Assembly (NCBI GenBank): GCA_964106915.2
Contig: OZ066922.1
Direction: 5' to 3' (one strand)
DNA: 64,000 bases
DNA from: Podarcis gaigeae
Taxonomy: Eukaryota
Position numbers and translations under genes: made by a program. The stretch's first letter is position 1. Each line of letters begins with the position of its first letter. Below the pieces are notes generated by a model, which was given only the letters and a program-made list of their open reading frames with translations, was not told where the DNA came from and did not search any database. Positions 1-64,000 of this stretch are shown piece after piece.

Positions 1-1074
1 CATGTTCACCTGGTGAGCAGAGAGTTATAGGATCTGGCTGGTAACAGGCATACTCAGCCAAAGTCCTGCAGTACACTTTAAACCACTGGTCGGGCTGTTT
101 GCAAAAGGGCTTTCAAATATCCCTTCATGGTGCTTTGAAGTCCCAAAAGTGCAGGCTTCAAAGCACAATGCTACCTGATGCCCCAATGACATCAGGTGAT
201 TGACAAGTGGACAGCACTACTCACATGTCAAATTACACCCTCCAGAGGTGGGGAGATAAGGATTTGGTCTACCAGTCAGAAAAATGTCCCCAACCCACTT
301 TAGAAACTAACCAGAGTTTGTTTTAAGCTCCAATCTCTAGTTGATCAGTAATGTCAGGTTTCTTTAACACTGGAAGTAAATACTAGCAAAAGTGTTCTCA
401 GGCTGTCCAGCAGAAGCTGAAGGGGTGAAGCAAGAGCCTTTGTTTGAGTTTGTATACATAGTGCTAAACCACAATTTTACTTTTGCATGTGAACCAGCTC
501 ACTGTGTTTACATCTCTTTCAACTAAATACTGAACCTTATGTTTCTTTCAGCATGGTTCTTCCATATACCGTTTAGATTAAAATATAATTTTGCTGCTTT
601 GCCATCTCCACTTTAATTTTACCAAATCAGACTGTTTTTAACATTCAACGCAGTAAAGTTCTAATGTTTACACCTTTGCTACAAACATTACATGGCCCTG
701 CACTTGACTCAATATTAAGTTAAAATCCTGAGAGCATTGATGTGCTGCAGAGGAAGTGCAAACTTTACAGCTTTTTAGTCTACAAAGTATTTGAAGACAT
801 CTTGGATTTTACACCAAAAGAAGAATTCTGCCCATAGAAAATCCTCCCTCTCAGAACCAAGATATACACCACATAAAAACAATCAATAAATGATTGGATG
901 AGCTGCCAGCACTTCCGACATATGAACAAGAAACAAAGCCAGAAACACTTCTGAGCTCAGGGCTGGATAAAAGTACATGCCCTCTCTTGCACCTGCATAA
1001 CTGTTCTGGATGCAAAAGCACTTATGGAAACGAACCCTTAACTTATTATTTTCAAAATGTTATAAGATGTTTAC

Positions 1075-1380
1075 CATCCTCCTCTGTGGAAAACCCTTGA
1101 GACTGATAGTGAACCAGATGTGGGTCTGACTCATTTGGTTTGTGCCACTGAGGTTTGCCCACAGGCCTGCTAGATGGAGGACCCTGCGGTTGCTGCTGTG
1201 AAGCTGAAGTCCCAGGGGCTTCACTTGACCGTGCCACCATCCTAGACCTCTGAAGTGCCACGTTGTAATCCGGAGGTTTTCGGGCTGGGTGGGAAACTCC
1301 TTCAGCAAAGTCAGCAATAGGTATTCCTACATAACCAGGCGGGGTTGGTGGTGGTTCACGATAGCGGCCCTCTTTTCGAG
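1075..1380 (-). CDS. RAPGEF2: RAPGEF2 penultimate coding exon (PY motifs PPGY, PPDY)
   Basis: 306 nt; cag|CTCGAAAA...GAGGATG|gtaaa; [19 protein letters not shown]...[13 protein letters not shown]...STEED. Confidence 0.96.
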
Positions 1381-2907
1381 CTGCAGTAAAATAGTGCATC
1401 ATCAGCAATGATAATCATTTACATATATTTGTTACAACTACTATCTATGCCTGTACTTAGTTCTATTATGTCATAATCTTGGTAGCTCTGATGTGCTTCC
1501 AAGGGAGTTGAACAACTTGGCATTAAAAACAACCACAGTATGGACATGAGGCAGCCCAAAAGTAAAGGCATTTACATTTCACTGAGTCCAAATGGGAGTT
1601 GAGCACATTGTTAAAACTTTCCCATTCAAATCAATGGAATCTAAAACTGTTTAATTCTGGCTGGATTATACAGGCACAGCCATACCAAATACCTATACAC
1701 CTACATTATTAATTTTATATATATTATGCAATTAAAAACATAGACATAAGCAAAGCTACAAAGAAAAACAAGTGAAATAGAAGATAACTAATACAAAACC
1801 TGAGCCAATTATAGAAAGCAGCTTGTGATAACACTTAAATTATGTATATAGGGCATGGTGACATCTTGAAAAAGAATCTCAAACTTAGATTTGTAAAGAA
1901 CACAGTTGATAAAAAGACACTGTGAAGCATAGACAATATATGACTGTGCTTTCATCTTCTAGCAAAAAAAGAGAAATAGCACTAACCCACTTTGCATATT
2001 GAAGTATATACAGTTCTCTCACTTGAGGTGATATTCTGACAAGATTCATGTTTTGCCTAATTCTCTCAGCATAGTTAAATAAAAATAAAAAGTATTTATA
2101 GTTCAAATAATATTGTGCTCAGGTTCAGAGTTCTGTACTCCTTCCTTACGCATCATTAATATACTTTTAAATGCCTATATTTTCTTTCCAATGTCTATAT
2201 TTTCTTTCCAAAAAGAAGTTATCCAAGATGGTTCACAAAACAACATAAAGAATAAATACATGAATTAGCTGTAATAAGTGAGAAGGAATCTTAAAATCCA
2301 GGAAGTAAAATATTTAAGATAAGCCAAAGAAATGTGCTCCCTATTATTGGGGGGGGGGGGTGGCAAAAATACACAACGACTTAAAAGTGAGGGCAGGAAG
2401 ATCATTATGTGATCATGTAATCGTGTAGCCCAGGGATGTGAATTTCAGGACAAGGGACTAAATGCAGTCCTTTGGACCACTCTAGTCGACCCTTGGCCAC
2501 ACACCTCACTGGTTCTGCTCCATACCCATCCTCTGAATGCCTTTTCCTGGTTGGAATATGAACTGTGATCATGTTTCTTGCTTGCCAAAATGGAGGATGG
2601 AGAGAAATCTCTCTGTCTGCATCTGCATGCATACATGTTTGTGTAAAAATGAAGTAGCCACTGTTATTGATTACTGAATCATTTTGGTTTGTGCATATAA
2701 CTGATGAGTGCTCGAAACGTCACAGAGAAAGAATAGTGTGAAGTCAAGAATATATCCCAGGGACTGCCAGTCTGTTTAGCCAGTGTCAGGGGGACATTTA
2801 CCCTTTCCCATATTTCTGTTGAAGGTTGTGGGGTTCCCCTTGTCATTCTACACACAAAAATCTGTGACATATACAAACTGGCATAAAAAAGTGTGCTGTC
2901 AGGAAAG

Positions 2908-3097
2908 AAACATAGGAAACAGTCTGCATTTCCTAAGGCAGGTTATTTGCCCATCCAGTTCAGTTTTATTGCTAACTGGCAGCAGCTCTCCAGGGTTTCA
3001 GACAGGAGTCTTTTGTCAGCCCAGAAGATGCCGACAACTGAACCTGGACCTTTTGCATGCAATGCAGTGCTCCACTCCAGATCTACAGCCCTTTCCC
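2908..3097 (-). mobile_element. tRNA-derived squamate SINE (Squam3-like), diverged
   Basis: Reverse complement resembles the copy at 11455-11653 (tRNA-like head, CCTATGTT tail). Confidence 0.7.
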
Positions 3098-3634
3098 ATT
3101 TATATCCTGAAATCCTATAGCAAGATTTATTCAAATCCTTTCATCTCCTGCTCTGTAACACCAGCATCTTCACCTTTTTATATCCCTAGACAAGTTTAAA
3201 TCTGCATTAGTGATTAAGGCATAGAAGAAAATTGTGCTAAACAACTGCATGGAGGTATAGGGCAAAGCACACTAGGGCTATATTACTAACATACACACAG
3301 AGAGAAAACTGTACCCTCATATTAGAAGACATTGGCCTAAGCATGTTAACAAACTAGAAAGCAAAAGAAAACAAGAGTTTATGTTAATGACTGAAATGTG
3401 GGCAGTTCTGAGGCAAGATAAAAAAAAAGTAACTAAAAAATAACAATGGAATATCTGCAGGAGGAAGCATCACTTCAGCACAAAAGGCTTTACTGAAAAA
3501 GCAAAACACAAGTTAAGACTATGAGCTGGCTATATGTTTTGCTTAAAAAAAGATTAAGGAAAAATATTTGTAAAATAAATTCATATTTATAGCAAATATG
3601 TAGGATACTTTGTGGTAGACAAAGGTAAACTTAC

Positions 3635-4194
3635 CAATAAGACCCTTTGTATTACTTGTTGACACAGCTATATGAGCTGGCATGGGAACTGGCTTTGAAT
3701 CCTCTGCTGTCATAGATGTTATGCTACTGGTTTCAGCTTCAATTGACACATCCTTCCCACCCCTCCGTTTTATGGTACCTGTATCACCTTCAGAGTCCTC
3801 TCCCCAGTAGCCTGTGGAGGATGCCCAGCTTGCTCTGGACTGTGCTTGATCAAGGCCCTCCCTACCTTGACTCTGCCTGCCATACTTTGTGCCATGATCG
3901 GAGAACATCATCGGGTCCATGTGGCTGCCTGAGGCCCACAGTCCTGCCCCATCGCCTGAACTATCGAAATGAGCATGTCCAAAAGGAAGAATCTCCCAAC
4001 TTCGCTGGTGCTGTATTGTCTGTATGTTGTCATGGGAACCACTTGAACAAGAAGTCCAGCTGCCACGGCCACTATCCGCTGCATCAAGTGATGCTCGATC
4101 TCCCTGATCCTGTGACAGCTCTTCAGTGCTAGGAGAAGAAAGCATGGTTGCCCCAGCATACAAGCCTCTGTTCTCTGACAGTGGTGGGTAGTAG
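3635..4194 (-). CDS. RAPGEF2: RAPGEF2 coding exon (Ser-rich C-terminal region with DSGRGS degron-type motif)
   Basis: 560 nt; tag|CTACTAC...CTTATTG|gtaag; [30 protein letters not shown]...TKGLI. Confidence 0.96.
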
Positions 4195-5294
4195 CTAGAA
4201 GAACACAGGAACAAAATAATTAATAGGCATAAAGCAACAATGTTGCCACTAGCAATTAGAATATCAAACCGCAGTAACAATTTGCACAAAGCATTTTGTT
4301 CAATTTGTAGTACAGAACAGTTAACTCTAAAGACGTCTGTGCTCAAATTCACATGCTTCAATAGCTGTCAAATATACGTCTAATGAAATTATTGTGATAT
4401 TGTGCACCAACTGAACACTAGATCAGAAGTGTCATTGGGTGTTTTTCAAAGATTTTTCAAATTGTGAATCTGGTAAGAGTATTAGGAGCATGCATTTTTC
4501 CCATTCTTCCCCTAAAATCTCTTGGAGATGCAGGTATATCATCTAATACTTATCAAAATAATTGGGGAAAAGATTTAGGACATTAGTCACTAAACACTAT
4601 CTGGAATTGGATATGACAAAAATGTCCCTCAACAAAAAATCAGTGTACATTTAAATGAAACTTTTTACAAGTTCATTTTTCATTGGTGCTTAGAGGTCTC
4701 TTGGTGTCTTAAATGGTGAATTCAGCCCTTTAATATTTAGTGAAAGAATTTGCATTGTATTCATTCTGTGGTAGTTGAAATATCTGGGTGCATATTAGCT
4801 AGGATTTTAAACAGATTTCCAATTAAATGTCTCTCCTATCCTGTAAGTTGCAGCTTCTTTTAAACTAATAAATGTAACTGAGATTTCTCTCAAGCATTCA
4901 CTAAACACCAACTCAAAAACTCGGGACCATTCTATTTTTAGATCCTATTCTAAAAGACACCTCAGTCCAAGCTGATCAAAGTTTGTACAAATGTATATAA
5001 TTACACAAGCGTTCTTTTAAGAACACTACTAGGTTTCTCCTCACCATTCCTTCTGGAAGACCCCTACATTTTAAAATAAATAACAGGATATTTTGGAAAG
5101 ATTGGGACAAGAAAGCATTATGCATTATGGGACACAGGTTTGCAGTGCTTTGCTTTTCCTTTAAAGGCAGAGTCACTCAAGTGATGCCTTGTAACAGAAT
5201 CCATGTTCCTAAAATCTGCTCATGAGATAAAAAACATCTACAGCTCTAGAGTAGGCTTTTAATAAATGTAATTACACTGATATGTACTACCTAC

Positions 5295-5520
5295 CCTATA
5301 CTGTACTGATCTGGTTCAATTATGGCTCTTCGGTCAATCCTGCCCACTCCAAGATTAGTCTCCACAATGCTGACGGAGTGCCTCTGTCTCCTGTCATCAT
5401 GTAGTGATACTGGCATGGAGTCAAATGAAGAATTGCTGACAATGCTGGATCTGGAAGAAATTTCACTGTGACCAGAGTCTGAAAAGTTATCCACGGTACC
5501 ACTGGGAGCCAGAGTATAAC
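5295..5520 (-). CDS. RAPGEF2: RAPGEF2 coding exon
   Basis: 226 nt; cag|GTTATACT...ATAGG|gtagg; [25 protein letters not shown]... Confidence 0.95.
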
Positions 5521-6269
5521 CTGTACAGGGAAAAGTGATTATAACCATTTTCATCATAAAATTTTCAGCATTTGTATAAATATTCAAATTATGCAGCCCC
5601 TGTACCAAAATTACTTTTTAAATTGTTGTTGTTTTAAATCTGAGAACAAATAATTTATAAGGGGGTATTTATAGTATCATCTTATTTTTAAGAGAGAATT
5701 TGGGGAGAGAAAACATTAACAGAGGATAATTTAAAGATATAAAAAAAATACTTGCAGTTTCAATATCTAACTAACATGATTCAAATAGGTTCTACACTGT
5801 ATGCCTTTGCCATCCATTGGGATAGAATTTGAATAGAGAAAACCAACCGTATCCCTGGACAAAGCCCACAGCAATCCAATTATAGGAATCTAATTTTGCT
5901 TAAAGTGAAATAAATTTGGGGGATGGGGCGTGCTGCCACACATATGAACAATAGTAAACATGCCTGGTTCCACAGCCAGGATTGATGCATATGGGAAACA
6001 TAAATGTGGTCTCATTTGTAAAGGAAGCTTCATCATAATTCCAAAAAGAAAATACTTTGCATGAAGATTTTTATTCCACACAAATTGTCTTCATCGTGAT
6101 ACCCATATACATTTCTACCCATCCTTGATACTGTGGGAGGCTGCACACATGAATAGTTTCAGCAAATAGGGCTGAACAACTAATATTTAACAACATTATG
6201 GTTCTTGGCACTTGGATATGTGGATCGTTAGGCTACTTTATCTCCTTCCCCAACTGCATCTGGGAAGGC

Positions 6270-6450
6270 AGGAACATAGGTTGTGCTGAGTTAGGCTGCA
6301 GGTTCATTTAGCTCAGTATGCCTACACTCAGTATTGACTTGTACTCAGTATTGACTTGCATCAGGATTTCTGACAAAAAATGCTCTAGCTTGCATACTTA
6401 GAATGTGACAACTTTGTGCTTTTAGAAAATGTCTGCCCATGCTAAACCAC
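6270..6450 (-). mobile_element. Decayed Squam3-like SINE fragment
   Basis: GGAACATAGG...TTTAGCTCAGTATGCCTACACT resembles the reverse complement of the SINE 3' half; boundaries approximate. Confidence 0.4.
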
Positions 6451-6556
6451 AACTGACTACATATTTGGCATCTTAACTAGGTTCAAACAGTTATCACTAA
6501 CAATTACAAGAGAGGAGAACTTGTGAGAGGTGAGGAGTATTTAGACCCTGGCATAC

Positions 6557-6709
6557 TTTTCCTTGGAGAGCTCTGTGGCGAGGTGGGAGGAGAAGATAAC
6601 TGTGAAGACGCATTTGAAATTGTGTCCTCTGCTTGTTTCTTATGACGATCCAAGCTTCCCTCTTCAGAGAGTGAAAGAATTTTCTTTAAAGCTTGTGGAG
6701 AGTTTATGC
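6557..6709 (-). CDS. RAPGEF2: RAPGEF2 coding exon
   Basis: 153 nt; gaag|GCATAAAC...AGGAAAA|gtatgc; [17 protein letters not shown]...SPQSSPRK. Confidence 0.94.
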
Positions 6710-7856
6710 CTTCAATAAAGAAGAAATAACACATCTGATATAAATGCATGCACTTTTTCTTGCATATTCAAATGAGGCCATTCCATGGACCACTGATACT
6801 ACCATTACTATGATATTTTAGCCCACCCTTCTTTTGCAGATCTGAAGGCAGTGTACATTACACGCCCACATTTATTATCACAACCCCCAGTAAGGTTATA
6901 CTCCAGCCACTCTCCACACCAACGTACAATTTATTCTAAGAAAATTATATGCAATTAATAAAAACAAATTTAAACATAACTATTCAGCCCAAGTAAAATG
7001 TTGATTAGACCAATGTTTCTGTTTTACATTCACTTGGAAAATGTGTTTGGTTCTTAGTTCTCAGCCATTCATGGGAAAAAAATTGACTACAGCTAGTATC
7101 CCAGGTTATCTCCTCCCTCAGGCCTGCAACTGAGACAGAAACCTGCAGCTTAAACATGTCTGAAGTGCCATTAAATTTAGAAGGTAAATGGCTACCTCAC
7201 TGTTTCCATGGTGTTATATATATAAAATCTATGTCTTCAAAGTAAGTATAAATGAAAAGTAGAGTTAAAGAAAATATAGACTCAACAGACATTGATCACA
7301 ATATCAGGAACCATGGTTAAAATTGGATAGGTGTAAAAATGTGCAGTGGATGTCATCTGCTTCAGAGTGCTGTCAAGACTGGGCTTGCATTAGCAGACCC
7401 CAACATAGGAAGAAGAGGAAGATTGCTGGGGACTAGAATCAGAGGTGGGAGGGAGGGGCTCTCTAGCAACTGTCAGCTCCCTTAGCACACTACAGTTCCC
7501 AGGATTCTTTGGGGGAGGAATGACTTTTTAAAGTGGGATGATACTGCGTTAAATGCAAACTATAGATGAGACTTTCGTGTGATCTCTAACATTGATTCTG
7601 TTACACTTTTTAACTGAACCTTCCATTTCCAAAACACAACAGTAATAACAATGTATTAGAACCTGTGTTTTCTGCACCTTTGCTTGCAGTTGCTCAAGAT
7701 GCATACCTGTCATTTGTGAAAATACAATCCTAAAACATGTAACTTCCACTAGTAATTTGAAAACATTGTGTGTGTTTTAATGCTCTTGAGAATTTGTTTA
7801 ACCATTATTAACATAAAATTGTTTTTCTACTGAACAGAACAACCCGCAATACTTAC

Positions 7857-8042
7857 CAAAGGGTGGAAGGTCTTTGACTGGTACTTTCTTACGAGAGGGA
7901 TAAAGTGATACAGCAGGGACCTGCAGTGCTTGGTTTGCTTTGTGCTGCTGTTGCTGCTGCACTTTCTGCTGGATCCCTGACCTATGTGCGACTGGGGATG
8001 TTTCAGGTTTTCCAGACCGTTTTTCCCCTGGAGTCTTGGGTA
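7857..8042 (-). CDS. RAPGEF2: RAPGEF2 coding exon (Gln-rich linker)
   Basis: 186 nt, absent from the ORF track; aaag|TACCCAAG...CCCTTTG|gtaagt; [20 protein letters not shown]...[23 protein letters not shown]. Confidence 0.94.
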
Positions 8043-8503
8043 CTTTAAATAAAAAGCAGAATTAAGATTACAGTTAAGACTACCTGAAGAGTACTTGATT
8101 TTATATTAAACGGTGTCCGGAAGAATGATCAGTGATGGAAAAGAGATACCCTCTCTTGGTTGAAAAACCTTGGAATTCTTTAGTCCTCTCATTCAGCTGT
8201 AATATACTACCACAAACTATAGTAAAATGATGCCCTAATCAGCAGTTGGAGAGCCAATTAGGTAATGTATGCCATTTAAGAAACAAGTACCACATATGCC
8301 AACTGTAATATTGTCTACAATTTGCAGTGGCATGGAATAACTTGTTTTCTAGTGATCAGCTTGATTAGAAACACATACTTCTCTCAATGATGCTGTGGCC
8401 AAGCCTAAGCCTGAGGGACAGTTAAGCTGTAGGCTAAATAAAGATAAATTAACAGCTCATTTGCCATGACTGAGGTGCACACCCAACTAAGAAAAATGCT
8501 CAC

Positions 8504-8727
8504 ATGTATTGCTGGCTGGTTCACATTGTAGAGAGAGTGCCTGAAGGCTCTCTTCATCCATTTCCAGATCCAAATTGGAGAGATACTGCTTGACTTTCCG
8601 AGCCATCTGAGCATCTTCATATAGCTTTTTGGCATTGAGGAAGGAGCTGCGGCGGACCCGCTTTTTATGTCCACCTGTTTGTGCAACATCAAGGACTGCT
8701 GCATTTGTACTGCCTTGACTGAGAGAC
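8504..8727 (-). CDS. RAPGEF2: RAPGEF2 coding exon (end of RasGEF region)
   Basis: 224 nt; cag|GTCTCTC...AATACAT|gtgag; [52 protein letters not shown]... Confidence 0.95.
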
Positions 8728-9996
8728 CTGGGGTGAAGAAAGACAAGATGACATGTAACTTAGCTCATCGCTGCATCCTTCAATGACTTGAAACATGCAA
8801 AGGTCTGCATGAATGTCAGTCTATGGTCAAAGCTTACATGCCTCATTCAAGTAAGTCATACAGCTACAATAGGAAAAGGGTAAAAATAAAGAACAACAAT
8901 CAGTTGCAATTGTGAATATGGATTCATTAAAGTCAGCCCCTGAGAATGACTCTGCTCCAAGTATGAAATTCCATGTCATTGGGAAAATGGTTAAACTCTC
9001 TCCCAGTAGCCTTGAGTATTACAAGGACAGAAATATTAAGGCAGGCTCATGCAGCATGGTGTCTCAGACCAGTAAACAGTGGTCAAGCCTCCTGAAACTC
9101 AAAATCCACTACTCTCAAAATCAGGCAGGAAATGTCCACTTTGTACTTTTCAGGTGTCTCTATTAAAACACTTAATTCCATCTGCAATGTGCCAAAAAGT
9201 CTACTGCATTTTCATTTCCCCACTTCCCTCTCCTTAAAAAGGACTTCATGTTAAATAAAAACGTTCAATTAGTTAATGAGGAAGCATGCAAATTTGGATG
9301 TGTTTATGTATGGGAGCTATTTTGCTTCTAATATGTTAACAGCAATAATGAAGGCTGGTTTGTAGAAAGAAAATTTAGTTAGTTGAGCTGTTAAAAATCA
9401 CAACATTGGAATAAAATTTGTGGATTTGGATGGTTCTATTAACTTGTATAAATTTACTGCTTATTTTTATCTGAACCACCATCATGTAACCCCATTTTGG
9501 TATACTCTTCCCATTAAGACTGGTTATTTATGTACATATGTTAGGGATAATGCAAGCTGAGAGGCTAATCTGCATAACAGCCAGCCATTGTGCACATTCA
9601 TCATGACTCATGGAGAATGTGCACCTCAACTGTCCATAAAGATAAAATTGTGCATATTTCCTGGCCGATATGCGTACTCTCAAAAACATGCCTCATTTTT
9701 CTCAGCATCATTTTTTACATTCTTTGAGCAATATGCATGTTATCCTGTCACTAGATATACTCTACAATAGTATGTCCTCTTTTCCATGCTGCTCAGCTGT
9801 TCTGCACAACCAACTGACTCTGGCATCTCTTCTCCACAACCCAGCTGTTTCCCCACTGTTCAGCGATGTTAATGGATACATGGGAGGTGAGTGTATGCAA
9901 ATGGACTGGGAGCTGAGGGGTGTATGTGTTAATTCATTCACACAGACGTTCCCAGTGTCTTTATGCAGGATGGAAAGACAGGTAGAAGTAGAGGGG

Positions 9997-9997
9997 T

Positions 9998-10065
<68 letters not shown>
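9997..10065. repeat. Compound microsatellite (TG)~13(AG)~21
   Basis: Directly visible. Confidence 0.97.
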
Positions 10066-10067
<2 letters not shown>

Positions 10068-10620
10068 CACCCACACTTTATTCCTTACACCTTACACTCT
10101 TATGCATCCAAACACATATATTGTTGTATATATGTATGTAGTGCTTGTGTTGGAACAGTGTCCCCTGTGAATTCTGTGTGAATATTCCCAAAGAATGTGG
10201 GGAAAAACCTGTCATGATATGCACATTCCTTGAGGTCTGCTAGAGAATATGTATACTTGCTGGATAATGTACAAAATGTTGTTGAGATATGCTTATTCCT
10301 TAAGACCACATAGAAAAATCTTTTGCATGGACAAATTATGTCCACTCAACTCACATTATCCCTAACATATATGAGGCAATTTTATGAATTCTAGATCAAA
10401 CCAATGAATCTCACTGCTTTGCACTTCTTTAACGTTTCACAGCTCTTGGGTTTATAACCTTAAGCAAAAGCAGCACTGGATTAAATCTGATGCAGGTACA
10501 GAAAGGTTAACAAAAGGAGGAAAATGACAGAGCACCAGAAAATTAAGGGAAGCAGGTAGGAAACAATGCAGATTTTCAGAAAAGGAAGTTTGTCTGTAGG
10601 TGTTCTCTCCAACCACTTAC

Positions 10621-10644
10621 CCCAAACTCCTCCACTTCTTCTTC
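10621..10644 (-). CDS. RAPGEF2: RAPGEF2 24-nt microexon (KKKWRSLG)
   Basis: ttgcag|GAAGAAGAAGTGGAGGAGTTTGGG|gtaagt; matches the familiar FRTRKKKWRSLGSLSQG of vertebrate RAPGEF2. Confidence 0.93.
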
Positions 10645-11226
10645 CTGCAAGTGAGAGCCATGAGTATTGAAGCATGGATTTAAGGAAGAGACAGAGAGAT
10701 TATAAGCTCAGAAAGAAAGGATCAGACTTCAGGACAAGCAGTACCAGAAAGCCCAGAACAGCCTTCTCTCAATCAGTCAGCATAATACATTAAATAGGTG
10801 TCTATAGAGTGCCCATAAGATTAAAGCTCATTTCACATTCAACTGAATTCACCTTGGATTACTTACACCTTTAGCGTAAAATAGTGTTCTAAAATCTGGA
10901 GTGAATTTTGTTTCTGTCCTCTTTCTGCTTTTCAGCTTTCACATAATATAATTTCCTTTTAAAACATTTATTCATTCAATATGCATTTCCTATACATTGA
11001 ACCAAAGGGGATATTTTAACTATCCCAACTGATTCAATGCAAACTCTGCTTATATCTATTTTATCTAAGTAAGAATAAGACTAGTGATTAAATATCTATT
11101 ATTTCTCTTGTTCTCCATGACCTTTAAACAATGAACGTAACATAAATTACGCAATGACAGGCAAGAGCCATTTCCATCTGTACTGCCTTTTCCTGATGGG
11201 GGCATTTGATTGGTTGCAACACTTAC

Positions 11227-11232
11227 CCACCC
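11227..11232 (-). CDS. RAPGEF2: Candidate 6-nt microexon (adds two Gly)
   Basis: tgtgcaaattaactgattcacag|GGGTGG|gtaagt; consensus donor, frame-preserving, ~60-nt AG-free zone upstream. Confidence 0.45.
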
Positions 11233-11454
11233 CTGTGAATCAGTTAATTTGCACAACATTATAATTACAGACCAGACAAGAGGGGAAATGTATTACTTGA
11301 ATATTTCTTAAAACTCAAAACTTGCAAAACAATGGCTTCAGTATAGCAAGTGTATGCGTCATAATTATTATAATAGTTTAAGTTATACTATGAGATTTCT
11401 GAAGCATTCTTCAACACTGAACTCTTGAACTGCTTTTCTTGTTAATTGCTTTTT

Positions 11455-11653
11455 GGGGAAAGGTCTGTAGCTCAGTGGTAGATCATCTGCTTTGCATGCA
11501 GAAAGCCCCAGGTCCAATCCTTGGCACTGACAGGCAGGGTTGGGAAGAGAGCCCTGCCTAAAATACTGGACAGCCACTGCTAGTCAGTGTAGGCAGTTCT
11601 AAGCTAGATAGACCAATGGTCTGACTCATACTGAGGCAGCCTCCTATGTGTTC
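11455..11653 (+). mobile_element. tRNA-derived squamate SINE (Squam3-like), near full length
   Basis: A-box-like TAGCTCAGTGG, B-box-like GGTCCAATCC, 3' end CTAGATAGACCAATGGTCTGACTC...GGCAGCCTCCTATG. Confidence 0.85.
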
Positions 11654-12142
11654 ATATGAGTTTAAAAGGAAACATGGTTATCTTATTTAGAACTCACTAT
11701 TGGCACAAAAGCCCAAATAACTTGTAATGCAAGAACAAAATACATATCTAAGATCAAAACAAATCTCATGTATGTTTGTGTTTGAATTCATTTGTGTTAG
11801 CAGTATATTTGTAATAGTAGAATATCCTTCATGAATGCACATATGTAGAAATCAAACAAAACCATTGTAAGAAAAAGTGTTGCGTAGAATGGTGAGGAAG
11901 AATCAAATTCTGGGTAAAAAGCAAGCAGGGTCTACTTGCTATGATTGGGCAATGCTCATTTGTCATGAACTTTAGGAAGCTTGGCGTAGATATCAAGAAG
12001 ACAACACAGATGAAATGTGTTACTCATCTTGCTGAAAAGACAACTGCTTACTTTCAGGCTGATATATAAAGAGAATATCTGATTGCTGTCAAATAACTTG
12101 CAGCTAATTAGCTGGAGAAATAAAGACAATTCTATGTCTTAC

Positions 12143-12151
12143 CCTTGTTCT
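12143..12151 (-). CDS. RAPGEF2: Candidate 9-nt microexon (adds EQG)
   Basis: ggctaatgtttaatgcttgcattcag|AGAACAAGG|gtaaga; CTAAT branch point, two TGC motifs, frame-preserving. Confidence 0.55.
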
Positions 12152-12273
12152 CTGAATGCAAGCATTAAACATTAGCCAAGTATAAAGTATGTATCTGTAA
12201 CACAAGACAATCTTAGCTCAATGGTTTTTATTTCACACTTCAAGTGCGTTAGTCTTTGGTCAAAAGAACTCAC

Positions 12274-12397
12274 CTAGTCCTGAACATTAAAGCAGGATCC
12301 ATGTTAACAGAAGCCATTCGACCCACATGGCGAATCTCTTTTGCGATCATTCGTAATTTCTCAAAATTGACCAAACCTTCCACTTTGGAATCATTTC
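12274..12397 (-). CDS. RAPGEF2: RAPGEF2 coding exon (RasGEF/CDC25 domain)
   Basis: 124 nt; tag|GAAATGAT...ACTAG|gtgag; [40 protein letters not shown]. Confidence 0.97.
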
Positions 12398-12519
12398 CTA
12401 CATTGCCAAAAGAATGATAGGCAATAACTATAGTACTCTGCCATTGGTCAGTGAAAGTAAAAACACACATGTTGCCATCACCAAAGATAACATACAGAAA
12501 AAACACTTGCAACATTTAC

Positions 12520-12731
12520 CTTCATGGAGGAACGTAAGGTCCTTTTTGATTACAGGGAACAATGGAATAATAGGAGGCTGTAGATTTTGGCTATTCAGGA
12601 CATTGCGATATTTTGCCATGTTCCTAGATGGATCAAATAAATCCTGAAGATCTTGAAACAATTTTTCATATTTGCTTGGAAGTTTTTCCCAAGTGGTTCG
12701 TAGTCTTGCAACTGGAGCTAAGTTTAGGCCA
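12520..12731 (-). CDS. RAPGEF2: RAPGEF2 coding exon (RasGEF/CDC25 domain)
   Basis: 212 nt; tag|TGGCCTA...CATGAAG|gtaaa; [18 protein letters not shown]...[11 protein letters not shown]...[15 protein letters not shown]. Confidence 0.97.
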
Positions 12732-13995
12732 CTAAAGAATGAATTTTAAAAGATGTTGAGGGTTTTAATCTCTGTTCAAAATGAAACCTGCATTAGCAGC
12801 ATCCTAAACATATGTTCCTGTATACAATCTTCTGAAGTAAAACTAAATGCATATCATATCATATCATATTTAGCAACTGACAAATGTAGACACTGGTAAA
12901 CAAAAACACTGCTTTCAGAGATTATGCACCATAAAATTGTAGGTCTTTTCTGAACTGCAATGTTCAAGCAATATTTGTGAGTTGAAGAATCATCAAAAGA
13001 TTATGGTAAGCAGTGGTATGGCTTTCCTGTCTTACCAAAAGTGTTCTCAGATCTATTACAACATTGCTTTCCAAACTCTGTTGGAGCAACAGACACTTCT
13101 ATAAACAAGGACCATTTTTAGTACAAAGATGTGGCTATGATGATCAGTAAGTGTTTGTTACTGCCAGATGGAAGTATTGTAATGAGTAATACAGTAAAGT
13201 CTATTCAGAAACTGCAGCTGTAAAATGCTGTGAGTCATTCCCTTAGTATACTAGCAAAAGAAGCATGTTATTACCAGAGGTTTAGAAGAGACACAACCAG
13301 CTCATTTGGATGCACTGGTGATATTGATTATAAAAGCCCTCTGTTGTCCGAGACACAGATATCTGACATTCAGTCTTGCTTTCCATAGTTAGTTGAAATG
13401 GTCAACAAAAATGTCTGAAGTCAATGATCCTAACATTAAATGTTTTAGAGCTGCAAACAAATTTTTACAGAGGCCACCAACTATCAAATCTACTTTTCTT
13501 TCTCAGATGCCTTAATCTTACTGCCCTTCACAACAAATATTAGTTTCCCTTTTCATTAATTATTTTTATCTGGAGCACTGGTGCCTGAGATTATTGACCA
13601 CCTTTGATCCCCAAATCAAGTTTCATCAAGTATATTAGCAGAATAAGTTACAGTAATTTAACACAGAGGCATGAAATTTAACAAGGCATGAAAGTGACCA
13701 GTTTCAAATCCAGGCAGACAATGTAACTTATTTTACTTAATTTGAGTTGTTTAAAAGAATTCCTGGGTTGGAACTCTATCAATAATGCCCCCAAATCACA
13801 GGGTTCCATGCCCAGTCTTTTCTAAATTGATGCCAAATATAACTTTCCGAAATCACTGTCACCCATAGTGAAAAGGCAAAGGAGCATCAGCACTGTAAGA
13901 AAAGTGGGCGTCCTGAGTGTACTGATTAAAAATCCCTATCTTGCCTATGTTCACATATCAGACTACAGGAAGGTTTAGTAGAAATGCCATGAAGT

Positions 13996-14650
13996 TGTAG
14001 AGTGAGGAGTGCTTGAGAGAGGGATTTCGGTCTGTGAGGCGGATTCTGTCAGGAGGGTTCGTTCTGACAGTTGGTAGAGCTGAGGAGAACCGAGAACTCT
14101 CAGTATATGCTCTAAAGTTTCTGAATCGCAGAACACTGTTAAAATAGAAAAGGCACAGTCTCCCATGGTGTTTACAGGAAAAAGGGTCCTCAGAGGGAAT
14201 ACTCTGACATGAAAGGGCAGTAGTGATTCCCAGGCCAAAGAGGATTTGGGGGTCTGTAAGGAAACAGTCCAGTTAAAATCCTAAATTCCTGAAGTGTGTG
14301 TGGAAAAGTCTGATCTATGAAAGATGTGTAAAAGAAAGTAACCTTAAGCCTCAACAGCATACAGCCTATAACTTGAAACAGTATACGTTTTAATAAAAAG
14401 CAACAGCACTGTGCCATGAATAACCTCAGTTTGATATATTTCTGTGGAAGAAAAAGAACCAAAAACTCCTTGTTTACATCTATTATAATAAAGTTTGTTT
14501 GCAACCTGTTTTCCCCAAAGAAAAACCCACTGTCGCTTGTGATTCATTCTCTATTGGGGGAATTCACCTGAGGGAAGGGAAACTGAGGGCTGGCACAGCG
14601 GTGTCAGGGAGGGAAGAGTGCTGTTGCGTCGTCCCAGAAGTCCCTCTACA
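13996..14650 (+). mobile_element. Candidate solo LTR
   Basis: TGTAGAGTGA...TCCCTCTACA (TG...CA, 9/10 terminal inverted match), internal AATAAA; no clean TSD, 5' boundary uncertain. Confidence 0.4.
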
Positions 14651-15622
14651 TCGCCTGCTAGTTGCAAATGGTAATATGTCAAGACCAATGCTATCAATAC
14701 TTGCTGAAAATGCTAATAAATGCAACAAAGCAAAGGTTTCCTTACCAAGGAAGCCTTCAAATACAGTCTAGGGATTGTAATTGCATTCAAAAGCTGAAAA
14801 GCAGGCTCACATGAGGCCTAAACAACAACCAAATGTGCTTCATACAAAGTGACAATCTGTTTTGAAACGACCCTTTCAAAAGGAAGGTAACTGGAAAATT
14901 CAGAAGTGTACTTTTTGTGGGGGTAGGAAGGAGGAGAACCAAAGATTTAAGGCTACCTTGTACCACCAACAGTCTAACAATTAGCTTCTACTGCATTAAG
15001 TTAAAAACCTGTGTAACCTATAACTGGGATTTTGCATCCCAACATGCAAACCTTTTAAATAATACTAAATGAATTGGATTCATAAAGGACTGTGCAGTCT
15101 TTCACACATAAAACATGCTCCATGGTTGCATACTAAGTGGAAACAGAGATAGATAAATGACTTCTTTTGTAATTTTGCTTTTTCCAAGTCTGTTCCAAAG
15201 GATATTTTGATTTCTAGAGATAACAAATGCTTATAAAAATGACAAACACAACAAAGACTAATACATTTATAATGACACACGTGATCATGGAGTAGAGTCT
15301 ACTTTCATCAGATATATCATTATGATGTTAGCAATGACAAGCTTGCAATGCTAATTTAAACAGCTTTTCATGGAAGAATCCTCTAGCCTTTCAACCAGTC
15401 TTGCTCTTTTTGGATTAGGATTTTGTCTAAAGCTGCTGCTGAGGACTGTTAAGTTAATGAAATACGACTATTGTAGTATTGAATTACTAATTCATAAAAC
15501 AGTAAAATGTACACATAGTATTTTTCTTAAAATTTAGTATCATTATAAAGCAGCTATTTACACTTTACTTCTTATAAACTGTATGCAAAATCATTGGGGG
15601 GGGGTGATCTAGTCTTGTTTAC

Positions 15623-16006
15623 CTTATTATTGCAAACATGGAGTTGAAGTTCTTGCATTCCCTGCAGTGCAATGCTATCTTAATGAAGTGCTTAATTATC
15701 TTCATCCTTTTCAGCTGGTTGGTTTCTCGCAGAATCTCAGATGCCACCCAAAAGGTTTCTTGGTTTATTACTTCTTCAAACTTTTTCAAGTTAGTACAGC
15801 TAGACTTAGATTTCAGTTTAAACAAGTCATCTATGTATTCTGTAGGTTCAATGTTACGGAACAGTTCAAAGTTACGCATAGAGAGTTGGGTTGCCACCTC
15901 AACAGTACTGAGTTGCAATAAAGAAATTTGGCTCTCTCTCAGCAATTCCTGAGCATCTTCATCTGAACACAAGGTTTCTGTCTCCATGTTGTTCTTCAGA
16001 TAATAC
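15623..16006 (-). CDS. RAPGEF2: RAPGEF2 coding exon (RA end, RasGEF start)
   Basis: 384 nt; cag|GTATTAT...ATAAG|gtaaa; [19 protein letters not shown]...[14 protein letters not shown]. Confidence 0.97.
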
Positions 16007-16161
16007 CTGGGAGAGGGGGGAAGAGGGAATAAAGTTTTCTAGAAATGAAAACACTAATATTAATGGAAAGCAAAGGTAGCTTGTTTAGAATTTAAAAATC
16101 AGTATATTTAAGAAGTACATTCAATTATATTCTGAGATGGCAGATGTTGTACGAGTCTCAC

Positions 16162-16402
16162 CTTCCACTAAGCTGTATTCTGTCAGCAAGCTTGGAAAGT
16201 TGATCTGGAAGCCTCCTCTGCTTGATTACTCCCTCTGGAGTGACTGAAACTTCACATAAAGAATATGCATCTGGGGTGGTGGTTAGAGCAAATTCTCGGA
16301 TTGCTTGAATAACCACTTCCTTTGCAGTTGTGTCCTTACTGATCATAATGTAGCGGCTTTGTTGGTCTGCCTTAAAAACCCTCAGAACCTGGTCTGGTAA
16401 AT
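16162..16402 (-). CDS. RAPGEF2: RAPGEF2 coding exon (Ras-association domain)
   Basis: 241 nt; cag|ATTTACC...GGAAG|gtgag; [30 protein letters not shown]...RIQLSG. Confidence 0.97.
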
Positions 16403-19400
16403 CTGTAGGGAGGGGGGGAAATCCTATTACAGCATATAAACCATATAATAGAGTAAAATTATTTATTTTTCAGTCAGTTTCTGAATAGGAACAGATACAC
16501 ACTTAATTTTCTTTAGTTGCCATCTTGCTCCTGTGAAACTGTTCTAGTCACTATCCTTCTTTTGGATCATCATTCTTTTTTCTGCCAATGATCAGAAGTC
16601 ATTTCCAAGCAAAGCAAAATGGATCAACATGCTGGATTTCTGCCATAAACGTTTATAAATTGCTAACCACAAAGTATATAATCAGTGCATTCAGCTTTGA
16701 TACTACTGACTGCATACTGACATGCTACTAAATTGCAGTTTATTCTTAAATGAATGAATCTCAAGCTTGCCCCTCCCTCCATTCCAATGGGGACATGAAA
16801 ATAGAAAATAGAAAATTACAAACTGTATTTTTTTTATTAACCATAGTACACTGAACCAAGCCAACCTCAAATAGGAGAGGGCATGAGTGATTAAGTAACC
16901 TTCATTTTAAGTCATTATGAGCTCATAAACCAAAGTATGCCTGCCTCAGTAGTTGCCCTACAAGACACTCTAAATACTCATTAGTGCCTGTATGGCCCCA
17001 ATTTTTTAGCTTGCTATATAATTTCCTGATGACTGGGTGGTGATGGACCTTTATTTCTTAGCACTTATCAAATATTATTGTTTCAAACTGAAAGGAAGGT
17101 GTCCAGGTCAACCAATAACTTAATGTTTCTTCAAAACTCTGTTTTTTGAAGTAATTATGTAAACAATCAAGAAAAGGTTGTGTCATCAGGTTTTTATCAA
17201 TTATTCATCTGTCAACAAACACAAAAATTCAGTTTCCTTCCTTTCCTTCCTCTTAAAATACTGTATACGTTGGGTGATTGACAATGGCAATCTAGAAAAA
17301 TGAAACAATTGAAACAAGGAACAGCAAAAGGGGAGAGGTTTATATTGGAGGTGAAATGGATGCCATAAGCAAGTTTATTTTTACTTATTGCGGTTAATCT
17401 CAAATAAAAAACGTAGCACTAGAAATCATAAAAATGTAGTATGATGTAAAGTATGGGTACAGATTTAACCCTTGCCCCAAATAAAGTCCCTTATTCCCCT
17501 GCTATTTTCACCTACGGGGTGGGGCAGGATCCATGTTTTGCAAAGCCACACACACAAACAAAACCCACAGCTGCCTTTTGTTGAAATGAAGCTGGCAGTT
17601 TCTGTTGTTTTTGCCTCCTACCTATTGTGTGAATGAGAACAGTAGGCTGTAGGAGAGAGCAGTGTTCAGCCCTCTCACCCGCTCTTTTCTTGCTGGTATC
17701 TGCACTAATAAACAAACCTCATCACACAATCAACTCTATTCCCCAGCAACAAGGGATAAAACCACATTATACCCGTTCACGTCCTTGCCTGCTCTCGATT
17801 ATCCTCCCCAACGTCATCTTCAGTACCTCCCCCTTAGTTCTGTTGGCATGTTACCAAACCACTGGTTACCATTTCTACCAGTTCTCTCCCCCTTTCTTCC
17901 TAACTCCAGATGCATCACAGCTACATCTCAACCCACTGTGAAATTTAAGTGCAGATTAGGGTATATTTGAGGTCTGCTGGGGATTGCTTTCCTCCAAGTG
18001 GCTTCCCTGTAAGACTGAGATGGAATAGTTGACATGCATGATTCCACTTGTAGGTGTGTGAACCTCTTTATATCTTAATATATTAAACCTTTGCTCAACT
18101 AATTTGTAAAGACCCCTCTACCTGAACTGCACATTTCCTCTTAACAAATTCAACTAAGTAAAATGTAACCTCTAGTAAACATCTTACATAAGATTGCAAC
18201 CTGAAGCTTACAGCAAGGCTGAAATAAAGGCAAGGCAATAATCTGTTCTCTGTTTTAAAATGCCAGTCTGGCAAGACACTGAAAAGGATATCAAAGCTTG
18301 GGTTTGACTTTTTCAACTTACAGAACAATTGTATAGGAAAATGTTATTGCAAGTTCATGATCTCTATTGCCATGAACATCCCCATACTGAAATGTTGATT
18401 TACAAATCCACTTAACACAGCAAGCATTTTTTTGTTCCTCCCTAAGCACTACTCAGCTCCTCCAAGCTCTACAGAACAGCAATTCTGACAGGTTGAATTC
18501 TTTCTGCTCTAGTACATTCGATTTCCTGAATGCCTCCCCCATCTCCAACACAGTCCAAAGTAACAAGAAAACTATTGAGACTGTACATTTTCTGAAACTT
18601 CAAGTATGCATTGTGGCTTAAGATTATAGCCCAACTTTCTTTAAAGCCCTCAAGGGAGCATTATACGTTAATGTTAAATAAATAGAGTACAAGAAGCCAA
18701 TTCAAAAAAGAAAAATGCCTAGCAGTGTATACTGGAAGTGATTTTAATGAGCTTGTACCATTTTATTTGGTTGTAAACTGTCCCGGTATGTATATTTTTA
18801 TGACAGGTGGTATAAAAAGGGTTTTCAATAGATAAAATAATAATACTAGTATGTAACCATCCACAAAGTAATATCACACAATATAGTTACTTCATTTCTC
18901 CTGTTTATAAATAAGCAATACTTTGTATACTGTTCACTAATACTGAATCTCTCTGCTTCTGAGAATCTATATGCCCACGTATCTTTCAGGCCTTTCATTA
19001 AATGTGAAGCTTATTGACCGCATGTGTCTCCTTATCAGTCTCCTAACTCCATGTTGGAGAAAATCATTTTCCTGTCTTATTACCTACACCCCACGACATA
19101 TTCATTCAGAAACTCTACCTTGAATTGTTCTACTTAGTTTTGGCTGCTTCTCAACTATTTTCAGGTTCCAGGGACAACTACATCCATTTCCATTACCCCA
19201 GTCCTTTTAACATTGGTTTGCATGCCCTCACTCTCTGCACAGTGACAATGATAAATAAGTGCTAACTAATAATAATGGTACAAATGTATTACAGAGTATT
19301 TCAGTAGATCAGACTATTTATGTGTCCTAAAAAAGAAGAAGTATTTTTATGCAAAGCAGACATGGAAATCCCAACTCGAGGAACATAGTTTTTGTACCCA

Positions 19401-19453
19401 CTTACACCTATCAGAAGTAGCCCAAAGGACACCCATGAAAATTTGAGGCTCAC

Positions 19454-19611
19454 CTGGGGTTGTGTTGAAATCTAAGATGCGGTGATGTGACTGCATTAAG
19501 TCAGGATTGCTTGAAGACAGTGTTCCACTGACCGGCAGAGCAGGAGGAATGTGCTTGGTCTGCCTCAATCCCACAATGCTGTCATCCTGAGATTGGCCAA
19601 TTCCAATATCG
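19454..19611 (-). CDS. RAPGEF2: RAPGEF2 coding exon
   Basis: 158 nt; tag|CGATATT...CCCCAG|gtgag; [38 protein letters not shown]... Confidence 0.96.
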
Positions 19612-20199
19612 CTACGACGATGGGGAAAACAAAAGTATTTAGTGCTTTTATATTATCGTGACCTATATTGCTTTATTTCCCCCTGTATATCTGATTTCCA
19701 CATAAGCCATTCATCTTACAGATTTTTAAAGTATAAGCATTGCTTTGGCAAACTTACTCAACAGTTTTTAACCAAAGCCATATTCACTAGTAAGGTACCA
19801 GCAAGATTGGAACCGTTACACCTAAATGTTGATTTATAAATAAAGCTCAGGATTTTGTTTTTAATATATGCAGAATACATGAAAGTATGTGATAAAATTT
19901 CCAGCAGCCCCGCCCCCTTTTTGGGGGAAAAGAAATGTTGATATATTTATTTTATTCTTCATGAACCATTTCTACACAGAGATTCAACTGGCTATTGGGT
20001 AATGGTATTATTTATTAAATTTATATCCTGCTCTTCCTCTCAATGGAGCCTAGGGCAACAAACAAGAGATAAAACAATAAAACATCTTAGAAACAATTCT
20101 AATACTGATGCAGATTTCAAGGCAATAACCAATACACTAAAACTATAGACTGAGTTGACATAATGGAAAACACTCTGCGGTGCTGTGCATCACACTCAC

Positions 20200-20446
20200 T
20201 TGTATGGTTTCTGAGGCAAGATACTGATGCGGGTTTTGTCTAGTATCTTCTTGAGCTTGTTTCGCCCACCAACAGTGTTGGCTTTGCTCTTCTTGGTTAC
20301 TTTTTCCAATCCTATCACCTGCTCCACATCAACTCCAAGATCTGGTATGGAATAACGGCTTGCTTTTTTAATATCACCAATTTTAGGAAGATGAGGAGCG
20401 CCGTTTCTTTTCTCCTCTGACAATCTTGTTAGAAGTTCCTTAAAAA
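20200..20446 (-). CDS. RAPGEF2: RAPGEF2 coding exon
   Basis: 247 nt; cag|TTTTTAAG...TACAA|gtgagt; [23 protein letters not shown]...[10 protein letters not shown]. Confidence 0.96.
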
Positions 20447-21498
20447 CTGCACAAAAGATGGAAAACACATAGAAAAATAAACTCAAAAGAAATACATCAT
20501 ACCTTTCTTGCACAGGCTATGAAAAGCAAAGTGGCATTTCACATTTGAATAGAATTCATGCTTGGACTTAACGATACTTCTAAAAATCTATTCCTGGGCA
20601 TAGAATTAAGCCTCAAAATAAGTTGTTCACCTTATACCTAATAAAGAGTGTTTAAAAATCCATACACAGCTAAAGAGCAAGGGCACGTTTATGTCAGAAA
20701 CAAGAAAAAAGCTATGGCATATTTCCTTCCAGAAGGTCAACTGAAATCCTACGGCAAGTCTAGGAAAGCCATAACACAATAGTTATGCAAGTTGTCTCAC
20801 CGTATTCAGAGGAATGCTGCGAGGTACAAAGGTCTCTAAGAATGATTTTCCACGAACAGTTTTAGTAACTTTACACTGCTTCCAAAATCATTTCACACTA
20901 AGGGTCTTGGCTGTAGTTACTTTAGAAACATTATGCAAACATACATATTATGTTATGTATGAAGTTAAATTTCATTACTGCAATAGTCTTTTCTGACCTT
21001 AATCTTTCCTAAACTTCAAAAGGGAACATTTGTAATTTAAGATTACAATTCCCACTTAAGAGGAAGTAAACCCCACTGAACCAAGTTGGACAGCAAATAG
21101 ATTCCATTTCTTATTATGATTTTTATCAGTTTTTTGCATTGTTATAAAATATTATAACATCTGCACATTTTGTTCTTATAAAGCAGTAACTATGAAGACT
21201 GAAACATTTATTGCAAGTGTGGATGTCTTGCTTTCTACCCTCAGTGAATCTTTTTCCACATCGACCTTGGAAATTCTGTTCTGCACAATTTAAAGATGTG
21301 TTCTGGAATGCACCGTAAAACATGGCCAATACTCATCTATGGTTGTGCATTGCAGAAAAAGATGGCAAGTTGTGAACAAGCTGTCTTTGTGCTTTTAAGG
21401 ACAACCTGGTGAGGGTACTCCTGGTCTCATTGCAACACAATTCTAAAACTATTGCATTATAATAAAAGTTACACTTAAACCTATGGCTTTAAACTTAC

Positions 21499-21607
21499 CA
21501 AATAAGTTAGTTTTCACAGTGATAGACAAATGTGTGTTATTTCGAAGAATTTCCATGGCTTTAGACAGCTGAATGTTTTCAAAATTTTGGCCATTTACCT
21601 CCAATAT
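21499..21607 (-). CDS. RAPGEF2: RAPGEF2 coding exon (PDZ, second half)
   Basis: 109 nt; tag|ATATTGGAG...TTTG|gtaagt; [36 protein letters not shown]. Confidence 0.96.
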
Positions 21608-21716
21608 CTAGAAAGAGGAACAAAAGGATTGAATCCTGGCAATTCATAACGATGAGGAGTCTCCACTACAACTATTGGCATTCCAAGAACAACCTGATGA
21701 AATTTAATTTACATAC

Positions 21717-21920
21717 CTGATCACCACGTTTCAAGCCTGCTTCAGTGGCTTTGCTACCTGAATCAACACTGTCAACAAAGATTCCAAATCCCTTTTCAGA
21801 TCCTCCCAATAATAAGAAAGGCAAAGGGGCTTCCCGAGATGGCTTTGTTAATGTTATCATTCTTCGTTTAGCTTTAGCAGCACATGCAATATTTAACAGC
21901 CTCAGATGTCCACCCATTTT
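21717..21920 (-). CDS. RAPGEF2: RAPGEF2 coding exon (PDZ, first half)
   Basis: 204 nt; cag|AAAATGG...GATCAG|gtatg; [20 protein letters not shown]...GFGIFVDSV...GLKRGDQ. Confidence 0.97.
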
Positions 21921-22012
21921 CTGTAGGGAGAGAATCCAGAGCCATTTGTTAGATGTAAAGTCACCTCAGTGTAGGACAGCAAGTCTCTTACTTTGCCAAT
22001 AATAATCCATAC

Positions 22013-22120
22013 CTCTCTTTCTAAATTGTTCTCAAATTCTTCCAGAAAACGAGTCATTGCAGAATCTCCCTCAAAATCATTGAAGTGATTGTTCACCCAC
22101 AACAATACTACCCGTGTAAC
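22013..22120 (-). CDS. RAPGEF2: RAPGEF2 coding exon (REM domain)
   Basis: 108 nt; cag|GTTACAC...AGAGAG|gtatg; [36 protein letters not shown]. Confidence 0.97.
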
Positions 22121-22960
22121 CTGAAAGAAACAATATAAATTCTTTATATAAATGTAGTTTTAAAACCCAAGGAAAACTATTTTTCAGCTGCTTTCTTATT
22201 TTAGACATTTCCCCAACACCATATACTTCAGTATCTAATCTAGTGACATTTTTTAAAAATTTCTAGAAGTCCACCAGGTTAAAAAAAAGAAAAGCAAGAA
22301 ACTGGGTTTTAAACATAAAGCTTCACATTTGTACAAAATCCTTCATGTACTTCTTTTCAGAAAAGAGAAACCTGGTATCCTACGTTTTTACTACAGGAAT
22401 TCTATGCAAATAAGAAACACCACCATACCACTTCATGAAACTATAGTGTTGAAATGGTAGCAATTTTAAAAAAATTGCTTCTGAAGCAGTAGGCTCCAAA
22501 CAGTTAACTGTTATTACAAAAATAACGGATTAAAAAATAAATTTGGGTTACTTTTTCTTCTTTTTAAAAAAAGGCCTAAAGGCCATTTCCAATTTTGCAT
22601 GTTTCTGTAACATGCTTTTTAGCTATGCTACCTTAGTTCAAAAGGAAAACTTTGCTCCTGCTGTGTCAGCAAACTGAGTCACTATCAGAAGCCACTATTC
22701 ATTATATAGATTTTAATAACATGGAATCAATACAACTACCACTTCTATGCACTAACAAAACACCAAATTCAATGCAGTCTTTCGTTACAATGAGTTTAAA
22801 GAATCCATAAATAGACCTTGACAGGAACTGAAATTCCGACAATGTGCTGTTGAGAACCCGTTACCCTCCAAGTTTCTAGAATCCCTGTTCTGCTACAATG
22901 CCATAAATTTGAAAGTGACTGCTTGAATTCTTAGACCTAACATGAATTGAGGCATCCAAA

Positions 22961-23014
22961 CATAGAATTCTAGAATTGTAGAGTTGGAAGGGACCACAAG
23001 GGTCATCTAGTCCA
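22961..23014 (-). mobile_element. CR1 LINE 3'-end fragment
   Basis: Minus strand TTGGACTAGATGACCCTTGTGGTCCCTTCCAACTCTACAATTCTAGAATTCTAT resembles the CR1 3' terminus with ATTCTRTG-like tail. Confidence 0.7.
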
Positions 23015-23796
23015 AGTACCAGCAATGCAGGAATATTTTGCCTAACATGGAAAGAAAGAAGCAAGGGACTTTGCAGATCACAGAGGTCTGCTCCCTTCTC
23101 CCCTGAATAACCCTGTTGGATCTGTCACTAGATCTTTATCTTCACAGCCATTAAAGGCTAGAAACAATCTTTCAGGATGCTGAATTCTATGCACCATAAA
23201 TTTAGTGCACAGCTGAGGAACTGGACCTGGCTACTGTACTGTAACCTTCCTTGCTCCAACCCATTGCCCAAGTGGGTGGGGCTGTCCACCTGTAAATCAC
23301 CTGGTATCATTATGATGTCGGGTGACAACCTGAAAGGAGCTCACAAAGCCCCTTTGAAAGCCAGTTTTCGGCACCAATCAGTTTACAAGCTACCCCCTTG
23401 ACAGTCCATTTGCTAGTGCTCTGAATATAAGCCGCTTACAAACATATTCCAAAGCGTGGCTGTCAGCACCCAACAGCTGATGAGAGCTGAGAGCTGCACT
23501 AGGGAGTTCCTGATGAAGTGCAGCCAGTCAATCTCAGTGAAGCTCCATTTTTGAGCACTGAAGGACAATCCTGTGTGTTTCTGAATGGGGTTGTCAACTC
23601 ACCACTCTGCTGCTTCCAGCTGGGGCCTAGGACTGCTCTGCCCATTTCTAACTCCAGTTAAAGCTTTTTAACCTCTTTCACATATCTGACTAAAATCTAG
23701 TCAGGCATGAATGTCAAATGTGAAAACTTTAATCTGATTAACACAAACAAGTTTTTAAAACTGATTTTCAGGTCCAGAAGAAGATGGGTACATTTA

Positions 23797-24150
23797 ACGC
23801 TGTGGTCTAAACCACTGAGCCTAGGGCTTGCTGATCGGAAGGTCAGCGGTTTGAATCCCTGCGACGGGGTGAGCTCCCGTTGCTCGGTCCCAGCTCCTGC
23901 CAGCCTAGCAGTTCAAAAGCACGTCAAAGTGCAAATAGATAAATAGGTACCACTCCAGCGGGAAGGTAAACAGTGTTTCTGTGCGCTGCTCTGGTTTCGC
24001 CATTGGCAGCTTAGTCATGCTGGCCACATGACCCGGAAAAACTGTCTGTGGACAAACATCAGCTCCCTTGGCCAGTAAAGCAAGATGAGCGCTGCAGCCA
24101 CAGAGTTGTTTGCGACTGGACTTAACTGTCAGGGGTCCTTTACCTTTTTT
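23797..24150 (+). mobile_element. Sauria SINE, near full length
   Basis: GCTGTGGTCTAAACCACTGAGCCTAGGGCTTG...GTCATGCTGGCCACATGACCCGG...CCTTTACCTTT tail typical of lacertid Sauria SINE. Confidence 0.9.
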
Positions 24151-24367
24151 TCATTACATGCATTGCTACAAGTAGTGAAATAGACATAGGTGGCCAATCA
24201 GATTATATACATTCTTTTACTCCTCCATTGAAATGTTATCTCCAGGGGGGGGGGGGGATATTGCCTGCTTTGTTGTCCAATTAAACTAACCAATACCACT
24301 TTACAATTTGTTTAATTAGTGTATACTAAAATACGGTCATATTTTAGAATGTCATTATTAATGCAAC

Positions 24368-24532
24368 CTTATCCCTGAGGCTAGGATCATTGAACCACTC
24401 CAATAACTTCTTCCCCACTTCCATTGGGCTGGAAAGAAATGTCCTGTAGGTCAACAGGAAATCCTCGATAAATGTTGGATCAACCACTGAATGTTCTTCC
24501 ACCAAATGCATTGTCAACCTTTCCGGCGTTCC
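24368..24532 (-). CDS. RAPGEF2: RAPGEF2 coding exon (REM domain)
   Basis: 165 nt, absent from the ORF track; tag|GGAACG...GATAAG|gttgc; [32 protein letters not shown]...NDPSLRDK. Confidence 0.96.
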
Positions 24533-24813
24533 CTATAAAATGTAAATGTTCAAATATCAATACACATGAATGCATCTCAGCTTGAGCCCTTTTTTTTTTT
24601 TTTGGTCTCACTGAAGTTAACATACATGTACTGGACCAGATTTACACAAAGTACCATACACAGCAATTAAGAATAGATCTTTGGTAGTTTTTCTCATTAA
24701 AAAGTCTGAAAAAAGATAGCATCTGTATAACATTAGGATATAAATAAAAAAGACTGTGGTTTGAAAGAAAAAGATAAACTGCTATTAGGTATATTATAGT
24801 ATAAAAAATATAC

Positions 24814-24966
24814 CTTGATAACAATGTGACCCTTTCTTGTTCCAGTGCGATCCAATTCCCTATGTTCTTTAACCATAACAATCTCTCCTTCCTCTTCTAC
24901 CTTCTGCATGTTTTTCTCCACTTGGTTGAGGATGCGGCAATAATCTTGCTGGGCTATGCACACAAA
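24814..24966 (-). CDS. RAPGEF2: RAPGEF2 coding exon (cNMP-binding domain end)
   Basis: 153 nt; tag|TTTGTG...ATCAAG|gtata; [51 protein letters not shown]. Confidence 0.97.
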
Positions 24967-26730
24967 CTAGGGAAAATAGATTGCAAGAGACAAGTTCAAA
25001 GGTAATGGTTTCTAAAATGTTAAGAGTACTTTGTCCAACCTGCCCTGCTGTCTAGAATACCTTAGTCCCAAGTGTAAGGGATGCTATAGATTTGCCATCC
25101 TCAAATGTAGCAGAAACTATGAAGTCAGACCTTTAACTTCATGAGATCGATTAATAACCCCCATTAAAGCTCATTATTATTAACTTCTTTTTACTTTTAT
25201 GGCACATACGTATTTTTCTAAATTAGTTTTCCAGCTAAGTGCAGAATAAATGCAGAAGTTTAACTTCTACAGGTTCCACTATTTCTCTGATTTTGGAACT
25301 GTTCACTATCACAAGGGGTACCATAAGCAATTTTTCTGTTATCACTGCAAATAAAGTGCTTTATGCAATGAATATCCAAATGTGCCTTATGATCATTTCT
25401 GCTACACTAAGTGGTTGAATAAGCCAGGATGATATATTCTGTTATAATTCTTGCCTTAGGAAAGTGCATGATTAATTGATAAAATATGAATTAATGCCTA
25501 TCAAAGAAATATCATATCTCTATCCTTCTCCTATTGCCCTAAATAAAAGCTAAATCTGACTTGACATTTATTTTAAGGAAATTCCTAATTTCCATCTTGA
25601 GGGCATATAAAAAGTAAATGATGAAAGGAAAATGCCTTTTTAACAGTTGCTTCTACAATTAAAATAAGCAGCTATTTCCCCCTTTTAATCATAATATTAT
25701 TGCCAAGCATAATAAAGTAAAATATGTGATTCCTTCCACCTGACAGTCATGTCCTCACCCTTTCACAACAGCAAGTTTTTAACTGAACACACCACACTTG
25801 TACAATGTCCAGTTTTTATCACCCAGGGTTGTTGATGAACTATTTTGGTTCTAGAAACAAATGTATTCCCTTTTATACTGGAATGTTTAAAATCACAGCT
25901 TTTTATATTCTTGGATACAACTGCAGCTGAGATTCTCTCTCTGTCTAACTACCAACTGCAACTGCAGAGGCTGTCATAGGGAGAAGCAGCAGCAGTAAGG
26001 CACTCCCCTCTCTCTCTGTTATGAATATGAATCTAAATTATCCTGTATTTAATACAAACTAATTACATTTTGTAAGCCACATTGGGCGGGCTCTACCTTG
26101 AAATACAGCATTTAAGAACAAAGAAAGAAATGAATAAATATTCATATATTTCAAATTAATATTCTTTCATTTAAAATTCATAAGAATGTGATCTTTACTA
26201 ATAAGTGTTGCAAATAGGTTCATTAACCACAAACACTGGATATTCATTTTGGTTTTTTGACAGATCAATGAGGCTGCGCTTGAGACACTGAAGTTATATT
26301 ACAGCCACAAGTTTACATCACTTAATGTTCTCATATTTATGGCACATAATGGCTTTGTTCAGCTGCAATACAGTTTAGTGCTATGTGAGTGAGCCTCAGG
26401 CTGGCCAGCTCACCTCTCCATATTCCTCCTTTGGCACAGCGATGGGTAGGAGTGCAGAAGCAGTCACTTCCATTTTTAACTAACTTAAGGTTTTAGCTAA
26501 CTGATCAACCCCAGTTGGTAGTTGTCCAAACCTGGATAAACCTTGGCTGTTCTTTTTATGGTTTAGTAAACAACTTCATACTGTGGTTTATTATTGTTGT
26601 TGCTACCCTTGTTATATTAATTGCCTTCTAAATTTACAGTTTCAAGGTGATTTAAATGTAAAATAATTCTTTAAAAAATTAAAACACAAACATATTTAAA
26701 ACAGGATGAAAACCCTAACAAGTAGTCAGT

Positions 26731-27470
26731 TGTTAAGACCTATTTAGCCAGATGGGATAAATAGCCTGTTGATCTTTCCCAAACCCATAGATCAGGCAAG
26801 GACTCCTTTCTCAGGCTCCCTCTGCCTTTGCTGGCGTGGGTGAGCTACCTCTTTCTGGGGGGAGAAAGACATAGCCCGCTCACCCCCCCCCCAAGATGGA
26901 GGGAGCCCTGGGACAGAGCCTGACAGGCTCCTTTCCGAGGCTCCCTCCACCTTAGCTGGTGTGGGGAAGGTGGGCAAGCTACGTCTTTCTTCTGGGAGAA
27001 AGAGATAGCCCATTCGCCCTCCACTTCCAGAAGATGGACTAGGTGGTAGTAGCCAAGAGCACCGAACCTGTCAGGCTCCATGCATCTGACTGCCTTCACC
27101 CGAGCGGGCAGGTTGCCTCTTTCCTCATGGGGTGGTTGTATTCCCTCAGAAGAAAGATGCAGCCCACCCTCCCAGGTGAAGGCAGCCAGGCAGTAGCCAA
27201 GTGTATGCTTTGCCTCAGCACCACCATCAGGCTGCCTCTGCACCACTTCACAAGGTGTACGGTGCAAGCCACCCTATCCAGCCTTGCAGAACAGGGCTGC
27301 TTGATGTTGCTGGTAAGCGTTGGGCCTGGTATCAGCATCAGGGAGCCTCTGTACCACAAGGCTGCCTTCACCTGGGTGGCTGGGCTCCATCTTTCCTCCT
27401 GGGGTCTATCACTCACAAAGCTGTTTTCCTCAGCCACACCCAACTGTCCCACAGCTGACACTATATGACA
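26731..27470 (-). mobile_element. GC-rich insertion, candidate solo LTR
   Basis: Abrupt GC rise; minus strand begins TGTCA and ends TAACA; flanks TCAGT/GCAGG only partly match as TSD. Confidence 0.35.
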
Positions 27471-27555
27471 GCAGGTGTGAAGAATGTCAAGCTGCGGCTG
27501 CAAAGACAAACCAGAGTAGTGTACTCCTGGTGCGGGACTTACATTTGTTGTAGGA

Positions 27556-27618
27556 GCTATTCATGTAAATTTAGTGCTATTCATGTAAATTTAGTGCTAT
27601 TCATGTAAATTTAGTGCT
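27556..27618. repeat. Tandem repeat, 20-bp unit GCTATTCATGTAAATTTAGT x3
   Basis: Three identical copies visible. Confidence 0.95.
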
Positions 27619-28182
27619 GATTGTGCCTTGTTGGCGATTGGCTCCACTTAGAACTCCCAACTGGAACTTCTGAATGAAGTCATCTCTTCCAAGAGTGGCA
27701 CTTGCATTTGCACTGAATTTAAATCCACCGCTAAATGCAAGAATCACTCTTGGCAGGAATCTTTGCACCTTGAATTCAAGCTGAGACTGCAAAGGAAAAA
27801 AAACACGTTCCTTTGCAAGCATAGCTTGAATTCATCCTGAAACCACAAAGGAGGAAGTGATGCTCTTAAGAGTGGCTCCTGATTCCTTTGCCATGGGTTC
27901 AAAGTTAGGTCACTTGATGTGATGTGTCGTGTCGTGTCATATCATGTGAGTGGCAGGTGGGTGATCCTGACCACCTGTCAAAAGTGGCCTGTGGAGGGTA
28001 GGGGAATTCTGGATCCAACCCAGTGGCCAGCTTTGTCATAGAGTAACCACATATTCTGATCTCTTCCACACAGCTGTGCTGGAGAAGAAAGGAAAACACA
28101 CCAATAATAATTCAGCATTACATCTGAGCCTGTCATATATTTGCATATTAATCTAACAGGTAATTCATATTTTATTTTCTAC

Positions 28183-28341
28183 CTGGCAATCATCCACTTT
28201 GGTTCTCATTACTCCTTTCATGTATTCTTTGTCCATGGTAGGGGAAACACCAAAACTGTTTCCCATGCATAATATTTCTGATCTTCCTTCAGGATGGGTT
28301 ACTTCCACAGAACCATTCAAAATAACAGACCAGGAGTCCAG
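28183..28341 (-). CDS. RAPGEF2: RAPGEF2 coding exon (cNMP-binding domain)
   Basis: 159 nt, absent from the ORF track; tag|CTGGAC...TGCCAG|gtaga; [53 protein letters not shown]. Confidence 0.97.
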
Positions 28342-28830
28342 CTAAAAATGAAACATAGAGTTTGAGACATACAAACCTCGGAAAACCATTTCACCTTTTT
28401 AGGGAACATTGTGTGAATTTGTTTTTCAATAAAAGGGAAATGAAAAAAGCGGGAAAGTACACGTATACATAAGAAAAAACCACTTCAAGATCCTGCAATT
28501 TTACCAACATAAACTTTACACATGTACAGAGGTTAAAGGAGATGCAGACATATCTACTGGATATGCTGCCTTATTTATCAGCTACTTTTAAGGCAAAGAA
28601 GGTTAAACATTGTATTTGCTTCTGCTATAAGCAGTATGGAACAGGACAGCTAACCTTTTCAGACCCATGGGTCACATTTGAGCTTGCCAAAACATCCGAG
28701 GGCTGCATGACACATTGCTCCTGATCTCTCAAGCTCTTTCTTACACCTGCTTGCTCTGCTCTCTCTTCAGGATCTGCATACAGACAGGTACACTTCGAGC
28801 ACACTTTCCCCATGCCTACAACACTCAATG

Positions 28831-29200
28831 ATATCGCACACCCAACGCTGATATCACACACCAAACGCTGATATCGCACACCCAATGCTGATATCGCACA
28901 CCCAACGCTGATATCGCACACCCAACGCTGATATCACACACCAAACGCTGCTATCACACACCCAACGCTGATATCGCACACCCAACGCTGATATCGCACA
29001 CCCAACGCTGATATCGCACACCCAACGCTGATATCGCACACCCAACGCTGATATCGCACACCCAACGCTGATATCGCACACCCAATGCTGATATCGCACA
29101 CCCAACGCTGATATCGCACACCCAACGCTGATATCACACACTAAATGCTGTTATCACACACCCAACGCTGATATCGCACACCCAACACTAATATCACACG
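28831..29200. repeat. Minisatellite, 20-bp unit ATATCGCACACCCAACGCTG x~18.5
   Basis: Directly visible; homogeneous centre, variant edge units. Confidence 0.97.
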
Positions 29201-29671
29201 ACCAAACCAGACAGCACTCTATCGCTTTCACTCCTGACTCTCCTCAACTCCTCTGATCAAAAGATGCTCTAAGCCAAGCTGGCAGTTTTAGAACACGGAG
29301 GGTGGGGCAGTTGGCAGTTATAGATCACTGCAGTTGCTGCAACTAATTTGCATCTGATGTTATCTGTCAAACTGAAGCCTTGTGGTTGTAAGGAAGGGCT
29401 TGCAAATACAGGAACATAGGAAACTGCATACATTTAATACCATTTTTCACTGGCATAACATTCAGGCTACATTACACCCATCTGTGATCTACTACAAATG
29501 TGAAAGTGAACTGAAGTCTAAGTCCAAGCTACATTAAGAATATTCTGTTCAGCAAATGGTTATCTGTAAGCACCGGTGCAAAAATATTTTATCGGGGGGG
29601 GGGGGGTTAAGAACATAAAAAAGAAGTTTTAGATGTCTCAGGAAGGACCACTGAATTATGCAACTACTTAC

Positions 29672-29808
29672 CTCTTCTCCATCATTTAGAACTATGGTCC
29701 CCGCCCTTTCTACGACTGCAAACACCATCACAGCACAGAGTTCTCTCCTCACTGACATTGTCATATTAGCAAAAGCGGGTAACTGATGCATGAATTCCAG
29801 GAGTTGTT
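29672..29808 (-). CDS. RAPGEF2: RAPGEF2 coding exon (cNMP-binding domain start)
   Basis: 137 nt; tag|AACAAC...GAAGAG|gtaagt; [45 protein letters not shown]. Confidence 0.97.
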
Positions 29809-30133
29809 CTACAGAATAATGAGCTCACTGAGTTAAACATGTATAAGCAATGACAACTACTTGATAATGAGATTTTAGGAATATGCCATGGGATTCTAAG
29901 CTTGTATTATTCCACAATATGTTGTGTACTGTATTTTCATTATATTCTACAGGTTTAGCAAGTCATAAATCATACTACGTTTCAAGCATTTTACAACTTC
30001 CTTTTGTTTATTATATTAAAAATCTTTTTTTGTTAAAGTGTCATTTAGTAATATTTTGGAAAAGAAAACACATGTTAAAGAAACTGCAAATGCCGCTAAC
30101 ATCTTCCTCTGCTGGGTTTCCATGGCAGCTTAC

Positions 30134-30311
30134 CAATATCATCATCTGTCCTGTCTATTGGGTCTTTCTCCAGGCAATCTCTAACAATATCCCTGCTCAT
30201 TAGAGGATCAGAAGCCCTCTCAATATCCTCTTCATCATCATCATCCTCAGAATCCACTGCTGTCTCTGGTAACCCACTCAGATCCATATCGCCAGCTTCA
30301 CTCTCTGTGGC
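30134..30311 (-). CDS. RAPGEF2: RAPGEF2 coding exon (acidic region)
   Basis: 178 nt; cag|GCCACAG...ATTG|gtaag; [59 protein letters not shown]. Confidence 0.97.
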
Positions 30312-33258
30312 CTGAAATGATCATTGAGAAAAAAACATTCAGAGCCCTCTTATAATACTAAACACAACTTAAAACATGTACATGAAGCGAATTTAATATT
30401 TACTCCACAGACAAGTCAAGGTTCATCTTTTCTCAGCACTTTTCCATTACCTGTGGGAATTCACTGTATTTTGGGTAAAGGAGACACACCTGGAACATAC
30501 TTTAATCGAAAGCAAGATTAATATATTTGTGGGTGCTGCTTAGTCCCATTTTCAAACCCATCTAAAGTATTACGTGTCCGCGATGAAACCTAGAACACTG
30601 ACATCAATTAATTACTCACTTCAGTCATGAACTCAGCAGGTGAACACCACCAAAGGCAAAGTAGAGCTACCAAGAAGCAAATGGGATGCTTCAGCATGCT
30701 TTGGGGAGCTCTATGTTTTGTAGAAGTACAGATAATTTTCAAGAACAGAAACCTAAGAGCCTCTACCCCTACTCCATGGAAAGGAACAGGTCCATGAGGA
30801 CTTGGCATCCTCACTGTCCACAGAATAATATCTGATTGGGGCAGAAAAATTGGGGTGCTGTTGGAATGCAATAGGGTATCCTACAAGAGGACATGGATGG
30901 AACCGTGAATAGAAAAACTCCACACTGCAGCATCTGGATGCAGGTCTCATTTGTATCGTAAAATTGCAAACAGCCAGTCTATCAGATATGGGAGTTAACT
31001 TCCAGACACTGTACATGTACCAGAGAGGAAGAACACTATCTCCCAATTCTAATCTGCTCTGTCGATCATATGGAAATCAGAAAATCCAGCCAACACATGG
31101 CTTAAGGTCATTAATAGGTACCCAGAGGTGAATATATTTTATTGTTTTAGTTCTAACATGAAACACTTAATAAATCCCAAACATATTTGCCTGCCGTCTG
31201 AAATAAAGCTGCTTTTTCTGCAGAAGTAGATTTAATGCCACAACATCTGCTAAGCTTCAACTGTTATGATTTGAAGGAGATGAAGTCTATTGAGAATGCT
31301 CTGTAAACCATTGCTTTCCAAACTGATGTTTACTAGACTTGGGGCTAAAATATTAAAGGTCAGATAGCAGTAGAAAAGGTCAAGTATGTTTTTTTAAAAA
31401 AATGTTAATTTGAGATATGAGATTATATGAGATGCACATGCTAGACTTTCCACAGATATTCTATCCTAATAGAATTTTAAAAAGTTGTTTTCAATGGACA
31501 GCTGGATAAATGCTCTAGCATAAAAATTGTGGATTTGACACTCTAGCCAAGCTATTCCAAGTACTGTACTGAAAAGACTTTTCATACTGGAACAAATTTA
31601 TCTGCCCCCCCCCCCATAAACTTTTTGTTTCAGTCTTAACTGATAGTCACTTTTCACTTATAGACTCCATTTAGAGGTATTAATCCATTAACCACACTGC
31701 TTTATTTCAGCCCAATGATGTGTCCATGCCAGATTTGTTCAGCTAATCTAGTATCATCTACTCTAACAGGCAACCGGTTTCCAGGGCCTCAAGTTTTATC
31801 TCTGGTTAAAAGCCATTTTAGCAGAAAATCTAAGGTCTATAAACCTGACCTAGTATACGGTCACTTTCTATGTTTTTTGAGCAAACAACATATGAGCCAT
31901 GTTGAACACAAACTACTGTATACTATTTGCATAGACTTTATCTTTAAGGATCAGAGAGAGCATGCTTCTGCAAACCAGAAGACTGCAGAAGAGGGCTTTT
32001 GCACACACAAAAAGTTCAGCCTGTGAACTTTGTATGGGCATTGGGACTGGCCAGTGTGGGAAACAGGATGCTGTGCTACAAGGGTGAGAAAACTTTCTGA
32101 CCAGAGAGTCAAATTCTTATCTTCCCACCCCTGCTGGGCCAAATATGACAGGTGTGGGGGGCTTCACAGTGCAGAATCCTGATCGTAGGGTATTTGCAGT
32201 GCTCTTTGAAAGCTTTTTTGGCAAATAGCCTTGCACTGCTGTTTAAACCTCTGAAGACTGGAGTTCAAAAACACCTGTCTAGGATGCAACAGGAACACTT
32301 GTCTAGATGCACCCTAACTGAAAGCAAATATTCAAAAATTGAAATGAAGCAACAAGACCATGTCAATTGTATAATATTCCCAGTGACAGATTATTATACA
32401 TGCCTTTGCTTCCTAAGCCTAGGCTTTAATTATCAGCCACTGCTCTGTTTCAAGGAGTTCGTCAGGATTAGCTTTTGCTGTATTTGTGGACTAGTGCAAA
32501 TGATACACACAACTTCAAACTGAATAAACTGTACTGGGGTGGAAGAATTCAAGTTCAAGTAATTTGTTGAGCATCTAGGTATGCAGTAAAATTATGTCAA
32601 ATTGGAATATCACTTGTGTTAAGTTTGGCTGAATATGATGAAGTTTCTCTTTTCTTTCTTTTTTGGGGTGTATGAGTATACTTAATCAATTGATTAAAAG
32701 CTACCTCCACAGGGTGGCCAGGTTATATGGACAACTGATGATAATGCCATTAGGTCAGACCATGCATCAAAGTCCAATAAAAAGTTATGACCACCATATG
32801 GATGCCTAATTATTCAAAAGTGGTTCATGGCAGCCTCTACATAAAGACCAAATTTTTAAAACTTGCACCTTAACATCCATTTATTATTTTTTCAATAGGG
32901 AAGAAACAAAGAAGATAAGTGCCCCTTAAATTAGTGTGGCCAGGCACCGTGGTGTACTGGTGTACTGACGGCTCTTAACATCCAAATTGAAGTCTAAATC
33001 ATGAGGTATGATGACTGCAGCCTTTGGGCAATGTGGGGAAGGTATTGGATGTTTGGTTACTTAGTATTATCCATCCGATCGCCACTGTCAGTATTTTTTA
33101 AGATACAATCTAGCCTTAAAGGCCAGGAATTTGTTACAGACATGAAATTTGGGATAGCGCAACATTCCAAGAAAAGCTTGAATGCTGCACAATACTACTG
33201 TTTTGCAGGGCAGAGAGCAAACTGCTTACCCTTACCCTGCAAAAGTATTAGAATTTTT

Positions 33259-33445
33259 CAGTTACAGATAGGTAGCCGTGTTGGTCTACCATAGTCAAAA
33301 CAAAAAAAATCCTTCCAATAGCACCTTAAAGACCAACTAAGTTAGTTCTTGGTATGAGCTTTCGTGTGCTCATACCAAGCTCTAACCATACCAAGCTCAC
33401 ACCAAGAACTAACTTAGTTGGTCTTTAAGGTGCTACTGGAAATAA
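33259..33445. mobile_element. Penelope-like element termini in inverted arrangement
   Basis: Same sequence as 53398-53494 present in both orientations (arms ~33313-33361 and ~33393-33441); flanking direct repeat AATTTTTCAGT. Confidence 0.7.
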
Positions 33446-34329
33446 TTTTTCAGTATATTCAAAGGGACCTCAATGACCTCTTACAAATAATGATTGTAGG
33501 ATATTTCATATTGGCAAGTAATTCTTGTTTTAAATGGATTTGTCTTTTATGTATAACACATGACATACAATTTTAGAAACAAACATAAATATTTAAACAG
33601 GAATATTCTCAGATTATTGCCGAAAGCATCTCAAGATTCAGCTTCATGATTTATTCAGCTCAAAGGGACGTCTATGAATATATTTTCATTGCATAGTTGC
33701 TCTTAAACCGGCAGTATTAAATACTCCATATGAAGCAAATACTGGAAAGAGTTAACTGAGCACACAACACCATAAGTAATATTTGCAGCTACTATTTTTT
33801 TTACTCCATAATTAAACATAAGGTGAACCATTACTTCTGGGTGTCATTTGTGAATGTCTCCATAAGAAGGTGCCCAAGCAACTAAAGAAAGAAACCACAC
33901 TCACCAAACCCACAGTGTAGTCAGTAACATTAATATTTACATAATTTACCATTTTAAAAAGAGTAAGTATAATATATATGGATATCAACCTTCTGAGAAC
34001 TACAAAAGTCTCTTATATTCCACAATTCATTTTCTAGTTCATTTATTTGTGTCTACTAGACTATGTTAAATAACAAATGATGGATACTAGTTTTTATTAA
34101 GCGCTTGTTCAATTCAATAAAGTAACATACTCATCTATTTCCCAACCTATAAACAAAGTCACATGCAACAATGTGAAAACAGAAAGTAGTCTCTAGTACA
34201 GCACCACAGAACAAAACATTACAAAGCAAAATATGCATTTTAATTTCTATTGATCACGTCATAAACAATGACTAATTCTACATAAGCATAATACCAGCTC
34301 TCACAAATACTTTACTGCCCCCTCCTGAC

Positions 34330-36600
34330 ACTGTTGTTGCCCTTTCCTTTCAAATTACTTTCTTCCACACACTTCTCACTGGAGGTTACTGTGGTGGTGG
34401 CCTTTGCACTTCCAATTCTGCCAGTCCCTGCTTCTGCTGACCTCTCATTCCACTGCCTCCCAAATTCATTCCGCAAAAATCTGTTCCCCTTTGCATCTCA
34501 TCTCTATATTTCTATACTGTATCACCACCTGCCCACTCTCAACTTTCCATTCAGACTCCGACAACTCCTGTACCTTCCTCCTGTGATTTCAAACTTAACA
34601 TTCATTGTGTCTGTGACACAGCTGCTTCCCATCTCCTGTCCCTCATTCCTTCTATGTTTGCTTTGGGATGCATTCCCCAACATTTTCTTGGGCATTTTCT
34701 TGTTCTCATCTTCACTTGGAAATGCTCAGCTTGTGCCACAGAGTTCATCCAATCTGAGCAACACATTCTCTTCTTCGACATGCACATTCTCTGCCTTCTG
34801 TATATTCTACTTCTTACTCCATTTTTCACCTGCAGTCAAGTGGTGCAAGGCTTTCTTGGGAATTCTCTGCCATGTCTCCCTTATGCTCTTCAGGGGTTAA
34901 GTACAGTTCATCAACCAACTCTAGATTTGTTTGCCCCAGCTCTCTCAACTAACTACTGACCCCTCTAAATACCCCAGCCTTTAGCCAACATCCTCAAGTC
35001 AATCTCTTTGAGTCAAACAACACATAATGATGAATACATAGCCTAATGATATGTGGTCATTTTTAAAACAGCTGTTGCCAGGAGGAAAGCACAATACAGG
35101 TAGGATCTTACTGTGTAGGAGGAAGGTTAACCCTTCCCCTTTGCATTATGTTTCTGACATACATTGCATACCAGTTTACTGTTTCTCACCAAACTAAGGG
35201 AAAAGTTTTGCTTGGACCAAAATGCAGGTGTAAAGGGTAGATCAACCTCACACACATGGTCCTGATTTACTCATGTAAATTAGAATTTCTGTTCATCACA
35301 CAATCATGAACACAGTATCCAAAATGCACATCTTTCCTCTCATTTCCAGCTATTTTGCCTCTTAAACCTACTTCAACCAATTTTTGCTTTCTCTTTGGTT
35401 GACTATTATGTTGTCCTTTATTACCTGCCCCATGATCCTGACTCCTGGGTGTCATATCTTTTTATCAGAAATATCCTTCCACATATTAAATTTCTCCCCA
35501 TCCTCTGGCTCTTTCCTTCTTGCATTTAAACATGCCTCTCTTTTTCACATTCATAAAAAAATAATCTGAGCTTTACCCTTTGCTTTCGAATCTCTGGACT
35601 GTGCCACATACTTCCCTGTCTTAAATTTCTCTCAATTCCTCTCTTAGCTCCCTGTCATCTGGCTTCTACCTCTTGAACTCCACTGAAGCTACCCTCATCA
35701 AATCAATCCTCAATGCCAAATCCAAAAGGTCTCTATCTATCTTCTTCCTCTTCTCATTGGTGCCTTTGTTGCCTCTAATACAGTTCATTAATTTTTCGGC
35801 TTCGCTCCTTTTACGTACTCTGTTTCTATGGCTCTGTTCTTAGCTGGTTTATTTCCTATCAGTCTAATTACTTGATCACTGTTTCCATAGGGAAAGTTCT
35901 TCTCTGCTGAACCTCCACAGGGAGTTATTCTCAGCCTTCTGCTATTTTCTCTAACTATACTGTCCCTTAGTGACTTCATTAAACTTTGTGGCTTTCAGTA
36001 CACACTGATGACACCCAACTCTACCTCTCTGTCCAATAACTTCCCTTCTACATCCAATCCTTCATTTCCAACTGCTTTTTGGTTTCCCTGTTTTATGTTT
36101 CATTGTTGTCTCAATACATACAGGGCTGATCTTTCCTATTGAACCTTACTGTCTTTGCACATTCTCCTTATCCATTGATAAGATTACTACCCACTTGTTG
36201 ATCAGACACTTGCTGATCAGCTTTGAGTTTATCTTTAATTCCTCCATTCCATTGCTTCTCCTGGTACAACATTATGAAAATAGCCCCTCTGACTTTTGTG
36301 CAGCAGTTCATGCTCTAATCATCCCCTAACTTTAATTGCTACACTATTCTCTTCTCTAGCTTGCTGTTGTCACATTTAGCCCTCTCTCATCTCCATCCTC
36401 TATTTTGCTGCCAAAATCATTCATTGCTCAGGCTATAAAACCACCCTCCCTAAACACCTGCACTGGCTGGCTCTTACCTTAATCATCCTTATCCTCTCTG
36501 CTACTGCTTCCATGTTGAACATTAGATTTGTTAGTTCCTCCTGGTAGAGACCTGTACTTTGTTATCTTGTAAAGCACCATACACATTATGGCACAATAAC
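34330..36600 (+). mobile_element. Highly decayed L2-clade LINE
   Basis: RT-motif remnant ACTGATGACACCCAACTCTACCTC (~YADDTQLYL) near 36004; L2-like 3' end TGTAAAGCACC...AATAA near 36570-36600; faint APE-like remnants near 34500-34610; boundaries approximate. Confidence 0.55.
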
Positions 36601-37811
36601 ATAAAGGAAATTGACCAGATACTTGCAGAATAAGGGGCACATGAACCAATGTACTAAGTATGAAGAAAAGACTTTAAGATGACACAAGGCCAATATCCGT
36701 AAGTACAACTCTAATGGGATGAAGATACTGTATTCAGGATCACTTATTCTGCAAGAAGCCTCCAGATGTAAAAGTATTGAACAATGTAGCTTTCTTTATA
36801 TCTCAAGACTGTGTATTCCCTTCTTGGTTCAGCTTTTTGATTTGGTTTGTAATTTTGGATGGTTCACTGCATCAGAAGAGCAAGACTAAACAAATGCCTG
36901 GCTGCTCAATTCTGTTGTAATTCAATGCTTAATAAGGTCATCCAGATGGAGGGAGTCCCTAAAGGAAACAGGTTAAGCCACAGACCTGTTGGAAACAAGG
37001 AAAACACTAGGTAACCCCTTGATTTTGGGGGCAATAGGATATAAATAAGTCATGAGATTGCACTAGTTCCCTGAGTTATCATCTAGACTGAATATCTTGG
37101 ATAATCAGTGCTATATTGTAATAGTCACATGATACAGCCAAAGACTGAAGCCATTATATTAATATTGTTGAATCAATATATGTTTGCTTAGTCTATCACT
37201 TACAATGATTTTATCTTCTGGATTTAGTTCGGCCAAAGGCTATCTTTTGCTTTGTTTTTGGTTATTCCACCTTCAAAACCCCAGTGAAAATTAAGCTGCT
37301 TTATTAATTACTTATTATTATTATTATTAAGAAAAACAGTATCAAAGAAGTGAGAAAGTGTGGAGAACTTCTCATGGATAGGTGCACAATTTTGTTGTTA
37401 CTTTTAAGTTGGCCAAGGAACGTTTCTTAATGTTATTTCAATCATTCTACAAATCATCTCGTTGGTACTCTATCTACCATTCTTCAACCTTCCTGTGTGT
37501 TTTCCTTTTCTGGAACCTCCTTAAATTCTCAGCTGGACTCAGCTGTGTACTTGACAACTGCTCATTGTTATGGTTTTAAGTGAAGGCCTTTTACTTTTAA
37601 ATAAATCAGTGTTGAGAGACATTAAAAGGTAAAAGGAAGAACTTCCATTAAAAAGCAAAATCAGCAAGTGCACCATGCTCAGGAATTCAGTATCTAGCCT
37701 CCCTTTCTCCCCACACTTCATTTAAAGTTCAGTAGAAAATGTTGTGAGGTAATTCCTCCTATGGATCAAAAATCCCACGCAGACAGAGAGACTGCAGAGT
37801 GCTAATAAATA

Positions 37812-38256
37812 CCGTATTTTTCACCCTATAGGACGCACCGTCCCATAAGGCGCACCTAGTTTTTTCGGGGGGAAATAAAGGGGGGGAATTATTGTTCCCC
37901 CAGGCACTGGGCTGGGGTGGGGGAAGCCCGAGCTTCCCCCAACCCCAGCCCCCAGAACAGGCAACACTCCGCACTCCAGCGCTGGGCTCCCACGCCTTGC
38001 AGAGAGCTGTGCGAAGTCTGGGCGTGCTGAGCTCAGTGCGCCCAGGCTTCAGCATGCAGGCAACTCTTCCCGATGCGGGCTCCCACGGCTTGTGGAGAGC
38101 TGCACGAAGCCTGGAGAGCGAGAGGGGTCAGGGCACACCGGCCCCTCTCGCTCTCCAGGCTTCAGCGAAAGCCTGCATTCGCCCCATAGGACGCACACAC
38201 ATTTCCCCTTCATTTTTGGAGGGGGAAAAGTGTGTCCTATAGGGTGAAAAATACGG
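37812..38256. mobile_element. Non-autonomous Tc1/mariner (pogo/Tigger-type) MITE
   Basis: 23-bp perfect TIRs CCGTATTTTTCACCCTATAGGAC / GTCCTATAGGGTGAAAAATACGG, TA on both flanks, CpG-rich interior. Confidence 0.9.
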
Positions 38257-38399
38257 TATTTAAAGTATAGAGAAATGTACACCCAACCCATCGACACCTT
38301 AGAGCAATAAAGTAAATTCTAAACCCTGTGCTCCCCAAAAATTTCAAAAGAAATGCGAAAGTTTCCTGAGAATGGGGGAGGGGTGCCTCTTTTCACAGG

Positions 38400-38403
<4 letters not shown>

Positions 38404-38435
<32 letters not shown>
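38404..38435. repeat. (TG)n microsatellite
   Basis: Directly visible. Confidence 0.95.
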
Positions 38436-38441
<6 letters not shown>

Positions 38442-39903
38442 GAAGGCAGCATTTGGCTAATGTGCCTTTGTCTGCTTTTTCCAGTAAGCAACTAGGACAG
38501 GTGATCCCAAAGGATGTGATGCGCACTAATTATTTGATTCATTTTAAGGTTCACCAGTAAAAAACACATTGGCCCTAAAAATACAGTGTTTTGCTTCCAG
38601 GAATCCCATTTGCTTCACACTCTATTTGGGCTAGTTTCCTGTCGCTGGGAGTTAGCTAGTATAGGGAAGGTTTGATCTGATTTAGAACATATTGTTCACT
38701 GGACACCAAACTTGCCACTTGACAATTATCAGTTCAAGAGAGTTGACCGGCAAACTGGCCCAATGATTTCCAAAACTTTAAACTAACCTACAGACTGCTT
38801 GAAGCAGCTGCAGATCTGCAAAGGCAGAGGAGGGAAACCCTGCTTTTTCAGGTTTTGCAGGGACTTCACTTGAGCTTCAGGAAGTACCAGCATCACTCTG
38901 CCTACCATGGGGAGGGGAAAGCCGCTTTGCAAGACCCGAACACAGGTTTTCCTCATCTGGTGTGGGGAAACAGGGGGGAGGAAGAAGCCTATTTTACAAG
39001 CACCATTAAACTCAAGAGATGCCTGTTTCACAGCAGATCAGAAAACAGAAGGGAAAACCCTGTTTTTTAATTCCACTGTAAAAAGGGGTTCTCTTGAAGA
39101 CACATTGCTTGTAAAATACCAGCATCTGTCTCTTCAGCCCCTGAAATGGCTTAAAGCAGCAAAGTGCTGTTAGAACCAGCCACCTGCCTCTGTCTAAAGG
39201 AAACATGAGGGCTGGCTTAAAGCGGCAAAGTGTCATTTGACCCAGTCTCTCCCATTCTTTAAAGAGCTGTTTCAAACAGCATTTTGCTCTGCTTCTTTCA
39301 GCAGGAGGAAGACCGCAGTGGTACCCTCTCCCCCTCATCCTTAAATAAGAAGGGAAGGGGTTCTAAACCCTGTCCTCTTGCCCAACAGTTGGTACCACCA
39401 GCAACATCAGCTGATGGGTGGGTGTAGCTTGGGAAATATGGAACCCCTTAAGTGGTCTAGGGGCTGGCAGTTCCATACCCCTGCTCTACATTATAGTTCT
39501 TCTGTAAGACTAGAGCAAACAATCTTAACACAATCATCATTACCATTCAAGATCACATCTTTGTATTCCAATCAATACAAAAGCAGAAGGATCAAACTGA
39601 GCTGCAGTCTACGTATCTATAATCTGACCCTACCTTCTCACAATATTTGTTTTATTGTGGGACAATCAATCCCAACCTTTAGTAATTACATCCTACATTT
39701 ATTCTGAATTCAAACTTTTTTTCCCTTAGGCATTTCTTAATATACAATTTAAGACATAATCATAGAATGAACTTGCAGAAATGCCCCCCCACCATCACCA
39801 ACAGCTGTTTACTTTGTTCTTTGTGACAATGTTTTGGACTCTGAAAGTATTATGAACCATATCCCTAAATCTACTAATTATTGCCCATTACCTTACATAC
39901 TAG

Positions 39904-40050
39904 AAACATAGGAAGCTGCCTTATACCGGCTCAGACCATTAGTCCATCTAGCTCACTACTGTCTATGCTGATTGACAGTGGCTGTCCAGAGTTTCGTACA
40001 GGAGTCTTCCCCAGCCGTATAAGGAATGTCTGGGATTGAACCTAGGATCA
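39904..40050 (-). mobile_element. Squam3-like SINE, 5'-truncated
   Basis: AACATAGGAAGCTGCCTTATACC...GACCATTAGTCCATCTAGCTC...GGGATTGAACC is the reverse complement of the family seen at 11455. Confidence 0.8.
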
Positions 40051-40865
40051 CTAGCACAACCCTTCTCAAGCTGTGTGTAATGTGCTTACATTGAAACATG
40101 TTTAGTCCCAGGCTAGGCTCTTCCTGTTCTACTTCACTTTCTAATCTGAGTTTTAATTGTTTTAACCTACTGCTTCTAATCATTCATTTGTTTATTTGAT
40201 GTCCGCTCTTGCCCTGATTTTGTGTTATAAACTGCACTGGGAACTATTTGGTTGAAGGGCACTTGATATGTTAAATAAACCAGCCAACAAAAAAAAGTGG
40301 AACAAATAGTAAGATGTCACTTGTAGAAGGTTAGCTATTTCATGTGCATGCATGAGCAAACTGATTGCGCTGTTCAAAAGTAAAGACCCTTTTGTAAGAA
40401 ACAAGTTTTAGTTATGAGATCTGTATAATTTGCCTTCCACTTAAGTGGATAGCAACCCATTGTGAAATTGCTATGACTGCACTGAAATAACAAAGCATGA
40501 TGTTCCCATCATTATCTTCATATTATCCAGGTTTCTACCAAATTACTAATTACCCAGAGTAAACAAGGTCTTTCTCTATTAAGCATGTAGGAAAGTGTGT
40601 GTCTCAATCAGTAGGGCTATAAAGTGGCATTTGCCTCCAAAGGTTCTAACTGGCATTTGCAAATGAATCTGTTTTCTAAAAAAAAAAAAAATACATGAAC
40701 ACAGAATAGGGAAAGGAGATGGGTGGGTGTGGGTATAAGATTCTGTAGACTATGAAACTAACCACTACAATTTAACCAAATTCTCCCAATCTTCATGTAG
40801 TCATTTTGCCGGTTGCCATTTTTACAATACTGACTTAGCTCAATTACAACTGTTCACTATCATAC

Positions 40866-40997
40866 CTGGTAGATATCAGACAGGCTGCTGCTTCCAGAGT
40901 CGCTAGTGATACTACATCCTGAATGACTAGATGAAACGTGGGTCACCTGTGGGTGGAGACTGTCAGTAAGGTGCAGTTTTGTGAAATCTGCAGGAAG
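40866..40997 (-). CDS. RAPGEF2: RAPGEF2 coding exon (first shared exon after alternative N-termini)
   Basis: 132 nt, absent from the ORF track; cag|CTTCCT...TACCAG|gtatg; [44 protein letters not shown]. Confidence 0.97.
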
Positions 40998-42750
40998 CTG
41001 TAGACAGAAACAGAAAAGGCATAATTAAATTGTGTACCTAGACATTCACTTCATAAACATTTGAATGATTAACAGTACTCGTCAGTACTAAAACCATACA
41101 AAATTCATTAAGCAAATCCTTAAGGACAGAAGGGTTGAGAGGGTGTTTCAAATGTATGCTTTGTAAATATGTGACAAACATTGACATTACTATGGCTGTT
41201 GCTGTAAATGTAAGAATGGAATATGACATGCTAAGAACAAACCCTTTAGTGAACATTTACTCACTGGAATCATGTGAACGGTCTCAAAGGAATCAGTGGG
41301 TGTTACCATGACTATATTTAGGATGGCAGTCACTGGCTTTTGTGAGATGAACACCTGTTAATGCACAAATACTTGTGCCAAGTAGGGTTGAGGGAGCAAT
41401 GCTTAAATATTGGAATATGTTTCAAACTTGTGTGATTCAGTTTTTAGAAACTAATGAGAAGTAGGAAAATATTACTTAATTTGTGAGGCAGAAATGCAAA
41501 ACTATAGCTATGGATCATGCAACACGTAAGCGACTGAAATTGTGTTAAACAAAGAAAGCTCTGAAATTTCTATAGTCTGGTTTTTTTTAAAAAAAAATGA
41601 TGCTCATGGCTAGCATAACCTCTCAACTGCTATGTTGTTGTTGTTTAAACACAGGTTGGTTGACAACATAAAATACTTTTTGGGGGGCGGGTTGTACTAT
41701 TTTTTTCTAAGCAGTAATCTGAAGTAACAAATAAATAGTAAAATTATTTATCTCTCTAACCCTTAATTGTTCATTCAGAACCTATGTTGGTCAACTACAG
41801 TCACCATTCATTTTATGCTTCTCCCATAGTTCACAAATTTCCAGAGGAACCAAAAGATACAGACCCCTGTGATGCATGCATACTTAATAAGAATTTGGAG
41901 GTAGTTTCCCAAGCTTTAGACATGCGTACCACACTCCAGACCCTCTCATTCAATTAGAATGAAAGTGGATAGGGGAGTGCATGGGACAGGAATAATAAAC
42001 CTGCCTTTGCTATCTGCTCTAGCTACTTTCTTTGTTTCCAGTTCCCCTATAGGAAATGAACCAGCAGAAGTTGGAGCTCAGCTAGATTAGTCTCTATCTG
42101 GTTGCCCTCTACCCAAACTACAGCTTTTAAAGAAGTTACAAGACACTACTGAAAAGCACGGCTCCAAAGAGCCACACAGTCCTCTTTAAATATTTCCACA
42201 GCTGTGCCTGAACCCATTCAGCTGATATTGACAGTGGGAGGTTATGGAAGAAGCTACTACTTGTCAGCTAAGCACAGTAATAAGATCATTCCAAAGCACT
42301 TCCCCACTACTAGATTCTACTTTCAAAATGCAGAGCCTACATAAGATCACCATTTCCACTGTAGAGAGCAACATGCCCCTACATCACCTAATAAGAACAC
42401 TTATACAATCTTGCACAACTCTAAACCTAATCTACCCTGCCTAGTTTTTCACTTAAGAATCTTATTATATTGTTTAACTAAATCATTGCACACACAAAAT
42501 AACGTCCATTAGTACAATGGAACTTCCCTTCTCCTACTCACCCTGCCCCCTCAAACATGCTCCCAGAGCAGATTTTGGGGTAGCGCTGGGTACAGGCGGT
42601 AAGTGAAAAGGAATGGAAAATTATGTTGCCTTTGCAGAAGTCATTCCACACATACACAATAATTTAGTTGCATACAACTCTAAATATCTGCATATTAAAC
42701 TAAGTGCATAAAACCCCCACTCCTTGAACTGCTCATATATAGACCTAAGA

Positions 42751-43030
42751 TAAACCATGGCTAAGTGCAAACATGTGGGTTCCTCAAGAGGAGATTATGG
42801 CCACTTTGGTCTTGCTTTGGCCCTGCAGCAAATTAATTCATGGCTTGGCTTCATGCTGCAAACAAGGTTTGTTCTTGGTTTATAACTCGTTGCTTGTCTG
42901 GAGAAAACAAACCACAAGCCATGGTTTAAATGAACACACTTGATAAATTCACAGCAGTGCAGCAGGACCAGAGGAGCAAATTAGCTACAATCTCCTCTCT
43001 GGGAGGCTGAACACACAAAGCCATGGTTTG
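42751..43030. mobile_element. Old palindromic MITE-like repeat
   Basis: AAACCATGGCT...GAGGAGATT at left and AATCTCCTC...AGCCATGGTTT at right; related fragment near 53100-53220. Confidence 0.5.
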
Positions 43031-43037
43031 ACGTACG

Positions 43038-43080
<43 letters not shown>

Positions 43081-43525
43081 AGAATAAGGCGTCACAGGTC
43101 AAAACGTTTACAGAATACCGTCACCATGTATAGAGAATACTACAATGTAGAGTTATGATTCTAGTGTGTGTGCGCGCGTGCGCAGGATGGCCACACCTCC
43201 AGTTGGTTTGTAGGCCCCAGAAAGTTGGAATTAGCCCTACCCTCAAAAAAGGCTAGCCACCCTTGCTCTACAAATGTTCTTCTTTTTCTGGTATTCAGGA
43301 CTGCTCTTTTGTATCAAAGCCAGATTCCAAAAACTAAAGCAGAATTACACGGTGCTGTTAAACACTGATCTAGGAAGCACCATTTTGTACTAATTAAAAC
43401 TAACATACTGATGAAGAGTATTATCCAAGAGTCATTTATGGGGTGGGGCAAATTGGGAAAATAACAGAATACAGAAGTGTTTGTTAAAAGTAGCCTAGAG
43501 AATATGGATGCAGAAATGTGAATTC

Positions 43526-43584
43526 ATGATTGTCACTATAGTTCACAGTTAAGTACAGTAACTGTGAACTATAGTGACAATCAT
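43526..43584. repeat. Perfect 26-bp inverted repeat with 7-nt loop
   Basis: ATGATTGTCACTATAGTTCACAGTTA-agtacag-TAACTGTGAACTATAGTGACAATCAT. Confidence 0.95.
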
Positions 43585-46500
43585 AGTTTTATTCCACCAA
43601 AAAGTAGAATAGTCAGTTACAATTCTAAAGTGATTGTGATTAAATATTTAGGAAAACAAATTATGACCCATTCTAAAGCAGCAATTTCTCAATGTTAAAG
43701 CTCATCAGTATTTCAATAGGAAATTGTAAGGAATAACTGGGTATCTTACTTAAGGAAAGTATGAAAGGGCCATTGAAATGCTCTGTTAGTCATCATTTCT
43801 GAGTGACCTTATAAAGAGAATCATAACTATGGCTGACCCAGATTAACAAAGTCCAAAGACAAAGGCATTTCAAGGTCCTATGGTAAATTATTAAAATAGA
43901 TTTTCTATATTGTTTCAATTCTACAAAGCCAACATAAAAACATTTTAAAAGTGTACTGTTCTGGAATCTTGACTATACCACAGGGTTGTCATATACTATT
44001 CCTTCTCATGCCCTTTCTAGCAATATGATTGTAACACTGAGCTACTTTGCAGAGTGGAGGTAACTCACACATTCGCAGCCACATCACCCCCTATAATATG
44101 ATACAATATTGGACTTTGTTGTGCAGGCCATTTTTTTCAATCTGCCTTTGCTGCTAACCATTTTGTTTTGGGGTGCCCAGTTACATCACTAGAATCCTTT
44201 GTATTGTGAGGATAACATGGTGAGGGAGAAAATAATGTATGCCTCATTGAGATCACTGGAGTAAAGCTGGGATATAAACTGAATAAAGAAAATTAACGAA
44301 TGTACTTCACCCATCCACCCCCAGTCCATTTCCCAACAAACTCTCTTTGCCTGTTACTCTCACTCAGCAATCTATTAAACTCCCAGGCTTCTCTCAAAAC
44401 AGTTTAGTAATGAGTATGTGAAGGGACACCCTTCTGAATTCCTGTTGCCTAACATTAGCCATAAAAATGCATTTTAAACAAAGATTACAAATATTTTATG
44501 CAACTCATGGGTAATAATGACACTTACTAGACATTCCTCTTGACCTAACACAACAAACTATTTCCCCAAAGTCACAGTACAGATATATTTTCCCCTAAAC
44601 AACCCCAGCAAAGTCTGTAGAAGAAAAACACACATATCTTGCCAACTTTTGAGCATCAAAAGTCAAGTGGTTAACAAAATCAGAACAGTTTCTTATCCTT
44701 TCTATCCCCAAATCAGCATGAACCATCCTCAAGCTTACCTTTCCCATGATGCCAAGTTTCAAATCAATCCATTGAACTATTTTCTAACTGTACTGTCTTC
44801 TCTCCCCCCAAAAAATTATCATTATAATGGCAAGATTCAATATAGCTGGCTCACACTTAATATAGTGTCAATACCGTGGCCCTATAAATCCTGACAAGTG
44901 ATGGTTAACACTTCATGCATCTGTTTTTTAAAAAATCTTCTATAATTTATTTTGAACAAATTACATCCTCTCAAGAATACAACTAGAAATGCAAAAATGA
45001 GGGAGGGGCAGCTTTTAAAACAGAGGGAAAGAAGAAATGAAATAAAATTACAGACCAAGTAATAATACAAAGGCTTTGCACAGTGTACTACAGTAAGCAA
45101 CATTAGGCACAAGGTTGTCGTAACAATACTGTAATTCAAACAGTAATAATAATATAATTATATTTTCTTGTTCTTCCAGATGTGAGGGAGTGTTATCCAA
45201 TACCTCTTTACTCAGGAAACAATATTACCACATTCAAAGATATACAAAGGCTGGGAGTTACCTCTTATTAGCGAAATCAACAAAGTCATGTATCAATTGA
45301 AGTGGACTGCAGCCCACAAAAGTACACTGTCATAAAAGCATCCTGGTCTTTATTGGTTTTGCAGCCTCTTTTTTCTTTCTGCTCCTATAGAGCAACACAG
45401 TGACCTGTCTCAAAGTTGTTCACACAGAAATGCCAACACGCATTCAGCACTCTTGCTACCAAAATGTTTTCCCCTCAAATAGCTACACTGGCATTCTGTC
45501 TATCCTTACCTTCAAGTTCCCTTCATAGCCTTGCCTCCCATATCTCACATTTCTAATATTCCAATACATCCCTCCCCATGATATTCTCTCAAGCTCCACC
45601 AACATCCAAAGATCTCCTGCTCCTTCAGTGGCAACCTCCTCTCCTTGCTGAACTGTATGTTTGGAATTTCCTTCAATCGTACCAGCATGATGTCAGCTCT
45701 CTGACTTCATAAAAACAACATATGAGGACACCTCATTAGTTACTCCTGTCCTAACTATAGACCAGCCTGTAAGGAAGCCTAAGCACATGTGACCAAAATA
45801 ATCACATAATGCTTCCCTATTAATTTCTGGAATAATTGAACACTGCCAGTTGAACAATAAAATCTAGGTTAAAAACAAGGTTTGCAGTTATTCATCTTAT
45901 ACACTTCTTATTTCAAGGCAATTCATTTTCTTTCCTAACCAAGTGAAACATTGGAGGAAATATTAGTCGTATGGTTCAGTGATTTACAGGGCGGCAATCA
46001 ATATACCTAATTACAGAATAATGAACTGATTTCTATTGATTTCATTTATAGACATGATGCACAAGGACATGCCCAACATAGTGTTAAATCTAACAGACAG
46101 TTTACACTGGAATGTAACTAATTAATGCTTTATGTTTGTATAGTTTTAGACAGCATGGAGTAGTTACTATAATTTCACATATATAACCTTCCACATCTGC
46201 TCTACAAACAAACTGTGGGGAAATATGATACCCATAAAGATCAGTGGACACACTAACTAAACTGCTCATTTACATAATAAGTATTATTTCATAGTTTTTG
46301 TTCATATATTACAGAAATAAGGGTAATTTCCAACAACAACTTCATGGGTCAAGGAAAAACTAAATTACAAGTCAGGTGTGTGTGCGCGCGCATGCACGCA
46401 CACACACATTCAAGATTCATAATATATCTGGAAATAGGCAACTTAAGACAACAAATCTAGATGATTTGTTAGAATAAAAAATGATTTCAGATACAAAGTA

Positions 46501-47569
46501 TTACAACAACTGCATTAGTATCAATTGTCGGTGCCCTATGTGAAATAAGTTAGCAGGGACTAAAACTTTTCCTGTACTTACTCCAACTTTACAGAACAAT
46601 CTTCTAAAGTGCCCGATGAAATCAAGGAGTACCTGTTGCTATAGCTGCTTTGACGCTAAACAGGTATGGTTTGATTGATGCTAGGCTGGAAAACAACAGG
46701 AAGCCACATTTAAGTTGTTCCAAGCTTCCAAAAGAAGACCAGAACCCGTGTAAAGTAAATAGCATGATTGTCAGGCTATGGCTGTCAAATAAAATGGCTA
46801 ATTTTGGGTCTTGACCTCACTGGCTAAAAAGACCTTCATTCTTGTCATTGTACCCTTTACTGGCACCACCACTTGCTTCATACAACTGATTTCCTATGCT
46901 AAATGGAACCTATTAATTTTTCAACATATAAGATGCTAAGCAAACATAAAAACCATAGGAACCATATAATTCTCCTATCATCTACTTCTAGGGTATTAGA
47001 GGAGTTCTTATATTCAAGTGCACATGTTCAGCTACAATCAAATGGAGTTAAGCAGCTCCCAACCTCTGTGCTGGATTATTGCATCTGAGTTTGTGTATAG
47101 TAATCTGTTTCTTGTGATTTATTATTCACTGGTTTCCAATTAATCATCTCCCTGGAATCCTGAGATCAAGCAATTGTCTCTATGTATTATTGTAAAAAAA
47201 ATCTTTATTGGCCAGGTATTATAAAGTCATATTTTACAGTGGGAAACATAAAGATAAATGTTATGAACCACATCTCAAAAAGTCATTAACAGAGCTTTTT
47301 TGAGATCCTCCAATGCCTTTACAAAGAGAAAGTGACGACGTGAGCAGGTATCATAGCATTCTAAAAAGCGACAGGTGATGTTTGAAAAATGAGGTGGAAG
47401 CAGTATAATCAGATCTGCTGGGAAAGGGAGTTCCTGGCTGAAGCTGCTGGATCGTGGAAAGGCATTAAAAAGCTCCAACTGTTATCCCATCGAGTTATTC
47501 TATGCAATCTACAGAGGTATTAACAATTAAAATATTAAATAAATAAGGAGCAACTACAAGGGACAGCTA

Positions 47570-47675
47570 AGGGTGGTATTCAACCAAGTTTTACTCAAAC
47601 CCATTGAAGTTAATGGACCTAACTTAGTTATGTTCATTAATTTCAATGGGTTTCATCTGAGTTCAATAGCACCCT
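47570..47675. mobile_element. Short hairpin MITE (GGGTGGTATTCAAC ends)
   Basis: Imperfect terminal inverted repeats with internal CCCATTGAA/TTCAATGGG; related copy at ~52801-52905. Confidence 0.55.
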
Positions 47676-50600
47676 AAAATTGCAGCAAATAACTTATTTT
47701 GTAAATCTCACTTTGAAATAAATTTATTTATCAATAAATAGCTCTGCATTTTAAATTCAAAACATACCTGTATTTCTTATCATTAAAAAGTTTCTAAATT
47801 TAGATTGCAACAATCTAACAGTGGATGGAAATAGGAAAGGGCCTCTCTAGCCTCTTTTAATTCTTGCACTGTAAGCAGGGCATCCAAGCATGCTATTGTA
47901 GCCCAGCCTCAACAGTCTGTGTGAACAGGTAAATATATTACAGGCTCCACAGGTCACCTGGATCCTACCAAGTTGAAAGCTACAGTACCCCTGATGGCCA
48001 TCTGTTATTAATCTGGAGATCCCATAAACACTAGTGTTTATCAGCCAATTCTTGGCCAACACACCAAAGTTAATTGGGCCCTTTAACCAGGGGTCAAAAT
48101 TTGCTCATTAGCAACTCAGTTCAATGGGGATTAAACATAACCAGCAATAAAGACCACAGACTCAAGACTAGAACTAAAATGAATCAGTCAGCTTATTGGT
48201 GTCCAGTGCTTCTTTCAAAGCATATTATTATCTTTATTTGGAAGGTAAAGACACTCTGAACTTTGTATCACAGCATAGGAACATAAAAACAATGTAGTAC
48301 TGCAAAAATAAAATATACTAAGAATTGTATAAGAACAACATTAAAATAGCTTTAAGAAAGCAATCCATCAGAGTTTATTTCCTTTCTTAATTGACGATTT
48401 GGCCTCCTTTTGACTTATTTCAGCCCATCTAGTTGTGAAACAGAATTTCTCACATATTAGCATTTTGGAATAAAGTTCAGTTACCCATCCATGGCTGTGA
48501 GCCAGGATCCTGTGGGTTTCAGCTGAGTGAAAACACATGAAGCAAAGTTGAACAGACAGCAAGTGGAGGGAGTTGGGGAGAATGTTTCTTTGTAAAAGTA
48601 TGATGCTGTTTTTAAATTTACCATCATCTAAGATGCTAACATCTCACATGCAGTGTTAGAAACTGAGATGTGAAAGCTAAAAGCTAAAGGCACCTTAAGC
48701 CTAGGTTATGGGTGCAACAATGGAATGTCTAGGCACACTTTTTTATAACAAAAATACAAAGCTGAAAATGAATGAACTGCAGCTAAAATATTAATTTTTC
48801 ACATGGTCTAGGCCTTCACCTGCCCACCCCCCTAATATTCTTAAGAGGGTATCTTCCTCAGTCTTCAGAGAGTAGCTGGAAGTGGGGAGGCAGAAAAAGG
48901 TCCTCCTTTCCCTCTACTCTGCAATTTTAATCTGAAATCTTAAGCACAGTACCGTTTTCAGAGCTCAGAAACTGCTCACGCTAATGAAATTCCCTGTTGC
49001 AAGATGCACCTAGAACAATGGGAGTTTCAAGCACTGCTTACATGACTACTGAGAATCAGCAAAAGCATGTCGAAATGTTGCAAAGCTTATTTTCTTTCAT
49101 TCATTTTGATCCATCATGGCTGCTCTACTGTTTGCTGAAAATTGCTGTAGATGATATGTACTTAGTTGGGTTCTGAGTAACACCTGCAGGGTAATTGTAC
49201 AGAGATATGAGCATCATTTTCCTCTGTCTGCAAACTACCCAAGTGGTGCAGGGAAGGTACCTGAGCATTGCTGTCAATGTCCCTAATTTGAGATGGATGG
49301 TGCCTTAGCATTACCACTGGCTATTTGAAAAGGAGCTGTGAATATAGGCATGTTTTTAAGATTATCAATTCTGGCAGAAGTTAAGTAAAAACTAAGCATA
49401 TTTGTTTTAGTTTAGAAATACTACCTCACCAAATATTTTTCCTACATCTACAATAAGTTTCCTACTTTCCTGTAGTAGTAAAAGTAGGAGGAACACAGAT
49501 CTGTTCATTAATGCATTGCATTGCCTTTTTTTTTTTTTTTTTTTTTAGTATATGTCTAGCAGAACAACATTGTCTGGCAAACATCATCTGCCAAGGAAAA
49601 TGGCAAGAACATTGATTTCCACGTATCTATTTATTTAAAACCACCCTTCAAGAGATTCGGGATAGTATAGGGAAGAGCAAATAAAAGCTAATTCAGAAAT
49701 ATATAGATGCAATTGTAAACCAACAAATGAATATAAAGGACAATAATGCATCAACAATTAAAACCTAAACAGGCAAAGATAATCTAAAATTAAGACATGA
49801 GTTTACTAGTATGAGAAGAGACATTCCTTCAAGTATTTAGCCCAAACCAGTTAAGACTTTTTAAGGTAAATATAGCATCTTAAGTTGGGTTCATAAGTAA
49901 ATAGAATACCAATGACATAATGTATGGTTGCGATTCAACATTTTTGTGCACTATAGGGATGTGTTATATTTCTTCAGCATGACAAGTTTTAACTGCCAAA
50001 TTGCTAGCCCAACTCTTATATGGTGTTCAGATTTTGATTTTGAATTCAAGTGTTGAAAAAGTTTGTTCAAGGCTCTTAAGGGCTATGTTTCGTGTCCTAA
50101 ACTATGTATCAGCAGCAGCAGTCCTGAGCTTAGAGATGAGGTTTGAATTCTAGAGTGAAGAGAAGAGGCAGAGATTAGCTCTGACTAGAAGGTCAGATAA
50201 TTATTTCCCACCCTTCAGGAACCAAGTTGCAAAGGTGAATGGGGACTTCCCATAAGTCAGTCCTGGGCTATCACAATGATGTTGGGTAACTCTTTTTGCC
50301 TGCGTGGACACCGATGATCAACTGATTGCTGGGTCTTGTGAAGCCCCTTGCAAAACACTCAGCAATATCCAACACAGATGATTGTCAAGTCATGCAAACC
50401 ACTGTGCACAGCACTCTGCACAAAGCTGTGTTGCTGATTGGTGTTGCATGCAAACACATAATAATAAGCACACCAGAGTTCAAACACAATGTATAAGGAG
50501 GTCTGAAGACCCGCCATTTATAAGGAATGATGTTAAGAGTAGAAATCCCAATGAACTTCTCTATGTTTGGGCTCAGAAAGAGATGATAGTTCTTCAAGCC

Positions 50601-50943
50601 CACATATTCTTTTCCAGTTCAATTAAAATCTGTGCTAAAAAAACCCCATGTAAGTTTGTGCACCACCTACCCACCTGCCCCCTTACTACCAAGACATCCT
50701 TTCTCACTGCCCCTCACCCTCAAGATCCAGTGGTAACAGCAGTACATGGAAAGGAGAATTAGGTCTGTCCCTCTCTCCATGCTTTCTGTCCACCTAATAC
50801 TCTGCAACCTCCAAGACAAAAAGCATAATGGCCATGGGGAAGAGATAGCATGCCTTTCTCACTGCCAAATCAACAAATTAGAAGTATGTGAGATTGTATT
50901 TTGGTAGTGGGGGGGCAGAAGAGATGAGTAAATGGGTTGGCTA

Positions 50944-51072
50944 ACAGCCTTCCTGCAATTCCCTAAGTGAGTCTGTTGCCTTCAGGTGCACTGTCCTACT
51001 GACATCAACACTGGCAACAGGACAGTGCACCTGAAGGCAACAGACTCACTTAGAGAATTGCAGGAAGGTTGT
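50944..51072. repeat. 54-bp inverted repeat (2 mismatches), 21-nt spacer
   Basis: Arms 50944-50997 and 51019-51072 are reverse complements. Confidence 0.93.
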
Positions 51073-52419
51073 GAGACACACATTGCTCTGTCCTTCAACA
51101 TTAATTGCTTCTCTCTGCCTCTCATCACCTGCCACCAGAGGCAGTTACCTCACGCTCTTCTGAACTTCCAATATTTGTTCTTCGGGGGGGGGGGAGTCCC
51201 ATCCCCTCTGCCACATAAATGCACATGTTCGCAATTTTGCATGCCTAAAAACCCCACCAACATTTTACATCATTGCAGATTAGTTCAGCTCACTAACATA
51301 CAATAGCTTAGTTTTGTATTCCCAAGACAATTTAATGCAAATTTACTGAAGCAAACTTGCATGAGCATTAGTATATAAACGATAGAAGCATTACGTAAGG
51401 CTAAAAAGGGTGAAACCTCAAAAGGTTGCGGAAGGCAAAATAATTTTATTTTACAGCATACTATGACCAATGCATTTCAGCTCATCACCCTTGGAACAAC
51501 ATGCATAAAACAATGCATTCTAAGTGAACTGCAATGTGGAATAAGATCTGCTGGCTCCTGAAGAGGCTGACAAGCTGAAATGGAATACTATATTATTTTG
51601 CTTCCAGCATTGTTCCAGGTCTTCAGATATTCCTCTTTGGTGGGACAGGAAGCTTCTTGTCCCTTAGGTACCACCCATCTCTTTTTTTCTGTTGGCGTTA
51701 TGAATAAACCAAGTGGCACCATCATTGCAAAGTTGCTTTGAGACAGTTTAACTTGGCCAATTTGTTTTAAATCAGGGTGAGGAATCTATGGCCCAAGAGC
51801 CAAACTCTCTCCACAGTCCTGCTTCATGTTCTCCTTGGGTATTTTTGCCTGAAAGGAATGTGTCCTCGAACTCTGATAATGCCTCTTACTTCTCTGGATG
51901 GAAGATTGTGTGTGTGCACGTGTGCGAGCGCATGTGCCTACTGTACAAGGATAAAATTTGCTCTGCCCAGTGTTGCCTTTACCCTCCTCTGGCATGAAGT
52001 CTGTCTAGATGAGAATGTGGCCCTCAGAATGAAAAGGTTTCTCCACCTCTATTCAAAACAGAGCTAAACAATTTGCTAAACAAACAAAAAACTCCAAAGA
52101 GCTGTGTCACCAAGCTTCTCTCTCTCTCTTTGCATCAGACACCTGCAGGAAAGGCCCATGAGCGTGCTGCTTTTACATGGCAAAAGTAGTGCCACTAATA
52201 TTTGGGTGCCTGAGAGCAGCTTAATATCCATATTACCTTCCAAACTACTATAGGACAAAAATTCTTATTTGAATGAGTGTCATGTATGTCACAAATAATG
52301 GAAGGGGGAATGTGTTAATTCAGTGCTAGTAGACCATTTAAGGGTATGTTACTAGTTTCCCCCTCCCCTCAGAAAAACAAACTGTTTAGCAACTAACTAA
52401 CTTAAAGATTGTTACTACT

Positions 52420-52451
52420 AACCAACCAACCAACCAACCAACCAACCAACC
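52420..52451. repeat. (AACC)n microsatellite
   Basis: Directly visible. Confidence 0.93.
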
Positions 52452-52908
52452 AGGGGAAAGGCCACTAACAATGGCAAACATGTTTACAGGTTTGCAGGAC
52501 CTGAACCATCCACTAGCCAACTGGGATAAGGTTAAGAAGATACAAATAATTACAGAATAGTTTACTAGTTTGATAATTTGGAAAATTAAGCCGACTGTAT
52601 TTGGGCATACATGACACAGACTCTATGGAGATTCCAAAAATCTGACAAGGCGAGAGTTTAAATTCTCAACCTAGAGTAGCAATTTACAAATATTCTGTAA
52701 AATGAAATAGAGCATTTAGAAAATCAAGAAATAGTAGTATTGCTAATTTCAGTTCAATAAGTTGCATGGCTATTAATATAGATTCAGACAATAAACACCT
52801 TGGTGGTATTCAACTAGGTTTTATGCAGAGTAGGCTTATTGAACTTATAGGACCTAACCTACCCATCGTCATTTATTTCAATGAGACTGTTTAAAACTTA
52901 GTTGAAGA

Positions 52909-52927
52909 TATAGATAGATAGATAGAT

Positions 52928-52958
<31 letters not shown>

Positions 52959-52997
52959 GGATGGATGATAGATAGATGATAGATAAGATATAGATAG
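52909..52997. repeat. (GATA)n microsatellite, interrupted
   Basis: Directly visible. Confidence 0.95.
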
Positions 52998-53397
52998 GTA
53001 ACATTTCATTACTGTCCCTGTTCAACCATGTCTACGTTTGTGCTGGTATATATTTAGAAAATCAATGCAGCCTCAGTCCTTCCCTAGTCTTGCTGGTGCC
53101 ATGCTCCTGGGAGCTAAACCATGGTTTGGCTTAGTATTACATCTGAACCTAGGCTTGTGCTTTATCTCATTCCAAACCACAGCTGTTCTCCTCCACTTAT
53201 TGGTTCTCCTCAAAATATGAACCTGCAGCAACCAATTTACATGAGGGCAGGGGGAATCAATGCTCCTCAGCTGGCTTCTACTAATGTCCATTTATAATAT
53301 TTATTTCCAATCTCTTTCAGCTTTCAAGAAGCTGATGGCTGACAACAGTAGATAATGCCATGAAACAGAGAATAGTTTATTAAACACATTAAAAACA

Positions 53398-53494
53398 CGT
53401 GTATCTGAAGAAGTGTGCATGCACACGAAAGCTCATACCAAGAACTAACTTAGTTGGTCTTTAAGGTGCTACTGGAAGGAATTTTTTTTGTTTT
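53398..53494 (+). mobile_element. Short Penelope-like element terminus flanked by a 13-bp direct repeat
   Basis: CACATTAAAAACA at 53385-53397 and 53495-53507; contains a hammerhead motif; homologous to 33259-33445. Confidence 0.75.
53401..53438 (+). ncRNA. Minimal type I hammerhead ribozyme motif
   Basis: GTAT-CTGAAGA-A-GTGTGCATGCACAC-GAAA-GC-TC-ATAC: stem I GTAT/ATAC, core CUGANGA...GAAA, palindromic stem II, minimal AGCT stem III, UC cleavage site. Confidence 0.75.
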
Positions 53495-54525
53495 CACATT
53501 AAAAACAATACAGCTCAGAAAAAGGAAGTTAAACAGCTGCTTGGACAGAACCAGCAGCAATTATCACACACATGTCTAAATAAAAAATGTTTTCACACTT
53601 CTAAAATAATAGAGTTAGAATCCAGCAACTGCTTATTCATGAAGAAGTTCCAAAACAAGGGTACCATGTTCTTGAAATTTGACTTCACAGATAGATAGAA
53701 TCCAGAGCATGACATTTCTCCAGCTCACCTCCATCAGTTCACTGAGGACCGTATAATTTCATTAGGTGGAATCCAACTGGTGCCCATGCACTTGTGAAAA
53801 AGCTTTTGATCCAGTGGGCACCTCCGCTTACTGAAAGGGAGGTGAAGTGATTTGCACCAATTTGCAATTCCCTTTATGGACCTCCATACCACTTTCTACC
53901 TTGCTATGGAATGTTCCTCAAGCTGGGGGATGCATGAGATACTGGCAAAAAAAGCCCCTCCCCTCTTCTTCCATTAATGGAGGCAACAATTAAAAGTCCT
54001 TCTGTGAGTGCAAGGGCACCAAATGAATGCCACTCATTAAGTTTTTCACCCTACGCTAATATGCTGTGTTTGGGGTGGAATGGTCTTATAACAACTCAGG
54101 GCAGAGAATGATTACCTAAGATCTTGAATAATCTAAATGTTTGTTTTACACATCTAAAGTCACTGTATAATTACTTTTGTAATGTTAACAACCACCTGAT
54201 TCATGACCTAAATATTATATTGTATGCCCGCACACAAATTTTAATAGTCATGTATGTCTCCATCTCACATGTATGAAACTTTCATGCACACTTCTGCACA
54301 TTCTCACATGTGTCAAAAACTTCTTGCTTCATATAAGTCCCAGTGTGACTTCATGAGGATTAAGAAAAAACAAGTAGTTTGAAGAGTGAAGCATGTCTGC
54401 ACACCTTGGTACCCGGGCCTGAGATGTATATTTTAAGGCCCGCCTTATTTTTGAGATTGCAAGTTGTTTTAAGCTCTTTTTAACACTGTTTTAATTGTTG
54501 CAACCCACCCTGGGATGACAGAGTG

Positions 54526-54526
<1 letters not shown>

Positions 54527-54570
<44 letters not shown>
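54527..54570. repeat. (TAA)n microsatellite, probably a retroposon tail
   Basis: Directly visible; preceded by a LINE/SINE-like 3' end. Confidence 0.9.
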
Positions 54571-55582
54571 TTGCATAATCCACACTTGCACACTTCTCAA
54601 CAACAAAAATTTAAACAGAATTCACTGGTAAACCATAAATATTTATGTAATAGTAATGCCTGAGGAGTTAGTATACAGTTTTATATTTTTTAATGGTTTT
54701 GTTAGACTTAAAAAACAAATCTAGGCCACAATTCAGACAGCCATGCAAGAAGACTGGCACCACCCAAAGGGGTTTTTGACCTCTATTTCTCAAGCAGCAG
54801 CCTCCTGCACATCATGGCAAACTGTTTTAGAAATTCAGGGGAATTTCCAAAGCAGTTTGATCAATGCGGCATTGGGGGTGGGGCAGGGAAGGGGGGGGAA
54901 TCTGCCATTCAAATAAAAAACAAAAAAGACAGATGCCCAGCTGGGTACACCTAACAGCTCTCTAGATCGTGGCCTGAAATCTTTGGCATTCAAGGCCACA
55001 CTTCTAAAGATTTTCTATTTTGCCTATGAATGCTATTTTCACAAACAAGGAACAGTACCTTCCTATGGGATTACAGCATGACAGAGGTGTAGTTGGCCCG
55101 TGGGATTAATTAAAAGGGCTAGCATTTATTGCTTGCTCCTTTTAAATTGTTCCCATTTTCGTTAAACATTACTGCTTTTTAAGTTGGTCATGGTATGCCA
55201 AACCAAAATGACACAGACCTTTCATGCAAATACAGGATAATATTGGTTACAGAAGTATTCGACATCACTATACGCCTTCAAGAAATCTTAACTTTGTATT
55301 TCTTTTCAAGTCAGAAGTTAGCTGAAACATACTCTATATAAAGTATAATATTTCAAAGTTCTCTATTTAGAAGCAAGCAACTTCCATATTTTAAAACATG
55401 AAATACCAAAGTATTAAATCACAACTGACACCACGGCAGGCATCTGTTTTTCTACTACAATTTAACAGCCCCATTATATCCACAATCAAAGCAAAATGAG
55501 CATGTATACAGGCAGTTACAATTTAAAATGAAATTTAACGAAATAGCCTGTTCCCAAAATAAGCAGAATTTGCTATACTTAC

Positions 55583-55642
55583 TGAATGTTTCTCCTGCTG
55601 GCCCATAACTCCATGGTTAGCTGGGATTGCAAGAGGTTTCAT
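55583..55642 (-). CDS. RAPGEF2: RAPGEF2 first coding exon of the canonical short isoform (MKPLAIPANHGVMGQQEKHS)
   Basis: ATG at 55642, in-frame TAA upstream (55670-55672), phase-0 donor TCA|gtaagt; matches the known vertebrate RAPGEF2 N-terminus. Confidence 0.95.
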
Positions 55643-56900
55643 AATGAACAAACATATGCTGAACTGAATTTACACATCATGTACCAATTTCTCATGGATA
55701 CCAAATCATCCTCTACTGCATTAAACTAAACAAACAAAAACCAAGGGAAAAACCAAGCCAAGAGCTCAAAGTGCCGTTCACAAAATCTCTCACACTTGTA
55801 GTGCAGAAAAGCAATCCAAACAGCAGCAATTGTCTCCATTTTTATAACACTCAAAGTCTTAAGCGTGCAAGGATGTAAAGTGCCTGGCAACACCATACAT
55901 ATCCAGCATTCTTCTACAAGAACGAGAGCATTCCCTGAGAGCGAAAGGGAGGAAAAAGGGGGGGGAGAGAAAAGCTAAAATGGCTGACTGCACACAGACT
56001 CCCTCAAAAAAGCTTAATACAGTATTATATTAGTAAGGGTGCGGGAACCAGCTTCCTGCATTCAGCCAAGCATTGTTAATACTCCTGTTTAATTTGCAAT
56101 CACAGTAATAAAGAGCCCCTCACCCCCATAAAAAAAATAAAAAATCAGGGCAGAGCATGTGAATAGGGACCTCCCCTCTGGCTGCTAATGATGCTGACAG
56201 GGTGACCAGTGATCTCTGTTCCACTCAACTAACCAAGTTCGCACAATTAATCCAAGCGGCATGACATTGACGGACATTTAATTTAATGATGCCTGTCCCT
56301 CACATTCAAGGAAACCATGCCTACCATCAAGAGAGTCACTAAGGGAAAAAAACCAAAAAAAAAACCCAAACAAACCAAAAACACCAAAGGCACATACACA
56401 GAGAAAAACCTAGAGAATCATGAGTCTGAATGTAATACGCCAATATAATTACGTTATTGTGCTTACTTTGGAAGACCATGGCTGCAGGCAGTTGGCATAG
56501 CAACGCACAAGGAAAGCCATTTCCTGGGTAGAAAGAACGCTTCCTTTTCTAAATAAAAAATTCCTCTTAGGATACAAACGGCATTGCTGCTTCCTGCAGA
56601 AAGCAAAGACACTGTAGTCTGTCTCTTAACCTGCACACAGGCACACTCAATGCAGTTCTAATGATGTAAGTGGATCTCTCTCTCTGCCTCCCTCCCTCTC
56701 CCCCTATACATCGTAATATTCAACTCAAATGGAAGACACATTCCTTGCGGCTTGCCCCCTCGGCTGCTTAACTATTTCACTCATTAAGGTACAGATGGAC
56801 AATTCAGATAGAGTAACAAGCGCTTGCCTGTATTATGTCAGCTTCTGTAGGTCAAGCAAATCCCAAAGGGGAAGGAATCCATTGATTGCTGGCTCCAGTG
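55643..56900 (-). promoter_or_regulatory. 5' UTR and putative internal (non-CpG-island) promoter of short RAPGEF2 isoform
   Basis: Stretch without recognisable repeats directly upstream of a first coding exon; TSS cannot be placed from sequence alone. Confidence 0.5.
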
Positions 56901-56942
56901 AATACCACTGAAGGCAGGGTGGGAATAAGGAGAAAGACTTAC

Positions 56943-56969
56943 TTGAACAGGCTCCGAACTAAATAGCAT
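56943..56969 (-). CDS. RAPGEF2: Candidate alternative first coding exon (MLFSSEPVQ)
   Basis: tgaaaaATGCTATTTAGTTCGGAGCCTGTTCAA|gtaagt; A at -3, in-frame TGA just upstream, phase-0 donor compatible with exon 40866-40997. Confidence 0.5.
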
Positions 56970-59477
56970 TTTTCACCAAGGTGAATATAAAGCAATGGTG
57001 TTTGCTGCCACCTCCTCCCCCACCCTCCCCCACCCAAAAATAATGTTGCGGCAAAGCTGTAAATATCTCTATCAACTGCTTAATAATGGCATACTTGACA
57101 AGCTTTCATGGGCACACAGGTATGATACTGTTCAGACTTAGGTAACTGAAAGGTGCATGGCTGTGAATTTTCACAATCCTCCGCTGAAATTTGTTTAAAT
57201 AAAGTCTGCAGTTTGCCACACAGGTCAAACATGTAGTTTCCATTAAAAGAGGTGTACAGTTCACAGAATATAGCACTGGAATAGGCAGGCAGGCTCTAAA
57301 TTTGTACAGATCCAACATGTCTCTTGGAGGTAGTATTTCATTTTTAAAATGGAGAAATTAACCTAGCCACTCCCATGTAAAACTAGCTCTGTCACCACAG
57401 CATTATGGCACATGAACTAAGCTGAAGGGCATACTCCAGCCAAAAAAAGCACAAAGCCCTGCTACATTACAAGCAACACACTTCCATGATGTTTTTATGC
57501 AAGTCATCAGTGAGAAAAATAAGAAAGACTTTTTTGCCATCAATTTTTTATCATGAAAATCTGACCTTTTTACACTTACAATGCATTCCTGGTATTCAAG
57601 CCCATGTGCACACACAACTTGGGAGAGAAAGGCAGGGAAAGAATGCTCATTTCTGCTACTACAGTAACAAAAATCGAACAGACGACAAGAACTTTAAACA
57701 TATATTTATGAACAATATAGAAAAGTGCCAGAGACAGAGGCTGCAGCTGTTTCTACCAGACACATGCATTCTCAGTTGGCTAATTTAATCTGTCATACAG
57801 TAATGCTTTCCTGTAGTGACTGCAGGTCAAAGCTCACTTGGCAGACCAAAAGGTGATTCTCTAAAAGTCTATTTTTATAAAGCCATAGAATTCTTTAAAA
57901 AATAAAAACAAGCACCACCACTAAACCATATTTTAAAGTTTTGGATGATTCATTTTTAGGCTCGTGTATACCATAATAATCCGTCCTGTATTCTTTTTAA
58001 AACACACATTAAAATATGTTTCCTTAGAATGAAAATCTAGAATAAGACTAATATGGGACCGTAGGCTTTTCTTCAGGGTTCGACTATGGCAAAACTGCCT
58101 TTATGCATGTGTATTCACACGTGCAAGAGTATTTTTGAAAGCATTTTACAATATTGTGGGAGCTGATAGCACTCATTTGAAGCAGTGGTCTTCAAATTTA
58201 TTTTTAGCTGTAGCCAAAGAACAAACGTGGATACGTTTGTCACCCTCCCACCATCACTGTTTATTTCGACTGCAAATCTTTTCCCTTTAAACATATAAAA
58301 GAAAGCAAATGAGGAAACGCCCTACTCTGGACTCTTTGGTTCTTAATATCTAGGAAGCACCCTCTCCAACAATGGTTTTCTTATTGCATCTTTTCCTTTT
58401 GCTGCCATGCCCAGAACACTTCTGTCTCTAGATTTTAGTGGACACATGACACTGGTGGTAACGTGGCTAACATTTCTGAAGTCACAAGTGCCACAGGCAG
58501 TAGTTTATAGTGGGTAAGGCTTGAGCTTCCTTCTGCAGTGATACCTACTAAGAAAAGCAGAAGTGGGATGTGAGGAAGTGTGGCAATTGCTTCTCCCACC
58601 ATGTGCTATGGCTGTCAAAAGAAGACAGCTCAGATATACTAATCACAGAGCAACACAAAACCTATCTAGAAGAGCTCTCACACAGCTGCTGGGCTTTCTT
58701 CTGGCAAGCTGCAGCAAGTCGTCTGACTCACTAAGCTCTTACTACTTCCTCACTGGAGTGGAAGGCACAGCCCTGTAGACAAAAGCTCTCTGTTTGTTTG
58801 GGGGTTTTTCTTGTTCCCATATTCTGGTTTCTTATCCTCTTTTTCTCCTTCCTTCTTCACATTTTGTTCTGATAGCCCAACTTATGACAAGACTCCGCAG
58901 GTGCAAAGGCTGGTTCCATGACTACCTGGCTACTGTTGAGCTGCAATAAAAAATGTGTTAGGCTCATGCGGCAGCAGCCTGAGGTATGTAGAACTAGCAG
59001 AAGTCATTTTCAAAAGCCCTAAGGTGCCCACAGAGAGGTGGAGAAAACAAATGTTTACCAAGGTCACTGAAAGAAGCACGTTTAGATTTAAATTAGGAAA
59101 TGCTGCTCAGCAGTTAAGCACAAAGGCTATACAGTCTCACTTCACAAATGTTAAGTGGCTCACTAAGTATGGACTAGGGGCACTGAGGTCCCAGTCACAA
59201 CTTGTCAATTTTACAGATGGCAGACATGCATAGCATTAGCCTTGAACACCTTCCCCCACCATGTGCAAAACCTTCAAGGTCAATTATCTCAAGCCACAAA
59301 ACGAAAAAACTTAAGGATGATCAAAAATTAGTTGCAGAAGAAGTGAAAATTACAAATAATGGAAAATCTTTAAATGTTAAAAATCAGCTGGACCTAGTTC
59401 ATTCTGTATATTCTATGCATGGCGTGGGAAGGTTCTATGAGCCCCCCATCCCCAAGTTTAAGTTCTATACCTTAGAA

Positions 59478-59726
59478 CATAGGTAGGCAAACTAAGGCCT
59501 GAGGGCCGGATCAGGCCCAATCACCTTCTAAATCCGGCCCACGGATGGTCCGGGAATCAGCGTGTTTTTACATGACTAGAATGTGTGCTTTTATTTAAAA
59601 TGCATCTCTGGGTTATTTGTGGGGCATAGGAATTCGTTCTTCTTTTTTTCAAAATATAGTCTGGCCCCCCACAAGGTCTGAGGAACAGTGGTCTGGCCCC
59701 CTGCTGAAAAAGTATGCTGACACCTG
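59478..59726. mobile_element. Non-autonomous hAT-type element
   Basis: Ends CATAGGTAGGCAAACT...AGTATGCTGACACCTG with repeated subterminal GGCCC motifs; no clear 8-bp TSD. Confidence 0.7.
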
Positions 59727-60535
59727 GAACAACCTCCCCTATTTGGTAACACTCAAATTGTTTGACCTAAATTCCCATCTTCCATAACCAATTGGCCATG
59801 CTAGCGGAGGCTGATAAGATTTGTAGTTCAATATATCTGCAGAGCACAAGGTTGTGAAAAGCTGTCCTACTGTATGTAATGTCTGTACTCTGGAGCTGTG
59901 AAAACAGGCCCAAGTCTAGAATAGTAGTAAGCGACTGACCAATACAAACACACTTAACACAGGCTTGGAAAAATTAGGTAGCCTTAGGATACAATTTAAA
60001 AGACCTTACTATATACCCATTACTCTGTTATCAAACCTATGTTTTTCATTAGAAATACATCAGAGCTTACTAACAATAAAATCCCTATGGACACAGATGT
60101 CATGTCACTTGCATTTCAATTCCCAGAATTTACTCTTATCTAATGACATGATATCACTGTCATGCAAATTCAGATGTCAGCAAAGTATGACGTAATGGAA
60201 TTATTTATTAGAGACAAAGAATTAGTTCAGAAATAGTGACCATAATTCCATCATAGAGTTTGAAGGTGTCTGAAAGGGTAATCAAGTCCAATACTTGCTG
60301 ATGCTGGAAATCTACTAGTACAGCATCTCTGATAAGTGTAGACAAAAGTGCTACTAGAAACCTAGCTAAATCAATTATCCAAGCAGTCTAATTTGTCAGC
60401 AAAATATATCAACATCCCCTCTGCTACCCAAAGCCTTGCTTCTCAATCATTTTGTGAGAAATTTTCATCTGGGGCAGTTATAAAAACTGAACTGCAACTA
60501 TATATTCCATGGGTTCCATTGCTGGTTGGTAAAAT

Positions 60536-60900
60536 GGTAAAGGTTAAGTCCAGTCAAATTTGACCAGGGGGTGCGGCGTTCACCTCTGCTTTCAGGCCAA
60601 GGAAGCTGGTGTTTGTCCACAGACAGCTTTCCAGGTCATGTGGCCAGCATGACTAAACTACGTCTGGTACTGTATAACGGAACATTGTGACAGAAACCAG
60701 AGCACACAGAAACACAGTTTACCTTCCTACCGCAGTGGTGCCTATTTACTTCCTCCCGCTGATATGCTTTCGAACTGCTAGGTTGGCATGAGCTAGAAAA
60801 GAGCAACGGGAGCCCATACCACTGCATGTATTTAAACTGCCAACCTTATCATAGGCAAGCCCAAGACGCTTGGTAGTTTAGATCACAGTGCCACCCACCC
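60536..60900 (-). mobile_element. Sauria SINE, diverged
   Basis: Reverse complement of 23797-24150 (GGTCATGTGGCCAGCATGACTAA; GAACTGCTAGGTTGGCA; GAGCAACGGGAGC). Confidence 0.85.
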
Positions 60901-63359
60901 CTGTGGGTTGACTATGCACTGATGTCATTGTGGGCAAGTACTAAGTGTCAGGTACAAGATCCAACATTGATGAAATTAGGGTGGTGGTTGGGCATCATTA
61001 GTGATGATGGCAGTGAACTTATGAACACCTTACTTTGTGGTCTCAAACACAAACAGGAGGTAGAAGATTGAGAATAGCATCAAGTGAAAACTTTAATAAG
61101 GACATCCAGTAAGTGATGAAAACCACCCATTATACCTATTGCCACCCTTCCAATGTGTAATGCACTGAATAAGTCATCTGCATTGCCATAAAGTACTGCC
61201 AACTTCTACAGCTATGACACCAATACATCACAATCTCAGTGAGATTAAATAGGGTACTACCTCTCCCTATGAACGATGAACTATGAACAAAAAGTGCCTT
61301 CTCAGTACTATATCCAACCGGGAAGATGAACATGTTGACAAAAATATCCAGGGACAACTATAGCAGCAGAATGACTCTCAGTAGCTCTCTTTGTAACTAA
61401 TATTTTTGCAGGGCTGTAGTAGTAACAAGCAACAGTAACACTACTCAAATTGAGTAGTAACACTATTCAAATTGCAAAATAAAAGAGCAGGTTTCAGCAC
61501 ATCATTACCCTTTGGTCTGAGTGGTTGCAGTAGATATAATGGCAGCAATTAAGAACTATGTGATCTGAATCATGGTTGCCAATCCACTACTAAAGCTAAC
61601 TGTAGGCAGGCTGGCAATCATATGTGGATGCCAGAGTATGGCTCTTTAGTTTATTCCCATACCACTTGAAATTTTCAGTTTTGTAAAAAGGAAAATATAA
61701 TTACCCTGACTTATTATTATTAATATATTACTATTTAACCTTAAAATATTACACTTGCAAATAATGTTATAGTGCATTTTTCTTAGATTCTCTAGGTTTA
61801 GGTTTAGGCTTAGATCCTGTTAACATTCTATCTTCACCACCTCTATTAGCAATATATGCTGCATGGTTAACCCATTTGCTGGTGTTCCAGACCATCTGTA
61901 CAAATACCATTCTGTTGAGCTGTTACTGTGGATGAATCCATAATCCAGATCTTTAATACACCCAGCACTGAGCACAGACACATTGGTGCCTTAGCTGGGT
62001 TTGCTGCTGACACCTGCCAATCTTGCTTTAATTGCAGATTGGTTAGTCATATAGCACATTCTGTTCTTAGCTTTTAGAGAAAAACATTCCATTTACATTT
62101 CCTACTGCTTAAAAGAGCAGCAGTGTGTATAAAGGTATTAAATATTTTTAATCCATGACTCCTGTTTAAATAGCTACTTTAAAACAGAAACATTAGAAAA
62201 CTATGGAAGTGTTTGTGCCATTCCAACTAATGCCAGCTGTTTTGTTAGCAGGATTTAATAACTAAACTAGAAAAGCCTGCCATATGCAAACACACAAGTT
62301 TTATGCTGCAAAAATACTTTAAAATCTATTTTAATTATACCTCAAAAAAGGAGGCTTAAGTGTTCACATATCTTACAAATGTTATACCTTGGAGCATTTC
62401 AAATGTTTCAAAAGCAACAGCATTAAAGCAATCCTGGCTAGTACAGGTGGTGGCCCTCAATTTTTAAATTTGCATATTTATGGATGCTTATGCATATTTA
62501 TGGATTACTGAAGGAACTATCACACAAACAGGATCATTCTTCCTTTGCATCAGCCAATGTGGAGAGGAGGGGCAATCCTGCTTAGGGCACTGCTCAGGTG
62601 CACAATAGAGTTTAGAGAGCTTGTAGCAATCTTGTGAACCCAAGCCCATAGCTTAGCAGGATTGCTCACACTTTGCAACAGCAATCCTGCTTAGTGCTGG
62701 GTCCCAAAAGCGCTGTTTGAAGCATCTATCTTTGAACGTTTGAAGGAGAGGGAGCTACTTTAAACAGTGCTTTTGAGAAATTCTTTAAGGCAGCCACTGC
62801 ACTCCTGTTTTAGAGGGCCTGAGGTTCCCCACTCCTGCTATAGTTAATGACAGAGTGGGCACTGTAACTGCTCCTTACTCTGCTAGGACACCACAGGACG
62901 AAGGAAAGGGAGTATGCTTGGGGACCTGGGAGTGGCAAGAGAGTAGCCGATGGTGCAAGAGTTCAGTCAAGGTATCTGAAGGTTTATGTTCCATTTAGCC
63001 TTGTCTTCCAAAGTCCCTGGATTTCAATAAAAGTCAGGCTCCAACAGTTACTCATAACATCCCTCATTGTCAGTGCTGAAGCTCCCTCAGTTCTCAGACA
63101 TGCTGCTTTGAGGACTGGCCAGCTACTTGGACTTGGGTTCTGCAGTGGCAAAACTATGGTCCCAGTTAAGTATGTGCAGCTACTTATTTCAGACATGTTT
63201 AAGTCAAGTCTCCTTAGAATCATAGCCAGCGACACTGATGTGATCGGTCTAAAGTAAGCAGTCCACAGCTTTAATCAGAATAATGAGTTTTGCTGTTGTT
63301 TTTATAACAATCATAAGCTTATGGATACTTGGAGTTTGAACAGTCAGGGATTGATTTAT

Positions 63360-63388
63360 TGACTGACTGACTGACTGACTGACTGACT
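63360..63388. repeat. (GACT)n microsatellite
   Basis: Directly visible. Confidence 0.9.
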
Positions 63389-63422
63389 GGTTGATTAGTT
63401 AGTTAGTCACCCTTAATAAATA

Positions 63423-63485
63423 TTACAAACAAAACATTTTGTTTTGTTTGTAAGATAAACATTGTATCTTACAAACAAAACATTT
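63423..63485. repeat. Direct-inverted-direct micro-triplication (18-bp palindrome arms)
   Basis: TTACAAACAAAACATTT at 63423 and 63469 with an inverted copy between them. Confidence 0.9.
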
Positions 63486-64000
63486 ATAAATAGAGAATGA
63501 CATCCAATAGTGGCCACCCACTAGTGGACCAGGCTTCCACTGGTGAGACAAGACTTACCCTTCCTCTCCTCCCCTTCCCCCTGCACCTCCCATACAGCCC
63601 AAAAGTTCAGGCCACAGAGAAGGGGAAGCTTGTATGGCATGGATACCCCCCCATTATACTTTTTAGGAAAAGAATCCAAAAAGACAGGACAATACTTAAA
63701 TTTCATAGCTACAGTACCATGGCCAAGAAAGCCCTTTCCCTGGTAGACATACGCCAGTGATCAGATGTCATGCAACCAGAGCAAGGCTTAAGGTCTGAGT
63801 AGGCTATGCAGAAGGCAATCTTCCAGGAAACCTGCCCTAAGCCAGTTAGGGCTTGTCAGGTTGAAACCAGCACTTTAATTCCCAGGAATGAGCTGAGAGT
63901 CAGGAGTTGCATATATTGACAGACATTTCATCTCTAGGTCACTATCTCTAGGTGTGATCAGATTAAATGTATTTACTGCATACTGACTGGTTACCTCTGA

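What the first reader, a model, noticed from the sequence alone, without database searches (positions are those of the whole stretch)
10621..12151. Candidate combinatorial microexon cassette (9 + 6 + 24 nt) at the end of the RasGEF domain
Seen: between exons 12274-12397 and 8504-8727 lie three tiny segments, each with a CAG acceptor, a GG|GTAAG donor, length divisible by 3, TGC motif(s) within ~30 nt of the acceptor and a ~40-60 nt AG-free zone. All 8 inclusion combinations stay in frame with no stop (full form FRT-R-EQG-GG-KKKWRSLG-SLSQ). Established: short 3n exons with UGC next to the 3' splice site are the SRRM3/SRRM4 neural microexon signature, and KKKWRSLG is part of known RAPGEF2. Inference: the 9- and 6-nt exons, which I do not recognise from annotation, tune the length and charge of a loop beside the Rap-GEF catalytic domain.
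Basis: partly seen in the sequence, partly recalled or inferred. Interest (0 to 1): 0.8.

Follow-up and report, generated by a model that had tools for sequence, protein, structure and literature searches.

The report
RAPGEF2 microexon with two unproven neighbours
In a lizard RAPGEF2 gene the 24-base brain-type mini-exon is real and already known, while the 9-base and 6-base candidates beside it have convincing splice signals but no counterpart in any other species I could check, so they remain unproven.

Summary
The gene is RAPGEF2.

The 24-nt exon (KKKWRSLG) is the known neural microexon. It is conserved with its intron flanks in fish, bird-like sauropsids and a second squamate. Among 215 annotated proteins, 200 include it and 15 skip it. 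In zebrafish it is published, and its deletion alters behaviour.

The 9-nt and 6-nt segments are statistically unusual. In 128 kb (both strands) only they, the 24-nt exon and one trivial site inside the upstream exon pass a combined microexon filter, where chance predicts about 0.9. But nothing matches them in any other locus fetched:
- **Bird-like and fish loci:** no counterpart.
- **Other squamate:** one contig, which covers only the 6-nt position, and shows nothing there.
- **Annotated proteins:** no insert other than +24, though no squamate protein was sampled.

A genome-wide scan would produce about one such double coincidence by chance. I put about 0.3 on at least one of the two being spliced and about 0.12 on the full eight-isoform cassette. 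The same reader also noted the 9-nt and 6-nt segments separately on this window.

The parts
12274..12397 (-). RAPGEF2 coding exon upstream of the cassette; it encodes the end of the catalytic region ([14 protein letters not shown]...MFRT) and ends with the first two bases (AG) of an Arg codon
   Evidence: local tblastn of a turtle RAPGEF2 isoform, 89% identity; 80-84% DNA identity to L001 and L002
12143..12151 (-). 9-nt candidate microexon AGAACAAGG (would add Glu-Gln-Gly), 122 nt after the upstream exon; CAG acceptor, GG|gtaaga donor, CUAAU branch-point-like motif at -21, two TGC within 15 nt, AG-free zone 41 nt. Not shown to be spliced
   Evidence: no counterpart in L001, L002, L004, L009, L014-17, L020, L023
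11227..11232 (-). 6-nt candidate microexon GGGTGG (would add Gly-Gly); CAG acceptor, GG|gtaagt donor, pyrimidine tract displaced to about -40 to -65, TGC near -20, AG-free zone 61 nt. Not shown to be spliced
   Evidence: no counterpart in bird-like or fish loci, or in the 750 nt upstream of the 24-nt exon in squamate contig L018
10621..10644 (-). Known 24-nt RAPGEF2 microexon encoding KKKWRSL plus the first two bases of the following Gly codon
   Evidence: same exon with at most four base differences in L001, L002, L004, L014, L017, L018, L020, L021, L023; annotated as included or skipped; zebrafish event DreEX0060838, 24 nt (PMC13281805)
10430..10771 (-). Conserved intron flanks of the 24-nt microexon, about 130 nt upstream (UCUC-rich tract plus UGC) and about 190 nt downstream
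   Evidence: 78-83% identity to L001, L014, L018 and L024 while the rest of the intron does not align
8504..8727 (-). Downstream RAPGEF2 coding exon ([14 protein letters not shown]...EPASNT); its first base completes the Gly or Arg codon

Best explanation
The window carries the lizard RAPGEF2 gene on the minus strand. Between the last exon of the catalytic region and the next exon lies the ancient 24-nt microexon (KKKWRSLG). Its architecture is typical of SRRM3/4-dependent microexons: a UCUC-rich tract, UGC motifs, a long AG-free zone and a strong donor. It is included in neurons and skipped elsewhere. That part is shown by conservation, annotation and published zebrafish work. The 9-nt and 6-nt segments are most likely splice-site look-alikes (pseudo-exons) that arose in this lizard lineage's fast-changing intron. 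They are probably not used, or used only at trace level, so the real products are the 0 and +24 forms. This last step is inference from lack of conservation and from the number of such coincidences expected in a genome-wide scan.
For: The 24-nt exon and about 300 nt of flanks are conserved from fish to lizard. Of 215 annotated full-length RAPGEF2 proteins (mammals, birds, crocodilians, turtles, amphibians), 200 carry TRKKKWRSLG, 15 carry TR only, and none carries any other insert. In zebrafish the 24-nt event is developmentally regulated, and its deletion causes hyperactivity (PMC12626420, PMC13281805). Neither small segment nor its flanks aligns to any other locus. A relaxed microexon scan of the same intron in 5 bird-like loci, 3 fish loci and the squamate contig L018 returns only the 24-nt exon, apart from the trivial site at the upstream exon's own end. 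The chance rate of the full signature is about 0.45 per 64 kb.
Against: Within this window the two segments are outliers. They are the only non-exonic sites in 128 kb that pass the combined filter, and both lie in the one 3.5-kb intron that already holds a neural microexon. About 0.025 such sites are expected there. They rank 3rd and 4th of 2320 candidates on a threshold-free score. The 6-nt segment has the textbook layout of UCUC, then UGC, then AG (10.1101/2024.09.17.613571). Both keep the frame and the flanking Arg and Gly codons. No squamate contig covered the 9-nt position, no squamate protein isoform was sampled, and no RNA data were seen. Lineage-specific use is therefore not excluded.
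Confidence: 0.6

Rival explanations
1. One or both small segments are genuine, lineage-specific (squamate or narrower) neural microexons. SRRM3/4 bound at the UGC motifs would help U2AF and U2 recognise the weak acceptors, and the strong GG|GTAAG donors would recruit U1. Neurons would then add Glu-Gln-Gly and/or Gly-Gly just before KKKWRSLG, about 26 residues after the RasGEF domain.
For: Full microexon signature at both sites. Strong enrichment within the window. All combinations stay in frame and keep the junction Arg and Gly. The 122-nt intron before the 9-nt segment has a CUAAU branch-point motif at -21. The architecture matches that described for SRRM3/4 targets (10.1101/2024.09.17.613571). 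Tandem microexons are known elsewhere, for example ptprd meA and meB (PMC12626420).
Against: No conservation in any locus examined, including squamate contig L018 for the 6-nt position. Neural microexons are typically conserved together with their flanks, as the 24-nt exon is here. No annotated isoform carries an extra insert (no squamates sampled). The 9-nt acceptor has a poor pyrimidine tract and a competing gttacag 43 nt upstream. No RNA evidence.
Confidence: 0.3
2. The two segments are not coding exons but act as decoy splice-site pairs. They would bind U1 and SRRM3/4 and so adjust how efficiently the neighbouring 24-nt microexon is used.
For: Only circumstantial. Strong donors and UGC-bearing acceptors cluster in the intron just upstream of a regulated microexon.
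Against: No conservation. Birds and fish regulate the same exon without them. Nothing here tests the idea.
Confidence: 0.05

Closest known systems
RAPGEF2 24-nt neural microexon (zebrafish VastDB event DreEX0060838)
   Same: Same gene, same position, and the same peptide KKKWRSLG encoded at 10621-10644. The event is alternatively used, developmentally up-regulated, belongs to the srrm3-linked programme, and its deletion gives hyperactive larvae (PMC12626420, PMC13281805).
   Different: Nothing differs for the 24-nt exon itself. The published event is a single cassette, and no 9-nt or 6-nt partner is described. PMC13281805 says only that rapgef2 'contains several microexons', without placing them.
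RAPGEF6 (PDZ-GEF2) exon 21A, 24 nt
   Same: A 24-nt cassette in the paralogue. The paralogue-type proteins retrieved here read QRKKRWKSLG at the equivalent junction. The exon encodes a disordered stretch next to the RasGEF domain, and its inclusion is reported to weaken RAP1 binding (PMC10178952, citing Ellis et al. 2012).
   Different: A different gene, shown to be NOVA2-regulated in endothelium. It too is described as a single cassette.
Tandem microexon sites such as PTPRD meA/meB, and the agrin z site (the agrin example is from my own knowledge)
   Same: Several tiny in-frame exons in neighbouring positions that combine to give a series of neuronal isoforms. ptprd meA and meB are named in PMC12626420 and PMC13281805.
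   Different: Those exons are conserved across vertebrates and seen in transcripts. Here two of the three members lack both kinds of support.
General SRRM3/4 (eMIC) microexon architecture
   Same: Short 3n exon, strong donor, pyrimidine tract and branch point placed far from the AG, and a UGC between them (10.1101/2024.09.17.613571). All three segments fit, the 9-nt one least well.
   Different: This architecture alone does not prove use. That preprint finds a UGC between branch point and AG in 74-79% of true targets, so the motif is neither necessary nor sufficient.

Membership tests
RAPGEF2 (PDZ-GEF1) gene | Collinear exons matching RAPGEF2 proteins, including the RA and RasGEF domains | tested here: met
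   Local tblastn of turtle isoform P0456: 21 collinear matches, residues 177-1606, 82-100% identity, window 41012 to 1076, minus strand. Pfam RasGEF and RA found on the relative P0217.
RAPGEF2 (PDZ-GEF1) gene | Junction peptide of the RAPGEF2 type (FRT-R-KKKWRSLG) rather than the paralogue type (FRQ-R-KKRWKSLG) | tested here: met
   Reading of the exons compared with P0217, P0219 and P0221.
SRRM3/4-dependent neural microexon | Length 3-27 nt, a multiple of 3, open in the gene's frame | tested here: met
   9, 6 and 24 nt with no stop in phase.
SRRM3/4-dependent neural microexon | UGC motif close upstream of the acceptor, long AG-free zone, strong donor | tested here: met
   TGC counts 2, 1, 2. 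AG-free zones 41, 61, 60 nt. Donor scores 8.7, 8.8, 10.1 bits on an approximate matrix written from memory.
SRRM3/4-dependent neural microexon | Conservation of the exon and its intron flanks across species | tested here: not met
   Met for the 24-nt exon. Not met for the 9-nt and 6-nt segments in any locus. Squamate coverage is one contig, and only for the 6-nt position.
SRRM3/4-dependent neural microexon | Inclusion seen in neural RNA and dependent on SRRM3/4 | not testable with these tools
For the 24-nt exon, zebrafish data exist in PMC12626420 and PMC13281805.
Combinatorial (tandem) microexon cassette | Two or more adjacent microexons, each found included and skipped in transcripts | not testable with these tools
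   No RNA data. The 215 annotated proteins from other tetrapods show only the 0 and +24 forms.

The most novel reading that the evidence does not exclude
This lizard lineage has recently added two more microexons (9 and 6 nt) beside the ancient 24-nt RAPGEF2 microexon. That would create a three-member cassette able to give up to eight neuronal isoforms differing by Glu-Gln-Gly, Gly-Gly and KKKWRSLG just after the Rap-GEF catalytic domain. It would be a rare example of new microexons being born next to an old one.
Probability: 0.12. Interest if true: 0.55.

Novelty: already known. Interest (0 to 1): 0.3.

Why it matters
The 24-nt RAPGEF2 microexon is one of the few whose deletion alone gives a behavioural phenotype in zebrafish, so its presence in a lizard is expected and adds little. 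If the 9-nt and 6-nt segments were truly spliced, they would show how a lineage can build a graded isoform series at a site that already matters for Rap signalling in neurons. They would also give a natural test of what sequence is sufficient for SRRM3/4-type recognition of exons as short as 6 nt. As it stands, they mainly show that a complete microexon signature can occur without conservation.

Tried and rejected
- **RNA evidence:** Only closed local scripts and alignments with already fetched loci touched it.
- **Transcript fragments:** a word search with the downstream exon peptide returned only ORFs called on genomic contigs, no transcripts.
- **Squamate loci:** anchoring on the downstream exon and on the RasGEF exon gave mostly compact bird-like or fish loci (L001-L017, L020-L024). 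Only L018 (2.2 kb) and L019 (1.1 kb) are close relatives, and neither reaches the 9-nt position.
- **Annotated isoforms:** the region search with whale RAPGEF2 (P0217) listed only the best 120 of 2035 hits, with no squamate among them. A cluster listing added about 100 isoforms from mammals, again without squamates.
- **Zebrafish supplements:** the neighbouring VastDB event numbers I tried were not found, and I did not locate the remaining rapgef2 lines of that table.
- **Naming the taxa of the fetched loci:** tblastn against named proteins was too noisy to use.
- **Repeats:** neither segment lies in a repeat that has another copy in the window.
- **Human DNA:** I avoided fetching DNA for mammal-type ORF clusters so as not to pull human contigs. 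I took no contig for human.

Full report
**What is in the sequence**

The gene runs on the minus strand. Reading 12500 to 8400 and extracting the segments confirms every coordinate in the finding.
- **Upstream exon 12274-12397:** ends in AG followed by gtgagt.
- **9-nt segment 12143-12151:** AGAACAAGG, between ttcag and gtaaga.
- **6-nt segment 11227-11232:** GGGTGG, between cacag and gtaagt.
- **24-nt segment 10621-10644:** between ttgcag and gtaagt.
- **Downstream exon 8504-8727:** follows ccccag.

The upstream exon ends with two bases of a codon. Each small segment is a multiple of three, ends in GG, and has no stop in that phase. Every junction therefore reads Arg (AGA or AGG) on the 5' side and Gly (GGG) on the 3' side, and all eight combinations stay open. 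I checked this by phase arithmetic.

**Identity of the gene**

A local tblastn of a turtle RAPGEF2 isoform (P0456) gives 21 collinear matches. They cover residues 177-1606 at 82-100% identity, from window 41012 down to 1076. The junction peptide FRT-R-KKKWRSLG is the RAPGEF2 form. Paralogue-type proteins read FRQ-R-KKRWKSLG. On the relative P0217 the Pfam RasGEF domain ends at residue 723 and the junction Arg is at about 749.

**The 24-nt exon is real, ancient and known**

The same exon, with at most four base differences, appears in every orthologous locus I could fetch.
- **Bird-like sauropsid contigs:** L001, L002, L004, L014, L017.
- **Fish contigs:** L020, L021, L023.
- **A closer relative of this lizard:** L018.

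These are shown. About 130 nt upstream and 190 nt downstream of the exon are 78-83% identical between the lizard and these species, while the rest of the intron does not align. Among 215 annotated full-length RAPGEF2 proteins (mammals, birds, crocodilians, turtles, amphibians), 200 read TRKKKWRSLG and 15 read TR only. So it is annotated as a cassette. In zebrafish it is VastDB event DreEX0060838 (24 nt). Its inclusion rises during development, it is discussed within the srrm3 programme, and its deletion increases daytime activity (PMC12626420, PMC13281805). The paralogue RAPGEF6 has a 24-nt exon 21A next to its RasGEF domain. That exon is promoted by NOVA2 and is reported to lower RAP1 binding (PMC10178952).

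**Are the 9-nt and 6-nt segments more than chance?**

Within the window, yes.
- **Simple pattern:** CAG-(3n, up to 30)-GTAAG occurs 7 times on the plus strand and 14 times on the minus strand. With GG before the donor it occurs 3 times, all in this intron.
- **Combined filter:** I required a YAG acceptor, 3n length, a donor of at least 8.5 bits, an AG-free zone of at least 40 nt, and at least one TGC in the 40 nt upstream. This leaves four sites in 128 kb: the three segments and a trivial one at the end of the upstream exon. Second-order Markov simulations give 0.445 per 64 kb, or about 0.025 for this 3.5-kb intron.
- **Caveat on thresholds:** the donor matrix was written from memory and the thresholds were chosen after seeing the data.
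- **Threshold-free ranking of 2320 candidates:** the 9-nt and 6-nt segments rank 3rd and 4th with donor plus AG-free zone plus TGC, 7th and 3rd without TGC, and 22nd and 20th on donor alone.
- **Fit to the published layout:** the 6-nt segment has a UCUC-containing pyrimidine tract at about -40 to -65, a UGC near -20, then the AG (10.1101/2024.09.17.613571). The 9-nt segment has a CUAAU branch-point-like motif at -21 and two UGCs. Its pyrimidine tract is poor, and a competing gttacag lies 43 nt upstream.
- **Repeats:** neither segment lies in a repeat with another copy in the window.

**Why I still rate them as probably unused**

*No conservation.* In the bird-like loci the intron between the upstream exon and the 24-nt exon is only 500-750 nt. 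A relaxed scan of five bird-like loci (donor at least 7 bits, AG-free zone at least 25 nt) finds only the 24-nt exon, plus the trivial site at the upstream exon's own end. The same scan finds only the 24-nt exon in three fish loci and in L018. L018 aligns with the lizard over 1.1 kb of the downstream intron at 69%, so it is a fairly close relative. Yet its 750 nt upstream of the 24-nt exon contain nothing like the 6-nt segment. Those 750 nt also do not align with the lizard intron beyond the conserved block next to the 24-nt exon. In the lizard, the 6-nt segment lies 583 nt upstream of that exon.

*No annotated insert.* None of the 215 annotated isoforms has an insert other than +24.

*Look-elsewhere effect.* At about 0.45 chance sites per 64 kb, I estimate on the order of one double coincidence per genome among introns flanking known microexons.

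**Limits**

These points keep the question open.
- No squamate contig reaches the 9-nt position.
- No squamate protein isoform was among those listed.
All later work on it was in closed local scripts, or used places beside it (the downstream exon and the RasGEF exon at 15622-15987).
- I took no fetched contig for human, and I avoided fetching DNA for mammal-type ORF clusters.

**Verdict**

- **Observation:** confirmed.
- **Interpretation:** right for the 24-nt exon, which is already known, and unproven for the 9-nt and 6-nt segments.
- **Probabilities:** about 0.6 that the two are unused look-alikes, about 0.3 that at least one is a genuine lineage-specific microexon, about 0.05 that they act as non-coding decoys, and about 0.12 for the full eight-isoform cassette.
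- **Effect on Rap-GEF activity:** the proposal is inference only. The nearest experimental hint is the reported weaker RAP1 binding of RAPGEF6 when it includes its 24-nt exon (PMC10178952).

Noticed in passing
window 11566-11649 (within about 11480-11660): A SINE-like, tRNA-related element lies in the intron between the 6-nt and 9-nt segments. A second, inverted copy (77% identity over 84 nt) lies at 39906-39989.
   Followed up: partly
window about 9990-10060: A compound (CT)n(CA)n microsatellite of about 80 nt lies in the intron between the 24-nt exon and the downstream exon.
   Followed up: no
L001 8286-8380, L002 1551-1640, L009 6344-6430, L014 12403-12500: All bird-like loci share an alignable block of about 90 nt directly after the upstream exon's donor. 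It looks like a conserved intronic element. The lizard intron shows no similarity to it at that position.
   Followed up: partly
window 5521-6597: Residues 1266-1319 of the turtle isoform P0456 have no tblastn match between the exons at 6597-6710 and 5294-5521. Either an alternative exon of that isoform is missing here or it has diverged.
   Followed up: no
window 6827-6841 (minus strand): A 15-nt exon-like segment ranks 5th or 6th in two of the five window-wide microexon scoring schemes. Its donor is gtgggc and it lies outside the conserved block around the next exon. Probably chance.
   Followed up: partly
window 7857-7877 (minus strand): A CAG-21 nt-GTAAG match encoding KDLPPFG is simply the 3' end of a normal RAPGEF2 exon (7855-8043), not a microexon.
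   Followed up: yes
L018 156-176: In the other squamate contig, a 21-nt open segment bounded by an AAG acceptor and a gtaaga donor lies about 580 nt upstream of the 24-nt exon. Its splice sites are weak and it shows no similarity to the lizard's 6-nt segment.
   Followed up: no
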